Shown here: piece by piece, positions 1 to 64,000 of the stretch
Layout of the letters: each line of letters starts with the position of its first letter
Numbering within the stretch: position 1 is the first letter of the stretch
Assembly: GCA_963667465.2 (NCBI GenBank)
Contig: CAXXDN010000002.1
Span: forward strand, 288,001 to 352,000
Direction: 5' to 3'
DNA from: Dehalococcoidia bacterium
GTDB lineage: Bacteria > Chloroflexota > Dehalococcoidia > UBA2979
DNA: 64,000 bases
The notes under the pieces: generated by a model
Seen by the model: only the letters and a program-made list of their open reading frames with translations
Databases searched by the model: none
What the model was told of the DNA's origin: nothing
Made by a program: the position numbers and the translations under genes

Positions 1-573
1 ACAGCCCGGCCAGCTGCTGCACGCGTCCGTCGCGTCCGCTCCGACGACGTACGAGCCGCCGATCAGCGCGACGGCGACCAGCACCGTGGTGGAGATCGAG
101 ACCCGCAGGTACATCGCGCGTCGCGGGTCCTCGAGGCGGCGGCGCTCCGGCCCGAGGAAAGCAAACGCGGCGATCAGCGCGAGCACGGCTAGCAGCAGCA
201 GCGCCCCGCTCAGGTGCAGCGTGACGATCTCGGCGGGCAGCTCGCGCTCGACCGTCACCTTGCCGAGCCAGGCCTGGAGCGCCAGCAGCGGCAGCGAAGC
301 GATCGCCAGATTGCGCAGCGCACGGTCCCGGCGATGGAGCCGCAGCGTGACGGCGGCAGTCGCGACAATGAGCAGGCCGACGATCGCCGCCGCCGTGCGG
401 TGCGTGTACTCGATGATCGCGGTCCGCTCCGCGGGCGGGATGAGCTGGCCGTGGCAGAGCGGCCAGTCCGGGCAGCCGAGGCCGGAGCCGGTGGTCCGCA
501 CGATCGCGCCGATCGCGATCAGCACCAGCGTCGCGCCGACGGTGACGGCGGCCAGCCGCTGGTAGCGCGTCAC
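1..573 (-). CDS. ctaA: heme A synthase (COX15/CtaA), 3' part outside window
   Basis: Manual translation from GTG at 573 (not in the ORF track): MTRYQRLAAVTVGATLVLIAIGAIVRTTGSGLGCPDWPLCHG...IEYTHR, the CtaA CPDWPxC and EyxHR motifs; GTGA overlap with the upstream stop. Confidence 0.9.
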   Translation of the reverse strand, partial: MTRYQRLAAVTVGATLVLIAIGAIVRTTGSGLGCPDWPLCHGQLIPPAERTAIIEYTHRTAAAIVGLLIVATAAVTLRLHRRDRALRNLAIASLPLLALQAWLGKVTVERELPAEIVTLHLSGALLLLAVLALIAAFAFLGPERRRLEDPRRAMYLRVSISTTVLVAVALIGGSYVVGADATDACSSWPGC

Positions 574-749
574 TGCGCCTCGTCCTTCTCCGCCTCCTCG
601 CCCTCGGCCTCGGCCTCGGCGAGGCGCTCCTCGAGGCGCTGGACCTCGCGCTGCACGGAGCGCAGCCGCGCCTGCAGCCAGAGCAGGTAGACGAAGAGCC
701 CGGCCCAGAACACGGCGAAGCCGGCGAAGAGGAACTCGAGGAAGTCCAT
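570..749 (-). CDS. ccmD: CcmD-like heme exporter small subunit
   Basis: 59 aa MDFLEFLFAGFAVFWAGLFVYLLWLQ..., one TM helix plus charged tail, directly after ccmC. Confidence 0.75.
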   Translation of the reverse strand: MDFLEFLFAGFAVFWAGLFVYLLWLQARLRSVQREVQRLEERLAEAEAEGEEAEKDEAQ

Positions 750-1549
750 CAGGCTGCCCCGCTCCGTTGCGCCTCGCGGCGGTCGATCTCGGTGCGCAGG
801 TCGTCGCTGCGCACGCCGATCTGCTCGACCTCGGAGCGCAGCGCCACCAGCCACAGCGCGAGCAGCGTGATCGCCACCATGCCGAGCAGCAGTACCGCAA
901 GCATCGAGTCCGGCAGTGTCTGGCTGCCGGGCAGGCGCGTCACGATCGGGTCGGGGTGCAGGGTGCGCCACCAGCGCACGGAGAGGTTGACGATCGGGAT
1001 ATCGACGAAGCCGATGATCGCGAAGACCGCGGCGTAGCGGGCCGCCTGCACGTCGGTGCGCTCGGAGAGGCTGCGAGCCAGCAGGTAGCCGGCGTAGATC
1101 AGCAGCAGCACGAGGGTGCTTGTCAGGCGCGCGTCCCAGGCCCACCACACGCCCCAGATCGGCTTGCCCCAGATTGCGCCCGTGGCCAGCGTGAGCGCCG
1201 TGAACAGCACGCCCACGCTGGCCGCCGCCCGCGCGACCGCGTCGAAGCGCAGGTTGCGCGTCCAGAGCAGCGCGATTGAGGCGACGAACACGACGAAGAA
1301 GCAGAGATAGGCGGCAATCGCCGAGGGCACGTGGATGTAGAAGATGCGCTGCACCTCGCCCTCGATCGCCTCGCGCGGCGCGACGATCACGGCGCCGACG
1401 AGCATCGCGAGCATGAACGCGCCGGTGAGCGGCGGCAGCAGCGTCCAGCGCGCGTCGTACAGGGCCAGCATGGGACGCAGGGCGGCCAGGGCCCAGCGGG
1501 CCGCCGTGCCCCGCGAGGCGGTGTCGGCGGTGGGGGTCTGCGCGCTCAT
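749..1549 (-). CDS. ccmC: heme exporter / cytochrome c biogenesis protein CcmC
   Basis: WWD motif WGKPIWGVWWAWDARLT, flanking His (YIHVP, TLHP); start at MSAQ overlapping the ccmB stop. Confidence 0.93.
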   Translation of the reverse strand: MSAQTPTADTASRGTAARWALAALRPMLALYDARWTLLPPLTGAFMLAMLVGAVIVAPREAIEGEVQRIFYIHVPSAIAAYLCFFVVFVASIALLWTRNLRFDAVARAAASVGVLFTALTLATGAIWGKPIWGVWWAWDARLTSTLVLLLIYAGYLLARSLSERTDVQAARYAAVFAIIGFVDIPIVNLSVRWWRTLHPDPIVTRLPGSQTLPDSMLAVLLLGMVAITLLALWLVALRSEVEQIGVRSDDLRTEIDRREAQRSGAA

Positions 1550-2202
1550 TGCTCCGCCACGAAGGGGAACAGCAGGACACTGCCGAGGGCGGTCCACGCG
1601 GTGAAGACGGCGAGCAGCAGTAGCCAGGGCTCGCCGCCCGTCGGCAGATCGAGCGCGCCGCCCGTCGCGTGCACGGCGGCGATCAGCAGCGGCGTGAGCA
1701 GCGGCAACGCGAGTACGGGGATCAGCACCTCGCGCGAACGCACGCGGCTCCCGAGGGTGGAGAGCAGCGTAGTCAGGCTGACGTAGCCGAGCGTGCCGAG
1801 GACCATGATCGCGATCAGCTCCACGCTGAGCAGGGCGGTGTTGAAGAGGATAGTCGCCATCACCAGTACGGCCACCTCGATCAGCAGCAGCGCGAGCAGA
1901 TTGCTGATCAGCTTCGCCCCGTAGATCGCCGTGCGCGGCGCGGGGGCGACCAGCAGCGCGTCGAACGTGCCCTGCTCCGCCTCGGCCGCGAACGAGCGCC
2001 CGCTGGCGATGATCCCGGCGAAGAGGAACGTCACCCAGAGCACGCCCGGCAGCAGCGGCTTCACCTCGCCCGTCGCGAGGTCGAGGGCGAACGAGTAGGT
2101 CAGGACGCTGATCGCGGCGAAGGTCGCCGCGGAGAGCCAGCCGGACCGTTGCCGCCAGAGCAGCCGCAGATCCTTGAGCAGCACGGCAGTGGTTGCGTTC
2201 AT
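1546..2202 (-). CDS. ccmB: heme exporter permease CcmB
   Basis: KDLRLLWR, RSFAAEAEQGTFDALL, LIPVLALPLLTPLLI; between ccmA and ccmC. Confidence 0.9.
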   Translation of the reverse strand: MNATTAVLLKDLRLLWRQRSGWLSAATFAAISVLTYSFALDLATGEVKPLLPGVLWVTFLFAGIIASGRSFAAEAEQGTFDALLVAPAPRTAIYGAKLISNLLALLLIEVAVLVMATILFNTALLSVELIAIMVLGTLGYVSLTTLLSTLGSRVRSREVLIPVLALPLLTPLLIAAVHATGGALDLPTGGEPWLLLLAVFTAWTALGSVLLFPFVAEQ

Positions 2203-2873
2203 CGCGCAGCTCCCGCCGCAGCCCGGGACGCTTGCACGACCGCGCGGCCGGCGAGGAGTCGCCCGCGCTCCAGTTCCAGCACGCCGTCCGCCCAGGAGGA
2301 AACGCGCTCCCGCAGGTGCGTGGCGGCCAGGACGGTCAGGCCCGGCGCGTGCAGCACCAGCCGGTTGAGCACCTCGAGCGCCTCGCGGTCGAGGCCGGTC
2401 TCCGGCTCGTCGAGCAGCAGCACGGGTGGGCGGTGCAGCAGCGCGCGGGCGATCGCGAGCCGCTGGTGGTAGCCGCGCGAGAGCACGGCGGTGGGCTCGT
2501 CGCGGCGCAGCCACAGCCCCACCGCGCGCAACAGCTCCTCGACCCGCGCCCCGGCGTCGGCCACCGAGTAGAGGCGGGCGAAGAAGCGCAGGTTCTCCTC
2601 CGGCGTCAGCTCCTCGTAGAGCATCGGCTGATGCGTCAGCACCCCGATCGAGGCGCGCAGCGCCGAGCCATCCGAGGCGAGGTCGTGCCCGGCGACGGTC
2701 GCCTCGCCCTCGTTCGGCGAGAGCAGGGTGGAGAGCAGCGCGAGCAGCGTCGTCTTGCCCGCGCCGTTCGCGCCGAGCAGCGCGACCTTCGCGCCCTCGG
2801 CGACCTCGAACGAGACGTGGTCGACGGCGAGCGCGCTCCCGAAGCGCTTCGTCAGCCCGCGCGCCTCGATCAC
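2199..2873 (-). CDS. ccmA: heme ABC exporter ATP-binding protein CcmA
   Basis: Walker A GANGAGKTT, LSRGY signature, LLLDEP; operon context. Confidence 0.9.
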   Translation of the reverse strand: MIEARGLTKRFGSALAVDHVSFEVAEGAKVALLGANGAGKTTLLALLSTLLSPNEGEATVAGHDLASDGSALRASIGVLTHQPMLYEELTPEENLRFFARLYSVADAGARVEELLRAVGLWLRRDEPTAVLSRGYHQRLAIARALLHRPPVLLLDEPETGLDREALEVLNRLVLHAPGLTVLAATHLRERVSSWADGVLELERGRLLAGRAVVQASRAAAGAAR

Positions 2874-3892
2874 GCGGAGCCCCCGGCGCCCGCGCGCCGC
2901 AGGCCGGCGCGTAGCAGCAGCGCCCCGCCGCCGGTCACGAGGAGCGCGAGCAGCACCCCGGCGAGCGCGCCGCCCCTGTCGGTCAGCGGGTTAGCGGCGT
3001 TGCGCCCCGCCAGCCCCTCAAGGCGCACGCTGACGCTCTCGCCGGGCCTTGCCGCCGGGCGCACGATCACCTCGACGCGCTCCGTCGCGACTTCGCGCGA
3101 GTCCGCTCGCTCGCTTGCGCCGAGCGGCTCGAGGTCCTGGACGAAACGGCCGGGCACTTCGATCTCCATGCGCCCTGTCGGGAACGGCGCGGTGATGCGC
3201 AGGGTGTAGGCGTCTGCGGCGCGATCGTAGCCGACCACGTAGCGCGTGACGACCGAGGTGACGCCGGGCCGCAGCGCAGTCGTCGCGGCGATCACCCCGC
3301 CCTCGATCACGAAGCCGCTGTCCGTCCCCGCGCCGGAGGCCGCAACCACGCCGTCGGGCAGCGGCAGCCGCAGCGTGACGCCCTCCGCGTCGCCGACGTA
3401 GATGCGGTCGCCGGGGTTCGTCACCTCGTCGGTGCGCTCGATCGTCAGCTGCGCGGCTGCGCGGTCGAGCGCCAGCAGTGTCACCAGCGTCGCCTCGATG
3501 CGCAGGCCGGGGCGTTCGCGGGTCGCCTCGTAGATCGTGAGCTCGACGTCCGTCGTCGGGAGTTCGCGGGAGAGCAACAGGGGCGGCGAGAGGTACTGCA
3601 CGCCCTGGTACTCGGCGCGCACGACGTAGGTGCGCTGCGGATCGGCGGGCGCCTCGAACAGGAACGTGCCGCCCGCGCCGCTCACGGTCTGCACCGTCTC
3701 CAGACCACTGGCGCCGCCGAGGATGATCAGTTCCACGGCGATGTGCTCGGGAGCGGGGGCGCCTGCGCTGCCCTGCACCAGCGTCCCTCGGATCTCGCCG
3801 TCGGGCGTCTGCCCCGACGCCGGCGGAGCAAGGCCCGCCGGCGCGCCGCCGAGGAGGAGCGCGAGCAGCAGCAGCAGCGCCGTCCGGATCAC
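2870..3892 (-). CDS. exported membrane-anchored beta-rich protein in the ccm operon
   Basis: GTG start overlapping the upstream stop; signal peptide, beta-rich body, C-terminal TM helix. Confidence 0.7.
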   Translation of the reverse strand: MIRTALLLLLALLLGGAPAGLAPPASGQTPDGEIRGTLVQGSAGAPAPEHIAVELIILGGASGLETVQTVSGAGGTFLFEAPADPQRTYVVRAEYQGVQYLSPPLLLSRELPTTDVELTIYEATRERPGLRIEATLVTLLALDRAAAQLTIERTDEVTNPGDRIYVGDAEGVTLRLPLPDGVVAASGAGTDSGFVIEGGVIAATTALRPGVTSVVTRYVVGYDRAADAYTLRITAPFPTGRMEIEVPGRFVQDLEPLGASERADSREVATERVEVIVRPAARPGESVSVRLEGLAGRNAANPLTDRGGALAGVLLALLVTGGGALLLRAGLRRAGAGGSA

Positions 3893-4176
3893 GCCCGTGC
3901 GCGCACGTCGTCGCCCTCCGCGCGCAGCGTCTCGGTCAGCTCGCGCAGGCGGGGCGCGAGTGCGCGCCGCCCGGTGAGCCGTTCTCCGGGCGAGATGCGG
4001 CCGCTCGCCGCGTCGTCGTCCAGTTCGCGCAGCTCCGCGAGCAGCCGCGCGCGCTCCTCGCGCAGCGCCTCCAGCGAGGGCGCCTCGGCGGCCGGCAGAG
4101 CGGGCGCGCGGCGCAGGGGCAGGCCGATCAGCAGCGCCGCCAGCGTGGCGAACAGCAGCAGCACCAGCCACTCCAT
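3889..4176 (-). CDS. CcmI-like N-terminal domain protein
   Basis: TM helix then LLAELRELDDDAASGRIS, resembling the CcmI 'L.EL..D...G.I' segment; overlaps both neighbours. Confidence 0.65.
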   Translation of the reverse strand: MEWLVLLLFATLAALLIGLPLRRAPALPAAEAPSLEALREERARLLAELRELDDDAASGRISPGERLTGRRALAPRLRELTETLRAEGDDVRARA

Positions 4177-4700
4177 CAGGCGTCGCCTCCCCGCTCGGCG
4201 CCCGCGTCGAGCTGTTCGTCGAGCCAGCGCTCGTCGACCTCGGACGGCGCTCCGGCTGCGGCGAGGGGGCGCGCGCTGCGCCGCAGCCGCCACAGCGTCA
4301 TGCCGCCCCCGAGGCCGACGAGCAGGATCGAGCCGCCGACCCAGCCGAAGAGCACGAGGTTGAAGCCCGACCGCGGCAGATCCGCAAGCACGCGGTCGCC
4401 GAAGCGGGTGGAGAAGAAGAGCAGCACGTCGTCGTTGTTCGCGCCCGCCGCGAGCTGGTCGCGGATCTCGCGGCGCATGTCGTGGCAGACCTGCAACTCG
4501 CAGTGGTCGAGGCGCAGGTTCGTGCACTTTGGGCAGAGCAGCTGGCGCTCGAGCTGCAGCGCCTGCGCCTCCGGGTCCGGCTCGCTCGCCGAGCCCTCGC
4601 CGGGGGGCGCGATCGCCAGCAGCGCCGCCAGCGCGACGATGGCGATCGCCGCGACCGCCGCCGCGCCGAGCCCGATCCGCCGTCGCGCGGCCGGGTGCAG
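4176..4700 (-). CDS. ccmH: cytochrome c biogenesis protein CcmH (probable CTG start)
   Basis: The frame extends upstream of the ORF-track TTG to include a signal/TM helix and LLCPKC; MRREIRDQL...FGDRVL...P follows. Confidence 0.85.
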   Translation of the reverse strand: MHPAARRRIGLGAAAVAAIAIVALAALLAIAPPGEGSASEPDPEAQALQLERQLLCPKCTNLRLDHCELQVCHDMRREIRDQLAAGANNDDVLLFFSTRFGDRVLADLPRSGFNLVLFGWVGGSILLVGLGGGMTLWRLRRSARPLAAAGAPSEVDERWLDEQLDAGAERGGDA

Positions 4701-4701
4701 C

Positions 4702-6717
4702 TCAGGCCTCCGAGACCGGGCTGGCCGCGCCGGACGCTGGCGCCTCGCGGCGCTGCCTCGCGGGAGCGTTCACGGGTGCGAAGACCACGAGGCCGCCCGC
4801 GATGTAGACGCCTGCCCCGATCCAGAGCCAGAGCATCAGCGGGTTCACGAAGGCGCTGATCTCCGCGACGCCCTCGCTGTCCCAGCCCTGCAGGAAGACG
4901 TAGAGGTCCTCGCGCAGCCCCGTCTCGATGTCCACCTTCGTGAGCGGCACGCCAGGGAAGTTGGGGAAGAAGCGCCGCCCCGGTTCGAGCACGGCGACGA
5001 ACTCCCCGCCGTCCTGCACGCGCAGCAGCGACACCACCTCGGACTCGATCCCGTTCGCCAGGTCCGTACGCTCGCGCAGCCCGATGTACTCCACCGAGTA
5101 GCGCCCGATCTCGAACGACTCGCCGGGCGCGACCAGCGCGCGCGTCTGCTCCTGGTAGACGCTGGAGGAGACGGCGGCGATCGCCATCACGGCCAGCCCG
5201 AGGTGCACCAGGTAGCCGCCGTAGCGCCGCCGGTCGCGCTCGAACAGCGCCAGCACGGCGGCGGGCCAGTGCCGCCCGCTCGCCGCCCGCAGCGCGCGCG
5301 CCCCGAGCGCGAACTCGCGCAGCGTGACGTAGAGCAGCACTGTGGCGGAGATCAGCCCGGCGAGCGCGTAGCGGTCGCGCACGCCGAGCGTGACGAGGAG
5401 CGCGAGGCTCAGCAGCGCCACGGCCACGGGCCCTCGGAAGCGGCGCAGCAGCGTGACGCGGGCGGCGCGGCGCCACGGCAGCACCGTGCCGATCGCCATC
5501 AGCACCAGCAGCGCGACGAGCAACGGGCCGACGACGTCGTTGTAGAACGGCGCGGAGACGGTGATGCGCGCGTCCTGCAGCAGCTCCGAGAAGACCGGGA
5601 AGAGTGTCCCGCCAAGCACGATCAGCGCGATCACCGTGAACAGGTAGTTGTTCACGATCAGCGAGCTCTCCCGCGAGGCCAGCGACTCGAAGTCGTGGTC
5701 CGCCTGCAGCCGCCCGCTGCGCAGCGCCAGCAACACGACCGAGCCGAGCAGGGTCAGCCCGAGCAGCGCGAGGAAGTACGGGCCCACGTCGGAGACGGCG
5801 AACGAGTGCACGGAGGCGACAAGCCCGCTGCGCACGTTGAACGTCCCGAAGACGGCGAGCGCGAACGCCGCCAGCACGAGTGCGAGGTTCCACAGCTTCA
5901 GCATTCCGCGCCGCTCCTGGACCATCATCGAGTGCACGAACGCGGTCATCGGCAGCAGCGGCAGGATCGCCGAGTTCTCGACCGGGTCCCAGCCCCAGTA
6001 GCCGCCCCAGCCGAGCGTGGTGTAGGCCCAGAAGGCGCCGAGCAGGTTGCCGATGCTGAGCAGCAGCCAGGAGAGCAGCGCCCAGTGCCGCACGCTGCGC
6101 AGCCAGCGCCCATCGATCCGCCCGGACAGCAGCGCCGCCGCCCCAAGGGCGAAGGGCACCGCGGTGCTGACCAGCCCGGCGAGCATGAACGGCGGGTGGA
6201 CCAGCATCGAGCGGTCGACGAGCAGGGGATTGAGGCCGACGCCGTCCTCGGGTGTGACGGGGCTGACCTCGAAGGGCGAGGCGAGGAAGGCGACGGGCAG
6301 CAGGAAGGCGGCGAGGATGCCGCCGCTGATCGCCACCGCCTGCGCTGAGCCCCAGGGAATGCGCGGTACGGTCAGCAGCGCGAAGGCGGCGAGGAAGAGC
6401 GAGAGCAGCCACGTCCAGAACAGCAGCGAACCCGGCTGCCCACTGTAGAGCGAGGCCCACTTCATGTGCGGCAGCATCTCGCTCGATGAGACCTGCGCGA
6501 CGTGCGTCAGCGAGAAGTCGTCGTTGAGCAGCGCGTAGGCCAGCGTCCCGATCGCCAGCGTGGTGAAGCCGGCCGCGACCGGCAGCGCTCGCCGCGCCGC
6601 GCGCAGCAGCTCCGGCCGCTCGCGCAGGCTGGCCGCGAGCGCGGCGCCGAGGGCAAACAGCGCCGCCGCGAGCGCGGTCAGCACGGCGGCGGCTCCGATG
6701 GTGGCGGTGAGGTTCAT
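4702..6717 (-). CDS. ccmF: heme lyase CcmF
   Basis: WGGYWGWDPVEN, HPP, SVHSF, HLG motifs. Confidence 0.96.
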   Translation of the reverse strand: MNLTATIGAAAVLTALAAALFALGAALAASLRERPELLRAARRALPVAAGFTTLAIGTLAYALLNDDFSLTHVAQVSSSEMLPHMKWASLYSGQPGSLLFWTWLLSLFLAAFALLTVPRIPWGSAQAVAISGGILAAFLLPVAFLASPFEVSPVTPEDGVGLNPLLVDRSMLVHPPFMLAGLVSTAVPFALGAAALLSGRIDGRWLRSVRHWALLSWLLLSIGNLLGAFWAYTTLGWGGYWGWDPVENSAILPLLPMTAFVHSMMVQERRGMLKLWNLALVLAAFALAVFGTFNVRSGLVASVHSFAVSDVGPYFLALLGLTLLGSVVLLALRSGRLQADHDFESLASRESSLIVNNYLFTVIALIVLGGTLFPVFSELLQDARITVSAPFYNDVVGPLLVALLVLMAIGTVLPWRRAARVTLLRRFRGPVAVALLSLALLVTLGVRDRYALAGLISATVLLYVTLREFALGARALRAASGRHWPAAVLALFERDRRRYGGYLVHLGLAVMAIAAVSSSVYQEQTRALVAPGESFEIGRYSVEYIGLRERTDLANGIESEVVSLLRVQDGGEFVAVLEPGRRFFPNFPGVPLTKVDIETGLREDLYVFLQGWDSEGVAEISAFVNPLMLWLWIGAGVYIAGGLVVFAPVNAPARQRREAPASGAASPVSEA

Positions 6718-6741
6718 GCGGGCGGCCTCGCGTTCGCCTCG

Positions 6742-7185
6742 TCAGGGCGCCGCGATCGAGGCGTCTTCGGCGTCGGTCACGAACTCCGGCTCATGCCGGA
6801 TGATCACGCTCGTCGCCTGTAGCAGCCCCTCGCCGGCGGCGACGCCCTCGACGACCACGAAGGCGCGCGGCGTGAACAGGTCGGGGACGATGCCGTCGTA
6901 CTCGATGCGCATCGTCTCGCCCTCTTCGCCCTCGATCACCCAGCTCACGGGGCGGCCGTTCTCCTCGACGATTGTGCCGTCGACGACGCGCCCGCCGACC
7001 CGCCAGCGGCGGCCCTCGGCGTCGATCTCCTGGGCGAACTCCTCGGGCGTGGTGTAGTAGGCGCCGTCGAAGGCCTGCACCGCCATCGCCGTGATCGCGG
7101 CGGTCGCGATCACGAGGATCGCGACGAGGCGGCCTCGCCGGCTGGCGAGCGGGCCGTTGCTGACGAGGTTGCCGAGTCTGCTCAT
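6742..7185 (-). CDS. ccmE: heme chaperone CcmE
   Basis: YYTTPEE, RVGGRVVDGTI, YDGIVPDLF, VVVEG and C-terminal RHEPEF. Confidence 0.88.
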   Translation of the reverse strand: MSRLGNLVSNGPLASRRGRLVAILVIATAAITAMAVQAFDGAYYTTPEEFAQEIDAEGRRWRVGGRVVDGTIVEENGRPVSWVIEGEEGETMRIEYDGIVPDLFTPRAFVVVEGVAAGEGLLQATSVIIRHEPEFVTDAEDASIAAP

Positions 7186-7231
7186 CGCTCTCGCTTCGCT
7201 GCCCCGGCGGCGCGCGCTGGCCGGTACTCGC

Positions 7232-7852
7232 TCATGACTCGGAGCCGCCACCGGCCGAGATGATCGCTTCCAGCATCGCGCGGAACTCGCTTTCGCGCAG
7301 TTCCCCCAGGAACTTGTGCTGCACCTGCAGCCCCGGCGAGAGGAAGTACGCCTCCGGCACGCCGTTCACGCCGAACTCCAGGTAGACCTCGCCGGCGGCA
7401 TCCACCAGCGAGGGGAACGTCAGCCCGTGGCGCTCGACGAAGCGCCGCGCCTCGCGCTCGCTGTCGAGGATATTGACCCCGAGGAAGGCGTAGCCGCGAG
7501 CCTCGAACTCTCTCCAGAGCTGCTCGATCAGCGGCGCCTCGCGCTCGCAGGGCGCGCACCAGGAGGCCCAGAAGTAGAGAAAGATCGGCCCGTCGGCGTA
7601 GTCCGCGATGGCGACCTCGCCGCCGCCGAGCGCGGGGAGGCTGAACTCGGCCGCGCGCTCGATGCCGGGATCGACCGCGCCGAGCGGGTCCCGCCCGACA
7701 TCGCGCAGCGAGGCGATCGCCAGCACGGCGATCAGCGCGAGCGCGGCGGAGCCGACGCCGATCACCAGCAGCCTGCCGTGGAGCGAGCGTGCGAACGTCC
7801 GCGCGGCCGCGATGATCATCGTCACACCTGCTTCGCCGGAGCGCCTCGACAC
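7232..7852 (-). CDS. TlpA/CcmG-like membrane-anchored thiol-disulfide oxidoreductase (start uncertain)
   Basis: FWASWCAPC, GVPE cis-Pro motif; first gene of the ccm operon. Confidence 0.9.
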   Translation of the reverse strand: MSRRSGEAGVTMIIAAARTFARSLHGRLLVIGVGSAALALIAVLAIASLRDVGRDPLGAVDPGIERAAEFSLPALGGGEVAIADYADGPIFLYFWASWCAPCEREAPLIEQLWREFEARGYAFLGVNILDSEREARRFVERHGLTFPSLVDAAGEVYLEFGVNGVPEAYFLSPGLQVQHKFLGELRESEFRAMLEAIISAGGGSES

Positions 7853-8060
7853 GGCGTTTCATCGGACGGAATCGGCTCGCCAGTGGCGTCCGAAACGGCT
7901 CCCGAGCGTCGCGGGAGGGCCCCGCGAGAGTTGCGCCGGGGCGCTCGTCGACCCGCTTCGCGCTTGACCCCGACACGGCCCAATGATAGCCATAGCTTCG
8001 CGTTGGGGGATCGCGCGCATTGTGCTCGCTGAGCGCGTGCGATTGACGGAGGGAGCCCCG

Positions 8061-9164
8061 GTGCGCAGTTCCCGCAGCCTCCGGCGTCTCGCCCCGGTTG
8101 CCCTGCTTGCCTTCGCCCTTGCGTTGGCGGCATGCAGCGACCCTCAGACGACCGTCGATCCCAAGTCGGACTTCGCCGACGACATCCAGTTTGTCTACCT
8201 GCTGACGTTCTGGCTGGGCATGGCCGTCTTCGTCGGCATCCTCGCGCTCACCGTCGGCCTCGCCTTCTGGTACCGCGAGCGCCCCGGCCGCGTCGCGAAG
8301 CAGATCCACGGCAACACCCGCCTCGAGGTCGTGTGGACGCTCATCCCTGTCGTGCTCGTCGTGGTGATGGCCGTGCCGACCTGGCAGGTCATCGCGGACA
8401 GCAGCAAGCCGGCTCCCGACGACGCGCTGCGAGTCAACGCTATCGGCCGCCAGTGGTGGTTCGAGTTCCAGTACGACCTCGACAACGACGGCGAGTACGA
8501 CGATCTGATCACCGCGAACGAGTTGCACATCCCGGCTGGCCGCGCGGTTACCTTCAACCTCCTCTCCGCCGACGTGATCCACTCCTTCTGGGTGCCGCAG
8601 CTCGCCGGCAAGGTGGACATGGTGCCGGGGCACGCGAACGACCTCTGGTTCACGCCCCACGAGGACGCCGCCCGCGCCGAGGCCTACCTCGGCCAGTGCG
8701 CCGAGTTCTGCGGCACCGCGCACGCCAACATGCGTTTCCGCGTGTACGTAGACACGCCGGAGGGCTTCGACGCCTGGGTGGCGAACGAGCAGGCGGACGG
8801 CGCCGAGCCGGCGGACGAGCTGGCGCAGCTGGGACAGGAGCTGTTCCTGACCCCCGTCTGGACGCTCCCCGGCGGCGGTGGCGGTATTCTCGGCTGCACC
8901 GGCTGCCACACCGTGGCCGGCGCCCCCGGCGCCGTGGGCAAGATCGGCCCGGACCTGACGCACGTCGGATCGCGCGGCACGATCGCCGCGGGAATCCTCG
9001 ACACGAACTTCGAAAACCTCGTCGCCTGGATCAGCAACCCCGATCGGGAGAAGCCCGGCGCCGACTACAACGACGATACAGCGAGATTCATGCCCGCCTT
9101 CGAGACCGTGCTGACGCGTGAGCAGATCGAGGCAATCGCCGTCTATCTGCTTGGGCTACAGTAG
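8061..9164 (+). CDS. ctaC: cytochrome c oxidase subunit II with fused cytochrome c (caa3 type), lipoprotein
   Basis: Lipobox LAAC, DVIHSFWVP, CuA motif CAEFCGTAHANM, heme c motif CTGCH and distal MP. Confidence 0.96.
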   Translation: MRSSRSLRRLAPVALLAFALALAACSDPQTTVDPKSDFADDIQFVYLLTFWLGMAVFVGILALTVGLAFWYRERPGRVAKQIHGNTRLEVVWTLIPVVLVVVMAVPTWQVIADSSKPAPDDALRVNAIGRQWWFEFQYDLDNDGEYDDLITANELHIPAGRAVTFNLLSADVIHSFWVPQLAGKVDMVPGHANDLWFTPHEDAARAEAYLGQCAEFCGTAHANMRFRVYVDTPEGFDAWVANEQADGAEPADELAQLGQELFLTPVWTLPGGGGGILGCTGCHTVAGAPGAVGKIGPDLTHVGSRGTIAAGILDTNFENLVAWISNPDREKPGADYNDDTARFMPAFETVLTREQIEAIAVYLLGLQ

Positions 9165-9202
9165 GTATCGGGCGAGCGCGGAGCCTGGAGGGGAGCACGA
9201 CG

Positions 9203-11005
9203 ATGGCAACCGTTGCCGGCACGATGGCCGCACCGACTGCCGAGGGCGTGGTCTGGTCCTGGCTGACCACCGTCGATCACAAGCGCATCGGCGTCCTCTA
9301 CGGGGTGACCGCCTTCATCTTCTTCCTCGTCGGCGGCATCGAGGCACTGCTGATCCGCACACAGCTCGCCGTGCCCAACGGCGGAGTCATCGATCCCGAG
9401 CTCTACAACCAGCTCTTCACGATGCACGCGTTGACGATGATCTTCCTCGCGGTGATGCCGCTTGGGGCGGCCTTCTTCAACTACCTGATCCCGCTGATGA
9501 TCGGCGCGCGAGACGTCGCGTTCCCGCGGCTCAACGCGCTGTCCTACTGGATTTTCCTCGGCGGCGGCCTGGTGCTGACCAGCAGTTTCTTCCTCGGCGG
9601 CGCCCCGGACACCGGCTGGTTCGCGTACGCGCCGATCAGCGGAACCACCGCCTACTCCGGCAGCGGCATGGACTACTACGTGATCGGCCTGCTGATCCTC
9701 GGGCTGTCATCGCTGGCGGCGGCGCTGAACTTCGCAGTCACGATCATCAACATGCGCGCGCCGGGCATGACCATGATGCGGATGCCGGTCTTCGTCTGGA
9801 TGACGCTGATCGTGGCGTTCCTGCTGATTCTCGCGCTGCCGGTGCTGACCGTCGCGCTGGTCCAGCTGCTCTTCGACCGCCAGTTCACGACGAGCTTCTT
9901 CCTGCCCGGTGGCGGCGGCGACCCGATCCTCTGGCAGCACCTCTTCTGGATCTTCGGCCACCCGGAGGTCTACATCCTGATCCTCCCGGCGATGGGCATC
10001 GTCTCCGAGGTGCTCCCCACCTTTTCCCGCAAGCCGCTGTTCGGCTACGCGGCGATGGTCTTCGCTGGCGTCGCCATCGGCTTCCTCGGCTGGGCAGTGT
10101 GGAGCCACCACATGTTCACCACCGGCCTTGGCGCCGTGCCGCGCGTGGTCTTTGCAACCAGCACGATGATCATCGGGGTGCCGACAGGCATCAAGATCTT
10201 CAACTGGCTCAGCACGATGTGGGGCGGCAGCATCCGTTTCACGACGGCGACGTACTTCTCCGTCTCCTTCATCGCGCTGTTCACCATCGGTGGTATCTCG
10301 GGCGTGATGCACGCCTCGCCACCGGTCGACCAGCAGCAGCAGGACACCTACTTCATCGTCGCCCACCTCCACTACGTGCTCGTCGGCGGCGCGATCGTCG
10401 GCATCTTCTCCGGTCTCTACTACTGGTGGCCGAAGATGACCGGGCGCTTCCTCTCCGAGACGCTCGGGAAGTGGAACTTCTGGCTGATGTTCATTGGCCT
10501 CAACATGACGTTCTTCCCGATGCACTTCCTGGGCGTTGCCGGGATGCCGCGGCGCATCTACACCTATGACGAGGGGCTCGGCTGGGAGTTCTGGAACCTC
10601 TTCGCCTCGATCGGCGCCTTCATCCTCGCGCTCGGGGTGCTGGTCTTCGTGATCAACGTCGCGCGCACCATGCGCCAGCCGAAGACCGCCGATGACAACC
10701 CCTGGGGCGGGTCCACCCTCGAGTGGGCCACGAGCTCGCCGCCGCCGGAGCACGACTTCGACGCGATCCCCGAGGTGCGCGCGCGCGACCCGCTGTGGCA
10801 CGACCGCGACCACGGCCTGAGCCAGCCCGAGGGCGATCCGGACGAGCACATCCACATGCCGCCGCCGTCCTACTACCCGCTGATCCTCGCGTTCGGCGTG
10901 CTGATGCTTGGTGTCGGCCCGCTCTCGCACCTCGCGGTGACGGCGCTGGGCGTGCCGGTGATCATCTACGCGATCTGGGGCTGGGTCCTGGAACCCACGG
11001 AGTAG
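9203..11005 (+). CDS. ctaD: cytochrome c oxidase subunit I (A1 type)
   Basis: DHKRIG, FGHPEVY, WSHHMF, HLHYV, GMPRR. Confidence 0.98.
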   Translation: MATVAGTMAAPTAEGVVWSWLTTVDHKRIGVLYGVTAFIFFLVGGIEALLIRTQLAVPNGGVIDPELYNQLFTMHALTMIFLAVMPLGAAFFNYLIPLMIGARDVAFPRLNALSYWIFLGGGLVLTSSFFLGGAPDTGWFAYAPISGTTAYSGSGMDYYVIGLLILGLSSLAAALNFAVTIINMRAPGMTMMRMPVFVWMTLIVAFLLILALPVLTVALVQLLFDRQFTTSFFLPGGGGDPILWQHLFWIFGHPEVYILILPAMGIVSEVLPTFSRKPLFGYAAMVFAGVAIGFLGWAVWSHHMFTTGLGAVPRVVFATSTMIIGVPTGIKIFNWLSTMWGGSIRFTTATYFSVSFIALFTIGGISGVMHASPPVDQQQQDTYFIVAHLHYVLVGGAIVGIFSGLYYWWPKMTGRFLSETLGKWNFWLMFIGLNMTFFPMHFLGVAGMPRRIYTYDEGLGWEFWNLFASIGAFILALGVLVFVINVARTMRQPKTADDNPWGGSTLEWATSSPPPEHDFDAIPEVRARDPLWHDRDHGLSQPEGDPDEHIHMPPPSYYPLILAFGVLMLGVGPLSHLAVTALGVPVIIYAIWGWVLEPTE

Positions 11006-11018
11006 GCAAGGACGACAC

Positions 11019-11738
11019 GTGGCGACAGCCGAGCAGCACGTCGAGCACCACTCCGTCACCGGTATCGACAACCGGAAGCTCCTCATGTGGATCTTCCTCG
11101 GGTCCGAGTGCCTGTTCTTCGGCGCCCTCATCTCCACCTACCTGATCTTCAAGGCCGACATCCCCGCCCCGCCCCTGAGCTTCGTCGAGGCCCATACCCA
11201 CATCGAGAACGGCCATGAGATCGTCACCGGCTGGTTCCCGATCGACCGCGTCATCGACGACGTCTACACGAACCAGGACGGCACCTTCAGGGAGGTCGAG
11301 TTCGCGGGCGTGCTCGACATCCCGATCACCTCGCAGAGCACCTTCGTGCTGCTGATGAGCTCGGTGACGATGGTGCTCGCGGTCTATGGAGCACAACACG
11401 GCCGGCTGTTGATGATGAAGGCGTGGCTGCTCGCCACCGTTCTGCTGGGCCTGATCTTCCTCGGCTATCAGGTCTACGAATTCCGCTTCTTCGGGAGCGA
11501 GGGGCTCACGCTGGAGACGAACCAGTTCGGCGCCTCGTTCTTCGTACTGACGGGCTTCCACGGAACGCACGTCTTCATAGGCGTACTGATCCTCGCGTCG
11601 TTGCTGCTGGCGTCGTTCCGGCGCAGCGGACTGGGACCGGAGGCCGGCTTCCACGTCGAAACGGCGGGCCTCTATTGGCACTTCGTCGATATCGTCTGGA
11701 TCGTGATCTTCACGATCATCTACCTGATACCGGCCTGA
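11019..11738 (+). CDS. ctaE: cytochrome c oxidase subunit III
   Basis: MWIFLGSE, TGFHGTHV, YWHFVDIVW. Confidence 0.96.
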   Translation: MATAEQHVEHHSVTGIDNRKLLMWIFLGSECLFFGALISTYLIFKADIPAPPLSFVEAHTHIENGHEIVTGWFPIDRVIDDVYTNQDGTFREVEFAGVLDIPITSQSTFVLLMSSVTMVLAVYGAQHGRLLMMKAWLLATVLLGLIFLGYQVYEFRFFGSEGLTLETNQFGASFFVLTGFHGTHVFIGVLILASLLLASFRRSGLGPEAGFHVETAGLYWHFVDIVWIVIFTIIYLIPA

Positions 11739-11763
11739 TCGCGGCGGATCCGATCAGGGAGGA

Positions 11764-12111
11764 GTGGAGCACGCGATGAGCCACGGCGGATCTCACGCAC
11801 CACACGCCCAGGAGCAGCACGGCCTCACGCCGAGGCAGTACATCGGGCTCGGTATCGCGCTCACGATCATCACCATCGTCGAGCTCGGCGCCTCGCTCTG
11901 GGTGGACCTCGGCAGCCTGCTGATCCCGGTCCTGATCGTGCTGTCCGCCGTCAAATTCATCGCGGTCGTCGCCTTCTTCATGCACCTCTACTACGAACCG
12001 CAGCTGCTGACGCGTGTCTTCGTCGGCTCGTTCGTGCTCGCGACCGGCGTGATGATCGCGCTGCTCGCCCTCTTCTGGACCGACATCACGGACCTGCTGA
12101 ACGGCGTCTGA
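11764..12111 (+). CDS. ctaF: cytochrome c oxidase subunit IV (caa3 CtaF type)
   Basis: LTIITIVE, KFIAVVAFFMHLYYE; three TM helices; operon position. Confidence 0.88.
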   Translation: MEHAMSHGGSHAPHAQEQHGLTPRQYIGLGIALTIITIVELGASLWVDLGSLLIPVLIVLSAVKFIAVVAFFMHLYYEPQLLTRVFVGSFVLATGVMIALLALFWTDITDLLNGV

Positions 12112-12138
12112 GCCTCACGAAGCCCGGGCGAGCAACAC

Positions 12139-12160
12139 CGGCCCCGCGACTGCGGGGCCG
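12139..12160. terminator. GC hairpin between convergent ctaF and ctaG
   Basis: CGGCCCCGC-gact-GCGGGGCCG perfect 9-bp stem; weak U tract. Confidence 0.55.
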
Positions 12161-12188
12161 TCTTCGTCGCGCCTCGGGGCTCTCGACG

Positions 12189-13124
12189 TCAGGACGAGGT
12201 TGCGCCAGCCTGCGCTGCGGCCAGCCGCTCCGCCTCCTCGGCCTGCTGGCGCTGCTCCGCCTTGTGCGCCCACACGGCGAAGACGATGCCGGCGGCGATC
12301 AGGAACATCATCTGGCCGGGCACCCACATGATCAGCCCGCCGATCTCCTGGTCGCGGATCGGCTCGATGGCGATGAGCGGCTCCACGTTGTCGTAGAAGT
12401 CGTAGAGCAGCGACCCGCTGAACGTGATCATCGCGCCCAGGAACGCCTTCGGCGTGCCGACGACGATGAGCAGCCCCATCCGCCAGACGTAGCCGAGCCT
12501 CGAGCGCAGCGGGGCGGGGTCGATCACGTTCCACCAGACCAGCACCCCGGCTGCCGTCATGCTGAAGTGCTGCAGGTCGTGCACGATGTCGTCAGTTACG
12601 GCGGCGTCGTACCAGCCGGGCGCGAGGTGCCAGGCCCACAGCACCCCGGTATGCACGACGACCGCCATCAGCGGGTGCGTCACGAACCGGTAGAGCGCGC
12701 GCGCCTCCGGGCGGCGCAGCACTGGTCGCACCAGCACGCGCCGCACCGCGCGAGGCATCCCGCGCAGCACCGGCGTGGTCGGCGCGCCGAGCAGAATCAA
12801 CGGCGCCGCGTACATCATCAGCAGGTCATGCTGAATCATGTGCACGAAGAAGTGGTGCTCGGCGACAGCGTCGAGGGGTGACTCGATCGTGAGCAGCAGG
12901 ATTGCGATGCCTGTCAGGTAACAGGCGGTGCGCCAGCGTGGATGCGGGCGGCTGCGATTGCGCCAGACATAGAGGCCGCGCAGGTAGAGCCCCGTCACGA
13001 TCGCGACCGGGATGACCAGCTCCGGGTCGAAGTTCCAGCGCTCCCACCACTGCTGGCCGGCGTGGACGCCCTCGTGCGCCGCGCCCGCCGCCTGTCCGAG
13101 CCGCGTGATCAGATCGACCTGCAC
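12189..13124 (-). CDS. ctaG: caa3 oxidase assembly factor CtaG
   Basis: SPLD, HMIQH, APLILLG, WAWH, DQEIGGLIMWVPG; GTG start with GGAGG upstream. Confidence 0.9.
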   Translation of the reverse strand: MQVDLITRLGQAAGAAHEGVHAGQQWWERWNFDPELVIPVAIVTGLYLRGLYVWRNRSRPHPRWRTACYLTGIAILLLTIESPLDAVAEHHFFVHMIQHDLLMMYAAPLILLGAPTTPVLRGMPRAVRRVLVRPVLRRPEARALYRFVTHPLMAVVVHTGVLWAWHLAPGWYDAAVTDDIVHDLQHFSMTAAGVLVWWNVIDPAPLRSRLGYVWRMGLLIVVGTPKAFLGAMITFSGSLLYDFYDNVEPLIAIEPIRDQEIGGLIMWVPGQMMFLIAAGIVFAVWAHKAEQRQQAEEAERLAAAQAGATSS

Positions 13125-13299
13125 GGGAGCCCTCCGCAGCCGCCGCAGAAGCGGCTCGCCTCCCCGACAGTTTGCCCCGGCGCGCGGCAGGGCGCAGCAC
13201 GGCGCGATTGACCGCGCTCGCGTTGCCCTCGTACGATCGGGGCCGGCGAGTTCGTGTACGAGATACGCGAACAGCCACCCGGAAGGGCGAGGACCGCGA

Positions 13300-15015
13300 A
13301 TGCGACCGCTGCGCGTGGCGCTGGCGCAGATCAACACAACCGTCGGTGACTTCGACGGCAACCGCGCACGCATCCTCGAGGCCGCGCGAGAGGCCGCCGC
13401 GCGCGACGCCGACCTCGTCGCCTTCCCGGAGCTCGCGATCACCGGCTTCCCGCCGGAGGACCTGCTGCTGCGCGCCCCGTTCATCGAGGAGGCGGGGCGC
13501 TCGCTCGCGCGGCTGATCGAGGAGTCGCGAGGCCTGCCGCCGCTGATCGTCGGCGCGCCGGAGTTCGACGTCGCGCTCTACAACACCGCGTTCGTGCTGC
13601 ACGACGGGCGCGTCGTGGGCGGGCACCGCAAGCAGCACCTGCCCAACTACGGCGTCTTCGACGACGAGCGCTACTTCCAGCCCGGCGTCTCGACGCCGCG
13701 CTTCGTCATCGGCGGTGTCGAGGTGGCGGCGAGCGTCTGCGAGGACATCTGGTACCCGGACGGCCCCGCGCGCGAGGCTGCCCTTGCCGGGGCGCTGGTC
13801 GTCGTGAACATCAACCACTCGCCGTTCCACGCAGGCAAGCGCCGCGAGCGCGAGCGGATGCTCGCCACCCGCGCCGTCGACAACCACGTCGCCATCGCCT
13901 ACGTGAACCAGGTCGGCGGGCAGGACGAGATCGTGCTCGACGGCAACTCGATCGTGCTCGGTCCGGACGGGGACGTCCTCGCGCGCGGGTCCTCCTTCCT
14001 CGAAGACCTCGTCGTTGTCGACATACCTGTCGAAGAAGTGGTGCAGGCGCGCATGCACGAGTCGCGGCGCGGCCGCGAGCGGCCCGCGGCCGCGCCGCCG
14101 GCCGTGCCCGTCACGCCAGCCACCGAGGGCGTGCGGGCGCCGCTCGAAGCCGTGCTGACGGAGCCGCCGGACGAACTCGAGGAGACGTACCGCGCGCTGG
14201 TTACCGGCACGCGCGACTACCTCGGCAAGACCGGCTTCGAGGACGCGATCATCGCGCTCTCGGGTGGCATCGACTCCTCGCTGGTCGCGGCGATCGCTGT
14301 CGACGCGCTGGGGCCGGAGCACGTGCGAGGCATCTCGTTGCCCTCGCGCTACTCCTCGGAGGGCTCGATCGCGGACGCGCAGGATCTGGCGACGCGGCTC
14401 GGCATCCAGCTCTCGGCGATCCCGATCGAGCCGCTGCACCAGGCTGCCATCGACGCGCTCGCCCGCGAGTTCGAGGGCAGCGAGGCGGGCCCGGCCGAGG
14501 AGAACGTGCAGTCGCGGCTGCGCGGCCTGCTTGTGATGGCGCTCTCCAACAAGACGGGCGCGATCGTGCTCACGACGGGCAACAAGTCCGAGTACGCCTG
14601 CGGCTACGCCACGCTCTATGGCGACATGGCGGGCGGCTACGCGGTGATCAAGGACGTGCCGAAGACCCTCGTCTACGCCCTCTCGCGCTACCGCAACAGC
14701 GTGAGCGAGGTGATCCCGCAGGCCGTGATCGACAAGCCGCCCTCCGCCGAACTGCGCCCCGACCAGCTCGACACCGACTCACTACCGCCCTACGAGGTAC
14801 TCGACCCGATCATCGAGGCCTACGTAGAGGCCGACGACTCCTTCGAGACGATCGTCGCCCGCGGCTATGACGAGGCGACAGTGCGCCGCGTCATCGACCT
14901 GATCAACCGCAACGAGTACAAGCGCCGCCAGTCGCCGCCGGGCATCAAGATCACCCCCCGCGCCTTCGGCCGTGACCGCCGCTACCCCCTCGCCTCGCGC
15001 TACCGGGGGCACTGA
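13300..15015 (+). CDS. nadE: glutamine-dependent NAD+ synthetase
   Basis: Nitrilase domain (FPEL, LPNYGVFDDERYF, CEDIW) plus SGGIDS, TGNKSE, KPPSAEL. Confidence 0.96.
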   Translation: MRPLRVALAQINTTVGDFDGNRARILEAAREAAARDADLVAFPELAITGFPPEDLLLRAPFIEEAGRSLARLIEESRGLPPLIVGAPEFDVALYNTAFVLHDGRVVGGHRKQHLPNYGVFDDERYFQPGVSTPRFVIGGVEVAASVCEDIWYPDGPAREAALAGALVVVNINHSPFHAGKRRERERMLATRAVDNHVAIAYVNQVGGQDEIVLDGNSIVLGPDGDVLARGSSFLEDLVVVDIPVEEVVQARMHESRRGRERPAAAPPAVPVTPATEGVRAPLEAVLTEPPDELEETYRALVTGTRDYLGKTGFEDAIIALSGGIDSSLVAAIAVDALGPEHVRGISLPSRYSSEGSIADAQDLATRLGIQLSAIPIEPLHQAAIDALAREFEGSEAGPAEENVQSRLRGLLVMALSNKTGAIVLTTGNKSEYACGYATLYGDMAGGYAVIKDVPKTLVYALSRYRNSVSEVIPQAVIDKPPSAELRPDQLDTDSLPPYEVLDPIIEAYVEADDSFETIVARGYDEATVRRVIDLINRNEYKRRQSPPGIKITPRAFGRDRRYPLASRYRGH

Positions 15016-15035
15016 CCACAGACTGGCTGCGCCGT

Positions 15036-15074
15036 CCGGCCCCCTCTCCTGGGGGAGAGGGCGGGGGTGAGGGG
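15036..15074. repeat. REP-like palindromic repeat type A, intact copy
   Basis: CCGGCCCCCTCTCCTGGGGGAGAGGGCGGGGGTGAGGGG; related copies at 28649, 28788 (inverted) and 47082/48596 (split by IS). Confidence 0.8.
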
Positions 15075-15126
15075 CACGCCGAACATCCGAGGACGCGCGC
15101 CACGCCCATTGGCCGGGCTGACCCGG

Positions 15127-15156
15127 CTGGGGTTCCGGCTTTCGCCGGAATGACGG
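15127..15156. repeat. REP-like palindromic repeat type B
   Basis: TTCCGGCTTTCGCCGGAATGACGG, also at 47044-47072. Confidence 0.75.
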
Positions 15157-15241
15157 TGGGAGGGGATGCGTGAAGCCGTGGACATACAACGAGGGCGGCC
15201 CCACAGCCGCCCTCGCTTCGTTGCCCGTTGCGGCGGGGCCG

Positions 15242-16522
15242 CTACCCCGCGGATGCGGCTGCGGCCTCGCCGATCGGCTCGCCCGTGGCGGTGTCGCGCT
15301 CGAAGGGGCTGAACAGCTCCAGCTCCTCGCCCATCTCGCGGACTGCGGGGATCACCTCTTCGCCCATCAGCGTCAGGCTGCGCATCGAGTCCTCGTGCGT
15401 CATCGCGCCGTCGCCGTCCCAGAGGAAGATCGAGCCGGGGCGCAGCTCCTGGAGCACCTCGCGAATCTTCGGGATGACCGACTTCGGTGTGCCCGTGATG
15501 ATCGTCTTCGTCTCGACCTGATCCTCGTAGCTGCGGCCCTGGTTGCCGCGCACGCGCGGCGCGACGGCGCCCGCGACCTGCCGGCCGGCCGGCTGTGCGC
15601 CGCCCGTGGGCAGCAGGTTCGTGCGTGAGGTCAGGCCGGGCAGGTTCTGGATGTAGGGGTTCACGTTCCCCGTGTTGCCCTCGAGGAACGGGTTGGGCGG
15701 GCCCTCGATGAACTTGCGGGCGGTCTCGTAGGCCAGCTCCTCGGTCTCGTCGACGTGGACCTTGAAGAGGTAGCCGATGTTCTGCGTGCCGGACTCGTAG
15801 CCCTCGCGCTCGGCGACCTCGTGGTAGTAGGCGAAGGACTGCTTGGTCGGCTCGAGCTGGGTGGCGAGCATGATGTAGGGGTAGCGGTGCCGCGCGGCCC
15901 ACTCGACGGTGTTGCGGCTGACGACGCCGGGGATCCACATCTGCGGGTGCGGCTTCTGGTAGGGGCGGACGAACGGGTTCACGTAGCGGTAGTTGAAGTG
16001 CTCGCCCTCCCAGCGGAAGGGGCCGGGCCGCGTCCACGCCGCCACCACGAAGTCATGCGCCTCCTGGAAGCGCTCCCAGTTGAAGGGTGGCTGCGCGTTG
16101 TGCGAGACGCTTTCGCGGCCGCCGCCGCGCACCCAGCCGGTGACGAGACGCCCTCGCGAGATCATGTCGATCTCGGACAGGCTCTCGGCGAGGAAGAGCG
16201 GGTCGTCCCAGAGCGGCAGGACGTTGCCGGCGAGGACGATCTTCACCTTCTTCGTGATCCTCGCGAGGATGGCGGCCTCGACGTTGAGGACGCTGCCCAT
16301 GCAGAAGGGGGTGGAGTGGTGCTCGTTGAGCATCACGCCGTCGAAGCCCATCTCCTCGGCGTAGACCTTCTCATCGAGGTAGCGGTTGTAGAGCTCGGCG
16401 CCGAGCCTGGGGTTGTAGTTCCCGTTGGAGATATTGAGGTCGGTGTTGGAGCGGCCCGTGATGCCGAAGAATCCGGAATCGCGGTCCTGGTAGGGCCGCT
16501 CGGTGAAGTAGCCGATGAACAT
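15242..16522 (-). CDS. LLM-class flavin-dependent oxidoreductase
   Basis: GFDGVMLNEHH, ISRGRLVTGWVRG, RPYQKPHPQMWIPG. Confidence 0.9.
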   Translation of the reverse strand: MFIGYFTERPYQDRDSGFFGITGRSNTDLNISNGNYNPRLGAELYNRYLDEKVYAEEMGFDGVMLNEHHSTPFCMGSVLNVEAAILARITKKVKIVLAGNVLPLWDDPLFLAESLSEIDMISRGRLVTGWVRGGGRESVSHNAQPPFNWERFQEAHDFVVAAWTRPGPFRWEGEHFNYRYVNPFVRPYQKPHPQMWIPGVVSRNTVEWAARHRYPYIMLATQLEPTKQSFAYYHEVAEREGYESGTQNIGYLFKVHVDETEELAYETARKFIEGPPNPFLEGNTGNVNPYIQNLPGLTSRTNLLPTGGAQPAGRQVAGAVAPRVRGNQGRSYEDQVETKTIITGTPKSVIPKIREVLQELRPGSIFLWDGDGAMTHEDSMRSLTLMGEEVIPAVREMGEELELFSPFERDTATGEPIGEAAAASAG

Positions 16523-16640
16523 GTTTCGCCCTCCCGCAGCGTGCGGACGCGTCCGCCCGCCCATGCTACCGAATCCCGCGCCCGCGCGCGCTGTCAGGGG
16601 CGGAGGAGGCGGATGTCTGGTTGTCGCGCTCGGCGCTCGT

Positions 16641-17165
16641 TCAGTCGTCCGCGCGCCGTCGCCAGTCGAGCCGTTCCAAGATGTACGGCCACAGGGCACC
16701 GCCAAAGTGCGGATCGACCGGGCCGATGAGGTTCTCGGCGCGATCTTCCTCGGCAGCGGTCTCGCACATCCATACGCGGCAGGTCGCGGCCTGCTCTTTT
16801 GTCGCGGGGTCGAAGGCGAACATCAACATCGCGCCGGTCGATTCCGGATCTAGGAGGACTGAGTCAGGATCGAAGCCGGCCAGCCGCGTCTCGTTCCGGT
16901 GCCCGCCACGATACTGGCTGTTGTACCAGACAGCCCGAATCGCCTGACTATGCGAATGGCTGTCCATGGTCATCTCGATCGGTTCCGAGGGGTTGACCTT
17001 GCCTGCCCAGAAGACCCTTGGGACCACTCGGACGGTGACCTGCCTCGGGATGAAGATGCCATCAGGGCCTCCGGCCCGTCCGGGCCCGATGTAAGGGAGC
17101 CGCGTCGAGTACAGCGGCTTGAGTGTCGCCATGTGTTCGCTCAGCCAATCCACCACATCTCGCAC
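16641..17165 (-). CDS. stand-alone EcoRII N-terminal effector-binding (B3-like) domain protein
   Basis: RAVWYNS...RNETRLAGF...LLDPESTGAMLMFAF...VWMC...EED...IGPV resembles EcoRII-N; no nuclease domain follows. Confidence 0.7.
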   Translation of the reverse strand: MRDVVDWLSEHMATLKPLYSTRLPYIGPGRAGGPDGIFIPRQVTVRVVPRVFWAGKVNPSEPIEMTMDSHSHSQAIRAVWYNSQYRGGHRNETRLAGFDPDSVLLDPESTGAMLMFAFDPATKEQAATCRVWMCETAAEEDRAENLIGPVDPHFGGALWPYILERLDWRRRADD

Positions 17166-17291
17166 TGACCAAGCCCCTATCTCCCCTGCTCAGTCGGTCG
17201 TGGCGCTGATCATACTGCCCAAATCGTGCCCCAATCCTGGATCGGCAGACTCCGTTACCCTGGCGGGCCATTGGCTTGGGTGGGGGAACGC

Positions 17292-17996
17292 GTGGAACTC
17301 GGGAGCCTCAGGCCCAGCGCGATCGTCAGCTACCACCGGATGTGCACGGAGGAGCACGAGGTGCGCCTCCAGAGGGGAATGAACTTCCGTCTCGATCCGA
17401 GGTACAGCGTGATGTTGATGAGCCGCCGTGAGGGCGCGCCGTACGCGGACGCTGTCGAGGACGGGGGCGAGACCCTCGTCTACGAGGGGCACGACGCCTC
17501 GCGTGTCAGGGGCGGGCGAGACCCTACGACGATGGACCAGCCACTCGCATGGGCGTCGGGACGGCCAACTCAGAACGCTCTCTTCCGGGAAGCGGCCCTT
17601 GCATACCGGGATGGTCGTGTCGAAGCAGAACTAGTGAAGGTCTACGAGAAGCTCCTGAGGGGAATGTGGGTCTTCAACGGGATCTTCCGGTTGACCGACT
17701 GTTGGGGTGAAGAGAGCGTCGGGCGCACAGTGTTCAAGTTCCGCCTCGAACTTGCCGGGGAAGACTTGCAGGCGCCCGAGCCCTCACTCCGCGAACGAAG
17801 CCGCATGATCCCCTCGGCAGTGAAGCTCGCGGTGTGGGAGCGTGACGGCGGGAAATGTCGCATGTGTGGGGAGGGCGACGAGATTCACTTCGACCACATC
17901 ATCCCCTACTCAGCGGGCGGCTCGTCGATCACGGTGGACAACGTTCAGATCCTCTGTGCCCGCCACAATCTGGAGAAGAGCGACCGCATCGAGTAG
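17292..17996 (+). CDS. HNH endonuclease with N-terminal SRA/PUA-like domain (start uncertain)
   Basis: C-terminal RDGGKCRMCG...HFDHIIPYSAGG...NVQILCARHN; N-terminal LQRGMNF...PYAD...LVYEGHD. Confidence 0.8.
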   Translation: MELGSLRPSAIVSYHRMCTEEHEVRLQRGMNFRLDPRYSVMLMSRREGAPYADAVEDGGETLVYEGHDASRVRGGRDPTTMDQPLAWASGRPTQNALFREAALAYRDGRVEAELVKVYEKLLRGMWVFNGIFRLTDCWGEESVGRTVFKFRLELAGEDLQAPEPSLRERSRMIPSAVKLAVWERDGGKCRMCGEGDEIHFDHIIPYSAGGSSITVDNVQILCARHNLEKSDRIE

Positions 17997-18051
17997 CCTT
18001 CGTTCGCTCCCGCGCCCGCGCCCGCGCCCACGCGCGCTGCCCCTATCCGCC

Positions 18052-18891
18052 TCACCCAAGAAACGGCCGTGCAGCCCCCACGAGCCGCAGGGCGTGGGCG
18101 TGCGCCTCGACATCGTGGGCGCGGATGACGTGGGCGCCGCGGGCGGCGGCCAGCGTGTGGAAGGCGAGCGTCGCCTCCAGCAGGCCGGGGGCGTCCTGCC
18201 GCTTCTCGTGTCCCAGCGCCTCGGCGAGGAAGCCCTTGCGCGAGGCGGAGACGAGCACGGGGTAGCCTTCGGCGGCGAGCGCCGGCAGGTCGCCGAGCAG
18301 CCGCAGGTTGTCCTCCAGCGACTTCGCGAACTCGAAGCCGGGGTCGAGCCAGGGGCGCGGCGCGCCGGCCGCCTCGAGGGCGTTCGCGCGCTCGAGCAGG
18401 AAGGCGCGCACCTCGCCGCCGATGTCGTCGTAGGTCTGGTCCACGGCGTAGTGGCCGTGCGGGCGGCCGCGCATGTGCATGACGACGCCGGGCAGGCCGT
18501 GCCCCGCGGCGACGGCGATCAGCTTCGGGTCGCGGAAGCCGCTGACGTCGTTGAGCAGGTGCGCGCCGGCCTCGGCGGCGGCGCGGGCGACGGCAGGTGT
18601 CCACGTGTCGACCGAGACGGGGACGCCCTCGCCGCTGAGCGCCTCGATCACCGGCGCGACGCGCTCGATCTCCTCCTGCGCCTCGATCTCCGCGGCCCTC
18701 GATGAGGTCGAGTGTGCGCCGACGTCAATGATGTCGGCGCCCTGCTCGTGCAGCTCGCGCGCCCGCGCGAGCGCCTTCGAGGGGTCGACAACGGAGGCGG
18801 CGATCGGCGAGTCGCGGGAGACGTTGAGGATCGCCATGATCGCGGCGCGCCCGCTGGTGTCGATGCGGTGCTCGCCGAGCTGGAGCAGCAC
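18052..18891 (-). CDS. folP: dihydropteroate synthase
   Basis: MAILNV, GADIIDVG, SVDT, NDVSG, DPG, SRKGF, IRAHDV. Confidence 0.92.
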   Translation of the reverse strand: MLLQLGEHRIDTSGRAAIMAILNVSRDSPIAASVVDPSKALARARELHEQGADIIDVGAHSTSSRAAEIEAQEEIERVAPVIEALSGEGVPVSVDTWTPAVARAAAEAGAHLLNDVSGFRDPKLIAVAAGHGLPGVVMHMRGRPHGHYAVDQTYDDIGGEVRAFLLERANALEAAGAPRPWLDPGFEFAKSLEDNLRLLGDLPALAAEGYPVLVSASRKGFLAEALGHEKRQDAPGLLEATLAFHTLAAARGAHVIRAHDVEAHAHALRLVGAARPFLG

Positions 18892-19024
18892 GCGGCATCC
18901 TCCTCGTAGCGCGGGCGTGCGCCCGCTGCGCTGCGAGTCTACGCGCGGCCCCGGCTACGGGGCGTGGGTGGACTGTCGCAGCGCTGCGCCGCGTCGTAGA
19001 GTCGCCGGGAAGGCCAAGGGGTGT

Positions 19025-19222
19025 ATGCCGAAGGTACGGGAAGCGATCCGTCTCGTGGAGCGTGACGGGTGGGAGCTGGACCGTACGCGCGGAAGCCACC
19101 GCCAATACCGGCATCCGCACAAGCCCGGTACCGTGACGATCGCGGGCCGGCCGAGCAAGGACCTGGCGCCCGGGACATGGAATAACATCCTCAAGCAAGC
19201 GGGACTCAGCAGAGGAGACTAG
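19025..19222 (+). CDS. hicA: HicA family toxin
   Basis: 65 aa; DGWELDRTRGSHRQYRHPHKPGTVTI...GTWNNILKQAGL. Confidence 0.9.
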   Translation: MPKVREAIRLVERDGWELDRTRGSHRQYRHPHKPGTVTIAGRPSKDLAPGTWNNILKQAGLSRGD

Positions 19223-19223
19223 G

Positions 19224-19430
19224 GTGAAGTACACCGTCGTCATCGAAAGGACCGACAACGGGTACTCGGCATACGCGCCGGACTTGCCGGGCTGCATCGC
19301 CGCTGGTGATTCCGTGGCCGAAGTCGAGGCACTGATCCGTGAGGCGATCATCCTGCACCTGCAGTCGCTTCGGGAGCACGGCGACCCGGTCCCCGAACCG
19401 CAAGCGTCCGCCGCTCTGGTCGAGGTGTAG
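19224..19430 (+). CDS. hicB: HicB family antitoxin, short form
   Basis: YTVVIE...YSAYAPDLPGCIAAGDS...IREAI. Confidence 0.9.
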   Translation: MKYTVVIERTDNGYSAYAPDLPGCIAAGDSVAEVEALIREAIILHLQSLREHGDPVPEPQASAALVEV

Positions 19431-19447
19431 CTTCGCGCGAGGCATCG

Positions 19448-20290
19448 ATGACTGAAGAGACTGACGGAGATCCCGGCGAGGCGACAGGCGACGGCGCGCC
19501 CGCACCCGCACCCGAGGGCGAACCGGTGCTGGTGGCGGTGGACTTCACCGCCAACGAGTTGCGCGTGCTGTTCAGCGACCTGCACGGCAGGCCGGTCGAG
19601 CGCGGCGACTGGCCGCTGCCCCCACTCGCCGGCGAGCAGGCCTGGTCGTGGGAGGTCGGCGGGCGGATCGCAACGCTGTTCGCGGCCAACGGCGAGCGCC
19701 GCTCCGCACTCGCGATCGCCGTCGCCGCACCCGGCGTCGTCGACCCGCTGAGCGGGCGCCTCACGGACTCGGCGGGCCAGGCGGACTGGGAGGGCCTCTC
19801 GATCGTCGAGGCGCTGAGACGGCACTTCGACGCGCCGATCGCCTGTGAGGGCCGCACGCTGGCCGCGCTGCAGGGCGAGCGCTGGCAGGGGGCCGCGCAG
19901 GCCCTCGACGACGTGCTCTACGTCTCGCTGCGAGGCGTACCCGCGGCTGCGGCAGTCGTCGGCGGGCGGCCCGTGCGCGGAGCGCGTTTCGCCGCCGGCC
20001 AGCTGCCGGCGATGCCCGAGCTCACGCCGGGTGAGCCGATCAGCGACGAGGAACTCGAGACTGCGTCCGGCCTGCTCGCCGACGCGAGCGCACTGCTCGA
20101 CCCCGACATAGTGCTGATCGACGGCGAGGAGCACCACCGCAGCCGCCTGATCCCGCTGCTGCAGCGCGTCCTCGACGAGGTCGCGCCCGGCCCGCGCGTC
20201 GTCGCCTCGGCGCTTGGTGAGGGCGCGGCGCTGGCGGGCGCGCTGCGCATGGCCTCGACGCTGGCGTACGAGGGAGAGCGCAAGCCATGA
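19448..20290 (+). CDS. ROK family protein, divergent
   Basis: VAVD, AVAAPGVVD, GEGAALAGA; several kinase motifs degenerate. Confidence 0.7.
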   Translation: MTEETDGDPGEATGDGAPAPAPEGEPVLVAVDFTANELRVLFSDLHGRPVERGDWPLPPLAGEQAWSWEVGGRIATLFAANGERRSALAIAVAAPGVVDPLSGRLTDSAGQADWEGLSIVEALRRHFDAPIACEGRTLAALQGERWQGAAQALDDVLYVSLRGVPAAAAVVGGRPVRGARFAAGQLPAMPELTPGEPISDEELETASGLLADASALLDPDIVLIDGEEHHRSRLIPLLQRVLDEVAPGPRVVASALGEGAALAGALRMASTLAYEGERKP

Positions 20291-20727
20291 CGCAGCAGCC
20301 CCCACAGTCTGACCTGCCCTTCGAACCGCCTCCGGAGCGGCAGTACTCCGTCCAGCTGCACGCGGAGGGCGTCGGCACGCTGCTCGGCGCGATCGCGTGG
20401 GTCATGGGCGCCCTGGCGATCATGCGCGACCGCGGCCACGCCGAAGGCAACGAGGAGCTGCACGAGCTGCAGGAGACCATCGAGCCGCGCCTCGAGGCGC
20501 TGCTCAACGACCTCGCGATGTCGCGCGGGGCGGTCGAGGGCGGCGCCGACACGGAACTCGGCCAGCGCGTCGAGGACGCCTACACGCGCGTTCGCGAGGC
20601 GTTCGAGCGCTGGATCCAGCTCACCGCCGTCGACACCGCCAGCGTCGCGATCGGCCAGCGGCTCGCCGAGATCGCCGACGATGCGGACACGGAGCCCGAA
20701 GCGGGCGAAGCGGCGGACGAGGCGTAG
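20287..20727 (+). CDS. hypothetical helical protein
   Basis: ATGA overlap with the ROK gene; host-like codon usage. Confidence 0.65.
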   Translation: MTQQPPQSDLPFEPPPERQYSVQLHAEGVGTLLGAIAWVMGALAIMRDRGHAEGNEELHELQETIEPRLEALLNDLAMSRGAVEGGADTELGQRVEDAYTRVREAFERWIQLTAVDTASVAIGQRLAEIADDADTEPEAGEAADEA

Positions 20728-20771
20728 CGTCCCGTCCGGGACGCCTGGAGGCAGACCAGCAGGAGGTAGTC

Positions 20772-21653
20772 ATGGCATTCGCACACCCGGAGTCCCTCGT
20801 CTCAACCGAGTGGCTGGCGGAGCACCTGGCGGACGACGCCGTCCGGGTCTTCGAGGCGACCGTGTTCCTGCGACCCCGCGACGGCGGCGGTTACAACGTC
20901 GAATCGGGCCGGGCCGAGTACGAGTCGGGACACATCCCCGGCGCAGGCTTCCTCGATCTGCAGGGCGAATTCTCCGACAACGACCAGCGGCTGCGCTTCA
21001 TGATGCCCTCGGCCGAGGCATTCGCCGAGGCGGCCGGGCGGCATGGCATCTCGGAGGCGTCGAGGCTGATCCTCTACGACCGCTCGGGCTCGACGTGGGC
21101 GGCGCGGCTGTGGTGGATGTTCCGCTCGATGGGCTGCGAGGGCGCGGCGGTACTCGACGGCGGCTGGCGCGGCTGGACCGCCGAGGGCCGGGCCGTCTCG
21201 ACCGATGCGGCGACGTACGCGCCCGCGACCTTCACACCGACTGCCGACCCGGCCCGCTTCGCCGACCTCGGCGAGGTCCGGGCGTTCGTCGATTCGGGCG
21301 CCGCGGGCGGGAGCTGCCTGATCAACGCGCTGGGGCCGGACCAGCACTCCGGCGCCGACGGCGGGCGGACCTACGGGCGCCCCGGCCACATCCCCGGCGC
21401 GACCAACGTGCCGGCGGGACAGCTGCTCGATCGCGACACCGGACGCTACCGGCCGGCTGAGGAGCTGGGGCCACTTTTCGAGCAGGCGGGCGCCGACAGG
21501 ACGCAGCGCGTAGTCACGTACTGCGGCGGGGGCATTGCCGCCTCCAACGACGCCTTCGTACTCGCGCTGCTCGGCTACGAGGACGTCGCCGTCTACGACG
21601 CCTCGATGTCGGAGTACGCCGCCGATCCTGCGCTGCCGCTCGTCGTCGACTGA
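20772..21653 (+). CDS. sulfurtransferase (two-domain rhodanese)
   Basis: LVSTEWL, two GHIPGA, AARLWW, YCGGG active-site loop; AGGAGG RBS. Confidence 0.92.
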   Translation: MAFAHPESLVSTEWLAEHLADDAVRVFEATVFLRPRDGGGYNVESGRAEYESGHIPGAGFLDLQGEFSDNDQRLRFMMPSAEAFAEAAGRHGISEASRLILYDRSGSTWAARLWWMFRSMGCEGAAVLDGGWRGWTAEGRAVSTDAATYAPATFTPTADPARFADLGEVRAFVDSGAAGGSCLINALGPDQHSGADGGRTYGRPGHIPGATNVPAGQLLDRDTGRYRPAEELGPLFEQAGADRTQRVVTYCGGGIAASNDAFVLALLGYEDVAVYDASMSEYAADPALPLVVD

Positions 21654-21741
21654 GCGGCTGAGGGCTCCCGCCGCACGGGCGAGCGCCCGTGCCCTACCAT
21701 GCGCCCCGCACGAGCCCGCAGAGAGCGGAGAGGAGCCCTCG

Positions 21742-22677
21742 ATGTCCCTCGCAGACCGAACGCCTCCGACCGTCGACGAGTTCCGCGCCTACCGGGAGCG
21801 CTACAGCAACTGGGGTCGCTGGGGCGAGGACGACCAGTTCGGCGCGCTCAACCTGATCACGCCCGAGGCGCGCGCGGCGGCCGCCGCGACCGTGCGTGAG
21901 GGCCGCTCGGTCTCGCTCTCCTACCCGCTGGCGATGGAGCCGGGACCGGAGAACCTGGAGCCCGTCCAGCACGAGATGCGGCTCGATGACGACCACTGCT
22001 CGGACTTCATCGGCATTGCCTACCACGGGCGCGCGAACACCCACCTCGACGCGCTCTGCCACGTCTACACGCGCGCCGGCGGCGAGCTCTTCAACGGCCA
22101 CTCCTCGGCGGAGCACATCACTCCCGAGGGCGCGACCACGCTCTCCGTCGACCACTGGCGCGAGGGCATCGTGACGCGCGGGGTGCTCTACGACATCCCA
22201 CGGCTGCGGGGCGCGGACTTCGTGACTCGCAAGGAGCCGGTGCACGGCTGGGAGCTGGCCGACGCCGCCGAGGCGGCAGGCATCGAGCCGCGCGCGGGCG
22301 ACGCCGTGGTGATTCGCTCCGGCGCGGGTCCGTTCTACGCGGCCCATCCCGGCTTCCCCACGGGCTACGACGACCCGTCGCGCCCGGGCGTGCACGCTTC
22401 CTGCCTGGAGTTCTTCCACGCCAACGACGCTTCGCTGCTGGTCTGGGACCTGATGGACGCGCCGATGCACAACGAGGATGGCTCGGTGCTGATGGGCGCG
22501 CCGCTGCACCGCCTCACGATCCCGTACCTCGGTATGCCGCTGCTCGACAACGCGCAGCTCGAGGACATCGCCGAGGCGTGCGCGGCGGCGGGGCGCTGGG
22601 AGTTCATGCTGGTGGTCGCGCCGCTTGTCGTGCCGCGCGGCACCGGCTCACCCGTCAACCCGATCGCCGTGTTATAA
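21742..22677 (+). CDS. cyclase family (kynurenine formamidase-like) metal hydrolase
   Basis: NWGRWG, HGRANTHLDALCH, GTGSPVNPIA. Confidence 0.9.
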   Translation: MSLADRTPPTVDEFRAYRERYSNWGRWGEDDQFGALNLITPEARAAAAATVREGRSVSLSYPLAMEPGPENLEPVQHEMRLDDDHCSDFIGIAYHGRANTHLDALCHVYTRAGGELFNGHSSAEHITPEGATTLSVDHWREGIVTRGVLYDIPRLRGADFVTRKEPVHGWELADAAEAAGIEPRAGDAVVIRSGAGPFYAAHPGFPTGYDDPSRPGVHASCLEFFHANDASLLVWDLMDAPMHNEDGSVLMGAPLHRLTIPYLGMPLLDNAQLEDIAEACAAAGRWEFMLVVAPLVVPRGTGSPVNPIAVL

Positions 22678-22710
22678 GCCCGCTTCGCGAGCCAGCCTGA
22701 GGCCGAGTGC

Positions 22711-23577
22711 CTACGCCTCGGCCTGGTCGTAGCCCTCGTCGATGTGCTCGAAGCGCCTCGCGACGACGCGGCGCGTCTCCGTGTGGGTGAGGATGTAGGC
22801 GCGCCGCTCGCGCACGCCCGCGAGGACCGCGCGGCCCACATCGAGCGGGTCGCGGCGTGCGTCGGGGGAGCGGCTCGGGTCACGCGGCGCGACGCGCTGC
22901 GCGATGATCGGCGCGGGGATGTCGCGCGCCGGTCCGAACGCGTCCTGCCGGTTGCGTTGCGCCTCGCCGATGCGCGTGTGCGTGGCGCCGGGGCAGAACA
23001 GCGTGACGTCGATGCCCCCGGGCGCCAACTCGAGGCGCAGCGACTCGGTCAGCCCGACGACGGCGAACTTGGAGGCGACGTAACCGCCGAGGTTGCCGCC
23101 GCCGCGCCCGGCGACGAGCCCGGACATCGACGACGTGTTGATGATCTGAGCGCGTGTGCCGTCCTCGTCTGGCTCCTGCTCTTGCATGCGCGGCACGAAG
23201 ACCTGCACGCCGTTGAGCACCCCGTAGAGGTTCACGGCGAGCATCCAGTCGAGGTCGCTCGCCGGCATCTCGGCCGTTGGGCCGAAGACCAGCACCCCGG
23301 CATTGTTGAACAGCACGTCGACGGCGCCGAACTCGCCGTAGGCCATGTCGGCCAGCGCGCCCACCGAGGCCGGGTCGGACACGTCGGCGGAAGCCCCCAG
23401 GCTGCGCACGCCGTGCTCGCGCACGAGCGCCGCCGTCTCCTCCGCCGCGCCGCCCTCGATGTCCGCCACGACGACGTGCATGCCCAGCTCCGCCGCGGCG
23501 AGGCAGATGCCGCGCCCGATCCCGCTGCCACCGCCCGTCACCACCGCCACGCGCCCTCCGAGGTCACGCATCGCCAT
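22711..23577 (-). CDS. SDR family oxidoreductase
   Basis: TGGGSGIG, NNAG, YVASK. Confidence 0.93.
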   Translation of the reverse strand: MAMRDLGGRVAVVTGGGSGIGRGICLAAAELGMHVVVADIEGGAAEETAALVREHGVRSLGASADVSDPASVGALADMAYGEFGAVDVLFNNAGVLVFGPTAEMPASDLDWMLAVNLYGVLNGVQVFVPRMQEQEPDEDGTRAQIINTSSMSGLVAGRGGGNLGGYVASKFAVVGLTESLRLELAPGGIDVTLFCPGATHTRIGEAQRNRQDAFGPARDIPAPIIAQRVAPRDPSRSPDARRDPLDVGRAVLAGVRERRAYILTHTETRRVVARRFEHIDEGYDQAEA

Positions 23578-24607
23578 CGTCCTTTCCCGCGCCGTTCGTT
23601 CCGGTCAGGCCAAACTCCTCGGCCAGCAGCTCGTAGGAGCGCAGCCGGTCCTTGTAGTCGTACGTGATCGTCACGACCACGAACTCGTCGACCGCGAGCT
23701 CCCGGGCGAGCGCCTCGAGGCGATCGCGCAGGCGCTGCGGGCCGCCGACGAGGCTGGTCTGCTTCTGATACTCGATGAAGTCGAGCTCGGGCTGTGAGAG
23801 GCGCTCGGCCTCGGGGTCGTCGGGTGGAGGCACGCCGATGCGCAGGCCCTGGCGATTGCGCAGGCGCCACAGCCAGCGGCTCATCGCCAGCCGCTCGGCC
23901 TCCTCGTCCGTCTCGGCGCAGAGTGCGGAGACGCCGGCATTGACGAGTGGCTCGTCGAGCCACTGCGAGGGCCGGAAGAGGCGCCGGTAGAGCGTGATCG
24001 CCTCGCCGGCCCACTCGGCCTGGATGAAGTGCGCGAAGGAGAAGGGCAGCCCCTGCTCCGCCGCCGTGCTGGCGCTGTCCAGCGAGGAGCCGAGCAGCCA
24101 CGGCGTCGGGACGCTCTCGCCGCGCGGCTGGGCGTGGATGCCGGTCAGCGGGTGGCCCTCGGGCAGCTCGTCGCGGAGCAGCCGCATCAGGTCGGCGACC
24201 TGGCGCGGGTAGTGAGCGACATCGCGCATGCCCGGCCCCGGCGCGAGCGCCGCCGAGGTGCGGCCGTCCGTGCCCGGCGCGCGCCCCAGCCCGAGGTCGA
24301 TGCGGCCGGGGAACATCGTCTCCAGCATCCGGAACTGCTCGGCCACCTTGAGCGACGAGTAATGCGGCAGCATCACGCCGCCCGAGCCCACGCGAATGCG
24401 CGACGTCACCGAGGCGACGCGCGGGATCAGCACCTCGGGCGCGGCGCAGGCGAGCCCGCTGCTGTTGTGGTGCTCCGCCAGCCAGTAGCGGGTGTAGCCG
24501 AGCCGCTCTGTCGCCTGCGCGAGCTGCAGCGTCTCCTCGATCGCCCCGGCGGCCGTGCCGCCCTGGCGGATCGGCGACTGATCGAGGACGCCGAGGGTGA
24601 TCGCCAC
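23564..24607 (-). CDS. LLM-class flavin-dependent oxidoreductase (luciferase-like, YhbW type)
   Basis: LDQSP, RYWLAEHH, GSGGVMLPHYS, GRIDLGLGRAPG. Confidence 0.92.
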   Translation of the reverse strand: MAITLGVLDQSPIRQGGTAAGAIEETLQLAQATERLGYTRYWLAEHHNSSGLACAAPEVLIPRVASVTSRIRVGSGGVMLPHYSSLKVAEQFRMLETMFPGRIDLGLGRAPGTDGRTSAALAPGPGMRDVAHYPRQVADLMRLLRDELPEGHPLTGIHAQPRGESVPTPWLLGSSLDSASTAAEQGLPFSFAHFIQAEWAGEAITLYRRLFRPSQWLDEPLVNAGVSALCAETDEEAERLAMSRWLWRLRNRQGLRIGVPPPDDPEAERLSQPELDFIEYQKQTSLVGGPQRLRDRLEALARELAVDEFVVVTITYDYKDRLRSYELLAEEFGLTGTNGAGKDDGDA

Positions 24608-24744
24608 GCTGCCGCTCCGTCCGCTCGCGCTGTTGCGTTACGCGTCAGGGTACCGCGAGCGTCGCTCTGCGGCGCGGGGGCGCCGGACGCAAAGCGGGCG
24701 CGCTCATGGCGCGCCCGCTGGCTGTGCCGCGCTAGGTGGCGGCC

Positions 24745-25170
24745 TTACGAGGCGACCGGCCTCCACTGCGGCAGCGTCCAGTCGTCGTCGACCTTCTCGA
24801 AGTAGACCTCGACGGGCAGGTCGCAGACGGCTTCCTCGACGGGGATGTCGACGTTGCCCATCATGCGCAGGCCCTCGTCGAGCTGGATCACTCCGAAGAT
24901 GTAGGGCACACGCTCCTGGAACCATGGATCCTGCGCCTGGGCGATGATCGTGAAGGTGTGGAGCCGCCCCTTGCCGCTCACCTCCACCCACTCGTAGTCG
25001 TTGGAGAAGCAGTGCGGGAGCGGGCAGAACTCGCGTGGGTACCAGAACAGCCGGCTGCAGGCGTTGCAGCGCTGGACCGTGAGCCGCTCCTCCTTCGTCG
25101 CCTCCCAGAAGGGCTCGGTGAGTGCGTTCGCCTGCGGTACGGGCCGCTTCGGGCCATCGTCGTTGGTCAT
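24745..25170 (-). CDS. Zn-ribbon/OB-fold (DUF35, ChsH2-like) thiolase partner
   Basis: PFWEA, QRCNAC, CPLPHC, SGKGRLHTFT, LDEGLRM. Confidence 0.92.
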   Translation of the reverse strand: MTNDDGPKRPVPQANALTEPFWEATKEERLTVQRCNACSRLFWYPREFCPLPHCFSNDYEWVEVSGKGRLHTFTIIAQAQDPWFQERVPYIFGVIQLDEGLRMMGNVDIPVEEAVCDLPVEVYFEKVDDDWTLPQWRPVAS

Positions 25171-25259
25171 CGTCCGCGTCCCCTCCTGCTCCTGTCACCC
25201 GCCGCCACTGGAGGCGGCGGGCGCGCTCCGGCGCTTCGTTCAAGGTGGCTACCGTTTGG

Positions 25260-26426
25260 TTACTTGGGGTCCTTCCCGAGGACCAGTGAGCACATCACGC
25301 TCAGTCCGCCACCTCAGCCGTTGACGAAGCAGTAATCCACCGTTTCCTTCTGGCGGCCCTCGCCGCGGCCCATCAGCTGGCGCACCGCCTCCGTGGCGTG
25401 CGACATGCCTCCGGCGGTGCCGGGCTGGCCGAACGAGAGCTGGCCGCCGTGGGTGTTCACGGCGATGCCGTCGCTCTTGTAGGTGACGTCCTCGTTCGCG
25501 AAGTACGTTCCGCCCTCGCCCTTGGGGGCGAAGCCGGCGTCCTCGAACTCGATGATCACCGTGATCGTGTAGCAGTCGTACAGCGAGGCGATGTCCATCT
25601 CGTTGGGCCCAACGCCGGCCATCTTGTAGGCGGCGCGGGCCGAGAGCTCGACCGGGGACTTCGTCATGCGGTCCACGTAGGTGATGCCCGGCACGCCGCG
25701 GTCCATCGAGTGACCGACGCCGAGGATGTAGACGGGGTCGTGCGGGGATGACTCGACGGCCTCCGGGCGGCTCACCATCAGCGCCGCGGCGCCGAGGGTC
25801 GGCATCACGCACTCGAGCAGGGTCAGCGGGTTCGCGACCATGCGCGAGTTGAGCACATCGTCGGTGGTCGCGGGGGTGCCGTAGAAGGCCGCATCCGGGT
25901 TCGCCTGGGCGTTCTCCCGCTGCTGCACCGCGATCGCGACGCGCTCCTCGTCGGTGAGGCCGAACTCGTGCTTGTAGCGGTTGGCGACCAGCGCGTACCA
26001 GAAGTTCGCGCCGGGGCCCGGTCCGAACGGACCGGCGAACTGCGGGAACTGGCCGCCGATGGCGCCACCACCGCCGCCGCCGAAGCCGCCGACCTCGCCG
26101 GAGGTGACCAGGCAGAGCACGTTGTTGGCCAGTCCGGAATTGACGGCCATCGCCGCGATGGCGACCGACGTGGGGCCGGACGAGCCCATCATGTTCACGC
26201 CGTGCGCCCAGGTCGGCTGGATGCCGAGGGTCTCCGCGAACTCACAGGTGTTGAGGAAGGGGATCTCCGTGATCAGCCCGTCCACCTGCTCCTTGAGCAG
26301 GCCCGAGTCCTCGATGCAGAGGCGCGCCGCCTCCTGCGCCAGGCCGGGGCCGGTGCGGCCGGGCTTGCGCCGCTCCGGCTTCAGTTCGCCGATTCCGATG
26401 ATCGAGGCCGCTCCGCGCAGGCTCAT
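25260..26426 (-). CDS. thiolase-superfamily (SCP-x/Ltp2-like) protein with in-frame UGA at 25314-25316, putative selenocysteine
   Basis: YDCYT, NTHGGQLS, EAVRQL; after the UGA the frame continues GGGLSVMCSLVLGKDPK-TAA, completing the usual C-terminal strand. Confidence 0.85.
25280..25307 (-). promoter_or_regulatory. putative SECIS hairpin of the thiolase-like gene
   Basis: RNA ggac-UGAGCGU-gau-GUGCUCA-cug-gucc; upper stem starts 11 nt after the UGA and the loop starts with G. Confidence 0.5.
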
Positions 26427-26652
26427 CGGCAGCTCCTCCCGCTCGCGTCTGGGCAGGCTCGCGAATGGCAGATCGGTTCCCGCCCTTCGCGTCTTCATCG
26501 AATCTAACAGTCCGCGAGCAGGCTAGCGAACCCTTGACTTTGCTCCAACGCTACATAACGGCAGAAAATTGGCGCCGATTCCGGAATCGGCGCACGCGGG
26601 TGCGATCCGGCCGCCCGACGGCGCTAGAATCCGAAACCGAGGGAGGCCGCCC

Positions 26653-26904
26653 ATGAGCGAAGAGCAGGGAGTCGAGATCACGGTCGAGTACTGCGTGCCG
26701 TGCAGCTATCTCGCCCGCGCGCAGTGGATGATCGGCGAGATCATGTACGACATCCAGGACGACGTACGAAGGCTGGAGATGCGCACCGGCGACGGCGGCT
26801 GCTTCGAGTGGTCCGTGGACGGTGAGCTGGTCTTCAGCAAGAAACAGAGCGGGCGCTTCCCGGAGATCGAGGAACTCAAGGAACTGATCTACTCGCGCGT
26901 CTGA
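26653..26904 (+). CDS. Rdx (SelT/SelW/SelH) family protein, Cys form
   Basis: ITVEYCVPC, GGCFE...VDGELVFSKK..GRFPE. Confidence 0.92.
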   Translation: MSEEQGVEITVEYCVPCSYLARAQWMIGEIMYDIQDDVRRLEMRTGDGGCFEWSVDGELVFSKKQSGRFPEIEELKELIYSRV

Positions 26905-26935
26905 TCGTGCGACTGGAGGCACCGAGGAGCGGAAG

Positions 26936-27492
26936 ATGAGCAACACGATCCGGGTCTACGACCCCACGGGCCACGCCCCCGTCGAGCAGTACCCGCTGGC
27001 GCCGCTGCCCGCCTCGCTCGACGGCCTGCGCCCCGGCATCGTCGAGAACCGCAAGGCCAACGCTGGCCTGCTGATGCGGCAGCTGGTCGCGGGCCTGCGC
27101 GAACACTTCGAGCTCGGCGAGCTGACGACGATCGGCAAGCCGAGCGCCGGACCGCCGACGAAGCGCAACGAGCGCAAGCTCGTGGAGGGAGCCGACTTCG
27201 CTCTCATCGGATCGAGCGACTGAGGATCCTGCACGGCGTGGAGTGTCCACGCCTCCATCCTCTTCGAGCGGCAGGGCATCCCCACCGTCAACATCACCAC
27301 CGAGGCGTTCGTCAGCCTGTTCGAGCTCGAGGCCGAGCAGCGCGGCATGCCGGACCTGCGCTACATCGTGGTGCCGCACCCGATCGGCGGCATCCGGGAA
27401 GACGCCGTCGCCGAGAAGGCCCGCGCCTCCATCCGGACCTGCTGGCGTCGCTTACGCCCGAGCCCGTGCCGATCGCCGGTGGCGACCGATGA
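26936..27492 (+). CDS. UGSC-family selenoprotein (Sec UGA 27221-27223; apparent 1-nt frameshift near 27433)
   Basis: GAC TGA GGA TCC TGC = D-U-G-S-C, then TAWSVH...GIPTV...F...VPHPIGG; the plausible C-terminus PDLLASLT...GDR* lies in a shifted frame and overlaps the next ATG. Confidence 0.85.
27235..27253 (+). promoter_or_regulatory. SECIS hairpin of the UGSC gene
   Basis: GGCGTGGA-gtg-TCCACGCC perfect 8-bp stem, 11 nt downstream of the UGA. Confidence 0.7.
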
Positions 27493-28610
27493 CGACGGGC
27501 GCCACGTCCCGCCTCGGCGATCCCGCGGCGCTGGTCGAGCTGCCCGCCGATCCGGGCGAGCTGCACGACGCCTTCGCCGAGCGCGGCTGGTCGGACGGCC
27601 TGCCCGTCATCCCGCCCACCGAGGAGCGGGTCGAGGCGATGCTCGCCTACACCGATCGCGATCGGCGCGAGGTGCTGGGCGTGCTGCCGCCTCGCCGCGG
27701 CGTGGCGACCATCGAGGTGGTGGCGATCAACGCCGTCCTCGCGGGCTGCGAGCCGCGCGCGCTGCCGCTGCTGCTGGCGGCGGTGCAGGGCATCGTGCAG
27801 CCGCAGTTCAACCTCAGCGGCATCAACGCGACGACGCACCCGTGCGCGGTGCTGGTGCTCGTCAACGGCCCAATCGGGCGCGAGCTGGGGGTGCACGGCG
27901 GCCCCGGCTGCTACGGCCCCGGCTTTCGCGCGAACGCAACGATCGGGCGCGCGATCCGGCTGCTGCTGCTCAACGTTGCGGGCGCCTCGCCCGGTCACGG
28001 CGACCGCGCCACGCAGGGCACGCCCGCCAAGTTCGCGCTCTGCCTCGCGGAGAACGAGGAGGCCAGCCCGTGGCCGCCGTTCCACACCACGCGCGGCTTC
28101 GAGCCGGAGGACAGCACGGTCACCGTCGCCGCCAGCGAGGGTCCGCACAACATCCAGGAGCACGGCAGCAACACCGCGCTCGGCGTCCTGCAGACGGTCG
28201 CCGGCGCGCTCGGGCAAGCGGGGAGCAACAACATCCTCAGCCGTGGCGAGCCGCTGCTCGCGCTTGGCCCCGAGCACGCCGCGACGATCGCCTACGAGGG
28301 TTGGACCCGCGAGGGTGTCCAGCAGTACGTCCACGAGCACGCGCGCTACCCCGCGTCGCGGCTCTCACCTGAGTTCCTCGAGTCCGTCAACGTGCGCATC
28401 GAGCCGGAGTCGGGGCTCGTTCAGTTCCCGGCGGACGCGCTGCTCCCAATCGTCAACGAGCCGGAGCACCTGCAGCTCTTCGTCGCCGGCGGGCCGGGCA
28501 AGCACTCCTCGTGGCTGCCGACCTTCGGACAGCGCACCCAGCCGGTCACGACCGTGATCGCCGACCGCTTCGGTCGCCCCGTCGGCAGCGTCGAGGACCT
28601 TCGCGGCTAA
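27489..28610 (+). CDS. UGSC-associated conserved protein (GWSDGLPVIPPT family)
   Basis: GWSDGLPVIPPTEERV, AINAVLAGC, ANATIGRA, ENEEASPW, VAGGPG; ATGA overlap. Confidence 0.85.
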   Translation: MTTGATSRLGDPAALVELPADPGELHDAFAERGWSDGLPVIPPTEERVEAMLAYTDRDRREVLGVLPPRRGVATIEVVAINAVLAGCEPRALPLLLAAVQGIVQPQFNLSGINATTHPCAVLVLVNGPIGRELGVHGGPGCYGPGFRANATIGRAIRLLLLNVAGASPGHGDRATQGTPAKFALCLAENEEASPWPPFHTTRGFEPEDSTVTVAASEGPHNIQEHGSNTALGVLQTVAGALGQAGSNNILSRGEPLLALGPEHAATIAYEGWTREGVQQYVHEHARYPASRLSPEFLESVNVRIEPESGLVQFPADALLPIVNEPEHLQLFVAGGPGKHSSWLPTFGQRTQPVTTVIADRFGRPVGSVEDLRG

Positions 28611-28648
28611 GCCGCTCCCGGCGCGCCCAACCGGCCGCCGAGGGCCCT

Positions 28649-28825
28649 CCGGCCCCCTCTCCCCGCGCGGGAGAGGGCGGGGGTGAGGGGGCGCCGCGCG
28701 CCAGCGCGGCCAGCGCCGACGTGCTGCTGCGTCTGAACCCAGGGATCGAGGCGATCGCACGAGAACTCCGCGAGTCACCTCCGGAGTCCCCCTCACCCTA
28801 ACCCTCTCCCGCCAGGGGAGAGGGG
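28649..28825. repeat. inverted pair of REP-like type A repeats
   Basis: 28649-28691 CCGGCCCCCTCTCCCCGCGCGGGAGAGGGCGGGGGTGAGGGGG and 28788-28825 CCCCCTCACCCTAACCCTCTCCCGCCAGGGGAGAGGGG. Confidence 0.8.
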
Positions 28826-28888
28826 ATCGGACGGTACCGCGGGGTGCAGAGCGCGCTCACCCTCGAAGCGAGGGACCGGACCGACCTG

Positions 28889-29542
28889 CTAGTTGAGCGC
28901 GCCCGGCTCGCTCCAGCGCCGCACCGCGCTGTCCGTCGAGCGCTGCCGCATCTGCTCGATCAGCGGCGCGAACATCGCCACCGCACGCTCCAGCCGGAGC
29001 GCGGGGTCGAGCATTTCGAGCAGCTCTTGCCGCTCATCCGCGTTACCCGCCCCGGTCGCGCCGATCGCATCGGCGAGCACGCCGGGAGGCCTGGTGACGG
29101 GTTCGGGGGAGCGAGGGCGCACGTAGCCGCCCTGCGAGCTGAAGCGCAGTCGCTCGAAGTCGTCGAGCAGCTCTTGCCCGCGCTCCAGCAGCTCCTGCGG
29201 CGCCTCCCCCGGCTGGTCCTCGATCTCCTCGACATCGGCCCAGAGGTAGGGACGGTCGTGGTGCAGCTCCAGGATGCGCACGCGCCGCTCGCCGCGCGCG
29301 AGCAGCTGGATCGCGTTCAGCACGCCCTGCGCGACCTGCTCGATGCGCGCGGTGGCGCCGACCATGAACGGGTCCGCGAAGCCGCCCACCTCGGGGCCCT
29401 CGCGGATCAGCGCGACCCCGAACGGCTGCTCCTGCTCCACGCACTCCTGCACCAGTTGCAGGTAGCGCGGCTCGAAGACGTTGAGCGGGAGCGGCATGCC
29501 CGGGAAGAGCACGGTGTGCAGCGGGAACAGGCGCAGCTCCAT
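28889..29542 (-). CDS. LON peptidase substrate-binding domain protein
   Basis: LFPLHTVLFPGMPLPLNVFEPRY, FGVALIREG. Confidence 0.9.
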   Translation of the reverse strand: MELRLFPLHTVLFPGMPLPLNVFEPRYLQLVQECVEQEQPFGVALIREGPEVGGFADPFMVGATARIEQVAQGVLNAIQLLARGERRVRILELHHDRPYLWADVEEIEDQPGEAPQELLERGQELLDDFERLRFSSQGGYVRPRSPEPVTRPPGVLADAIGATGAGNADERQELLEMLDPALRLERAVAMFAPLIEQMRQRSTDSAVRRWSEPGALN

Positions 29543-29628
29543 GCGCGGCCTCCTGCATGCTCGCGTACCTCAGCCTAGCGTACGCGAGACGCTATGATGC
29601 GGCTCCCGCACGCCGAAGGGAGGCGCCG

Positions 29629-30114
29629 GTGCCGAACCTGCGCGAACGCATCAGCCTGACCGACGAGGAGCTGCGCGAGTTCCTCGAGAGCGCCCACACG
29701 CTGCAGGTCGCCAGCATCGGTCCCGACGGCCGTCCGCACCTGGTGCCGATGTGGTTCTCCGTCGACGACGAGGGCTGCATCGTCTTCACCACCTACCGCT
29801 CCTCGCAGAAGGTGCGCAACATCGAGCGCGACCCGCGCGTCACACTGCTTGTCGAGGACGGCGTGGTCTACGACAAGCTGCGCGGCGTGATGATCGAGGG
29901 CGAGGCGGAGCTGCTCGACGATGTCGAGGTCACGCGCAACGTGATGCGCCTGATCGGCGTGAAGTACTACAGCGAGGGACCGGGCGGCGACTCGGCCCGC
30001 GCAGGCTCACAGGCGCGCCCCGACCGCCGCCGCGCCGTGCCGAAGCGCATCGTCGTGCGCATCCGGCCGGGCAAGGTCTCCTCGTGGGACCACACCAAGC
30101 TGCTGACGGACTAG
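29629..30114 (+). CDS. PPOX-class (probably F420-dependent) oxidoreductase
   Basis: DGRPHLVPMW, KVRNIERDPRV, SWDHTKL. Confidence 0.88.
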   Translation: MPNLRERISLTDEELREFLESAHTLQVASIGPDGRPHLVPMWFSVDDEGCIVFTTYRSSQKVRNIERDPRVTLLVEDGVVYDKLRGVMIEGEAELLDDVEVTRNVMRLIGVKYYSEGPGGDSARAGSQARPDRRRAVPKRIVVRIRPGKVSSWDHTKLLTD

Positions 30115-30144
30115 CCGGACTCTCCGGAAAGGGAAGGAGCGGCC

Positions 30145-31020
30145 ATGTCGAGGTTCGATCCCGCCGCGACGCTTGACGATGTACGCGAGGACGCGCGCGA
30201 GCTCCTGCGAGGCGCGATCGACGTGCATGTGCACGCCTCGCCCGACCCCTACGCCCAGCGCCGGATGGCCGCCGACGCGCTCGTTGCGCGGGCCGCCGAG
30301 GCGGGCATGGGCGGCATTGTCCTGAAGAGCCACGAGTACAACACCCAGCCGCTCGCCTGGCTGCTCGACCGCCAGCACAAGGAGATCCGCGTCTACGGCG
30401 GCATTGCGCTCGACCACTGCGTCGGCGGGCTCAACATCGAAGCCGTCAGCGTCGCGATGCGCATCGGCACGACGGTGGTGTGGATGCCGACCTTCGACGC
30501 GCAAGGCTGGCGCGATGAGCGCCCCGGCGGCCGCCACAGCCCCGGTCCCGGGATCACCATCCTCGACGAGATGGGCGACCTGCGTCACGAGGTGATGGCG
30601 ATCCTCGACCTGATCGGGGAGTACGACGCCGTACTCGCCACCGGCCACCTCTCCACGCCCGAAGTCGCCGTGCTGGGGCGCGAGTCGCGCCGTCGCGGGA
30701 TCCGCACGGTCGTCACGCACGGCTCCTTCTACATCGACCTCGCGGTGCAGCAGGAGCTGGCGGGCCTCGGCGCCTACGTGGAGCAGGTGGCGACAGCGAC
30801 CAGCCACGAGGACGGCGACGAGCAGTGGGAGCTGATCGAGTCCCAGGTCCGGGCCGTCGGCCCGGAGCGCGTCATCCTCTCGACCGACTTCGGCCAGGCC
30901 CGGAACCCCGAGCCGCCCGTCGGCTTCGGCCGCTGGATCGAGCACTTCCTCGACGCCGGCTACTCGGCCTCGGACGTCGGGCGCATGGTGCGGGAGAACC
31001 CGGCCGAGCTGATCGGGTAG
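30145..31020 (+). CDS. amidohydrolase-fold protein (DUF6282-like)
   Basis: GAIDVHVHASPD, LKSH, VWMPT, ATGH, STDFGQ, ENPA. Confidence 0.8.
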   Translation: MSRFDPAATLDDVREDARELLRGAIDVHVHASPDPYAQRRMAADALVARAAEAGMGGIVLKSHEYNTQPLAWLLDRQHKEIRVYGGIALDHCVGGLNIEAVSVAMRIGTTVVWMPTFDAQGWRDERPGGRHSPGPGITILDEMGDLRHEVMAILDLIGEYDAVLATGHLSTPEVAVLGRESRRRGIRTVVTHGSFYIDLAVQQELAGLGAYVEQVATATSHEDGDEQWELIESQVRAVGPERVILSTDFGQARNPEPPVGFGRWIEHFLDAGYSASDVGRMVRENPAELIG

Positions 31021-31048
31021 GGGGCTAGAGATCGGGTAGGGGGCTAGA
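31011..31048. repeat. 19-bp perfect tandem duplication
   Basis: GATCGGGTAGGGGGCTAGA x2, at the junction of two convergent genes. Confidence 0.85.
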
Positions 31049-31304
31049 GAGGGACGCGCAACCGCTCCTCGTAACGTTCGCGGGCGCGCTCCCACATCTC
31101 GCTGATGCCGAAAAAGTAGCGGCCGTGCGTCTCTAGCAGGTCGTCCTCGGACTCCGCACCGAGCAGGACGATCTCGTGCTCAGTCCCAAGGGCCGTGCCT
31201 TCGCGCTCCGAATACGCCACGAGGGCCTCGTCCAGGTCTTCGAACGTGGTGATGCTGACCAGCTTCTGCGTGGCGCGATTGTAGTCGAGCAGGAAGTGCT
31301 TCAT
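31044..31304 (-). CDS. small protein, putative antitoxin of the adjacent SAS
   Basis: ATGA-coupled to the SAS; HFLLDYNR...EIVLLGAESEDDLLETHGRYF. Confidence 0.7.
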   Translation of the reverse strand: MKHFLLDYNRATQKLVSITTFEDLDEALVAYSEREGTALGTEHEIVLLGAESEDDLLETHGRYFFGISEMWERARERYEERLRVPL

Positions 31305-32158
31305 GCATCAAGTCCTACAGCAATGACAAGAGCGGCGTCCAGGTGGCCCTCCGCCGAATCAAGCGCCTCTCGCACCCGCCCGATCGTTGGCTCCAGCGCG
31401 GCGAGCTGCTCCGGGTGCATTGACTCATCGATCATCGCGGACTCAATGAGGCGCAGCAAGTCGCTCGTGGCTTCTCTTGCTGTCCGGAGTGCCGAGTGGA
31501 ACTGGGCCAGCGATCCGATCGCGGACTTCGCACTCTCCGAGTTATCGGGATTCGCGCTCAGCGCCTCGCGCAGCCCATTGATGCGCTCTTCGGTCTTGTC
31601 GAAGTTCCCGAAGAATGTCGACACGGCGCCGAGGAGTTGGTTGATGCCGGGTGGACCGCCGCCGTACTTGATCTCAGGATCGAGTCGTTCCCCCAGCCTC
31701 TCGACTGCGTTAGCCCACTGTTCTTCCAGTTCCGTGCGCAGCTGTACCTCGACCGCCTTGCCCTGAGAGCGGATCACCACGTGCAGCGCGCGGTATCCGC
31801 CGCGCGGCTCGGCTTGATAATCGCGCTCGCGGACGATCTCAAGGTCTCGACGGATTAGTCCGAGGAGCTCGTGTTGCTCCCGCATTGTCGGCAGGACGAC
31901 ACGGCAGCCGGCGATGTCCTCGATGCGGGAGAGGTCGCTTGTCAGGCGGCGCAGCTTCTCAACGGTAGTCTCGAAGCGCTTGAGGCGGTAGGTGACAGGC
32001 GCGCCTCCAGCAAGTCCACGCAAGGCCGCAACGACTTCGCCCAGCGGCTGGCCGAATGTTGCACGGAATTCGTCGTAGATCTGGCGATCTGCTTCGCTTG
32101 GCGTTTGCGCCTGGCGCAAGCGTCTCCCCGCGCGGTTGATCTGACTGCGTGTCAACAT
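31301..32158 (-). CDS. RelA/SpoT-domain small alarmone synthetase (toxSAS/CapRel-like)
   Basis: SQINRAGRRL, RLKRFETTVEKLRR, EDIAGCRVV, GYRALHVV, EVQLRTELEEQWA. Confidence 0.88.
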   Translation of the reverse strand: MLTRSQINRAGRRLRQAQTPSEADRQIYDEFRATFGQPLGEVVAALRGLAGGAPVTYRLKRFETTVEKLRRLTSDLSRIEDIAGCRVVLPTMREQHELLGLIRRDLEIVRERDYQAEPRGGYRALHVVIRSQGKAVEVQLRTELEEQWANAVERLGERLDPEIKYGGGPPGINQLLGAVSTFFGNFDKTEERINGLREALSANPDNSESAKSAIGSLAQFHSALRTAREATSDLLRLIESAMIDESMHPEQLAALEPTIGRVREALDSAEGHLDAALVIAVGLDA

Positions 32159-32196
32159 GGCCAGACCAGCGTCGCACAAATCGAGGGTCGGGCGCG

Positions 32197-32817
32197 CTAC
32201 TCGCAGTAGCCGCCGTCGGCGAGCAGCGAGGCCTGGCGGAAGGCGAGGCTGATCAGCTCGTCCACCGGCAGGTTGCTGTCGGTGATCTCCGCGGCGCTCG
32301 TCGCCTCGGCGATGATCTCTTCCTGCTCCTCGAGCGCTGCCTCCAGGTCGCGGTAGGTCGTCAGCAACAGGCGGTGCAACTCCGCCGTCCGCTGCGGCGG
32401 ATCGATCGCCTCCAGGATGTTCGCGGCTCTGCTCACGGCGCTGTACTGCACGGGGAACATCGCCGCCGCGCGGTCCTTGCGTGCCTCCAGGTTCAGCTCG
32501 CCCGGATCCTGCGAGTCGCCGCTGGCGAGGAAGTCGACGGTGAAGGCGCTGGCCGCGGCGCAGACCTGGCGGCCCCACGCCGCCACTGCCTCCTCGGGGG
32601 TCAGCTCGTCGGGGGTCGCGGTCACGGTCGGCTGCGGGGTGGCGGTCGTCACGCCGGAGCCCGCGCCCGGCGGCGTCGCGGTCGCCTCGACCGGCTCCCC
32701 GGCCGGGCTGGTGCAGGCGAGTAGCAGCAGCGCCAGCAGCGCACCGGCGGCTCCGAGGAGCCACGCTGAGCGCCGCGCCCACCCTGCTGCTGCCTCGGTG
32801 CGTTGTGCTGTCGCCAT
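32197..32817 (-). CDS. putative lipoprotein
   Basis: Lipobox LLAC followed by a Thr/Pro-rich linker. Confidence 0.7.
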   Translation of the reverse strand: MATAQRTEAAAGWARRSAWLLGAAGALLALLLLACTSPAGEPVEATATPPGAGSGVTTATPQPTVTATPDELTPEEAVAAWGRQVCAAASAFTVDFLASGDSQDPGELNLEARKDRAAAMFPVQYSAVSRAANILEAIDPPQRTAELHRLLLTTYRDLEAALEEQEEIIAEATSAAEITDSNLPVDELISLAFRQASLLADGGYCE

Positions 32818-32947
32818 GCGACCTCCGGGACGCGCCGCCGCCGCGGACTCCCCGGCGAGGGGGCGCGAGCGCCGCGCTTCTGGGATCATTCTATCGAGGC
32901 CTTCGCGGCTGGCGGGCAGTGCGGCCGATCTCTGGAGGGAGAGCGCC

Positions 32948-34162
32948 ATGGCGGATATACAGGTCTACGGAGCGCCGTGGTGCCCGGATTGCCGGCGCTC
33001 CAAGAAGTTCCTGGGCGAGCACCGCGTCGAGTACGACTGGATCGACATCGACACGGACGCCGCCGGCCTGCGCTTCGTCGAGGAGTTGCAGAACGGCGGA
33101 CGGACGATCCCGACGATCAGCTTCCCGGACGGCAGTTCCCTGCTGGAGCCCTCGAACGAGGAGCTCGCCCGCAAGCTCGGCCTCAACATCGAGGCCGAGC
33201 GCGCCTTCTACGACCTCGCGATCATCGGGGGCGGTCCGGCCGGACTCGCGGCGGGCATCTACGCGGCTCGCGAGGGCATCGACGCGATCATCGTCGACGG
33301 CGGCTCGCTCGGCGGGCAGGCCGGCGTGACCGAGCGCGTCGACAACTACCCCGGCTTCCCGGACGGCATCGAGGGCGGCGAGCTGGCCGACCGCTTCGTG
33401 CGGCAGGCCCGGCGCTACGGCGTCGAGCTGCTGGAGGCGGTGTCCGTCAGCAACCTGCACGCCGACGAGCAGGAGGGCGACGTCTCGCTGACGCTCAGCT
33501 CCGGGCAGGCGATCAGCGCCCACGCCACGCTGATCGCCACGGGCTCCTCGTACCGCCGCCTCGAGGTTCCCGGCGAGGACGGGCTGATCGGCGCGGGCGT
33601 GCACTTCTGCGCGACCTGCGACGGGCCGTTCTACCGCGGCTCGGAGGAGCTGCTGGTGATCGGCGGCGGGAACTCCGGCCTCGAGGAGGGGCTGTTTCTC
33701 ACGAATTTCGCCGAGCGTGTGCGCATCCTGGAGCGCAACCCGGAGCTCAAGGGCTCGCAGCTGTTGCAGGACAAGGTGCGCGGCCACCCCGCCATCGAGG
33801 TCCACACGAACACCGCGGTGGTCGAGCTCCTCGGGCGGGGCGGCCGCCTGCAGGAGGTCCGCGCGCGCAACAGCGAGAGTGGCGCGGATCTGGTCTGGCA
33901 GCCGTCCGGCGTCTTCGTCTTCATCGGGCTGACACCGAACACGGAGTTCCTGCGGGGGGCCGTGGAGCTGGACGAGTGGGGCTTCGTCGCCTCCGAGGGC
34001 TTCGCGACCTCGCTCGAGGGCGTCTTCGTGGCCGGCGACGTGCGGGCCGGCTCCACGAAGCAGCTCGGATCGGCGACCGGTGACGGCATCGCCGCGCTGC
34101 TGGCGGTTCGCGAGTACCTCGGTCAGCACGGGCACATGCTGGAGGCGGCTCGCCCGGCGTAG
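32948..34162 (+). CDS. trxB: glutaredoxin-like domain fused to thioredoxin reductase
   Basis: N-terminal WCPDC...TIP; GGGPAG, CATCDG, GGGNSG, FVAGDVR. Confidence 0.9.
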   Translation: MADIQVYGAPWCPDCRRSKKFLGEHRVEYDWIDIDTDAAGLRFVEELQNGGRTIPTISFPDGSSLLEPSNEELARKLGLNIEAERAFYDLAIIGGGPAGLAAGIYAAREGIDAIIVDGGSLGGQAGVTERVDNYPGFPDGIEGGELADRFVRQARRYGVELLEAVSVSNLHADEQEGDVSLTLSSGQAISAHATLIATGSSYRRLEVPGEDGLIGAGVHFCATCDGPFYRGSEELLVIGGGNSGLEEGLFLTNFAERVRILERNPELKGSQLLQDKVRGHPAIEVHTNTAVVELLGRGGRLQEVRARNSESGADLVWQPSGVFVFIGLTPNTEFLRGAVELDEWGFVASEGFATSLEGVFVAGDVRAGSTKQLGSATGDGIAALLAVREYLGQHGHMLEAARPA

Positions 34163-34197
34163 CGAGGCCCAGCCCAGGGGCGCGGCTGGGACTACGC

Positions 34198-34268
34198 GTA
34201 ACCGGTCCGTAACGCGCGAGAAACCATTCCGTTATCCACATTTCACAGTGGCGACACTGTGACGAAAC
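34198..34268 (+). promoter_or_regulatory. GlnR-box-like direct-repeat array upstream of amtB
   Basis: Pentamers every 11 bp: GTAAC, GTAAC, GAAAC, GTTAT, TTCAC, GACAC, GAAAC. Confidence 0.65.
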
Positions 34269-34307
34269 GGCGCAGTCCTACCTTTCATCGGAGGGAAGGG
34301 GGCGTCT

Positions 34308-35807
34308 ATGAGGATGCGCCATCGAACCGTCGTCGCTGCGGCGGTCGGAGCAATGGCGGCGTTTGCCGCCGGAACCGGGTTCGCGAATGCCCAGGAGGTG
34401 GGCGACGCCATTGACGATCTGACGTCCGCGATTGATATCGCGTGGCTGCTGATCGCCGGCATTCTGGTGTTGTTCATGCAGGCCGGCTTCGGTCTGGTCG
34501 AGTCGGGGTTCATCCGCTCGAAGAACGTCACCAACATCCTGATGAAGAACGCGCTGGACCTTTCGTTCGGCGCGATCGCCTATTGGGCGGTCGGCTGGGG
34601 CCTGGCCTACGGCACCACCGAGTTCATCGACATCAGGTTCTTCGGCGGCGGGAGCTTCTTCTACGGCGGAGAAGACGCGGACTACGCCGGGTTCTTCTTC
34701 CAGTTCGCCTTCGCGGCCACGGCCGCGACGATCGTGTCGGGCGCCGTCGCCGAACGCACCAAGTTCGCGGCGTACCTGGTCTACACGGTCGTGATCACGG
34801 CCGTGATCTACCCCGTGGTTACGCACTGGGCGTGGGGTGACGGCTTCCTGAGCGCGTACGCCTCGGACATCCAGTTCGGCGATAACGGGATGATCGACTT
34901 CGCCGGCTCCACCGTCGTCCACTCGGTCGGCGGCTGGGCAGCGCTGGTAGGCGCGATCATGGTCGGCGCCCGCCGCGGCAAGTACAGCGCGGATGGCAGC
35001 GTCAATCCGTTGCCCGGTCACTCGATGCCGCTCGGCTTCCTTGGAGTGATGATCCTCTGGATCGGCTGGTACGGCTTCAACGCCGGCTCGACCCTCGGGC
35101 TGAGCGGTGGCTTCGCCGACCTCGCCGCGCGCGTCGCCGTGACGACGACGCTCGCCGCCGGGGCCAGCGCCGCGACGGCGATGGTCATCTCGAGGCTGCG
35201 CACCGGCAGGTCGGACCTCTCGCTGACGCTCAACGGCGTGCTGGGCGGTCTGGTCGGCATCACGGCCGGCTGCGCCACGGTCGAACCGTGGGCGGCGGTC
35301 GTGATCGGCATCGTCGCGGGTGTGGTCATTGTCTTCGGCGTCGAGCTGCTCGACAACCTGAAGATCGACGACCCCGTGGGCGCGGTGCCGGTGCACCTCT
35401 TCAACGGCATCTGGGGGACACTCGCGGTCGGTCTCTTTACCACGCAGACCAACCTCGCGCCGAACTACGCCGACTCCAGCAGCTACGGTCTGCTCGTCGG
35501 GGGCGGTGTCGATCAGTTGCTCTTCCAGGCAATCGGCGTGATCGCCGTGGGCGTCTGGACCGTGGTGGCCTCGGTGATCATGTTCACGATCATCAAGCAC
35601 ACGGTCGGCCTGCGCGTCTCCGAAGCCGAGGAGGAGAGCGGCCTGGACGTCGCCGAGCACGCGATGGAGGCCTATCCCGAGTTCACCGGCGGCAGGGATC
35701 CGTTCGGAGCCCACTTCGGTGGGGCGGCCCTGTCCACCAGCTCGGGCGCTCCGATCGCGGGCGGTGCGCCCGAGGCAGACGAGGAGGCGACTCGTGCAGA
35801 GAGTTGA
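34308..35807 (+). CDS. amtB: ammonium transporter
   Basis: FMQAGF, FQFAFA, SGAVAER, DFAGSTVVH, GWYGFN, IDDPVGAVPVH. Confidence 0.97.
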   Translation: MRMRHRTVVAAAVGAMAAFAAGTGFANAQEVGDAIDDLTSAIDIAWLLIAGILVLFMQAGFGLVESGFIRSKNVTNILMKNALDLSFGAIAYWAVGWGLAYGTTEFIDIRFFGGGSFFYGGEDADYAGFFFQFAFAATAATIVSGAVAERTKFAAYLVYTVVITAVIYPVVTHWAWGDGFLSAYASDIQFGDNGMIDFAGSTVVHSVGGWAALVGAIMVGARRGKYSADGSVNPLPGHSMPLGFLGVMILWIGWYGFNAGSTLGLSGGFADLAARVAVTTTLAAGASAATAMVISRLRTGRSDLSLTLNGVLGGLVGITAGCATVEPWAAVVIGIVAGVVIVFGVELLDNLKIDDPVGAVPVHLFNGIWGTLAVGLFTTQTNLAPNYADSSSYGLLVGGGVDQLLFQAIGVIAVGVWTVVASVIMFTIIKHTVGLRVSEAEEESGLDVAEHAMEAYPEFTGGRDPFGAHFGGAALSTSSGAPIAGGAPEADEEATRAES

Positions 35808-36132
35808 GGCGATCATTCGCCCCGAGAAGCTTGACGTGGTCAAGACGGCGCTCGAGGACCTCGACCACGCCGGCATGACGCTGACGGAGGTGCGCGGCCA
35901 CGGCACTCAGCGTGGCGTGACCGAGCAGTGGCGAGGCCGCACCTTCGCGGTCGAGTACCTGACGAAGGTCAAGATCGAGCTCGTCGTCAACGACGAGGAC
36001 GTGGACGCGATTGTCGAGCGCATCGTGGACGCGGCCCGCACCGGGCAGGTCGGGGACGGCAAGATCTTCGTCAGCCCGGTGAGTAGCGCGGTGCGGATCC
36101 GCACCGGAGAAGCGGACAACGCTGCGCTCTAG
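35794..36132 (+). CDS. glnK: PII nitrogen regulatory protein
   Basis: EAIIRPEKL, KVKIE, TGQVGDGKIFV, RIRTGE; downstream of amtB. Confidence 0.93.
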   Translation: MQRVEAIIRPEKLDVVKTALEDLDHAGMTLTEVRGHGTQRGVTEQWRGRTFAVEYLTKVKIELVVNDEDVDAIVERIVDAARTGQVGDGKIFVSPVSSAVRIRTGEADNAAL

Positions 36133-36238
36133 GAACATCCTGTTCCCGGCGCAGAGCGCAGCGGTCTGACGCCGGCCCTGGAGGCGTCCTCCCCTCGCGG
36201 GAGGCGCCTCCGGGGCCCGGCGGCAACGGCCAGGCGGA

Positions 36239-36589
36239 ATGATGACCAGCAACCTCATCGGTAGTCCACCCGCAGACGGCGCTCCCGAGGCGCGCATCAC
36301 GGTCGGCGACCTGGTCGTGGACCGCGAGCGCTTCCGGGTCACCGTGGCGGACGAACCCGCCCCGCTTACCTACATGGAGTTCGAGACCCTCTACGTCATC
36401 GCCGGGGGCGGTGGCCGCGTGGTCGGCTACGACCAGATCGCCGAGGCGCTGTGGGGCGCGGCCGGCGACGACCACCGAGCTCGCCTCGCCGTGCTGGTCT
36501 CACGCATCCGCTCGAAGATCGGCCCCGCCGCGCGCTACCTGCAGACCGTCCGCCAGGTCGGCTACCGGCTCACACCCGCCCCGGCCTGA
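36239..36589 (+). CDS. stand-alone OmpR/PhoB-type winged-helix DNA-binding protein
   Basis: LTYMEFETL, LWG, VLVSRIRSKI, LQTVRQVGYRL; no receiver domain. Confidence 0.85.
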   Translation: MMTSNLIGSPPADGAPEARITVGDLVVDRERFRVTVADEPAPLTYMEFETLYVIAGGGGRVVGYDQIAEALWGAAGDDHRARLAVLVSRIRSKIGPAARYLQTVRQVGYRLTPAPA

Positions 36590-36624
36590 TTCGCGCCCCG
36601 GCCTGATTCGCACCGTACGGCTCC

Positions 36625-37056
36625 CTACGCGAGCACCGCCTCGATCTGCGCGATGTGCTCCTCGCGGTGGGGCCAGCGGCGGAACGTGTACTCCTGCCCC
36701 GCCTCGCGCAGCGCAGCGCGCTGCTCTGCCGAGAGGCCCTGCGAGGTCGCGTCGAGCCGTGCGGCCGCCTCGACGGCCGCACGGCCGGCCGCTGCCGGGT
36801 CGAACAGTGCCGCGATCGCTTCGAGCGTCTGATTGACTGTCTCGTCCTCGGACGGAATGGCCTCGCCCAGCGCGTGGCCGCGCAACGCGACCGCCTGGCG
36901 GGCGTCCCAGAAGGCGAGGTGGACGAGCGCGAAGGCCACCGTCCAGCCGCCACCGAGCGAGCGATCGAGGTCGGCGCTGCCAAGGCGGGCGACGAGGTCG
37001 CCCAGGCGCGTGGTCGCCTCGGCGTTGCGTTGCAGGTCGGTGTCGTGGTCGCTCAT
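36625..37056 (-). CDS. DinB/maleylpyruvate isomerase-like protein
   Basis: GWTVAFALVHLAFWD, HREEHIAQI. Confidence 0.75.
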   Translation of the reverse strand: MSDHDTDLQRNAEATTRLGDLVARLGSADLDRSLGGGWTVAFALVHLAFWDARQAVALRGHALGEAIPSEDETVNQTLEAIAALFDPAAAGRAAVEAAARLDATSQGLSAEQRAALREAGQEYTFRRWPHREEHIAQIEAVLA

Positions 37057-37183
37057 CTTGCCTCCGCCGGGTCATTGTCCCGGTGGTGTGTCCATGCGGC
37101 CAGCGCGTCCGGCTCGATGCTTTGCGCCGGGGCGGCTAGCATGGCGCCCACCAAGCCGCCGCCGAGTTGATGACGGAGCCGCT

Positions 37184-38341
37184 ATGCCGCGCAAGGATCT
37201 GCATGACGTCGTGATCGTCGGCGCGTACAACACGGTGCAGTCGCGCTATCTCAAGGAGCACAGCTCCTTCTCGATCACCCTCGATGCGGTGAAGGGCGCG
37301 ATTGCCGACGCCGGCCTCCAGGTCTCCGACATCGACGGGGTCAACGTCAGCACCGGCACCGGTCACGGAGGCGGGCAGCGCCAGTGGGTGCACCAGCTCG
37401 GAGGCCGGCCAACCTGGGTCGGCGTCGCGAACATGGGCATCCCCGCCGTGCTTCAGGCAGCTGCCGCCATCGCCGCCGGGTACGCCAACACCGTGGTCGT
37501 CGGCAACGGCCAGGCCGGGGCTTACACGGAGCGCGCCTCGACGGCGCCGTGGACGCGTCCCTCCAACGAGTTCGTCGAGTGCTTCGGCCTCTACACCGCC
37601 GCCGAGTTCGCGCTGATCGCGCAGCGCCACATGCACATGTACGACACGGAGCCCGAGCACCTCGCCGAGGTCGCCTCGGCGATCCGCACGCACGGCGGGA
37701 TGAACCCGGACGCGGTCTACACCGGGCGGGTCATCACCCCCGACGACGTGCTCAACTCGGCAATGATCGCCGACCCTTTCCACCTGCTGGACTGCGCGAT
37801 GACCAGCGAGGGCGGCGCCGCCATGGTGCTCACCACCGCCGAGCGCGCGCGCGACCTCGATGTCACGCCGATCCACATCCTTGGCGGTGGCCTGGACGGG
37901 CGGGGGCAGGCCTACGTCGCGGGGCCGCTCTGGCACGTCACGGGCGATGTCGGTTCGTTCTCCTCGCGGCAGGCGTTCGAGGCCTGCGGCCTCGGTCCGT
38001 CCGACATCGACGTGTGCGAGTTCTACGACCCGTTCTCGTTCGAGATCATCCGCCAGTTCGAGGCCTTCGGGTTCTGCGAGGTCGGCGAGGGCGGCCCGTT
38101 CGTAATGGACGGCCGCATCCGCGTCGGCGGCGAGTTCCCCGTCTGCACCGACGGCGGCACGATGTCGTTTGCCCACCCCGGCACTGCCCAGTTGCTGCAG
38201 AAGGTGATCTCCGGCACGAAGCAGCTGCGCGGCGAGGCCGGCAACCGCCAGGTCGAGGGCGCCGAGGTCGCGATGTGCACGAACGGCGGCGCGGGCGCGC
38301 TCTTCACCGACGTGGTCCTGCTCGGCCGGGAGGCGCCGTAG
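37184..38341 (+). CDS. thiolase-superfamily protein (SCP-x-like)
   Basis: FHLLDC, EFYDPFS, TDGGTMSFAH, QLRGEAGNRQV. Confidence 0.9.
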   Translation: MPRKDLHDVVIVGAYNTVQSRYLKEHSSFSITLDAVKGAIADAGLQVSDIDGVNVSTGTGHGGGQRQWVHQLGGRPTWVGVANMGIPAVLQAAAAIAAGYANTVVVGNGQAGAYTERASTAPWTRPSNEFVECFGLYTAAEFALIAQRHMHMYDTEPEHLAEVASAIRTHGGMNPDAVYTGRVITPDDVLNSAMIADPFHLLDCAMTSEGGAAMVLTTAERARDLDVTPIHILGGGLDGRGQAYVAGPLWHVTGDVGSFSSRQAFEACGLGPSDIDVCEFYDPFSFEIIRQFEAFGFCEVGEGGPFVMDGRIRVGGEFPVCTDGGTMSFAHPGTAQLLQKVISGTKQLRGEAGNRQVEGAEVAMCTNGGAGALFTDVVLLGREAP

Positions 38342-38422
38342 CCGCCTCCCGCTCGCATCCCGGCGGCGATTGCGCGATCATCGATAGAGCGATCACGCGC
38401 ACCTGCCGCGAGGGGAGCGAAC

Positions 38423-38902
38423 ATGACCACGACCCACGAGACCGGTTCCGCTGCGCCCGAATCCCGCGTGCAGCTGGCGCTCAACGTCACCGACCTCGAC
38501 GCCGCGATCGGCTTCTACTCGGAGCTGTTCCACACCGAGCCGCACAAGCGACGCGAGGGCTACGCCAACTTCGAGGTCGCCGATCCGCCGCTCAAGCTGG
38601 TGTTGATCGAGCAGGCCGGCAAGGAGTCCGGCGGCCAGTCCCTCAATCACATCGGCGTCGAAGTCTTCAGCACCGAGCACGTCATCGCCGAGACGCGGCG
38701 CCTCGGAGCGGCCGGCCTCGAGACGCGCGTCGAGGACGGCGTCGTCTGCTGCCACGCCGAGCAGGACAAGGTCTGGGTCAGCGACCCGGACGGCCTCGCC
38801 TGGGAGGTCTACACCGTCACCGACGACGACCCGGCGATGATCGAGTTCGTCCCGGCCTCCGGCGTGCCCGGGGACTGCGACGACCCGGCCTGCTGCGAGT
38901 AG
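38423..38902 (+). CDS. ArsI/CadI family VOC metalloenzyme
   Basis: QLALNV, GYANF...PPLKLVLIE, CCHAEQDKVWVSDPDG..WEVY, C-terminal CC. Confidence 0.9.
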   Translation: MTTTHETGSAAPESRVQLALNVTDLDAAIGFYSELFHTEPHKRREGYANFEVADPPLKLVLIEQAGKESGGQSLNHIGVEVFSTEHVIAETRRLGAAGLETRVEDGVVCCHAEQDKVWVSDPDGLAWEVYTVTDDDPAMIEFVPASGVPGDCDDPACCE

Positions 38903-38926
38903 CTCGCCCGGGCGCGCGGTCGCCCG

Positions 38927-40153
38927 ATGCAGGATTCTCCGCCCACCGACGCGCGTATGGAGCGCAGCCTGCGGCTGCTTCCCTTCTGGTGGGTGCTGCG
39001 CTGGGCCTGGCTGGGCGAGGCGATCTGGGTCGTCTACCTGGTCGAGACACGCGGACTGACGATCGGGCAGATCCTGCTCTTCGACGCCGTGTTCTTCGCC
39101 AGCTTGCTGCTCTCCGAGGTGCCCACCGGCGTCGTTGCCGATCGCTACGGGCGGCGGATCAGCATGCTTTGGGGATCGCTGCTGATCTCGGTGGGGTTCC
39201 TCGTGTTTGCGCTCGCCGATGTGCTGCCGGTGCTGCTCACGGCGTACGTGTTGTTCGGCGTCGGCAGCGCGCTGATGAGCGGGGCGGACGACGCGTATCT
39301 GTTCGACGCGCTGCGTGCGGTGGGCCGGGTGCGCGAGTTCCCGGCTGTGGCGGGGCGGCTCAACGCGATGATGACGCTCGCCGTCGCGGGCTTCACGATC
39401 ATCGGCGGCCTGATGGCGACGGTCACTCCGCTGTCCTGGCCGATCGTCGCCAGTGGCGTCCTCTCGATCATGGCCGCCAGCCTCGTCTTCCGGCTCGATG
39501 AACCGCCGCGCGATCCCGGCAGCGCGGCTGACTCGTTCTTCGCCACGGGCCTCTCGGCGGCACGCCGCGTGGTGCGCGTGCCCTCGCTGCGCTGGGCGGC
39601 GACGCTCGGCGCGCTGCCCTGGGTGGCGGGCTTCGCCGCGTTCACGGTCTGGCAGCCGGTGCTGATCGGCTACGAGGTGCCCGTGGTCGCGTTCGGCTGG
39701 GTCGCGGCGGGAATGATGCTCATCGCGGCGACCGGCGGGTGGAGCGCCGACTGGTTCTCGCGGCGGCTCGGGATGAGCGGCGCGCTGCTACTGCTGCCCG
39801 TCATCGGGGCCATTTCACTGCTCGGCGGCAGCGGGGGCGGGCTCTGGTTCGTGCCCCTGTTCGCGCTCGCCCCCTTCTCCCAGAACGCGCTGCACCCCAT
39901 CAGCACCGTCTACATCTCGCGGCGCGTGCCGGACAGCGAGCGCGCGACCGCGCTGTCCCTCCAGCAGTTCGGAGCGCAGTTCGCGACGATCTTCCTCATG
40001 CTGTCGCTCAGCGCCCTCGTCTCGCGCGTCGCCCTCGGCCACGCGCTCGCCGGGGCCAGCGCCCTGCTGCTTGCCGTCGCCATCGTCTGCTGGCTGCTCT
40101 GGCGCCGCACCGGCGATCGCGAGCTCGCGCCCCCCGAGGACCTCGCGGCCTGA
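38927..40153 (+). CDS. MFS transporter
   Basis: EVPTGVVADRYGRR, SGADDAYLFD, about 12 TM helices. Confidence 0.9.
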   Translation: MQDSPPTDARMERSLRLLPFWWVLRWAWLGEAIWVVYLVETRGLTIGQILLFDAVFFASLLLSEVPTGVVADRYGRRISMLWGSLLISVGFLVFALADVLPVLLTAYVLFGVGSALMSGADDAYLFDALRAVGRVREFPAVAGRLNAMMTLAVAGFTIIGGLMATVTPLSWPIVASGVLSIMAASLVFRLDEPPRDPGSAADSFFATGLSAARRVVRVPSLRWAATLGALPWVAGFAAFTVWQPVLIGYEVPVVAFGWVAAGMMLIAATGGWSADWFSRRLGMSGALLLLPVIGAISLLGGSGGGLWFVPLFALAPFSQNALHPISTVYISRRVPDSERATALSLQQFGAQFATIFLMLSLSALVSRVALGHALAGASALLLAVAIVCWLLWRRTGDRELAPPEDLAA

Positions 40154-40203
40154 GGCCGGTCTGCGCGCTGCGACCACCGACCCGCGCCTGCTACTCTCGG
40201 CGC

Positions 40204-40425
40204 ATGTGCAGGAGTATCAAGACCCTTCGCGAGGGCGCCCAGCTCGCCGGCGACGAGGAGATCGAGGCTGCCGCGTTGCAGTTCGTGCGCAAGGTGAGCG
40301 GTTTCCGCCAGCCCGCCGCGCACAACGCCGCGGCCCTCGACAATGCCGTCGACGAGATTGCTGCGGCCACCCACGAGCTGCTGCACTCGCTGCGGATCGG
40401 CCGCCCCGCCGCGCGGTCCGGCTGA
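40204..40425 (+). CDS. DUF2277 family protein
   Basis: MCRSIKTL...EEIEAAALQFVRKVSGF. Confidence 0.85.
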   Translation: MCRSIKTLREGAQLAGDEEIEAAALQFVRKVSGFRQPAAHNAAALDNAVDEIAAATHELLHSLRIGRPAARSG

Positions 40426-40440
40426 GCCGCCGGTGACCCC

Positions 40441-41301
40441 GTGAGCGCGACCTACCGCACGCGCGAGATCGATGTCGGCGAGGCCGTGCTCGTCCTCGAC
40501 GAGTGGCCGGGCAAGGGCGCGCGTCCGGTGCTGTTCCTGCACGCCACCGGCTTCACGCGCGGCGTCTGGAGGCCGACGGCCGGAGCCCTGACCGATGCCT
40601 GCCGCCCGATCGCGCTCGACCTGCGCGGCCATGGCGGTTCGCACTGCGACCTGCCGGTCGGGCGCTGGGCCGAGCTGGCCGGCGACGTCGAGCGTCTCGC
40701 GGGCATCGAGAGCTGGTCCGGGCTCGTGATCGTCGGGCACTCGCTCGGCGGCGGCGTCGGCACGCTGCTCGCGCTGGAGCGTCCGGACCTCGTGGATGCG
40801 CTGCTGCTCATCGAGGCGCCGTTGAAGCCGCCGGACGGCGAAGGCGGCGGGAACGCGAGCGACATGGTCGAGGTCGCGCTGCGCCGCCGCTACGAGTGGC
40901 CGAGCCGCGCGGCCGCCGCTGAGCACCTGCGCGCCCGTCTGCCGTACAGGGCATGGGATACCGAGGTCTTCGCCGGCTTCGTCGACTCGGGCCTGCGGGC
41001 GGTCGGCTCCGCTGGCGCAGTGCAGCTGGCCTGCGCGCGAGAGACCGAGGCCGCCGTGTTTACCGGCGGCAGGGTTGGTGATCTGTGGGCCGCACTCCCG
41101 GAGCTCGAATGCCCCGTCTGGATCGGGCGTGGCACCGGCTCGCTCGGCCTCTTCTCGACAACCTCGGAGCAGGCGGCCTCGCTCCCGAAACGCGCCTACG
41201 AGTGGGTCGCCGAGGGCAGCGGTCACTTCGCGCCGCTCGAGCGCCCGCAGTGGGTGGAGGCGATGGTGCGCGAGGCGCTCGCGGTCCTCGACGGCTCGTA
41301 G
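40441..41301 (+). CDS. alpha/beta hydrolase
   Basis: HATGF, DLRGHG, GHSLGG, GHFAPLE. Confidence 0.92.
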   Translation: MSATYRTREIDVGEAVLVLDEWPGKGARPVLFLHATGFTRGVWRPTAGALTDACRPIALDLRGHGGSHCDLPVGRWAELAGDVERLAGIESWSGLVIVGHSLGGGVGTLLALERPDLVDALLLIEAPLKPPDGEGGGNASDMVEVALRRRYEWPSRAAAAEHLRARLPYRAWDTEVFAGFVDSGLRAVGSAGAVQLACARETEAAVFTGGRVGDLWAALPELECPVWIGRGTGSLGLFSTTSEQAASLPKRAYEWVAEGSGHFAPLERPQWVEAMVREALAVLDGS

Positions 41302-41371
41302 CCGTCGCAACCCGCTAGCGCCGCGCCAGCCCGCGCCCATACGCTGATCGGGCAACGTTCACACGATCGAG

Positions 41372-43021
41372 GTGCACACGATGCAGCGTCGCCCGGCTCT
41401 GCCCGCCGCGCTCGTCCTGCTCGCCGCCGCGTGGCTCATTGCCTGTGGCGACGAGCGCGACGCCGCCGCACCCGCGACGGCGACGGCAGCACCCGAAACG
41501 CCGGCAGCGACGCCCACCGCCAGCCCCTCGATCGCGACGGCAACGCCGACCGCCGCGGTCGCGACGCCGACCTCCACGCCGAGGGCGACGCCCACGCCCC
41601 GGCCCACCTTCGAGGCGCCTCCCGGCGTCGACTCCGGGCCGATCTCCGACCGCGAGGCTGCGAACCTGCTGAACGCCTTCATTCACTCACCCGTGGAGGG
41701 GCCGGTACGGGAGGCGCTGTGGCGCATCGTGGCCGCTGAGGACCAACGCTTCGTCGCCGTGCTGATCGACATGCTGTTCGCGCGCCTTGCCCGCGTGATC
41801 TCGGTGGGACCTGACCGCTTCGAGTACGGGGACGCCCTCGACCTGCTCACCGGCCAGACGATCGGCTACGACTACTTCAGCTGGCTCAGGTGGTATGGAG
41901 CGACCGACCTGGTTCCGCCGCCCGGCTACCTGGGCTGGAAGGGCCGCCTGCTCGCGAACATCGACGAGCGTTTCCAGGACTTCCTGAACGACGAGCACGC
42001 CTCGGCGATCCGGGTCGAGGAGATCGTCTGGGGCGGTGTAGGCGTCGACGGCATCCCGCCGCTCGACCTCCCGCGCACGATCGCTCCGGAAGCGGCGGAC
42101 TGGTTGGGGCCGGAGGAGGTGGTCTTCGGCATCTTCATCAACGGCGAGGCGCGCGCCTACCCGCTGCGGATCATGGACTGGCACGAGCTGGCGAACGACA
42201 TCGTCGGAGGCGTGCCGTTCTCGCTCGCCTACTGCACGCTCTGCGGCGCTGGCATCGCCTACGACGGCCGCGCGCCGAACGGCGAGCTGTATACCTTCAG
42301 CACCTCGGGCTTCCTCTACCGCAGCAACAAGCTGATGTACGACCGCGTCACGCGCACGCTCTGGAACCAGTTCACCGGCAAGCCCGTGCTCGGCGAACTC
42401 GTCGGCGCGGCCGACACCGAGGGCAACCCGCTCCAGCTCAGCCTGCTCCCGGTCGTGCTCACCAGCTGGGAGGACTGGCTCGCCCAGCACCCCGAGACGG
42501 ACGTGATCGACATCAACACCGGCTACTACCGCCCCTACGAGCCCGGTATGGCCTACGGCGAGTACTTCTCCGAGAGCGGCACCCTGTTCCCGGTCTGGCT
42601 CGAGAGCAACGAGCTGAGCCTCAAGAACTTCGTCTACGGCCTCCGCATCGGCGGCGACCGCAAGGCCTACCGGCTGACCGCGATCGCCAGGGAGCGCGTC
42701 GTCAACGACGCCGTCGGCGATCAGCAGGTCGTGCTCGTCGCCGCCCGCGGCGAGGTCCAGACCGAGGGCGCCAACGAGCGCAGCGGCCCGGTCGTCTACA
42801 ACTCCGGCGGCGAGGTGCGAGCCTTCGCGCGCGACCGCTTCTTCACGCCCGGCGACGGCCCCGACGTGCTGCTCGACGCCGCGGGCGGCGAGTGGCGCTT
42901 GACCGAGGAGGCGCTGCTCGGTCCCCGCGGCGAACGCCTCGAGCGGATCAACGGCCACCTCGCCTACTGGTTCGGCTGGTACGCCTTCTACCCAAACACC
43001 GAGGTCTACGGCGCGAACTGA
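41372..43021 (+). CDS. DUF3179 domain lipoprotein
   Basis: Lipobox [45 protein letters not shown]. Confidence 0.88.
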
Positions 43022-43094
43022 CCCGGTCCAGCGTCCCGCGGGTCCATTCGAGGCTGGCCGCGTAGAATCGCGCCCGGCGGAAGGAGCTACCGCG

Positions 43095-43913
43095 ATGGAG
43101 CAACTCGAAGGCAAGGTCGCCGTCGTCACCGGTGGTGGCAGCGGCATCGGCGAGGGCATCGCCCAGGCCTGCGCGGACGCGGGGATGCGCGTCGTGATCG
43201 CGGACATCGAGACCGGTGCAGCGGAGCGCGTCGCGAACGCGCTCCGCGAGACGGGCGCCGAGGCGATCGCCGTGCAGACGGACGTGACGGACCGGGACGC
43301 CCTCGACGCGCTCGCTGATGCGGCCTACGAGGCCTTCGGCGCGGTCCACCTGCTCTGCAACAACGCGGGCGTGATCTCGGTCGGCGAGATCGCCTCGACC
43401 ACGCCGGGCGACTGGCAGTGGCTCTTCGGCGTCAACCTTTTCGGCGTCGTGCACGGCATCCAGGCGTTCGTGCCGCGAATGCGCGAGCAGGGTGGCGAGG
43501 CGCACATCGTGAACACTGGCTCGATGTCCAGCATCGCGGCCACGCGCGCCGTGCAGGTCGGCGTCTACTGCGCGACGAAGCACGCCGTCCTCGGCCTCTC
43601 GGAGACGCTGCGCAACGAGCTCGAGGGCGACGGGATCGGCGTCTCGATCATCTGCCCCAGCGGTGTCGCGACGCAGCTCTTCGCCGCCGACCGCAACCTG
43701 CCCGACGAGCTGCGCGGCCGTGTGACGCCGCGCGTCGAGGAGCGGCGGGACGTCGCACGGATCGCGCCGCGCGAGGTCGGCGCGATGGTGGTCGACGCCG
43801 TGCGCGCCAACCGTTTCTGGATCATCACGCACCCGGAACGGCGGGCCACGATCGAGGAGCGCTCCGCGGGCCTGCTCGCGGCGTTCGACGAGGCCGCCGC
43901 GAGCCAGGCGTAA
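43095..43913 (+). CDS. SDR oxidoreductase, tandem copy 1
   Basis: TGGGSGIG, NNAG, YCATK. Confidence 0.93.
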   Translation: MEQLEGKVAVVTGGGSGIGEGIAQACADAGMRVVIADIETGAAERVANALRETGAEAIAVQTDVTDRDALDALADAAYEAFGAVHLLCNNAGVISVGEIASTTPGDWQWLFGVNLFGVVHGIQAFVPRMREQGGEAHIVNTGSMSSIAATRAVQVGVYCATKHAVLGLSETLRNELEGDGIGVSIICPSGVATQLFAADRNLPDELRGRVTPRVEERRDVARIAPREVGAMVVDAVRANRFWIITHPERRATIEERSAGLLAAFDEAAASQA

Positions 43914-43964
43914 CGAAGCCGGCAGAGCGGGCCAGCCAGGACGCACCGGAAGGAGCGATCGGCG

Positions 43965-44783
43965 ATGGAGCAACTCGAGGGCAAGGTGGCCGTCGTCACC
44001 GGCGGTGGCAGCGGCATTGGCGAAGGCATCGCCCGCGCGTGCGCGGACGCCGGGATGCGCCTCGTCATCGCGGACATCGAGGCGGACGCAGCCCAGCGGG
44101 TAGCCGACTCGCTGCGCGAGCCCGGCCGCGAGGCAATCGCCGTGCGTACGGACGTGACGGACCGTGCTGCCCTCGATGCGCTCGCCGACGCGGCGTACGA
44201 GGCGTTCGGCGAGGTCAACCTGCTGTGCAACAACGCCGGCGTGATCTCGGTCGGCGAGATCGCCTCGACAACGCCGGAGGACTGGCAGTGGCTGTTCGGC
44301 GTCAATCTCTTCGGCGTCGTGCACGGCATCCAGGCGTTCGTGCCGCGGATGCGCGAGCAGGCCGGCGAGGCTCACATTGTGAATACCGGGTCGCTGGCCA
44401 GCGTCTCGATCACGCGCGCGGTCGATGTCGGCGTGTACTGCGCGACGAAGCACGCCGTCCTCGGTCTCTCGGAGACGCTGCGCAACGAGCTCGAGGCTGA
44501 CGGCATCGGCGTCTCGATCCTCTGCCCGGGCGGAGTGGCGACGCAGTTGTTCGCAGCCGACCGGAACCTTCCCGAGGACCTGCGCGGCCACGTCACGCCA
44601 CCCGTGCGGGAGCGCGATGACGTCGATCGGATGCAACCGCGCGAGGTGGGCGAGCGGGTGGTGCAGGCTGTCCGCGACAACCGCTTCTGGATCATCACGC
44701 ATCCCGAATTCCGCGGCATGATCGAGCGGCGCACGCAGCGCCTGCTCGACGCGTTCGACGAGGCCGCGGCCAGCGCCGGATAG
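43965..44783 (+). CDS. SDR oxidoreductase, tandem copy 2
   Basis: TGGGSGIG, NNAG, YCATK; very similar to copy 1. Confidence 0.93.
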   Translation: MEQLEGKVAVVTGGGSGIGEGIARACADAGMRLVIADIEADAAQRVADSLREPGREAIAVRTDVTDRAALDALADAAYEAFGEVNLLCNNAGVISVGEIASTTPEDWQWLFGVNLFGVVHGIQAFVPRMREQAGEAHIVNTGSLASVSITRAVDVGVYCATKHAVLGLSETLRNELEADGIGVSILCPGGVATQLFAADRNLPEDLRGHVTPPVRERDDVDRMQPREVGERVVQAVRDNRFWIITHPEFRGMIERRTQRLLDAFDEAAASAG

Positions 44784-44820
44784 CACGCGCGAGGGCGATC
44801 AGCGAAAAGGAGGCAGGGCA

Positions 44821-45636
44821 ATGGAGCAACTCGAGGGAAAGGTGGCCGTCGTCACCGGCGCCGGCAGCGGCGTTGGCGAGGGCATCATCGAGGCCTGCGT
44901 GGATGCCGGGATGCGCGTCGTCGTGGCCGACATCGATCTCGAAGGAGCCGAGCGTGTCGCCTCGGCGGCCCGCGAGCGGGGGGCCGAGGCGATCGCGGTG
45001 CAGGTGGACGTCTCCGACCGGATCGCGATGGACGCGCTCGCCGACCGCGCCTACGAGGAGTTCGGGGAGGTCAACCTGCTCTGCTGCAACGCGGGGGTCA
45101 TCGTCGAGACTACGATCGAGGACAGCACGGACGCGGACTGGGAGTGGCTGTTCCGCGTGAACGTGATGGGCGTGGTGCACGGCGCGCAGGCATTCGCCCC
45201 GCGCATGCGAGAGCAGGAGGGCGCCGCGCACATCGTCAATACCGGCTCGATCGCCGGCATCTTCGTGCCGCCACTGGACGTCGGCACCTACGCGGCGAGC
45301 AAGCACGCCGTCATCGCCATCTCCGACCGGCTCCGCCACGAGGTCGCCGACGCCGGCATCGGTGTCTCCGTGCTCTGTCCGGGCGGGGTCACGACCCGGC
45401 TGTTCGAGGGGCATCGCAACGTGCCCGCCGACCTCGCCGACAGCGTCACTCCCGCCACGCGCATGGACGGCGCAGGGGGCATGGCGCCCGCCGAGGTCGG
45501 CAAGCGAGTCCTCGACCACGTGCAAGCGGACCGCTTCTGGATCATCACGCACCCGAGGGACGACGACCGCGGGCGGCTCGAGGAGCGCTACGGAGGCCTG
45601 CGCGACGCCTACGAGTGGGCCCTCGAGCGCTCGTGA
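44821..45636 (+). CDS. SDR oxidoreductase, tandem copy 3
   Basis: TGAGSGVG, CNAG, YAASK. Confidence 0.93.
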   Translation: MEQLEGKVAVVTGAGSGVGEGIIEACVDAGMRVVVADIDLEGAERVASAARERGAEAIAVQVDVSDRIAMDALADRAYEEFGEVNLLCCNAGVIVETTIEDSTDADWEWLFRVNVMGVVHGAQAFAPRMREQEGAAHIVNTGSIAGIFVPPLDVGTYAASKHAVIAISDRLRHEVADAGIGVSVLCPGGVTTRLFEGHRNVPADLADSVTPATRMDGAGGMAPAEVGKRVLDHVQADRFWIITHPRDDDRGRLEERYGGLRDAYEWALERS

Positions 45637-45681
45637 GCGCCTCCCGAGAGCGGGGCGCAGCGGCGTAGGGAGACAACGGCG

Positions 45682-46491
45682 ATGGACCAACTCGAAGGCA
45701 AGGTGGCCGTCATCACGGGCGGCGGCAGCGGGATCGGCCAGGGCATCGTCGGCGCCTGCGTCGAGGCCGGGATGCGCGTCGTCGTCGCCGACATTGATCT
45801 CGACAGCGCGGAGCGTGTCGCCTCGGCGGCCCGCGAGAGCGGCGTCGACGCGATCGCGGTGCAGGTGGACGTCTCCGACCGCGTCGCGATGGACACCCTC
45901 GCGGAGCGCGCCTACGAGGAGTTCGGCGAGGTCAACCTGCTCTGCTGCAACGCGGGCGTGATCGTCGAGACCTCGATCGTGGACAGCACGGACGCCGATT
46001 GGGAGTGGCTGTTCCGCGTCAACGTGCTGGGTGCGGTGCACGGCGCCCAGACGTTCGTCCCGCGCATGCGCGACCAGGAGGGCGAGGCGCACGTCGTCAA
46101 CACCTCCTCGATGGCCGGGATCACCGTGCCGCCGGTGAACGTCTCCACCTACGCGGCCAGCAAGCACGCGGTCGTCGCCCTCACGGATCGCCTCCGCCAC
46201 GAGGTGGTCGAGGACGGCATCGGCGTCTCCGTACTCTGCCCGGGCGGGGTGGCCAGCCGGCTGTTCGAGGGCCATCGCCACGTGCCGGAGGACCTCGCCG
46301 ACAAGGTCACGCCCGCGCTGCGTACCGAGGGCCGCGGCCGCATGTCGCCCGCGCTCGTCGGCAAGCGAGTGCTGGACGCCGTGCAGGCCGGCCGCTTCTG
46401 GATCATCACGCACCCGCGCGAACGGGAGCGTGTCGACGAGCGCTACGAGGAGCTCCTCGCCGACTTCGCCTGGGCGCTGGAGCGTTCGTGA
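45682..46491 (+). CDS. SDR oxidoreductase, tandem copy 4
   Basis: TGGGSGIG, CNAG, YAASK; very similar to copy 3. Confidence 0.93.
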   Translation: MDQLEGKVAVITGGGSGIGQGIVGACVEAGMRVVVADIDLDSAERVASAARESGVDAIAVQVDVSDRVAMDTLAERAYEEFGEVNLLCCNAGVIVETSIVDSTDADWEWLFRVNVLGAVHGAQTFVPRMRDQEGEAHVVNTSSMAGITVPPVNVSTYAASKHAVVALTDRLRHEVVEDGIGVSVLCPGGVASRLFEGHRHVPEDLADKVTPALRTEGRGRMSPALVGKRVLDAVQAGRFWIITHPRERERVDERYEELLADFAWALERS

Positions 46492-46958
46492 GCGCCGCCA
46501 GCCCCGTTGCCGCCGCGCGCCGCGAGATCGAGCGGCTCGTCTACTACTACGCCGAGCTGCAGGACGCCGCGGACTGGGACGCCATCGCGGACATGTTCGA
46601 GCACGGCGACTTCGTGGCGGACTCGGGCGTGGGCTGGCGCGGCAAAGCGATCGCGGAGCGCCGCACGGCCAACGTGCGCGCCTACTTCGACGGCACGCCG
46701 CGCACCCGCCACGTCACGACGAACCTGACGATCGACATCGACCTCGATCGTGGCGAGGCAAGCGCCGAGTCCTGCTACACCATCCTGCAGGGCCCGCCCG
46801 CGTTGCCGCTCCAGCCGATCGCGGCCGGTCGCTACATCGACCGTTTCGAGTACGTCGGCGGCGCCTGGCGCTTCACCTACCGTCGCAGCGCCCTCGACCT
46901 GCTCAACCGCTTCGACGCCTTCCGCCGCGACTACGAGCCGCCCGAGGACGCCTCGTAG
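46488..46958 (+). CDS. SnoaL-like/NTF2 family protein
   Basis: IERLVYYYAELQD, TRHVTTN, GRYIDRF...WRF; GTGA overlap. Confidence 0.88.
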   Translation: MSAASPVAAARREIERLVYYYAELQDAADWDAIADMFEHGDFVADSGVGWRGKAIAERRTANVRAYFDGTPRTRHVTTNLTIDIDLDRGEASAESCYTILQGPPALPLQPIAAGRYIDRFEYVGGAWRFTYRRSALDLLNRFDAFRRDYEPPEDAS

Positions 46959-47043
46959 GACCCCCATCCTGGACGAGCACGCGCTGCGCGCGGCTCTGGC
47001 CCGCCCCACCCGCCCTCAGTGGATGCGGGGCTGCGCCCGCCGA

Positions 47044-47105
47044 CTGGATTCCGGCTTTCGCCGGAATGACGGGGAGGGGATCCGGCCCCCTCTTCCGGGG
47101 GAGAG
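47044..47105. repeat. REP-like type B repeat plus left part of an IS-interrupted type A repeat
   Basis: CTGGATTCCGGCTTTCGCCGGAATGACGG then CCGGCCCCCTCTTCCGGGGGAGAG; the remainder GGTGGGGGTGAGGGGG resumes at 48596. Confidence 0.8.
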
Positions 47106-47126
47106 ACACCCCAGGGTGCTAAGGCG

Positions 47127-48350
47127 TCAAGCGGCGAGCTGTTCGCGGTCGTGGCGGTGCGCCCAGGCGGTGGCCTCGTCGTAGGGGCGACGTGCCTTCA
47201 GGCAGCCGTGGAGGTAGCCGACGAGGCGGTTGCCGAGAGCGCGCAGCGCCTGGTGGTGGAGGTCGCCCGCGGCGCGGCGGCGGTGGTAGAAGTCATGGCA
47301 GCCGGGGCTCGCCTGCAGCGAGCAGAGCGCCCAGCGGTCCACGGCGTCGGCGAGCCGGCGGTTGCGCACGAAGCGGGCGCGCACGCTGCGCTTGCGGCCC
47401 GATGCTACGGTGAGCGGCGAGGTGCCGGCGTAGTTCCTGCGGGACTTCGCCGACTCGTAGCGTTCGGGGTCGTCCCCGAACTCGCCGAGCACCCGGGCGC
47501 CGAGCACGACACCGAGACCGGGCAGGGAACGGTAGATTGCGGCGTCCGGGTGCTGCTCAAAATGGCTCGTGAGCGCGGCCTCGAGCTCCGTAAGCTGACG
47601 GTTGATCTCGCTGATCTGCGCGACCGCCGCGCGGGTGCTCGCGGCGAACGCCCGGCTCACGGCAGGCGGCGCCTCGAGTTGCGGGGAGCGCAGCGCGTCG
47701 CGCACCGCGGCGGCGCGCCGCTCGAGGTTGCGCTGACGTCCGCCGCGGCGCAGCGCCGAGCGGATCTTCGACGTGCTCAGGCGCGCCGCCTCGCGCGGCT
47801 CGCTCGCCCGCGCCAGCACGCCCAGGGCGTCGCCGTGCGCGAGGCTGGGGAAGGCCTGCAGGGCAGCCGGGAAATACTCCCTGAGGGCGTTGCGCAGCCG
47901 GTTGGTCTGGCGCACGCGGTCCCAGATCAGCTGCTGGTGGGCGCGGGCGAGGATGCGCACCGCGGCAGCCTCGTCGCTGTCGCCGGCCAGCGGACGGTGG
48001 TTGTGGCGGTCGGTGCGCACGAGGTCGGCGAGCAGCTTCGCGTCGGCGGCGTCGGACTTGGCGCCGCCCAGGTGGTGACGCTCACGGTAGCGCGCCGCCG
48101 AGCGGGGGTTGATCGCGTAGACGCGGTAGCCGGCCGCGAGCAGGGCCGTGACCCAGGGTCCGCGGTCGGTCTCGATGCCGACCACGACCGCGCCCGGGTC
48201 TGAGGCGTGCTCGGCAACCAGTTCGTGCAGCACGGCGACGCCCGCGACGCCCTCGGGCAGCCGCCTGGCGGCGAGCCGTTCGCCGGCCTCGTTCATGAGC
48301 TGGACATCGTGGTGGTCTTCGGACCAGTCGTCACCGACGTAGAGGGTCAT
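47127..48350 (-). CDS. IS110 family DEDD recombinase/transposase
   Basis: YVGDDWS, GIE, KSDAADA (DEDD RuvC); LPGLGVVLGARVLGE, YAGTSPLTVASG (catalytic Ser domain). Confidence 0.95.
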   Translation of the reverse strand: MTLYVGDDWSEDHHDVQLMNEAGERLAARRLPEGVAGVAVLHELVAEHASDPGAVVVGIETDRGPWVTALLAAGYRVYAINPRSAARYRERHHLGGAKSDAADAKLLADLVRTDRHNHRPLAGDSDEAAAVRILARAHQQLIWDRVRQTNRLRNALREYFPAALQAFPSLAHGDALGVLARASEPREAARLSTSKIRSALRRGGRQRNLERRAAAVRDALRSPQLEAPPAVSRAFAASTRAAVAQISEINRQLTELEAALTSHFEQHPDAAIYRSLPGLGVVLGARVLGEFGDDPERYESAKSRRNYAGTSPLTVASGRKRSVRARFVRNRRLADAVDRWALCSLQASPGCHDFYHRRRAAGDLHHQALRALGNRLVGYLHGCLKARRPYDEATAWAHRHDREQLAA

Positions 48351-48399
48351 CGTGCCTCGCTTTCCTGCGCTTCGTGCTGCTGTTTGCGACCTGCCGGGC

Positions 48400-48560
48400 T
48401 GGTCCTGCGACGGCCTAATGGACCAGTGCTCTCGGGCACGACACCCCAGGAGTGCTGTGGACCACCCGGACACACCAGCCGGGGCACGGTCTCTCCCTGG
48501 AGATCGCAGTGTCTCGGGGAGGGGCAGTGCTCACCGGCCGGCCGGTCCAAGACCAGTCTC
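48400..48560 (-). ncRNA. IS110 bridge RNA (ends approximate)
   Basis: 5' loop guides CCCCUCCC / GGGAGAG match the target; 3' loop guides GGGGUGUC / CCAUUAG match the donor junction; flanking stems present. Confidence 0.8.
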
Positions 48561-48690
48561 CCAGATCGCTCCAGGGTCCGGTCGAACCCCATTAGGGTGG
48601 GGGTGAGGGGGCTCGCCCAACGCAGCTCGCGACCTCGGTTGGTTGTTACGCCCCTCCGGCCGGGGCGTGGAGCGCCGCTGTGCAGCCTCG

Positions 48691-49116
48691 TTAGAACGCG
48701 CGGTGCGTATCGATACGGCCGACGAGGTCCACGTGGGAGCGGCGGTAGAGGAAGCGCCACTCGCCGTCGACGCGCTCGAAGTGGTCGTGGTAGCGGCCCG
48801 CGACGATCGGCTCCAGCGGGAGCGTGTCCGTGCCCTGGAAGACCGTGTAGTACGAGTCAGCCGAGGCCGAGTTGTTCTCCTCGTCCACATCGATGGTGAT
48901 GTTCGTGGTGACGTGCTTCGTGGCGAGCTTGCCGTCATGCAGGATGTTCGAGCGCTTGCGGTGCGCGGACACCTCCGGACCGAGGAACGACTTGCCGTCG
49001 CCGCGCTGGAAGATCCCGTGCGAGAACAGCTCGGCGACCGCGTCGAAGTCGGCGGCGTCCTGCAACTCCGAGTAGTGGAACATCAGGCGGCGAATCGCCT
49101 GCTCGCTGGTGCTCAT
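48691..49116 (-). CDS. SnoaL-like/NTF2 family protein, paralog of 46488-46958
   Basis: IRRLMFHYSELQD, TKHVTTN, GRYHDHF...WRF. Confidence 0.88.
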   Translation of the reverse strand: MSTSEQAIRRLMFHYSELQDAADFDAVAELFSHGIFQRGDGKSFLGPEVSAHRKRSNILHDGKLATKHVTTNITIDVDEENNSASADSYYTVFQGTDTLPLEPIVAGRYHDHFERVDGEWRFLYRRSHVDLVGRIDTHRAF

Positions 49117-49154
49117 CGGCCGTCCGCCCTGTCAGGCTGTCCCGGCGGGCCCCG

Positions 49155-49532
49155 CTAGCCGGTGACCTCGGTCACGCTGTCGGCGGTGGTGACGGTGATG
49201 TGGGACATCGGCGAACCGGTGTCGCCCGCGCCGTGCCAGTGATCCTCGCCCGCGGGCACGAGGGCGAAGTCGCCCGCGCTGATCACTTCCTCGCTGTCCG
49301 CGGTGCCGACCTTGCCGATGCCGGCGACGACATAGAGCATCTGGTCGCTGCTATGGCGGTGCATGCGCGTGCGCGCGCCCGCCCCGAACTGCACGATGCC
49401 GAAGCTCATGTCTTGCCCGCGGCCCGTGTCGCCGCCCGCGAGGCGCCGCGCCCAGACCTGCCCGCCCGTGAAGATCTCGGCGGGTGTGCTTTCCGATGTC
49501 TCACCCTCGGAGGACTTGATCACCTCGACCAT
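49155..49532 (-). CDS. cupin domain protein
   Basis: GARTRMHRHSSDQ, PAGEDHWHGA. Confidence 0.88.
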   Translation of the reverse strand: MVEVIKSSEGETSESTPAEIFTGGQVWARRLAGGDTGRGQDMSFGIVQFGAGARTRMHRHSSDQMLYVVAGIGKVGTADSEEVISAGDFALVPAGEDHWHGAGDTGSPMSHITVTTADSVTEVTG

Positions 49533-49651
49533 GCTGTTGCTCCCATCCGTGTAGAGCCGTCTCCGCGTCGCCGTGCGAAGCGTGCAGGCGGACGTTAGAG
49601 GCGAGGGCGCGGCGCTGTCAAAGCGCGCCGCGAATCCGGCTCGGTGCGCCC

Positions 49652-50578
49652 TCAGCGCTCCGGCAGCGTGCGCTGCAGGTAGGCGTCCAGCTCGCGCGCG
49701 AACTCGACCGGCTTGTCGCCCTGCACGGTGTGGCGCGCGCCCTCGATCTCGACGAGTTCGGCGCGCTGCATCGCGTCGACCACCGCGCGGGCGTGCTCGG
49801 CGGAGAGGATCTTGCTCTCCGTGCCGCGCACCAGCAGTGTCGGCGTCGGGATCGCGCGCGCGCACTCCCAGAGCAGCGAGGTGCGCTCGTCGGCCAGCTT
49901 CTTGCGCGCCGCCTCGTCCAGCTTCGGGCGGGGGCGGCGGTCGTTCTTCCAGGTCCAGCCCTCGTCCGTCGCGCGCAGCGCACGCATGAGGCTGTAGCGC
50001 AGGTGGCCGATCGGGCGGTCGGGGTTGAACTTCGTCGCGCGCTCCAGGAAGTCCTCGAAGCGCTCGAGCGTCTCCGTCGCCTGCGCAAACTGCTCCATCT
50101 CGACGATCCCGGCGCGCATCGTTTCCGGCGCGACATCGACGATCACGAGCGCGTCGAGGCGGTCCGGGTGTGCGGCGGCGTGCTGGAAGGAGTTGATCCC
50201 GCCCATCGACATTCCGACGAGCGTGAAGTGCTCGTAGCCAAGGTGGTCGAGGAAGGCGCGCGTGTCCTCAACCATGAGCGCGCTCGTGTCGTCCCCGACG
50301 TTCGGGGTCCAGTCCGTGTCGCCGTGGCCGCGCTGGTCGAGGGCGACGAGGTGGTAGGAGTCGCGCAGCAGCAGCGCGGCCATGTCCCAGGTGTGCGCCG
50401 TCAGCGAGCCGCCGTGCAGCAGCACCAGGTGCGGCAGGTGCCTGTTGCCCCAGTCGAGGTAGTGGAAGCGCAGGCCGTTCAGCTCGACTTCGTGGTCCTC
50501 GGGCAGCACGAACCGGGAGGGCTCGACGCCGGCCGCCTCGGCGGCGGCCGCCAGCAGCTCCAGAGGATCTCCGGTCAT
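49652..50578 (-). CDS. alpha/beta hydrolase
   Basis: LLHGG, DQRGHG, GMSMGG, HTVQGDKP. Confidence 0.92.
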   Translation of the reverse strand: MTGDPLELLAAAAEAAGVEPSRFVLPEDHEVELNGLRFHYLDWGNRHLPHLVLLHGGSLTAHTWDMAALLLRDSYHLVALDQRGHGDTDWTPNVGDDTSALMVEDTRAFLDHLGYEHFTLVGMSMGGINSFQHAAAHPDRLDALVIVDVAPETMRAGIVEMEQFAQATETLERFEDFLERATKFNPDRPIGHLRYSLMRALRATDEGWTWKNDRRPRPKLDEAARKKLADERTSLLWECARAIPTPTLLVRGTESKILSAEHARAVVDAMQRAELVEIEGARHTVQGDKPVEFARELDAYLQRTLPER

Positions 50579-50628
50579 CTCGTGCTCCCTCGGTCCGCAC
50601 GGGCAGCCTACACGGCTATGATGCGCGC

Positions 50629-51171
50629 ATGGCGACCGACGAACAGATCGCGGAACTCTTCGAGAAGCTCGAGATCGAGCGCTCGGCGATGCTCGCCTCG
50701 CTCGAGGGCATCCCGGACGAGCAAGCCGGTGAGCGTCCACCCGAGGGCGAGGGCGAGGATGGCTGGTCCGTCAAGGAGCAGGTCGTGCACCTCGCGGCGA
50801 TGGACCGCAGCTACCGCGGCTGGGTGCGCCGCGCGATCGCTGAGGACAGCCCCAACGTCTCGGACGGCCGGACGCCGAACATCCCGCTCGACATCCCCTT
50901 TGAGCAGGCGCACGACGCCGACCTCGCAAGCCTCGTAGCGCAGCTGCAGAGCGAGCGCGAGGAGACGCTGGAGCTGGCGCACACCTTCACGCCGGACCAG
51001 TTCGATCGCACGGCACGCACGGATATCTTCGGCGAGCTGACGGTCCTCCAGTGGCTGCGCTCCTACTACCGCCACGACCGCATGCACCACGCCCAGATGC
51101 TCGGCAAGGTCTCCGACTACCAGCCCCAGTACGCCCCCGGCCAGCAGGAGCCGCCCCTCCAGCGCGACTGA
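50629..51171 (+). CDS. DinB family protein
   Basis: WSVKEQVVHL, HDRMH. Confidence 0.8.
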   Translation: MATDEQIAELFEKLEIERSAMLASLEGIPDEQAGERPPEGEGEDGWSVKEQVVHLAAMDRSYRGWVRRAIAEDSPNVSDGRTPNIPLDIPFEQAHDADLASLVAQLQSEREETLELAHTFTPDQFDRTARTDIFGELTVLQWLRSYYRHDRMHHAQMLGKVSDYQPQYAPGQQEPPLQRD

Positions 51172-51198
51172 GCGCTGTCCCACCCGGCCCCCCGCCCC

Positions 51199-51336
51199 CG
51201 GAGGCTTCTTCTGTGGAGGCACAACCCCCACGCCCCACCTGGCGCGAGTGGCCACCTGCGCCCTCGATCTTCGAGACGGGCTCCGGCGGGCCGGCGATCG
51301 GGGCGTGGGGGCGCAGCCCCCACAGAAGAAACTCCG
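51199..51336. repeat. imperfect inverted repeat (REP/MITE-like type C)
   Basis: GGAGGCTTCTTCTGTGGAGGCACAACCCCCACGCCCC versus GGGGCGTGGGGGCGCAGCCCCCACAGAAGAAACTCC. Confidence 0.65.
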
Positions 51337-51439
51337 AGGGAGGGTGGGTCGGAAGAGCAGCCCTGCGAGGTATCCCTCGCGTCCACCGACCGTCCACGAG
51401 ACGGCCGTCCACGAGACGACCGTGCGCGTGCTCGTCCGG

Positions 51440-52621
51440 TTACGCGCCGTCGGCGGAGAGGATCAGCGCGCTCGTTGGGACGCCCGTCCCGGCGGTTGCG
51501 AGGGCGGTCCGGGGGCGGCGCTCCAGCTGGTTCACTGCGTCGCCGCGGATCTGGCGCGCGGCCTCCGTGATCATGCTGAAGCCGTGCAGGTAGCCGTCTG
51601 CGAGCTGCCCGCCGTGCGTGTTGAGCGGGATGTCGCCCTCGAGGGTGGTCCGGCCCTCGCGGAATAGCTCGTGGGCCGCGCCGGGCGCGGCGAACCCATA
51701 GGCCTCGAGCGACATCAGCACCATCGGCGTGAAGTGGTCGTAGAGCTGCAGCGTCTCCATGTCGCCCGGCTCCATCTCGGCCACGCGGTAGACCTCGCGC
51801 GCTGTCTCCTCGGCCTCTTCGAGTACGGACATGCTGTCGCGCTGGTAGCTGGTCATCGACTCGGTGCGGCTGCCGGTGCCCTGCGCGGCGCCGGTGATGT
51901 ACACGGGCGGACGCCTGGAGCGTCCGCTCGCCGCCAGCTCCCGCGCCTTCTCCGCCGAGACGACGACGACGGCGCTGCCGCCGTCCGTCTCGAGGCAGCA
52001 GTCGAGCAGCCGCAGCGGCTCCGAGATCCAGCGCGAGTTGTGGTGGTCCTCGAGGGTGACGGTGCGGCCGTACTGCATCGCGTGCGGGTTGATTGCGCCG
52101 TTGTTGCGGATCTGCACGGCGCAGAGGCCGAACGCCTCGGTGGTGAGGTCGTAGTCGTTGAGGTAGCGCCGCCCGAACATCGCGACCCACTGCACGGGGG
52201 TGACGAGGCCGACGGGGATGCGGTACTGCATCCCGTCGGGGACGTAGCGGCCGGCGCGCGAGCGGCTGGCCGGCATCAGCGAGCGGCGGATCGAGCGGAA
52301 GCAGACGACGACGTCGGCCTGCCCGGCGGCGATCGCCGCGGCCGCATGCACGACGGTGCCGACAGAGCCGCCGCCGCCGTGCGGGATCTCGCTGAAGAAG
52401 CGCAGGTTCTGGATGCCGAGGCTGCGCATGATGTCGATCTCGAAGAGGTCGGTGTTGGCGTGCATCTTCACGATCGCGTCGACGTCGCCAGGCGTGAGCC
52501 CGGCGTCCTCGAGCGCCGCGGTGATCGCTTCGAGGGCGAGTTGCAGGTTGGAGCGTCCGGCGTTGCGCGAGAACTCCGTCTCGCCCACCCCCACGATCGC
52601 CGTCCGGTTGCGAACGCTCAC
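51440..52621 (-). CDS. lipid-transfer protein / Ltp2-like thiolase-fold enzyme
   Basis: HGGGG, LLDCCLETDGG, YDHFTP, NTHGGQL..GYLHG, TAGTGVPTSALIL. Confidence 0.9.
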   Translation of the reverse strand: MSVRNRTAIVGVGETEFSRNAGRSNLQLALEAITAALEDAGLTPGDVDAIVKMHANTDLFEIDIMRSLGIQNLRFFSEIPHGGGGSVGTVVHAAAAIAAGQADVVVCFRSIRRSLMPASRSRAGRYVPDGMQYRIPVGLVTPVQWVAMFGRRYLNDYDLTTEAFGLCAVQIRNNGAINPHAMQYGRTVTLEDHHNSRWISEPLRLLDCCLETDGGSAVVVVSAEKARELAASGRSRRPPVYITGAAQGTGSRTESMTSYQRDSMSVLEEAEETAREVYRVAEMEPGDMETLQLYDHFTPMVLMSLEAYGFAAPGAAHELFREGRTTLEGDIPLNTHGGQLADGYLHGFSMITEAARQIRGDAVNQLERRPRTALATAGTGVPTSALILSADGA

Positions 52622-52750
52622 GCCGCCTCCCTCGCGCGCGTTGCGAGGATAGCGGAGCGGGCGAGTGGCGTGGGGGGAGACGTCACAAGGACAGAGACCG
52701 CCACGAGGGCGGTCTCGACCCTGCGGCCGGACGCTGACGGCGAGTGCTCC

Positions 52751-53650
52751 TCAGTACAGCGCGTCGAGGGGGTGGAAGCGGAACTCCGGGGCGGCTTCGG
52801 CGAGGGTTTCCGGGGTCCAGGGCTCGTCGCCCTCGATGGTCTGGGTGACCTCGAGGGGGGCGAAGAGGCCGACGGCGTTGCCCTGCACGAGGAAGGTCTG
52901 GCCGTTGATGTCCGCCGCCGCCGCTGTGCAGAGGAAGGCGATCACCGTCGCCACACGCTCCGGCTCCTGTGCGACCGCCAGCATTCGCTCCGCCGAGGAG
53001 CTGTCGAGGCCTCTCGCGCGGGCACGCTCGACGGCATCGCCGATCATGCGCGTGTGGGTGGCCGCCGGGTTCACGTTGTTGACCGTGATCCCGTAGCGCC
53101 CGAGGTCGCGTGAGGCGGAGTTGGTGAAGCCGTAGATGCCTGCCTTGCCCGCCGCGTAGGCGGAGGTCCCCGCGGACCCCAGCAGCCCGGCCCGCGAGAC
53201 GATGTTCACCACGCGGCCCCAGCCGCGCTCGCGCATGCCCTCGACGGCGCGGCGGGTGCAGTGGAACGTGCCGAAGAGGTGCACCCCGACGACGGTCGCG
53301 AACAGCTCCGGGTCCAGCTTGTCGATCGGCGCGCCCGCCGCAACCCCGGCGTTGTTGACGAGGATGTCGACCGCGCCCAGCTCGCGCTCCGCCGTCTCGA
53401 TGATGCGCCCGGCCGACTCCCACTCCGCGACGGAGTCGTAGCTGGCGACGGCGGTGCCGCCGGATGTGCGGATGCCCTCGACGACTTCGTCGGCGAAGGC
53501 GCGGTCCTCGCCCGCGCCGCGATCGCTCACGCCGGGATCGTTGACGACGACGGCCGCGCCGAGGCCGGCGAGCGCCTCGGCCGCGGCCCGCCCGATGCCG
53601 CGCCCGGCCCCGGTGACGACGGCCACGCGGCCAGCGAGGCGCGTGCTCAC
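52751..53650 (-). CDS. SDR oxidoreductase
   Basis: TGAGRGIG, VVVNDPG, NNAG, YAAGK. Confidence 0.92.
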   Translation of the reverse strand: MSTRLAGRVAVVTGAGRGIGRAAAEALAGLGAAVVVNDPGVSDRGAGEDRAFADEVVEGIRTSGGTAVASYDSVAEWESAGRIIETAERELGAVDILVNNAGVAAGAPIDKLDPELFATVVGVHLFGTFHCTRRAVEGMRERGWGRVVNIVSRAGLLGSAGTSAYAAGKAGIYGFTNSASRDLGRYGITVNNVNPAATHTRMIGDAVERARARGLDSSSAERMLAVAQEPERVATVIAFLCTAAAADINGQTFLVQGNAVGLFAPLEVTQTIEGDEPWTPETLAEAAPEFRFHPLDALY

Positions 53651-53681
53651 GGTGGGGCTCCGGTCGTGCGCCCTCCGCGCC

Positions 53682-54446
53682 CTACGAGTTGCTCTCGATG
53701 AAGGCGAGCACGCGCTGCCAGGCATCCGCCGAGGCGGTCTGGTTCTCCTCGGCGGTGCGGTCGAAGAAGGAGTGCGGCGCGCCGTGGTAGGAGATCACGA
53801 GGTGCTCGACGCCTGCATCACTGAGTGCGGCCTCGAAGCCGTCGTTGTGCTCCTTCGTGATGTTCCCGTCGGCGCCGCCCTGGATCGCGAGCACCGGGCA
53901 TGCGAACTCGGCGACGCGGTCGATCACCGGCGCGGAGTCCTCGAACCACTTGTTGGTCGGCATGCCGTAGAAGCCGATCACGCCGGCCAGCCCGTGGCCC
54001 TCGACGGCCTGCTGCCAGGACGAGGAACCGCCGAAGCAGAAGCCGATCGTGAAAACGGCGCGGTCGGCCTGGCCCTCGCGGCTGCGTAGCCTCTCGCTGG
54101 CCGCGCGCACGTCGGCGGCGACGCCGGCGGCGGTCGTCGCCTTCACCTCAGGCCAGAAATCGAAGTCCTCGCCACGCTTGCCGAGGCCGGCCGTGCGCCC
54201 GAAGTAGTCGATCGCGATCGAGTCGTAGCCGCGCTCGGCGAAGCGCAGCGCGAGTTCCTCGTAGAAGCGGTAGAGCCCGCGCACGTCCGGCATCACGACG
54301 ACGGCGGGGCCGAGCGGCTCATCGGCCAGCGCGCTGAAGGCCGAGAGCTGCGTGCCGTCCGAGGCGGTGAGCGTCAGATCCTCATGCTGAACGGCTGCGC
54401 CGGCGATGGCCGGCACGGGCGGCAGGGCGTCGAACTTGAAGCACAT
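53682..54446 (-). CDS. dienelactone hydrolase family protein
   Basis: PDVRGL, GFCFGG, GAPHSFFD. Confidence 0.92.
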   Translation of the reverse strand: MCFKFDALPPVPAIAGAAVQHEDLTLTASDGTQLSAFSALADEPLGPAVVVMPDVRGLYRFYEELALRFAERGYDSIAIDYFGRTAGLGKRGEDFDFWPEVKATTAAGVAADVRAASERLRSREGQADRAVFTIGFCFGGSSSWQQAVEGHGLAGVIGFYGMPTNKWFEDSAPVIDRVAEFACPVLAIQGGADGNITKEHNDGFEAALSDAGVEHLVISYHGAPHSFFDRTAEENQTASADAWQRVLAFIESNS

Positions 54447-54544
54447 GATGGGGTCCCTTTCAGCTTCTCAGGTGGTGTACAGCGGTCGCGCAGCACCGTA
54501 CGCGAATCGCGCTTCGATGTGAACCGATCCGGCCTCGATCCCGG

Positions 54545-55225
54545 CTACTCGTCCAAAAGGCGGCGGAACTCGTCCGCCAGCCGGGCGACCGCCGCGCCGC
54601 CGTCGGCCGGCCGCGAGGGCTCGCCCACGACCTCGAAGCGGTCGCTCTCCTCGTCCCAGCGGTGCAGCAGCGTTGCCTCGACGACGCCGTCGCGCACGCC
54701 GGTCACCTCGTGCAGCTCGGCGACGACGCGGCGCGTCGGCTCGCGCCAGTCCGGGCCGAGGCTGCGGATGTGCACCGCGTAGTCGAGCAACGCCGCGTCG
54801 GCGTCCGGCACCGCGTTGCCTTCGAGGATGATCGAGAACGCTTCGTCGATCCCGCCGGCGTGCAGCACCGTCGCGAGCGAGAGGCCGTCCTGGCGCAGCG
54901 CCTCGAAGACGCGCCGCACCGGCTCACCCCAGAGGTAGTGGGGGAAGGGTGTCTCGGCGATCTCGTGCATCACGATGTAGCCGCCGTCCGGCGGGTCCGG
55001 GATGCCGAGGTCCGGTTCCGTGTCGGTCGAGAGCTCGTGGATCGGCGTGCCCTCGGGGGCGTAGTCGAGCGTTGCGAGCATCGTGGTCGTCTTGCCGGCG
55101 AGGCGTGGGATGGCGAAGAAGAGCAGCGAGCGCCGCTCGCGCGCGGCGGCCGCCAGCGTCGCCGCCAGCTCCGGCGACATCGTGCGGTTGGCTACGAGGT
55201 CCGCGAGTCCCGGTTCCGCCATCAC
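54545..55225 (-). CDS. small P-loop NTPase, distantly VirB11/CpaF-like
   Basis: AIPRLAGKTT Walker A-like, YIVMHEI, LATVLHA, RRVVAELHEV. Confidence 0.6.
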   Translation of the reverse strand: MMAEPGLADLVANRTMSPELAATLAAAARERRSLLFFAIPRLAGKTTTMLATLDYAPEGTPIHELSTDTEPDLGIPDPPDGGYIVMHEIAETPFPHYLWGEPVRRVFEALRQDGLSLATVLHAGGIDEAFSIILEGNAVPDADAALLDYAVHIRSLGPDWREPTRRVVAELHEVTGVRDGVVEATLLHRWDEESDRFEVVGEPSRPADGGAAVARLADEFRRLLDE

Positions 55226-55301
55226 GTGCTCCCAACTTCCGCGCCGTAAGCACTGATCATAACGTGCAGGGGGTCATAACGTTCAGGGGGAAAATGCGCC
55301 G

Positions 55302-55706
55302 TCAATCGAGCTGCTGGAGCTGGACGACGTTGCCCTCGGGGTCTTCGAGCTGGCAGTAGCGGCCCCCGCCGGTCGAGGCGCCGAGCGGGACGGGGAAGTG
55401 GCAGCCGGCCGCCTCGCAGCGTGCGGCGAGCTCGTCGATGTTGCGGACGTGGATGGTGAGGTAGCGCAGGCCGGTCTGCGCGCGCGTGCCGCCTCGGGCG
55501 TGGCGGTGAGGCGGCGGCTCCGGCGGGTCGAGCAGCTTGAGCAGCGAGTCGCCGCATTCGAGGAGGTGCATCGTGCCGCCGGGCCCGGTCTGGCGGGAAC
55601 GCTGGAAGGTCAGCCCCAGCGTGTCGCGGTAGAACGCCACCATCCGCTCCGCGTCCGTAACCACGATGGCGACGTCCAGCCCCGCCTTTGCCAGTTGCAG
55701 CACCAT
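55302..55706 (-). CDS. VOC (glyoxalase-like) family protein
   Basis: VAIVVTD, FYRDTLGL, EDPEGN. Confidence 0.88.
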   Translation of the reverse strand: MVLQLAKAGLDVAIVVTDAERMVAFYRDTLGLTFQRSRQTGPGGTMHLLECGDSLLKLLDPPEPPPHRHARGGTRAQTGLRYLTIHVRNIDELAARCEAAGCHFPVPLGASTGGGRYCQLEDPEGNVVQLQQLD

Positions 55707-55827
55707 CTCCGCCTCCCCGCTCGCCGCGTGATGGTAGCCGCACCGCGCATGTTCTGCCCTCGACGCGGCGCGCGCGAGGCCGCAGACTCACGGGCGGCGC
55801 GCGAGCGCCGTACCCGAGGGAGGCGCA

Positions 55828-56799
55828 ATGTCCGGCGGAGGCTACGGCTCGGCCCACGACCACCGGCACGTCTTCACCGGCAGCCCGCTCGACCGGGCGG
55901 GGAACGAACGCCGCGACCGTGCATGGATCGAGCGCCAGCGCGCGCATGCCGGACGACGCTTCCTCGCGCTGCGCGACCTCGAGGCGCTCGTCGAGGGCGA
56001 CCCGGCGCCGACCATTGCCTGGCTCACGTCCGACGAGCTACCAGACGGCGCGCTCGCTGGCGATGCGGTCCTGCTCGGCCTCGACGACGCCGCACCGCGC
56101 TTCGCGATCGACCTCACGGCTATCGATGAGGCGGCGCTGGCCGGGCCGCTCGCCAACGGGCGGCGCTTCGCCGAGGTGCGAGGCGTCGCGCCGGACCTGC
56201 CCACGGACGACACGGCGATCCTCGCGCAGGCGCGATCGTTCGTCGACTGGCACGCACGGCATCGCTTCTGCGCCGTCTGCGGGGGCCCGACTGCCCCACG
56301 CAACGGCGGGGGGATGCGGGTCTGCGAGGACTGCAACGCGGAGCACTTCCCGCGCGTCGACCCGGTCGTGATCGTGCTGATCATCGACGGCGATCGCTGC
56401 CTGCTTGTCAGCGGGCGCGCGCGGCCCGGCTCGAACTACACCTGCATCGCCGGCTTCATGGAGCCGGGCGAGACGGTCGAGGAGGCCGTGCGCCGCGAGG
56501 TGCGCGAGGAGGCTGGCGTGGAGGTCGCAGCCGTGCGCTACCACTCCTCGCAGCCGTGGCCGTTCCCCGCTTCGCTGATGCTCGGTTGCCACGCCGAGGC
56601 CGCCAGCGAGTCGATCGCGATCGACCCGGAGGAGATTAAGGACGCTCGCTGGTTCGATCGCGCCGACGTCGCGCGCGCAATCGCCTTCGCGGCGGGCGAG
56701 GTCGAGGGCGAGAGCGGCCTCGACTTCGGCGTGCCCGCGCCGTTCACGATCTCGCACCAGCTGATCCGCGCCTGGACCGCGGAGGCGGATGGCGCATGA
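55828..56799 (+). CDS. nudC: NAD(+) diphosphatase NudC
   Basis: Zn finger FCAVCG...CEDC, FPRVDP, Nudix box, SQPWPFPASLM. Confidence 0.95.
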   Translation: MSGGGYGSAHDHRHVFTGSPLDRAGNERRDRAWIERQRAHAGRRFLALRDLEALVEGDPAPTIAWLTSDELPDGALAGDAVLLGLDDAAPRFAIDLTAIDEAALAGPLANGRRFAEVRGVAPDLPTDDTAILAQARSFVDWHARHRFCAVCGGPTAPRNGGGMRVCEDCNAEHFPRVDPVVIVLIIDGDRCLLVSGRARPGSNYTCIAGFMEPGETVEEAVRREVREEAGVEVAAVRYHSSQPWPFPASLMLGCHAEAASESIAIDPEEIKDARWFDRADVARAIAFAAGEVEGESGLDFGVPAPFTISHQLIRAWTAEADGA

Positions 56800-57203
56800 G
56801 CGACGAGAAGCAGGCGGCCTGGTTCGGCGGCGAGGCGGAGCGCCGCTACGGCTACGCGCAGGCCGTCCGCGTCGGCGACACGGTGTACGTCTCAGGGCAG
56901 ATCGCTCGCGACGAGGACGGCGCGCTGATCGGTGCGGGCGACATGGCTGCCCAGCTACAAGCCGTCTACGCCAACATCGCCCGCGCGCTCGCCCCCCTTG
57001 GCGCGGATTTCTCCAACGTCGTCGAGGAGGTGGTCTACGTCACCGACGTCGCCGCCGCCTCGAGAGCCGCGGGGGAAGTGCGGCACGAGGCGTACGGGGT
57101 ACCCAAGGGCGAGCCGATCGCTGTGGCGAGCACGCTCGTGCAGGTCGTGGCACTGGCGCACCCGGACTTCATGGTCGAGATCCGCTGCACGGCGCGGCTG
57201 TAG
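56796..57203 (+). CDS. RidA family protein
   Basis: YAQAVRVGDTVYVSGQ, VEI. Confidence 0.9.
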   Translation: MSDEKQAAWFGGEAERRYGYAQAVRVGDTVYVSGQIARDEDGALIGAGDMAAQLQAVYANIARALAPLGADFSNVVEEVVYVTDVAAASRAAGEVRHEAYGVPKGEPIAVASTLVQVVALAHPDFMVEIRCTARL

Positions 57204-57227
57204 CGCGCCCTGCCGCGAGACCGGCGC

Positions 57228-58538
57228 CTACCACGGCGATCGAGGCGAGACCGCGCCCTGCTCGACGACGCCTGCGGTTTCGAGCGCTTCCACCTCGGCG
57301 CGGGCGAAGCCGAGCTCCGTCAGCACTTCGCGGGTGTGCTCGCCGAGCGCGGGCGCCGGGAGTCGCGCCTCGGTCGGCGTCTTCGACATCGTGACGATCG
57401 GGCCGACCACCCGCTGCGGACCGGTCACGGAGTGCTCGAGGTCGCTGATCATCCCCTCGGCCACCACTTGCGGGTCATCGGCGAGCTCTTCCGGCAGCTG
57501 GACCGCCGAGGCCGGAACGCCGGCCGCGCCGAACTCCTCGATCCACTCGGCCACCGGGCGCTCCGCAAGCTGGGCGCGCACGGTCGAGAGCCAGCGCTCG
57601 GTCGCGGCCTGGTTCTCGGGGTCCGTAGCGTCGAAGTCGGGGTCGTCGGTGCGCTCGCCCTCGAGGCCGAGGATGCGCCGGATGCTGTCGCGCGTCGCCG
57701 GTGTGAGCGCTCCGAGCACGAGCCCGCCGTCGCGAGCCCGGTAGCCGCCGTAGAAGATTCGCAGGGAGGCCCGCAGCCTGCGCGCGAATTGCCGCAGGCC
57801 GACGATGTCCGCGTACGAGCCGCCTGAGGCGCGCGCCTCCGCGACGGCCTGGAGCATCGGCTGTGTCGTGACCGCGTCCGTCACCGGCTCCCGCATGACG
57901 GCGTTGGCCTGCATGAACAGCGCCGAACGCAGCAACGAGGCGCGGACCACCTGCCCCTCGCCCGTGCGCTCGCGGTGGTAGAGCGCGGCGCAGATTCCCA
58001 TCGCCGCCCCAAGCGCCGTTCCGTAATCGGAGACCGGCGTCGCGCTGATCGTCTCCGGTGCGCCGTGTTCGTCGACCTTCGCATTGCCTGCCATGAGGCC
58101 GGAGTAGGCCTGCGCGACGATGTCAGATCCCGCGAGCGCACTCGCCGGCCCGCTGGCCCCGAACCCGGTCGCCTCGAGGTAGATCAGGTCCGGCCGCAGT
58201 TCGACCAGCGAGTCGTAATCGATCCTGAGTCGCTCCGCGACGCCGGGGCGGTAGTTGTTGGTGACGACGTCGATCTGCGGCATGAGGCGGTGGATCACCT
58301 CGAGGCCTCGCGGGTCTGCGAGGTCGACGATGATGCCGCGCTTGCCCCGGTTGTAGCCCTGGAACGCCTTGCTCTCGTTCGGCACGACCGCGCCGGACTG
58401 GCGGATCGCCTCGCCGCCCGGTGGTTCAACCTTGATCACGTCGGCGCCGAGGTCCGAGAGATTGATGCCGCATGCGGGCCCGGCGACGATCAGCGAGAAC
58501 TCAAGCACCCGAATGCCGGCGAGTGGTCCTGCGGCCAT
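57228..58538 (-). CDS. CaiB/BaiF family III CoA-transferase
   Basis: GPLAGIRVLE, LGADVIKVEPP, NRGKR, NYRPG, PALGEHT. Confidence 0.93.
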   Translation of the reverse strand: MAAGPLAGIRVLEFSLIVAGPACGINLSDLGADVIKVEPPGGEAIRQSGAVVPNESKAFQGYNRGKRGIIVDLADPRGLEVIHRLMPQIDVVTNNYRPGVAERLRIDYDSLVELRPDLIYLEATGFGASGPASALAGSDIVAQAYSGLMAGNAKVDEHGAPETISATPVSDYGTALGAAMGICAALYHRERTGEGQVVRASLLRSALFMQANAVMREPVTDAVTTQPMLQAVAEARASGGSYADIVGLRQFARRLRASLRIFYGGYRARDGGLVLGALTPATRDSIRRILGLEGERTDDPDFDATDPENQAATERWLSTVRAQLAERPVAEWIEEFGAAGVPASAVQLPEELADDPQVVAEGMISDLEHSVTGPQRVVGPIVTMSKTPTEARLPAPALGEHTREVLTELGFARAEVEALETAGVVEQGAVSPRSPW

Positions 58539-58683
58539 TGCTGTGCAGCTCCCCGCGCTGCCCGCCTCGGCGCATCGTGAGCGGAGTGGCGGGCGATCCC
58601 GCGCCGCTCGCGAGCCAGCGCGGACTTGTGACGGCGTGATGGTAATCGCAATGAGGCAGCGCGCCGAGCGGTGCGGCGGAGGC

Positions 58684-58760
58684 TGGTCGGGGAGGCCGGA
58701 TTTGAACCGGCGACCTCTTGACCCCCAGTCAAGTGCGCTGCCAGGCTGCGCCACTCCCCG
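58684..58760 (-). tRNA. tRNA-Pro(GGG)
   Basis: CGGGGAG acceptor stem, anticodon arm CTTGA-CTGGGGG-TCAAG, GGTTCAAATCC T-arm, encoded CCA; 77 nt. Confidence 0.97.
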
Positions 58761-58844
58761 ACGAAGGCCGAATTCGATTCTAACAGGGCGCCCCGCGGGG
58801 GCCAGGACAGGCCAGACGGCGCGGAGCGCCTCGCTGCGGACGGA

Positions 58845-60188
58845 TCAGGCGAGGTCGGTCGCCCGCGCGGCCGTGACGATCACCGCGCCGATTGCGGCCA
58901 GGGCGCTGTACTGGACCAGCACCTCGCGGCTGAGCTGGCCGCGCAGCCGGGCGGCCAGCACGCCGCTCACGAAGAAGAAGGCGATCAGCAGCGCGACGGC
59001 GGCCAGGTGGCCGTCCAGCGGCACGAAATGCAGCGCCCAGCGCAGCTCCCCGATCACCAGCGCCCCCACCAGCGCGAAGGTCAGCATGTCGAGCAGACCG
59101 AGGCTGGAGTTGCGCAGCACCTCGAACGAGAGCAGGCCACCCACGAGCGCCGCCGTAGCGACGGCGGCGGGCAGCGAGGGGTCGCGGGTGTAGAGCAGCG
59201 AGAGCAGCGCGAAGGCGGTCAGGTAGGCGCCCACGTCCGAGACCAGGCGCGCCTCGGCGGCCCCGATCGCGAACTCGCGGACGCTGCGGAGCTCGGCGAC
59301 CACGATTGCCGCGAAGCCGAGTCCGGCGGCGATGGCACTGAACGGGACCCAGAGGCCGCGCGCGTTCTGGTCGATGAACAGCGGGATCGCCAGCGCATAG
59401 AGCGCGGGCAGCACGAGTTGCGGCGTGCTGTCCGCGCCGAGCTCGAACGTCCTCGGATGCTCGCTGCGCAGCACGCCGTGCGTGCCGAGCGCCGCCGCGA
59501 GGACGCCAAGGAGCAGGATCCAGCGCGGCGCAGGCTCGGTGAGCACGAACATCAGGAAGGACAGCGTGACGATCGTCACCAGCACGATGGCCGCGGCGGG
59601 TGTCGCTGCGCGCAGCCACCGGAAGGCCTCGGCCAACAGCTTGGCCAGCACCCGCAGCCGCCGGAGCGCCCGGATGGCGAGCCTGCGTAGCGCCCGCAGC
59701 GCCACGACCGTGATGTGGTGCAGCCACACGAGCAACCGGGCGATGAGGGCGCGGAGCCGCCGAAGCGCCCGGACGATGAGATCGCGCAGCGCCCGCAGTC
59801 GGGGGCGTGCCCAGGCGGCGAACTGGCGCAGCCGCGCGAGTGCCCAGGCGGCGAACTGGCGCAGCCGCGCGAGTGCCCAGGCGGCGAAGGCGCGCAGTGC
59901 CCGCAGCCGGGGGCGTGCCCAGGCGGCGAACTCGCGGAGCAGCGTGAGCACTCGTGCGGCGAAGGCGCGCAGTGCCTGCAAGTGAGGGCGTGCCCAGGCG
60001 GCGAACTCGTGCAGCCGCGCGTTCCCGCGCACGGCAACCTCGCGCACCCGCGAGAGCGCCGGGCCAGCGCCGTCCCGCACCGCGCGCAGCCGCGCGCGCG
60101 GCTGCGCGCGCGCGGCAAGGTCGCTCAGCTGCTCGCGCGCCTGCGCCCAGATGCCCCCGTCATCGCTCGGCGGCTCGGGGTCGGCCAT
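58845..60188 (-). CDS. polytopic membrane protein with N-terminal amphipathic repeats
   Basis: Repeats of L(R/H)(E/Q/A)FAAWA then about 8 TM helices; GGAGG/GGCGG-like RBS before MADPEP. Confidence 0.75.
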   Translation of the reverse strand: MADPEPPSDDGGIWAQAREQLSDLAARAQPRARLRAVRDGAGPALSRVREVAVRGNARLHEFAAWARPHLQALRAFAARVLTLLREFAAWARPRLRALRAFAAWALARLRQFAAWALARLRQFAAWARPRLRALRDLIVRALRRLRALIARLLVWLHHITVVALRALRRLAIRALRRLRVLAKLLAEAFRWLRAATPAAAIVLVTIVTLSFLMFVLTEPAPRWILLLGVLAAALGTHGVLRSEHPRTFELGADSTPQLVLPALYALAIPLFIDQNARGLWVPFSAIAAGLGFAAIVVAELRSVREFAIGAAEARLVSDVGAYLTAFALLSLLYTRDPSLPAAVATAALVGGLLSFEVLRNSSLGLLDMLTFALVGALVIGELRWALHFVPLDGHLAAVALLIAFFFVSGVLAARLRGQLSREVLVQYSALAAIGAVIVTAARATDLA

Positions 60189-60228
60189 GGCGCCGCCCGG
60201 CTCCTCGGCCGCCGCGCCGTCCGGTTCC

Positions 60229-61137
60229 TCAGTCTGGTCGGTTGGTTGGCTGCTCGTCGGCAAGTACCGGCTCCGCCTCCCCGAACAACTCCGCAGCATT
60301 ACGGTACCAAATGCGATCGCGCTCCTCGTCGCTCAGCCCCAGTGCTTCGAACATCCAGCGGAAACGGTCGACGTGCTGCCCGATCTCCTCGTTCCCACAG
60401 TCGGAGCCCCAGACCAGCTTCTCGACACCGATCTCGCGGCCGATCAGGCGGCGTTCCATCGCGTGGCGCTCGATCGTCTCGCCGCCGGAGAGGTCGAACA
60501 CCACGTTGTGCCGCCAGCGCGCCACTGACGCCGACTCGTCGTAGTTCCCGGTGCCTCCGAGGTGCGCGCCGATCAGCGGGAGGTCCGGGAAGTTGTTCGC
60601 GATCGTGTCGAGCTGGAAGGGCCGCATCCGCGCCGCGGAGACATTGCGCGGGCCGCCGCGGCGGCGGAACTCCTGCCAGCGCCGCAGTGCGGCGGCCGCC
60701 TCCGGATCGCGTCGCGGGTGCGTGATCGAGTAGTCGACACCTCCGCCGATGACGCCGAGATGGAAGAGGATCGGCATGCGCCGCTCCTCGGCGGCGGCGT
60801 ACACGGTGAAGTAGCTCGGGTCGTCGATGGGCAGGGGAGCCCCGATGATCTTGAGGCCGCGGTAGCCGATGCCGTGGAGCCGTTCGATCTCGCCCGGCGG
60901 AACCTCCCCCATTGGCAGCGAGGCGACGGGGACCAGCAGGTCCTCGTGCCGCCGCAGGTACTCCAGGGCCTCGTCGTGCGAGGGGCCCGGCATGTTGCGG
61001 CCGCCGCACAGCACCGAGGCGCGCGTGACGCCGGCCGCGCGCAAGGCGTCGGCGCGCGCGTCGATCTGCTGTGCGTGGTCCTCGCGCTCGGGGTGTTCCC
61101 AGTCGCGGGGGAAATGGCAGTGCACGTCCCAGATCAC
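60229..61137 (-). CDS. amidohydrolase family protein
   Basis: DVHCH, GLKI, ILFHLG, AHLG, WGSD, NAAELF. Confidence 0.9.
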   Translation of the reverse strand: MIWDVHCHFPRDWEHPEREDHAQQIDARADALRAAGVTRASVLCGGRNMPGPSHDEALEYLRRHEDLLVPVASLPMGEVPPGEIERLHGIGYRGLKIIGAPLPIDDPSYFTVYAAAEERRMPILFHLGVIGGGVDYSITHPRRDPEAAAALRRWQEFRRRGGPRNVSAARMRPFQLDTIANNFPDLPLIGAHLGGTGNYDESASVARWRHNVVFDLSGGETIERHAMERRLIGREIGVEKLVWGSDCGNEEIGQHVDRFRWMFEALGLSDEERDRIWYRNAAELFGEAEPVLADEQPTNRPD

Positions 61138-61161
61138 GGTCAGTCCTTCCCTCGAGGCCGC

Positions 61162-61635
61162 CTACGGCCTTCGCATCGTCTGCACCGAGCGCGTCTCGAA
61201 GCCGAGCTTCTCCCAGAAGCGGCGCGCCGGCGTGTTCGCCCACAACACCGAGGCCTCCACGGACGTGACGCCGCGGGCTCGCATCCTCGCCAGCCAGACC
61301 TCGACGGCGGCGCGGCCGACGCCGCGAGCGCGCTGCGCGGGCTCCACGTAGCACTCGATCACCTCGCCGATCTCGCGCTCCTCCTCGGGCCAGTCCGGGA
61401 CGACGCGCGTGATCAGGAAGCCGGCCCGCGCGGCGCCGGCGATCATCCACTCGATCTGCTGGCCGTCCGGGTCGGCGTCGAGCGCCTCCCGGTACGCCTC
61501 GACGGGCGGCGCGGGGTCCCATGGCAGCTCGTAGGCGTCGAGCTCGGCGAGGTAGCCGGCGAGCATCGCGAAGAACGCCTCCCGCTCGCCGGGCGCGACT
61601 TCCCGCAGTGCGACGGGCGCACCGCCGGCGGTCAT
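61162..61635 (-). CDS. GNAT family N-acetyltransferase
   Basis: YVEPAQRARGVGR, NTPARRFWEKLGF. Confidence 0.9.
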   Translation of the reverse strand: MTAGGAPVALREVAPGEREAFFAMLAGYLAELDAYELPWDPAPPVEAYREALDADPDGQQIEWMIAGAARAGFLITRVVPDWPEEEREIGEVIECYVEPAQRARGVGRAAVEVWLARMRARGVTSVEASVLWANTPARRFWEKLGFETRSVQTMRRP

Positions 61636-64000
61636 GCGCGCACCGCCCCGGCAGGCGTGCGCGGAGCAGCCGTGTCCGGCTCGCCGAGCAATCGCAGGAG
61701 CGCCTCGATCGCGTCGAGCCAATCCGTGCCGAGGGCTGCGCGAGGCAGCCGCAGCTGCGTCTGGCCGATGCGCACGCCGGCCGGCAGCGGCGGGAGCCGG
61801 CGGCGGCCGAACGGGGCGCCCTGGCGCGCGACGAGCACGATCTCGCCGCCCTCGGCGCGGACGGCGGACACGCCTGCCTCACCCGCGGCGAGCCGAATAC
61901 GCACGAGGGCGAACAGCTCGCGCAACGGCTCCGGGAGCTCGCCGAAGCGGTCGATGACCTCGGTGCTGAGGTCCGTCTCCTCGCGCAGGTCGCGCAGTCC
62001 GGCGATGCGCTGGTAGAGCGCGATGCGCGCCTCGAGGTCCTCGATGTAGCGCTCGGGGATGAAGGCGGAGGCGGGCAGGTCCAGCGACACCGGGCGCGGC
62101 GGCGAGGGCGCGTCGCGCCCGTCGCGCTTCGCGCGCAGGCCCTCGACGGCCGTCGCGAGCATCTGCGTGTAGAGGTCGAAGCCGACGGCGGCGATCTGGC
62201 CGCTCTGCTCCGCGCCCAGCAGGTTGCCGGCGCCGCGAATCTCGAGGTCGCGCAGCGCCACCTGCAGCCCCGCGCCCAGCTCGGTCGCCTCGAAGATCGT
62301 TGCGAGGCGCTGCTGCGCGGCCTCGTTGAGGACGCCGCCGCGGCGGTGCAGCAGGTAGGCGCGCGCCTGCTGTGAGCCGCGGCCGACGCGCCCTCGGAGC
62401 TGGTAGAGCTGCGCGAGGCCGAGCCGTTCCGCGAGGTCGACGATCAGCGTGTTGACGTTCGGGATGTCGATGCCGGACTCGATGATCGTGGTGCAGACCA
62501 GCACGTCCGCCTCACCGGCGGCGAAGCGCTCCATCACGCTGCGCAGCACCCCGCGATGCATCTGCCCGTGCCCGACCACGATGCGCGCCTCCGGCACGAG
62601 CTCGCGCAGCCGATCGGCGAACTGGTCGATGCTGTGTACGCGGTTGTGGACGACGTAGGTCTGCCCGCCGCGCTCGAGTTCGCCGAGGATCGCCTCGCGC
62701 ACAAGTGCACCGTCCCACTCGGCCACCCAGGTCTGGACGGGCAGGCGGTCCTCGGGGGCCGACTCCATCGTCGACATGTCGCGGATGCCGGCCAGGGTCA
62801 TGTGCAGCGTGCGCGGAATCGGCGTCGCCGAGAGCGTGAGCACGTCCACCTCGAGGCGCATGCGCTTGAGTCGCTCCTTGTGCGCCACGCCAAAGCGCTG
62901 TTCCTCGTCGATGATCACAAGGCCGAGGTTTGCGAACTCGACGCCCGGCTGGAGCAGCCGGTGCGTGCCGATCACGATGTCGATCGCGCCCTCGCGCAGG
63001 CCCGCGATCACCTCGCGGGCCTCGGCGTCCGTGCGGAAGCGCGAGAGCGTCTCGATGCGCGCGGGGAAGGGCGCGAGGCGCTCTCGGAAGGTGCGCTCGT
63101 GCTGCTGCGCGAGCACTGTCGTGGGTACGAGGATGGCGACCTGGTAGCCGTCCTGGACGGCCTTGAAGGCGGCGCGCACGGCGACCTCGGTCTTCCCGAA
63201 GCCGACATCGCCGAGGACGATGCGGTCCATCGGCTGGCGCGCTTCCATGTCGCGCTTCACCTCGGCGATCACGCGCTCCTGGTCCGGGGTCTCCTCGTAG
63301 GGGAACGCGGACTCCAGCTCGTGCTGCCACTCGCCGTCGGCGGCAAAGGCGTGACCGCGCAGCAGCTGGCGCGCGGCGTAGAGACGCAGCAGATCCGCCG
63401 CCAGCTCCCCGACCGCCTCGCGCACCCGCGCGCGCGTCCGTGCCCACTCCTGCGTGCCGAGGCGCGTGAGCCTTGGCGCCCGGTCCGAGTCCGCGAGGTA
63501 GCGGCTGACGCGGTCGATCTGCTCGATCGGGACGTAGAGCCGATCCTCGCCCGCGTAGCGCAGCTGCAGGTAGTCGCGCTGCTCCTCGCCCACGTCGCGG
63601 CGCACGATGCCGGCGAAGCGCGCGATCCCGTGGTCGGCATGCACCACGAAGTCGCCGGGCGTGACGTCGGCGAGGAAACGCGCGCGGTGCGAGGCGCCGC
63701 GGCGCAGCGCGCGGCGCTTGCGGATGAAGCCCAGCAGCTCGCGGTCCGTCGCCAGCGCCAACTCGCCTCGCGGCGTCGCGATACGCCAGCCGCCGGGCAG
63801 CGAGCCCTGCACGAGGGCGAGCGAGCCGGGTGCGGGCGGCGCAGCGAGCCCGCTCTCGACGCGGACGGGCACGCCCGCCTCGGCGAGCAGCTCGCGGAAG
63901 CGCTGCGCCTGCTGCGTAACCACGACGATGCGGTCGCCGCGCTGCACGCGCCGCTCGAGCTCGCGTGCGGCGATCTGCAGTCGCCCTGCGTAGGCGTCGT
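61632..64000 (-). CDS. mfd: transcription-repair coupling factor, 5' part outside window
   Basis: CarD-like VVHADHGIA, GDVGFGKTEVA, DEEQRFG, SATPIPRT, QLRGRVGR, DLEIRGAGNLLG. Confidence 0.97.
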   Translation of the reverse strand, partial: DAYAGRLQIAARELERRVQRGDRIVVVTQQAQRFRELLAEAGVPVRVESGLAAPPAPGSLALVQGSLPGGWRIATPRGELALATDRELLGFIRKRRALRRGASHRARFLADVTPGDFVVHADHGIARFAGIVRRDVGEEQRDYLQLRYAGEDRLYVPIEQIDRVSRYLADSDRAPRLTRLGTQEWARTRARVREAVGELAADLLRLYAARQLLRGHAFAADGEWQHELESAFPYEETPDQERVIAEVKRDMEARQPMDRIVLGDVGFGKTEVAVRAAFKAVQDGYQVAILVPTTVLAQQHERTFRERLAPFPARIETLSRFRTDAEAREVIAGLREGAIDIVIGTHRLLQPGVEFANLGLVIIDEEQRFGVAHKERLKRMRLEVDVLTLSATPIPRTLHMTLAGIRDMSTMESAPEDRLPVQTWVAEWDGALVREAILGELERGGQTYVVHNRVHSIDQFADRLRELVPEARIVVGHGQMHRGVLRSVMERFAAGEADVLVCTTIIESGIDIPNVNTLIVDLAERLGLAQLYQLRGRVGRGSQQARAYLLHRRGGVLNEAAQQRLATIFEATELGAGLQVALRDLEIRGAGNLLGAEQSGQIAAVGFDLYTQMLATAVEGLRAKRDGRDAPSPPRPVSLDLPASAFIPERYIEDLEARIALYQRIAGLRDLREETDLSTEVIDRFGELPEPLRELFALVRIRLAAGEAGVSAVRAEGGEIVLVARQGAPFGRRRLPPLPAGVRIGQTQLRLPRAALGTDWLDAIEALLRLLGEPDTAAPRTPAGAVRA

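Follow-up and report, generated by a model that had tools for sequence, protein, structure and literature searches.

An apparently truncated thiolase-like gene of a Dehalococcoidia bacterium most likely encodes a complete enzyme with selenocysteine in its catalytic loop

A thiolase-like gene that appears to be cut short by UGA, located in the window (the whole 64,000-nucleotide stretch of DNA that was analyzed), most likely encodes a complete enzyme in which this stop codon specifies selenocysteine (Sec) in a catalytic loop. Sequence comparisons indicate that UGA 371 is very probably a genuine Sec codon, and the explanation that best accounts for the material as a whole, which we consider probable, is a 388-residue selenoprotein of the Sal/Ltp2 branch whose Sec would take part in retro-aldol cleavage of a C-C bond. 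Furthermore, the homologs indicate that the gene most likely belongs to a large selenoprotein family of marine and sponge-associated Chloroflexota.

An interrupted reading frame that continues past UGA

25260 to 26426, minus strand: candidate gene for a 388-residue selenoprotein (Sec371), Sal/Ltp2-like thiolase fold, translated with TGA as U
26433 to 26439, minus strand: Shine-Dalgarno-like GGAGGAG, read from the sequence, 6 nt before the ATG at 26426
26184 to 26186, minus strand: codon of Gly81, at the site of the thiolase nucleophilic Cys
25569 to 25580, minus strand: YDCY motif (Tyr283, Asp284, Cys285, Tyr286), equivalent to catalytic Tyr302/Cys304 of the bile-acid side-chain aldolase CtSal
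25314 to 25316, minus strand: in-frame TGA, codon 371, predicted to be read as Sec
25260 to 25313, minus strand: post-UGA coding stretch, 17 codons and TAA, last beta-strand of the predicted fold
25278 to 25315, minus strand: SECIS-like stem-loop, with a core hairpin at 25287-25303 (6 bp, 5-nt loop UGAUG) and an outer stem that encloses the UGA

From the ATG at 26426, the frame ran through ...VDYCFVNG to TGA (25316-25314), continued through GGGLSVMCSLVLGKDPK, and ended at TAA (25262-25260); translation thus confirmed the in-frame TGA at codon 371 and the onward run to TAA that had been described in an earlier note on this DNA. Homologs of the candidate begin with MSLRG. Residues 2-385 of the read-through product matched positions 5-380 of the 384 in NCBIfam PRK06158, and residues 251-385 matched positions 12-144 of the 144 in Pfam Thiolase_C_1, both matches running to the profile ends. 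In the AlphaFold2 (AF2) model of the read-through protein (pLDDT, 89.1; pTM, 0.92), strands were placed at residues 365-372 and 377-384, and the 17 codons after the UGA are predicted to encode the last beta-strand of the fold.

Public annotation ends the genes of this family at 365 to 372 residues or breaks them into fragments, and 46 of the best 120 homologs, with identities from 93% down to 47%, have ...[VI]NG as their exact C-terminal end, with some of these NG-ending database proteins bearing the name "thiolase family protein." Such gene calls favor an ordinary stop at UGA 371, with a 370-residue product and with the downstream conservation arising from, for example, the region upstream of the adjacent DUF35 gene. 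We hold this to be very improbable. The truncated protein would be without its last core beta-strand and its oxyanion-hole glycine loop; full-length homologs align across the post-UGA region; the peptide GGxxSxM[CAT][ST]L[VI]LG is conserved after the UGA in relatives; and over the 13 codons that follow the UGA in 40 distinct sequences, the entropies at codon positions 1, 2, and 3 were 0.54, 0.44, and 1.20, respectively, a codon periodicity in the frame of the UGA.

Recurrence of the UGA and the residues that replace it

The TGA was kept at the same column in relatives ranging from 100% to approximately 41% identity. A single in-frame TGA was present in 60 of 78 matched places (47 of the 99 genomes of the order), and TGA stood at column 371 in 29 of the 79 loci of an all-species scan and in 30 of 38 rows found by motif search in loci L013-L055; these relatives are kin, so that the counts and p-values overstate independence, and most of the records behind the counts are metagenome-assembled genomes. 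Seven more loci, beyond the motif-search rows, carried TGA at column 371 (L014, L038-L042, and L055), and in every TGA-bearing locus read from these three sources, the TGA stood at that column. Up to four Sec-type copies per genome were present in sponge-associated and deep-ocean Chloroflexota. An assembly error is unlikely, since many independent assemblies carry the TGA. A DNA contig of another run was identical across the TGA, and contigs from two RNA libraries bridged it, stretches without RNA contig cover being uninformative. The earlier note had held that orthologs with TGG (Trp) at this column would speak for a nonsense mutation or sequencing error; the orthologs do not have TGG there, and TGA recurs widely instead.

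Selenoproteins are usually marked by homologs that have Cys in place of the Sec. Column 371 departs from this pattern: it is occupied by Asn, Ser, or Thr in non-Sec homologs and is for that reason no simple Cys-to-Sec swap. Among 96 readable columns of the 150 best representatives in a profile search, Cys occurred in a single form, the 38-residue fragment P0228. No Cys form was found by a word search seeded with Cys at column 371 or among the 79 loci of the all-species scan, and a search with residues 335-388 returned 7 matches among 18 candidates, all of them truncated Sec forms and none a Cys form. As to whether UGA or Cys recurs at this column, a comparison that the earlier note had proposed, the UGA part held, with conserved downstream coding, and Cys was almost absent (one fragment).

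The clearest Cys/Sec pair of the family lies elsewhere, at the catalytic Cys column of the YDCY motif, and was missed by the earlier note. In 19 distinct relatives, a second TGA replaces this Cys, giving YDUY ("FYD*YT"); Cys (TGC or TGT) is the common state of the column and TGA the alternative. The second TGA has its own hairpin (MFE, -11.4 versus -8.6).

Further positions changed together with the Sec column. In a tree that excluded 7 partial tandem copies from the edges of loci, Sec forms carried Met378 and Cys366, whereas Asn forms carried Gln and either Ala or Gly at the same positions, and two reversions changed the linked positions jointly. The genome's own paralog L021 represented a Sec-to-Asn reversion within the clade, and the paralogs L022 and L112 had lost both chalcogen residues together (Ala plus Asn). 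Cys366 (U-5) was considered as a resolving Cys and was not adopted: 8 two-Sec forms and a single one-Sec form have Gly or Ala there, and a gap of five residues along the strand would place it far from Sec371.

Probable selenocysteine decoding

The genome encodes tRNA-Sec, selA (517 bits), selB (299 bits), and selD (358 bits), the last with its own in-frame TGA and thus Sec-containing; the lack of Sec machinery, which the earlier note had named as grounds for dropping the proposal, was not encountered. Among genomes of the order with TGA forms, selA was present in 39 of 41, which further argues against an ordinary stop, and the remaining two are incomplete assemblies from genera whose other members have selA. 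No TGA form was found in the genera without a selA match, g178 and g181; the homologs in two g178 genomes are free of stops, and at the E-value cutoff used g181 yielded no homolog match. The SelA, SelB, SelD, and tRNA-Sec of this genome would decode UGA 371 as Sec, and translation would stop at UAA 25262-25260.

If UGA 371 were read as Trp, Gly, or Cys, through reassignment or near-cognate suppression, the read-through would by itself explain the conserved downstream coding. This alternative is also scarcely credible. TGA terminates many ordinary high-GC3 genes in the window, and the code is therefore not reassigned; in addition, the complete Sec machinery is accompanied by two other Sec genes (those for the neighboring UGSC-motif selenoprotein and SelD), each of the two TGA columns is followed by a hairpin, spaced as in the UGSC and selD genes, and TGA alternates with TGC or TGT at the YDCY column.

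In the core hairpin, which follows the UGA after a 10-nt spacer, UGAGCG pairs with UGCUCA around the loop UGAUG. The earlier note had drawn this hairpin with a seventh, G-U pair and a 3-nt loop; the hairpin itself is present, and the form obtained here has 6 bp and a 5-nt loop. Folded as a single sequence, the 41 nt after the UGA gave an MFE of -14.6 kcal/mol with a z-score of -1.32, which is not significant, and 24 of 200 shuffles folded as well; this result is a point in favor of an ordinary stop. The hairpin rose above chance solely through comparison with relatives. It was seen in all 29 of the folds listed, and over the same stretch the mean MFE was -13.2 in Sec forms (n = 38) versus -9.8 in non-Sec homologs (n = 55), with z-scores against synonymous resampling of -1.28 and -0.36, respectively. 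At pair 14-30, 20 sequences had C-G and 9 had U-A. Column-wise covariation was modest in 40 sequences, with 76% and 68% of the cells paired in two stem registers, and a single consensus structure fits poorly because the stem shifts register between subgroups. The sole measure that beat all shuffles was the count of register A cells in which both sides had changed (13 observed, a value reached in 0 of 500 shuffles). A scan of 25150-25450 against Rfam with E-values up to 10 returned no SECIS family and only a chance snoRNA match.

In the UGSC and selD genes of the same genome, the distance from the UGA to the apical loop is similar. In the UGSC gene, 1.9 kb away, 14 nt separate the first base of the TGA (27221-27223) from the start of the hairpin that follows, and the similar spacing of the two hairpins that the earlier note had pointed out holds for their apical loops. 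The hairpin within the last 17 codons would most likely direct Sec decoding.

A Sal/Ltp2-type fold with probable Sec at the CxG position

The best match among solved chains was 9myr_A, CtSal (E-value, 8.3e-75), which was also the top Foldseek match of the AF2 model (TM score, 0.91; 39% identity). The candidate's Y283-D-C285-Y286 aligned with Y302-D-C304-Y305 of CtSal, in which mutagenesis has shown the Tyr and Cys of YDCY to be catalytic and the Cys to be essential, and in which Gly replaces the thiolase nucleophilic Cys (PMC12329534). In A2, Tyr283 and Asp284 were invariant, Cys285 was conserved in at least 90%, and Gln329 and Gln334, the equivalents of CtSal Gln347 and Gln352, were conserved. 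Gly81, part of NMMGSSG (residues 78-84), was invariant in 17 Sec-type proteins; the absence of the usual nucleophilic Cys, which the earlier note had read from this segment, was borne out, with Gly81 at that site. Gly373, equivalent to CtSal Gly391, was also invariant. The equivalent of CtSal Gln161 was Ala140, beside a nearly invariant Asn141.

The TIGR01930 score was 18.5, against a cutoff of 240.55, and where classical thiolases have the Cys of CxS, the Asn of NEAF, and the His of GHP, the candidate has Gly81, YDCY, and GQP, respectively. The Ltp2 fingerprint also differed, in the YDCY motif and in a Thr at the position aligned with Tyr344. On these sequence features, the protein is classed as a Sal/Ltp2-type thiolase-like aldolase and not as a true thiolase. 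Two other thiolase-fold genes of the window that the earlier note had used for comparison do exist, at 36833-38341 (plus strand) and 51440-52750 (minus strand); the latter is a true Ltp2-type gene. Elsewhere, the genome encodes real thiolases with CIGGG.

Two published mappings place the Sec. In a structure-based alignment, the NGG motif of a thiolase-like protein falls on CXG 378-380 (PMC3406046), and the oxyanion hole of CtSal is formed by Gln161 and the Gly391 backbone (PMC12329534), Gly391 being aligned with Gly373 of the candidate. Together they support Sec as the first residue of U-G-G, matching the catalytic Cys378 in C-x-G of classical thiolases, and thereby the loop position that the earlier note had proposed for it. 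An hhalign comparison of the family with classical thiolases of this genome and its relatives (11 rows, of which L140 and L152 were wrong-strand translations) ended at residue 358 and could not map Sec onto Cys378 because the alignment stopped before the loop. Of the note's picture of Sec in the active-site loop of a thiolase/DUF35 complex, the loop, the thiolase fold, and an adjacent DUF35 gene stood; the enzyme itself is of the Sal/Ltp2 aldolase type and no thiolase.

Gene neighborhood

24745 to 25170, minus strand: DUF35 partner gene, ChsH2-type zinc ribbon and OB fold, 141 aa (PF12172, 9.5e-13; PF01796, 5.4e-19)
23564 to 24607, minus strand: luciferase-like monooxygenase (PF00296; GC3, 0.94)
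22711 to 23577, minus strand: short-chain dehydrogenase (PF00106; GC3, 0.94)
26936 to 27223, plus strand: UGSC-motif selenoprotein gene (...GSSDUGSC...), given up to its UGA at 27221-27223 with the frame running on, divergently transcribed

With the exception of 4 that stop at a contig edge, the related loci each had a DUF35 homolog immediately downstream. Besides DUF35, no conserved neighbor was found within 1.5 kb of the related loci. The monooxygenase and dehydrogenase genes may form an operon with the selenoprotein and DUF35 genes, a link suggested by their positions alone. Related loci occasionally had tandem copies nearby, and occasional neighboring ORFs had C-terminal ends that we take to resemble those of acyl-CoA dehydrogenases. 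The UGSC protein, of a family termed "likely" Trx-fold in the GOS paper, was considered as a general redox partner. This was unsupported: its gene was found at 5 near-kin loci (L057 duplicates L031) and as one weak match, and because the adjacency is limited to close relatives, a partner role is not general.

Likeness to known enzymes

CtSal, the bile-acid side-chain aldolase of Comamonas testosteroni (9MYR), shares with the candidate the YDCY motif, the two Gln residues, Gly for the nucleophilic Cys, and the G-G loop that gives the oxyanion-hole NH, and it works with a DUF35 domain, as is predicted for the candidate. It differs in having Thr389, Gln396, and Gln161 where the candidate has Sec371, Met378, and Ala140, respectively, and a MaoC hydratase (Shy) carries its DUF35 as a C-terminal domain, whereas here DUF35 is a stand-alone protein of 141 aa. 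The steroid aldolase TcLtp2-ChsH2(DUF35) (6OK1; Foldseek TM score, 0.88) has the same fold without the nucleophilic Cys, a DUF35 partner, and the retro-aldol chemistry that is predicted for the candidate; Ltp2 uses YDHF and a second Tyr (Tyr344), whereas the candidate has YDCY and no Tyr there. Classical thiolases (Zoogloea ramigera type; TIGR01930) have the same fold, and the Sec stands at the position of their C-x-G Cys378, the catalytic base. SCP2-thiolases and SCP2-thiolase-like proteins (HDCF or YDCF) likewise draw their catalytic Cys from the xDCx loop and not from CxG, but they have no chalcogen in the CxG-equivalent loop, whereas the candidate family fills both loops (Cys or Sec, plus Sec).

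Among selenoproteins, GrdA (glycine reductase selenoprotein A) is also essentially without Cys homologs, with unrelated fold and function; the deep-Sep paper names it as the one earlier case of this kind, and its authors concede the limit of finders that demand Cys homologs. Unlike GrdA, the candidate family has a Cys/Sec pair at its second Sec column. The crotonase/enoyl-CoA hydratase family, which also belongs to acyl-CoA metabolism and has a different fold, has Sec members in a table of PMC9312934. In the literature, supplementary tables of selenoproteome surveys aside, no description of a thiolase-fold selenoprotein was found, in line with the earlier note, which knew of no thiolases among described selenoprotein families.

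Possible chemistry

Sal/Ltp2 members, complexed with a DUF35 protein, split 3-hydroxyacyl-CoA thioesters in a retro-aldol reaction, and here a DUF35 gene adjoins. The candidate keeps the Sal catalytic set of Tyr283, Cys285, Gln329, and Gln334, with Gly81 for the nucleophilic Cys, and its Sec would sit two positions ahead of the glycine that lends its backbone NH to the oxyanion hole. Motif equivalence and the published statements place Sec371, by inference, next to Cys285 and above the alpha-carbon of bound acyl-CoA, where it would take part in C-C cleavage, most likely as a proton donor or acceptor at C-alpha, like Cys378 in thiolases. Asn-type homologs have Gln at the position of Met378, and this Met would lower the polarity of the pocket. 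Given Sec, we put an acid/base role in a retained aldolase reaction at about an even chance.

To our knowledge, Sec in known enzymes serves mostly redox or nucleophilic chemistry, and an acid/base role would be unusual. Sec371 and Cys285 (Sec in two-Sec relatives) could instead form a covalent or redox pair with new chemistry on the acyl-CoA alpha-carbon or thioester. Given Sec, a Se-S or Se-Se pair of this kind would be a sizable possibility that falls short of even. As a full reading, in which the thiolase superfamily would gain its first selenoenzyme, with a Sec-Cys or Sec-Sec pair drawn from two alternative catalytic-base loops and with covalent or redox chemistry at the alpha-carbon of acyl-CoA substrates, it is doubtful. 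Under it, the enzyme might perform reductive C-alpha-X cleavage as in glycine reductase; the selenolate might attack as a nucleophile, with a selenenylsulfide or diselenide then forming to resolve the intermediate, in the way of glycine or proline reductase; or a selenoester acyl-enzyme might stand in for the lost Cys nucleophile. A separate reductant would then recycle the pair. These examples share the doubt attached to the reading.

Besides the usual redox or nucleophilic use of Sec, the pair would account for the two chalcogen residues that fill both alternative catalytic-base loops of the fold, for the joint loss of both residues in L022 and L112, for Met in place of Gln at the +7 position, and for the adjoining gene for the UxxC-motif UGSC selenoprotein in this genus. 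It would also suit the replacement of a non-Cys residue, Asn or Thr, by Sec, which implies a function gained and no Cys upgrade. Several features weigh against it. Tyr283, Asp284, Gln329, and Gln334 stay invariant in Sec forms, and this intact aldolase machinery speaks for the retention of retro-aldol chemistry on a beta-hydroxyl substrate; the Sec-to-Asn reversion in L021 suggests related jobs for Asn and Sec forms; no reductase or thioredoxin-like neighbor is conserved beyond one genus; and the module is without an electron-transfer domain. Sec371 as a participant in retro-aldol C-C cleavage is the reading that we prefer.

Implications

If the selenoprotein assignment is true, a large multicopy selenoprotein family would be added to a fold for which none was found described. 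The family would also expose a blind spot of selenoprotein finders that need Cys homologs, since homology pipelines that require Cys/Sec pairs would miss Sec families without Cys forms. Furthermore, Sec in place of Asn or Thr, together with a second Sec in place of a proven catalytic Cys, yields a natural series of Asn/Cys, Sec/Cys, and Sec/Sec enzymes, in which it would be possible to see what selenium adds to C-C bond chemistry on CoA thioesters. The finding suggests, in addition, that selenium supply may matter for the breakdown of organic matter or sterol side chains by sponge symbionts and SAR202-type bacteria.

Reading frame and coding past the TGA

The gene, its TGA, and the adjoining partner-domain gene lie as follows:

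26426 (ATG) to 25260, minus strand: candidate selenoprotein gene, GGAGGAG before the ATG, frame read through the TGA
25316-25314, minus strand: in-frame TGA, codon 371, after ...ETVDYCFVNG
25262-25260, minus strand: TAA ending the read-through frame, preceded by GGGLSVMCSLVLGKDPK
24745-25170, directly downstream of the selenoprotein gene: DUF35 gene (Pfam PF12172 and PF01796)

The continuation of the frame from the TGA to the TAA, described in an earlier note made from the sequence alone, was confirmed. The 388-residue read-through product matched family profiles to their ends, namely NCBIfam PRK06158 (residues 2-385 against profile positions 5-380 of 384; 248.9 bits, below the cut-off of 421) and Pfam Thiolase_C_1 (residues 251-385 against positions 12-144 of 144); no NCBIfam "(seleno)protein" model was reached by the query. 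Across the 13 codons after the TGA, entropies at codon positions 1, 2, and 3 were 0.54, 0.44, and 1.20 (40 distinct sequences), showing that coding periodicity extends past the TGA; the conserved peptide encoded there is GGxxSxM[CAT][ST]L[VI]LG.

The TGA recurs in relatives together with this downstream coding, which was one of the checks proposed in the earlier note. Among the 120 best database homologs, 46 stop exactly at ...[VI]NG, at identities from 93% down to 47%, and another 69 run to full length, Asn occupying the Sec position (column 371); the others have Ser (3) or Lys (1) there or are frameshifted (1). A scan of 99 genomes of the same order, reading through stops at E <= 1e-80, gave matches in 47 genomes, with exactly one in-frame TGA in 60 of 78 matched places. 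In a phylum sample of 301 genomes (E <= 1e-60), only 8 had matches, and TGA forms occurred in the window's genome and in genome G045. A motif search of the loci from these two scans returned 38 rows, 30 of them with TGA at column 371, and seven further loci missed by the motif, L014 (described below) among them, also had TGA there. An all-species pattern scan, in which each species was represented by a single genome, gave 79 loci with TGA (29), Asn (45), or Ser (4) at column 371 and none with Cys; one locus missed by the motif, L099, had Asn. Titles of the TGA loci were Chloroflexota, Dehalococcoidia, or SAR202 in 28 cases and Actinomycetota in 1.

In a variant subfamily (L014, G045:C6:411160-412311), the TGA at column 371 is followed by R-G in place of the G-G loop (...AFVNT-TGA-RGYISDMSSLVLA; VNT-U-RG), and database proteins P0262 and P0264 likewise terminate at ...FVNT. 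In relatives of the same genus (L027, L032-L036), a further Sec-type copy (72-74% identity) lies in tandem with the ortholog, about 1.85 kb upstream, and is accompanied by a DUF35 gene of its own. The window's genome has a single copy, and as many as four Sec-type copies occur in some relatives.

Selenocysteine machinery and hairpins

Many high-GC3 genes in the window terminate at TGA, and the code is therefore not reassigned. The genome (2.97 Mb, two contigs, 70% G+C) proved to contain the Sec machinery, with tRNA-SeC, selA (517 bits), selB (299 bits), and selD (358 bits). The selD gene (L010, G000 C1:106747-107682) has its own in-frame TGA, in ...ASCGG-U-AGKLG..., followed by a strong hairpin, so that SelD is itself a selenoprotein in this genome. 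Within the order, 74 of 99 genomes gave a selA match. Of the 41 genomes with TGA forms, 39 have the gene, and the remaining two are fragmented assemblies from genera in which other members carry it. Two genera, g178 and g181, had no selA match, and neither has a TGA form: g178 has stop-free homologs in two genomes, and g181 gave no match at the E-value cut-off used.

The hairpin noted 3' of the UGA is present, with a 10-nt spacer, a 6-bp stem, and the loop UGAUG, and a longer outer stem encloses the UGA. Taken alone, it was not significant (z = -1.32; 24 of 200 shuffles folded equally well), and no Rfam family matched the region. Over nt 4-42 after the codon, the mean MFE was -13.2 kcal/mol in 38 distinct Sec forms versus -9.8 in 55 non-Sec forms, and the mean z against synonymous-codon resampling was -1.28 versus -0.36; the sequences are kin, and Mann-Whitney p-values for this comparison overstate their independence. 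Covariation by column was modest (pair 14-30 is C-G in 20 sequences and U-A in 9), and the stem register differs between subgroups. In the hairpins of selD and of the neighboring UGSC selenoprotein gene, the apical loop is spaced from the UGA much as it is here.

Family and position of the Sec residue

The solved chain closest to the query was 9myr_A (E 8.3e-75), followed by 4u4e and 6ok1. Foldseek with the AF2 model of the read-through product (pLDDT 89.1, pTM 0.92) gave the same order, with a TM of 0.91 to 9MYR. PMC12329534 describes 9MYR as the Comamonas testosteroni bile-acid side-chain aldolase CtSal; its activity requires Tyr302 and Cys304 of the YDCY motif, Gln347 and Gln352 are proposed thiolate stabilizers, an oxyanion hole is proposed from Gln161 and the backbone NH of Gly391, and Gly occupies the thiolase nucleophile position. 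Residues were mapped by sequence alignment with a tag offset of 24, checked on Tyr302. Like CtSal, the query has G81, Y283-D-C285-Y286, Q329, Q334, and G373, all conserved in a 46-sequence alignment; Gly81 stands at the position of the N-terminal nucleophilic Cys, which the earlier note had found apparently absent. CtSal Gln161 corresponds to Ala140, adjoining the nearly invariant Asn141, and Thr389, two residues ahead of Gly391, aligns with Sec371.

For a mycobacterial thiolase-like protein, PMC3406046 equates, by structure-based alignment, an N-G-G motif with thiolase C-X-G 378-380, which contains the base Cys378. Asn-type homologs of the query have N-G-G at the Sec loop position; by this published mapping, U371-G372-G373 therefore corresponds to C378-x-G380, in agreement with the earlier placement of Sec at the classical CxG cysteine. 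An hhalign comparison of the family with real thiolases of the same and related genomes ended at residue 358 and gave no direct confirmation of the Sec/Cys378 match. In the model, strands 365-372 and 377-384 form the final beta-hairpin, so a product ending at Gly370 would be missing one strand of the core as well as the loop of the oxyanion hole.

A second Sec column and residue states

Many relatives had dropped out of the first alignment because a further in-frame TGA occupies precisely the codon of the YDCY Cys ("FYD*YT"; Cys285 of the query). Both columns were tallied in 105 distinct read-through proteins, with motif variants resolved.

Residues at the YDCY column and column 371 (105 proteins)
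YDCY column; column 371; proteins
Cys; Sec; 31
Sec; Sec; 19
Cys; Asn; 46
Ser; Ser; 7
Ala; Asn; 2

The YDCY column is a classical Cys/Sec pair, at the residue whose thiol CtSal requires in the published account. A separate hairpin follows the TGA in this column, equally spaced from it (MFE -11.4, n = 19, versus -8.6 over the homologous stretch in non-TGA forms, n = 84).

A quick maximum-likelihood tree, with the Ser/Ser forms as its root, placed Sec forms in two clades (17 and 36 rows) and 45 Asn forms from many phyla in a third, the branching order of the three being unresolved. At least two Sec losses occurred inside the Sec clades. A paralog in the window's genome (L021, C2:855652-856803, 61% identity) has reverted, with U to N, C366 to A, and M378 to E; it has a long branch and its own DUF35 gene downstream. 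L022 and L112 have lost both residues (YDCY Cys to Ala, Sec to Asn). Three positions distinguished Sec from non-Sec forms in the first alignment, which included only the 31 Sec forms with Cys in YDCY.

Residues distinguishing Sec from non-Sec forms
Position; Sec forms; non-Sec forms
366; Cys; Ala or Gly
378; Met; Gln
100; Ala; Cys

From the strand limits, we infer that Met378 would be the cross-strand neighbor of residue 371 in the modeled hairpin.

To look for Cys forms, 1.84 billion representatives were searched with a profile that covered the final 70 residues and carried Cys at the Sec column. Column 371 was readable in 96 of the 150 best: N (35), D (17), T (13), S (7), V (5), E (4), Q (3), M (3), A (2), I (2), and H, Y, L, and C once each. 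The sole Cys belonged to P0228, a short fragment (38 residues) of Sec-clade type. A word-based search with residues 335-388 returned truncated Sec forms only and no Cys form.

Proposed role of Sec

These comparisons established the recoding signature and the second Sec column, placed the protein in the Sal branch, and located Sec in its loop. Sec371 would adjoin Cys285 over the C-alpha of the acyl-CoA. For its role, we favor a retro-aldol reaction that has been kept, in which Sec would donate or accept the proton at C-alpha, because Tyr283, Asp284, Gln329, and Gln334 are invariant in Sec forms and because the tree shows interconversion between Sec and Asn forms. The main rival is a covalent or redox Se-S or Se-Se pair, for which the chemistry of Sec in known enzymes and the joint gain and loss of the two residues speak.

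Of the earlier reading of a Sec-containing thiolase/DUF35 complex, the UGA recoding, the active-site loop, and the adjoining DUF35 gene stand; the family is a Sal-type aldolase, 9MYR being the best match. Truncated forms are named "thiolase family protein" or "acetyl-CoA acetyltransferase" in databases. Consistent with the note, to which no thiolases were known among described selenoprotein families, no article describing a thiolase-fold selenoprotein appeared among the matches listed in full-text literature searches, and the words "thiolase," "acetyltransferase," "acyltransferase," and "lipid-transfer" are absent from the main texts of a 2026 review (PMC13188914), the deep-Sep paper (PMC12013277), the GOS survey (PMC2398784), and a 2022 review with a family table (PMC9312934), whose supplements may list the family. 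The gene most likely stands for a real and apparently undescribed family of selenoproteins, namely Sal-type thiolase-fold aldolases in a Sec-bearing form.

Gene neighborhood and occurrence

A DUF35 homolog occupies the same place in all related loci, Sec-type or not, except four, which are at a contig edge. A luciferase-like monooxygenase gene and a short-chain dehydrogenase gene follow downstream on the same strand. The divergent UGSC gene lies upstream, an adjacency seen in close relatives only. Its frame (26936-28610, plus strand; UGA 27221-27223) is stop-free for more than 299 codons past the UGSC domain, running into arginine- and alanine-rich sequence, and is overlapped in another frame by a 455-codon ORF (27243-28610, GC3 0.89) with no Pfam match. 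A frameshift or an assembly error might explain this arrangement, as might a second domain that is fused or overlapping; UGSC fusions are mentioned in the GOS paper (PMC2398784).

The stretch or part of it occurred in 20 of the 21 sequencing runs listed, several labeled sponge metagenome. The read check proposed in the note was made on contigs. A DNA contig from run X6 (24734-25346) matches the stretch exactly through the TGA. RNA-library contigs of a relative about 93% identical bridge it (X15 record 2, 25268-26448; X16 record 8, 25281-25447), with no difference at the TGA codon among the differences listed, 66 more lying outside that listing; as contigs from RNA libraries they give a weak hint of expression. 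Window positions 24700-26500 or close relatives were found mainly in runs labeled sponge metagenome or metatranscriptome (X6, X7, X13, X17, and X18), and the organism may be a sponge associate.

Two other thiolase-fold genes lie in the window:

36833-38341, plus strand: third thiolase-like gene (EFYDPFSF, CTNGGAGALF), without the YDCY cysteine
51440-52750, minus strand: Ltp2-type thiolase-like aldolase gene (YDHF and GYLHG)

The latter resembles the steroid side-chain aldolase TcLtp2 in its YDHF motif and GYLHG tyrosine, which hints at possible sterol-like side-chain catabolism in this organism.

What the first reader, a model, noticed from the sequence alone, without database searches (positions are those of the whole stretch)
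47104..48595. IS110 with a fully readable bridge RNA programmed against a host REP repeat
Seen, on the minus strand: the target is CCCCACC-CT-CTCCC and the donor junction after circularisation is GGGGTGT-CT-AATGG. The 243-bp non-coding end contains, 5' to 3': CCCCUCCC (48524-48517; left target guide, with one mismatch at the position that varies A/G among REP copies), GGGAGAG (48497-48491; reverse complement of CTCTCCC), GGGGUGUC (48447-48440; left donor guide) and CCAUUAG (48421-48415; reverse complement of CTAATGG). Each pair faces across an internal loop closed by stems (gcac/gugc, gaga/ucuc). Established: this is the IS621 bridge-RNA layout with a CT core. Inference: an intact RNA-guided recombinase from a high-GC lineage, with unoccupied target sites at 15036 and 28649.
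Basis: partly seen in the sequence, partly recalled or inferred. Interest (0 to 1): 0.8.

Follow-up and report, generated by a model that had tools for sequence, protein, structure and literature searches.

The report
IS110 element with REP-targeting bridge RNA
This is an intact, recently active jumping gene of the IS110 family whose own guide RNA is written to match a repeated hairpin in its host genome, a well-supported new example of a mechanism first described in 2024.

Summary
Window 47104-48595 (minus strand) is a 1,490-bp IS110-group insertion sequence. It has a 243-nt non-coding left end, a 407-aa DEDD/Tnp recombinase gene and a 21-nt right end.

- **Guide strings:** None of 20,000 dinucleotide shuffles of the left end holds all four.
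- **Copies:** the genome carries 10 full copies, which differ at only one base, plus one copy cut by a contig end.
- **Target sites:** with the copies removed, 7 of 10 insertions fall in the 49 sites (of 317,756 CT sites) that match all 13 scored guide positions. Two fall in one-mismatch sites and one in a two-mismatch site.
- **Covariation:** across 80 related loci, mostly Dehalococcoidia MAGs, the target loop varies and tracks the flanks (12 right-guide classes; 109 of 144 pairs against 52±7 when shuffled). The donor loop and the element ends stay constant.
- **Structure and enzyme:** the two-loop fold has compensatory changes in 18 of 42 pairs. The residues that IS621 uses for catalysis are conserved.
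- **Promoter:** a conserved TTGAC box in the right end would form a promoter only at the circle junction.
- **Not shown:** the RNA itself, the circle, and activity.

This is a new member of a known kind, of moderate interest.

The parts
47104..48595 (-). Whole insertion sequence with both copies of the CT core. The mobile unit is 1,490 bp.
   Evidence: Ten full-length copies share these exact ends. A contig of run X9 joins 47105 to 48596 without the element.
48596..48602 (-). Left target half CCCCACC, part of the host REP.
47099..47103 (-). Right target half CTCCC. It is the start of the 5' arm of the REP hairpin, which continues to about 47075.
48351..48593 (-). Left end, 243 nt, non-coding. 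It encodes the bridge RNA.
48551..48583 (-). 5' stem-loop (helix 1).
   Evidence: 5 pairs, 2 with compensatory change, 94.5% of cells paired.
48474..48542 (-). Target-binding stem-loop. The outer stem is 48542-48527 with 48487-48474. The inner stem is 48515-48512 with 48503-48500.
   Evidence: Helix 2: 14 pairs, 5 compensatory, 98.5% paired. Helix 3: 4 pairs, 3 compensatory, 100% paired.
48516..48524 (-). Left target guide CCCCUCCCC. Positions 1-4 and 6-8 match the REP. Position 5 (U) and position 9 (C) do not.
48491..48497 (-). Right target guide GGGAGAG, the complement of CTCTCCC.
   Evidence: 7 of 7 at 9 of 10 full copies. 12 guide classes covary with their flanks.
48489..48490 (-). Candidate handshake guide AC of the target loop, complementary to donor positions 7 and 6 (T, G).
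   Evidence: It never varies, so there is no covariation. The concept comes from passages of PMC11208158.
48394..48469 (-). Donor-binding stem-loop. The outer stems are 48469-48459 with 48405-48394, and 48455-48452 with 48411-48407. The inner stem is 48439-48436 with 48429-48426.
   Evidence: Helix 4: 11 pairs, 7 compensatory, 82.5% paired. Helix 5: an A-U to G-C switch in 6 sequences. Helix 6: invariant.
48440..48447 (-). Left donor guide GGGGUGUC, equal to the right-end terminus plus the core C.
   Evidence: In Actinomycetota relatives the guide and the terminus both read GGGAUGU.
48415..48421 (-). Right donor guide CCAUUAG, the complement of the left-end start CTAATGG.
   Evidence: RNAalifold pairs the two.
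48413..48414 (-). Candidate handshake guide GC of the donor loop. Its first base pairs with target position 7.
   Evidence: 39 of 41 Watson-Crick, including 3 classes switched from G:C to C:G.
47127..48350 (-). Recombinase gene, 407 aa plus the stop codon. D8, E60, D100, D103 and S317 are the candidate catalytic residues.
47106..47126 (-). Right end, 21 nt, ending in GGGGTGT.
47125..47130 (-). TTGACG, a candidate -35 box overlapping the stop codon. It lies 18 nt before the terminal T, which would form TCTAAT with the core and the left end only after circularisation.
   Evidence: TTGAC is kept in 25 of 26 distinct right ends at a spacing of 17-19 nt, including ends where it lies past the stop codon.
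48472..48472 (-). Private base of this copy, T where the other nine have C. It lies in the unpaired linker between the two stem-loops.
15053..15066 (-). Unoccupied target CCCCGCC-CT-CTCCC in a REP unit.
28669..28682 (-). Unoccupied target CCCCGCC-CT-CTCCC in a REP unit.

Best explanation
An intact IS110-group insertion sequence that picks its insertion site through a bridge RNA encoded in its own left end.

The inferred cycle follows IS621:
1. The element leaves its site as a circle. This joins GGGGTGT-CT-AATGG.
2. The join places the conserved TTGAC box of the right end 17-19 nt upstream of T|CT|AAT, which would drive transcription into the left end.
3. The RNA of roughly 190 nt folds into a 5' stem-loop and two stem-loops with internal loops.
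4. The donor loop (GGGGUGUC and CCAUUAG) pairs with the two strands of the circle junction.
5. The target loop (CCCCUCC-C and GGGAGAG) pairs with the two strands of CCCCNCC-CT-CTCCC. That site is the start of the 5' arm of a host REP hairpin.
6. A recombinase tetramer, with a DEDD RuvC domain and S317 of the Tnp domain as nucleophile, exchanges strands at the CT core.

Shown here: the anatomy, the site specificity of all copies, covariation between guides and targets, covariation in the stems, and conservation of the catalytic residues and the -35 box.

Inferred by analogy with IS621: that the RNA is transcribed, the circle, the chemistry, and present-day activity.
For: - **Family.** Pfam DEDD_Tnp_IS110 at 130.3 bits and Transposase_20 at 42.8 bits. 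NCBIfam transpos_IS110 at 185.8 bits, cutoff 140. Profile hits to ISCro4 9t56 (E 5.8e-12) and IS621 8wt6 (E 1.9e-11).
- **Catalytic residues.** D8, D100, D103 and S317-G318 align to IS621's D11, D102, D105 and S241-G242. All are invariant in 14 homologs.
- **Copies.** 10 full copies differing at one base, and an 11th cut by a contig end that has the same right flank.
- **Specificity.** Of 317,756 CT sites in the genome with the copies removed, 49 match 13 of 13 guide positions and hold 7 of the 10 insertions. The 47 one-mismatch sites hold 2, the 218 two-mismatch sites hold 1, and sites with 3-4 mismatches hold 0 of 8,732.
- **Guide-target covariation.** 77 usable insertions gave 45 distinct guide/flank sets, 17 guide classes and 12 right-guide classes. 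Cognate pairs average 5.16 of 7 (left) and 4.62 of 5 (right). Non-cognate pairs average 2.56 and 1.97. With one representative per right-guide class the total is 109 of 144 against 52.0±6.9 when shuffled (maximum 89), reached by 0 of 100,000 shuffles.
- **Structure.** 42 pairs, 94.4% of cells paired against at most 44.5% when slid. 18 pairs have changes on both sides, against 10.0±1.8 in shuffles (0 of 500 reach it).
- **Handshake position.** The base 3' of the right donor guide pairs with target position 7 in 39 of 41 sets, with 3 G:C to C:G switches.
- **Promoter.** A conserved -35 box at fixed spacing. The integrated element has no promoter-like site by the scan tool.
- **Polymorphism.** One contig of a related strain (run X9) bridges the site without the element.
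- **Distribution.** Patchy and multi-copy. 13 of 99 genomes of the order have a match, and 7 of 18 other genomes of the genus.
Against: - No RNA evidence. No RNA run was listed as holding the stretch.
- No circle junction was seen. Only assembled contigs could be laid, and these drop rare forms.
- The single-sequence fold is no better than shuffles: z -0.47, with 65 of 200 shuffles folding as well.
- No Rfam 15 family matched the left end.
- The left target guide has a true mismatch, U opposite C, at position 5 for 44 of 49 matching sites. Its 9th base does not pair with the core T.
- One of 10 copies has two mismatches to the right guide (CTAACCC).
- The relatives L061 and L062 match their left guide at only 3 of 7 positions.
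- HMMER places IS621's E60 two columns from this protein's E60. Equating them rests on the shared IE motif, which is my reading.
- Related loci are kin, so row counts overstate independence. I therefore collapsed them to classes before testing.
Confidence: 0.88

Rival explanations
1. The element is a true IS110 member, but the protein reads the REP hairpin by shape or sequence. The left-end complementarities would then be by-products with no guiding role.
For: All targets here lie in a hairpin-forming REP. An abstract on ISPpu10 reports a target stem-loop as a second specificity layer. The donor guides never vary among the Dehalococcoidia copies, so they give little covariation on their own.
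Against: Relatives with 67-92% identical proteins insert into at least 12 different right-flank sequences, many of them not REP. In each case the loop sequence changes to match. A protein-only code would not predict base-for-base tracking in an RNA loop held between covarying stems.
Confidence: 0.04
2. The copies are recent but now silent, or this particular copy is disabled by its private base at 48472. The window would then hold a relic and not a working element.
For: No RNA or circle evidence. This copy alone carries T at element position 124. The junction -10 is imperfect.
Against: All 10 reading frames are open and identical in protein. The catalytic residues are intact. The private base lies in the unpaired linker, outside every helix and guide. 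Copies that are all but identical argue for very recent movement.
Confidence: 0.07
3. The four complementarities are chance matches in C- and G-rich sequence.
For: The left target guide is low-complexity. It appears in 1,795 of 20,000 shuffles.
Against: 0 of 20,000 shuffles hold all four motifs. The covariation and the site census also speak against it.
Confidence: 0.01

Closest known systems
IS621 of Escherichia coli (IS110 group), the bridge RNA prototype. Sources: Durrant et al. 2024, PMC11208160, and Hiraizumi et al. 2024, PMC11208158. I read passages of both.
   Same: - A long left end that encodes the RNA, and a short right end.
- A CT core.
- A 5' stem-loop followed by a variable target loop and a conserved donor loop.
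- Left guides read like the top strand and right guides are its complement.
- The left donor guide is 8 nt, as in IS621 (A123-C130).
- A -35 box in the right end that needs circularisation.
- It targets a REP.
- The DEDD and Ser residues are conserved.
   Different: - The protein is 407 aa against 326. Plain phmmer did not find IS621; a profile was needed.
- The right target guide is 7 nt here, against 4 nt in IS621.
- The 9th base of the left target guide does not pair with the core T.
- The RNA sequence is unrelated, and no Rfam family matched it.
- The host is a 71% GC genome whose nearest relatives are labelled Dehalococcoidia.
ISCro4 transposase (PDB 9t56).
   Same: It is the best solved-structure match to the profile, E 5.8e-12 over both domains.
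   Different: It is only distantly related. I did not compare its RNA.
ISPpu10 and ISPpu9 of Pseudomonas putida, IS110 elements that target REP or intergenic repeats. I read abstracts only.
   Same: Multi-copy IS110 elements that insert into one repeated intergenic hairpin-bearing sequence.
   Different: For ISPpu10 the abstract describes a GC-rich stem-loop as a 5' extension of the target. Here the core lies at the start of the hairpin's 5' arm, so the hairpin is on the right-target side. A structural role here is untested.
IS1111 group and seekRNA elements.
   Same: The same recombinase family and RNA-guided logic.
   Different: Those encode the RNA in a long right end (passage). Here the right end is 21 nt and the left end 243 nt, so this is an IS110-group element.

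Membership tests
IS110 family, IS110 group (bridge recombinase elements) | A recombinase with an N-terminal DEDD RuvC-like domain and a C-terminal Tnp domain. | tested here: met
   PF01548 at residues 5-161 (E 6.9e-38) and PF02371 at residues 273-356 (E 7.1e-11). NF033542 at 185.8 bits, above the cutoff of 140.
IS110 family, IS110 group (bridge recombinase elements) | The catalytic residues D, E, D, D and Ser (IS621 D11, E60, D102, D105, S241). | tested here: met
   D8, D100, D103 and S317-G318 align directly. The chain numbering runs 2 ahead of the paper's. E60 is invariant but sits 2 columns off in the HMMER alignment, so I matched it through the IE motif by eye. The residue roles come from passages.
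IS110 family, IS110 group (bridge recombinase elements) | No long terminal inverted repeats, and a 2-bp core present at both junctions. | tested here: met
   CT flanks all 10 copies. The ends CTAATGGGG... and ...GGGGTGTCT are not inverted repeats of each other, as read directly from the sequence.
IS110 family, IS110 group (bridge recombinase elements) | The left end is much longer than the right end, with the RNA in the left end. | tested here: met
   243 nt against 21 nt. The criterion comes from a passage.
IS110 family, IS110 group (bridge recombinase elements) | An RNA with a 5' stem-loop and two stem-loops with internal loops, the first variable and the second conserved. | tested here: met
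IS110 family, IS110 group (bridge recombinase elements) | The target-loop guides pair with both strands of the insertion site and covary with it. | tested here: met
IS110 family, IS110 group (bridge recombinase elements) | The donor-loop guides pair with both strands of the joined element ends. | tested here: met
   8 of 9 and 7 of 7 matches. There is one covarying position: GGGG to GGGA in both the guide and the right end of 4 Actinomycetota classes. L097 is an exception that a G·T wobble would explain.
IS110 family, IS110 group (bridge recombinase elements) | A promoter rebuilt at the RE-LE junction of the circle. | tested here: inconclusive
   The -35 box TTGAC is conserved in 25 of 26 distinct right ends at 17-19 nt. 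The junction -10, TCTAAT, lacks the A at position 2. The joined sequence could not be given to the scan tool.
IS110 family, IS110 group (bridge recombinase elements) | A circular intermediate and a transcribed RNA of about 180 nt. | not testable with these tools
   Only assembled contigs were available and no RNA run was listed.
Rfam RNA families | A match of the left end to any curated family. | tested here: not met
   No hit in the left end at E up to 1. The only hit above threshold, Ms_AS-4, lies antisense inside the recombinase gene.

The most novel reading that the evidence does not exclude
This clade may be a natural reprogramming series on one conserved scaffold.

Within proteins 67-92% identical, the target loop has been rewritten to at least 12 right-flank targets while the donor loop stayed fixed. 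Sister elements with one shared right guide (GGGAGAG) but different left guides address the two strands of the same palindromic REP. Guides of the CCxxGCC type take one strand, and UGGCUCC or CGGACCC take the other.

The window's element would then be a fresh variant. Its left guide (CCCCUCC) is mismatched at position 5 to the common REP allele, so the rare better-pairing alleles are filled first. Non-G sites are occupied in 3 of 5 cases and G sites in 4 of 44 (Fisher p = 0.017). The REP hairpin on the right-target side might act as a second, structural gate, as reported for ISPpu10.
Probability: 0.3. Interest if true: 0.5.

Novelty: new member of a known kind. Interest (0 to 1): 0.4.

Why it matters
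The mechanism is known, so the value lies in the example.

- It is a compact, apparently active bridge recombinase system from a 71% GC genome. The element's nearest relatives are all in MAGs labelled Dehalococcoidia. My library search found no paper that holds both 'IS110' and 'Dehalococcoidia'.
- It comes with a ready-made comparative set: about 40 distinct left ends on one scaffold, 17 guide classes, known insertion sites for each, and natural off-target cases. Such a set can inform rules for guide length (a 7-nt right guide), mismatch and wobble tolerance, and handshake positions.
- It offers a diverged 407-aa orthologue for testing as an editor.
- For genome annotation, it explains 11 repeats and at least one assembly break in this genome. 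It also shows that the REP family is the landing pad.

Tried and rejected
**Single-sequence folding.** The minimum-energy fold is no better than shuffles (z -0.47). It mispairs the loops, so I did not use it.

**RNAalifold.** It pairs the left-end start CTAATGG with the right donor guide. That is the guide-donor complementarity itself and probably not an RNA helix if transcription starts downstream of the junction. I replaced it with a hand-drawn donor stem and tested that.

**Plain phmmer against PDB.** It found nothing. A profile was needed.

**Rfam.** No family matched the left end.

**Sequencing runs.**
- No RNA holder was listed. This says nothing about expression.
- All four runs laid were assembled contigs.
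- No RE-LE junction joint was listed, and contigs cannot show rare circles.
- Depth ratios were not used as copy numbers.
- The X9 contig that skips the element carries 11 other letters at the joint. I cannot tell an ancestral REP variant from an excision scar.

**Promoter scan.** The integrated element gave 0 promoter-like and 0 terminator-like sites. The junction itself could not be scanned, because a joined sequence may not be typed.

**Donor-like right half at off-consensus sites.** One own copy, L018 and L019 share CTAA with the donor's right half, which recalls 'half-match' recombination (abstract only). I noted it but did not test it. The genome holds no unoccupied CCCCNCC-CT-AACCC site to compare with.

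**Outer donor-stem register.** I tried several registers by eye before settling on helices 4 and 5. Helix 4 is the weakest, at 82.5% paired.

**Literature.** The first search was too loose to be useful. One search replaced it. Supplementary tables of Durrant et al., which list thousands of orthologues, were not open, so this element or a near relative may already be listed there.

**Rows dropped.**
- L083 is 5'-truncated at a contig start and was never analysed.
- L020 and L026 have a left end whose 5' part is replaced, and were excluded from the statistics.
- Ten further rows lacked one flank: L041, L076, L078, L087, L090, L091, L092, L094, L095 and L096.
- L084 and L097 were left out of the protein alignment because each has a stop codon in the stretch I gave.

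Full report
**What is in the sequence.**
Read on the minus strand, window 47104-48595 is bounded by CT on both sides. On the left, host sequence CCCCACC-CT runs into AATGGGG. On the right, GGGGTGT-CT runs into CTCCC.

Between them lie three parts:
- a 243-nt stretch without a conserved reading frame (48593-48351);
- an ATG-started ORF of 407 codons (48350-47130, stop at 47129-47127);
- 21 nt of right end.

In 20,000 dinucleotide-preserving shuffles of the 243 nt, none contained all four and 4 contained three.

**The protein.**
- It matches Pfam DEDD_Tnp_IS110 (E 6.9e-38, full length of the model) and Transposase_20 (E 7.1e-11).
- It passes NCBIfam's equivalog 'IS110 family RNA-guided transposase' at 185.8 bits against a cutoff of 140.
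- Plain phmmer found no solved structure.
- A profile of 14 homologs (alignment A2) reached the ISCro4 transposase (9t56, E 5.8e-12) and the IS621 transposase (8wt6, E 1.9e-11) over both domains.
- In that alignment D8, D100, D103 and S317-G318 stand opposite the residues that Hiraizumi et al. call D11, D102, D105 and S241-G242 (passages). The deposited chain is numbered 2 higher.
- E60 is invariant in A2. HMMER puts it two columns from IS621's E60, and I equate them through the shared I-E motif. That step is my reading, not a tool result.

**Copies and where they sit.**
The window's genome is 2.97 Mb in 2 contigs at 71% GC. It has 10 full-length copies and one copy cut off by the end of contig C2. 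Six further short weak matches make 17 in all.

Nine copies are identical. The window's copy differs at one base, element position 124, window 48472. The collapsed contigs of all four sequencing runs carry the majority base there.

I removed the copies in a script and classed every CT dinucleotide on both strands by its match to the 13 guide-specified positions. Left position 5 was set aside.

| Mismatches | Sites | Insertions |
|---|---|---|
| 0 | 49 | 7 |
| 1 | 47 | 2 |
| 2 | 218 | 1 |
| 3-4 | 8,732 | 0 |

The total is 317,756 CT sites. The truncated 11th copy has the same right flank.

The target is the start of the 5' arm of a REP hairpin...CCCCTCACCCCCGCC-CT-CTCCC-loop-GGGAGAGGGGGCCGGA. 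There are 42 unoccupied exact sites, where base composition predicts about 1.4. Two of them lie in the window, at 15053-15066 and 28669-28682.

**Relatives and covariation.**
A scan of one genome per species found 243 stretches encoding relatives, of which the best 80 were kept. Almost all are in MAGs labelled Dehalococcoidia (75-92% identity). A few are Actinomycetota and Smaragdicoccus (67-71%).

Together with the window's own, they have 39 distinct left ends. Aligned, three features are nearly invariant: the left-end start CTAATGGG, the donor-loop strings, and the right-end terminus GGG(G/A)TGT. The two target-loop strings differ from element to element.

For each locus I read the guides from the alignment and the flanks from the DNA. 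Of 89 rows, 77 had everything needed. They collapse to 45 distinct sets, 17 guide classes and 12 right-guide classes.
- Cognate guide-flank pairs match at 5.16 of 7 (left) and 4.62 of 5 (right) non-core positions.
- Non-cognate pairs match at 2.56 and 1.97.
- With one representative per right-guide class the total is 109 of 144. Shuffled assignments give 52.0±6.9 with a maximum of 89. None of 100,000 reaches 109.

There are exceptions. L061 and L062 match their left guide at only 3 of 7 positions. L018, L019 and one copy in the window's genome have CTAACCC where the right guide predicts CTCTCCC.

Many left-guide differences are U opposite a top-strand C, which would be a U·G wobble with the bottom strand. 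Relatives on the same REP carry CCUCGCC or CCUUGCC, which pair at position 5 and wobble at positions 3 and 4. The window's element carries CCCCUCC, which pairs at 3 and 4 and mismatches at 5.

**RNA structure.**
RNAalifold on 29 left ends found the target stem-loop, with its outer and inner helices. It also paired CTAATGG with the right donor guide.

I drew the donor stem-loop by hand from compensatory patterns and counted the whole structure:
- 42 pairs in 6 helices;
- 94.4% of cells paired, against 26.8-44.5% when the partners are slid by 1-3 columns;
- 18 pairs with changes on both sides, against 10.0±1.8 in shuffles (0 of 500 reach 18);
- 70 such cells, against 18.4±4.5.

Since I derived part of the structure from these sequences, the slid control flatters it somewhat. 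The compensatory counts do not depend on that.

The layout matches what Durrant et al. report for 103 orthologues: a 5' stem-loop, then a poorly conserved internal loop, then a well conserved one (passage). In window coordinates the structured part runs from 48583 to 48394. That is about 190 nt, against 177 nt for IS621.

**Handshake positions.**
Hiraizumi et al. describe two bases 3' of each right guide that pair with positions 7 and 6 of the other partner after strand exchange (passages).
- Here the target loop has AC, complementary to donor T7 and G6. It never varies, so it tells little.
- The donor loop has GC. Its first base pairs with target position 7 in 39 of 41 distinct sets. In three classes the target has G and the RNA has C.

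**Promoter.**
The right end carries TTGACG overlapping the stop codon.
- Among 26 distinct right ends, 25 have TTGAC and one has TTGCC.
- The box is always 17-19 nt before the terminal T: 18 nt in 19 ends, 17 in 6 and 19 in 1.
- This holds even in relatives where the box lies 30-96 nt past the end of the protein match, so its conservation there is not coding.
- Joined to the core and the left end, the terminal T gives TCTAAT. That matches TATAAT at five of six positions but lacks the A at position 2.
- The integrated element shows no promoter-like site.

By analogy with IS621 (passages) I read this as a junction promoter, and I mark it as inferred.

**Other samples.**
Twenty runs hold part of the stretch. 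Those with a plain label are sponge or viral metagenomes, and none is on record as RNA.

Laying the contigs of four runs showed one 6,081-nt contig of run X9. Its flanks differ from the window by a few letters per hundred, and it passes from 47105 to 48596 without the element but with 11 other letters at the joint. A related strain therefore lacks this insertion. What the extra letters mean is open.

Within the order, 13 of 99 genomes have a strong match. Within the genus, 7 of 18 others do. Five of the negatives are assemblies of 1-8 contigs, so the element is patchy and not merely unassembled.

**Verdict.**
Transcription, the circle and present activity are still missing.

The kind of element is known. 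Bridge RNAs, REP targeting by IS110 elements, junction promoters and handshake guides are all in print. New here are the host lineage, the diverged 407-aa protein, the 7-nt right guide, and the natural series of rewritten target loops with their insertion sites. No paper in the library holds both 'IS110' and 'Dehalococcoidia'. The supplementary orthologue lists of the 2024 paper could not be opened and may include it.

Noticed in passing
window 47445-47526 (+): Rfam Ms_AS-4 (RF02464, 'Actinobacteria sRNA') matches at 65.1 bits (gathering score 50, E 3.4e-09). The match is antisense to the most conserved part of the recombinase gene. The family may simply track the coding sequence of IS110-type transposase genes.
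   Followed up: no
window 47040-47075 (-): A second hairpin repeat, GTCATTCCGGCGAAAGCCGGAATCCAG, lies just beyond the REP. It has 5 exact copies in the genome. The bin that holds it reaches summed contig depths of 222 to 7,015 in the four runs, far above its neighbours. It may be shared by many organisms in those samples.
   Followed up: partly
G000 C2:1583211-1584702 (locus L003), and L018, L019: Off-consensus insertions all have the right flank CTAACCC where CTCTCCC is predicted. The first four letters equal the donor's own right half. The genome has no unoccupied CCCCNCC-CT-AACCC site. This may relate to the 'half-match' off-targeting reported for IS621 (abstract only).
   Followed up: partly
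genome-wide, left-target position 5: Among sites matching all other guide positions, those with G are occupied in 4 of 44 cases and those with A, C or T in 3 of 5 (Fisher p = 0.017). The single site that pairs perfectly with the guide's U is occupied. The numbers are small.
   Followed up: partly
L020 and L026: Two relatives keep the donor loop and the gene but have unrelated sequence in place of the 5' stem-loop and target loop. They may be truncated or rearranged copies without a target guide.
   Followed up: no
window 47105/48596, run X9: The contig that lacks the element has 11 extra letters at the joint, so the empty allele of that related strain is not the simple restored target.
   Followed up: no
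window 45999-46958 (+) and 48691-49116 (-): The two ORFs that converge on the insertion site have visibly similar sequences (…YAELQDAADWDAI… and …YSELQDAADFDAV…). They look like paralogs. I saw this by eye and did not test it.
   Followed up: no
G000 C2:1903831-1904564: Contig C2 ends inside an 11th copy of the element, so this repeat probably caused the assembly break. The protein search reads that stretch at only 85% identity with a TGA, which suggests errors near the contig end.
   Followed up: partly
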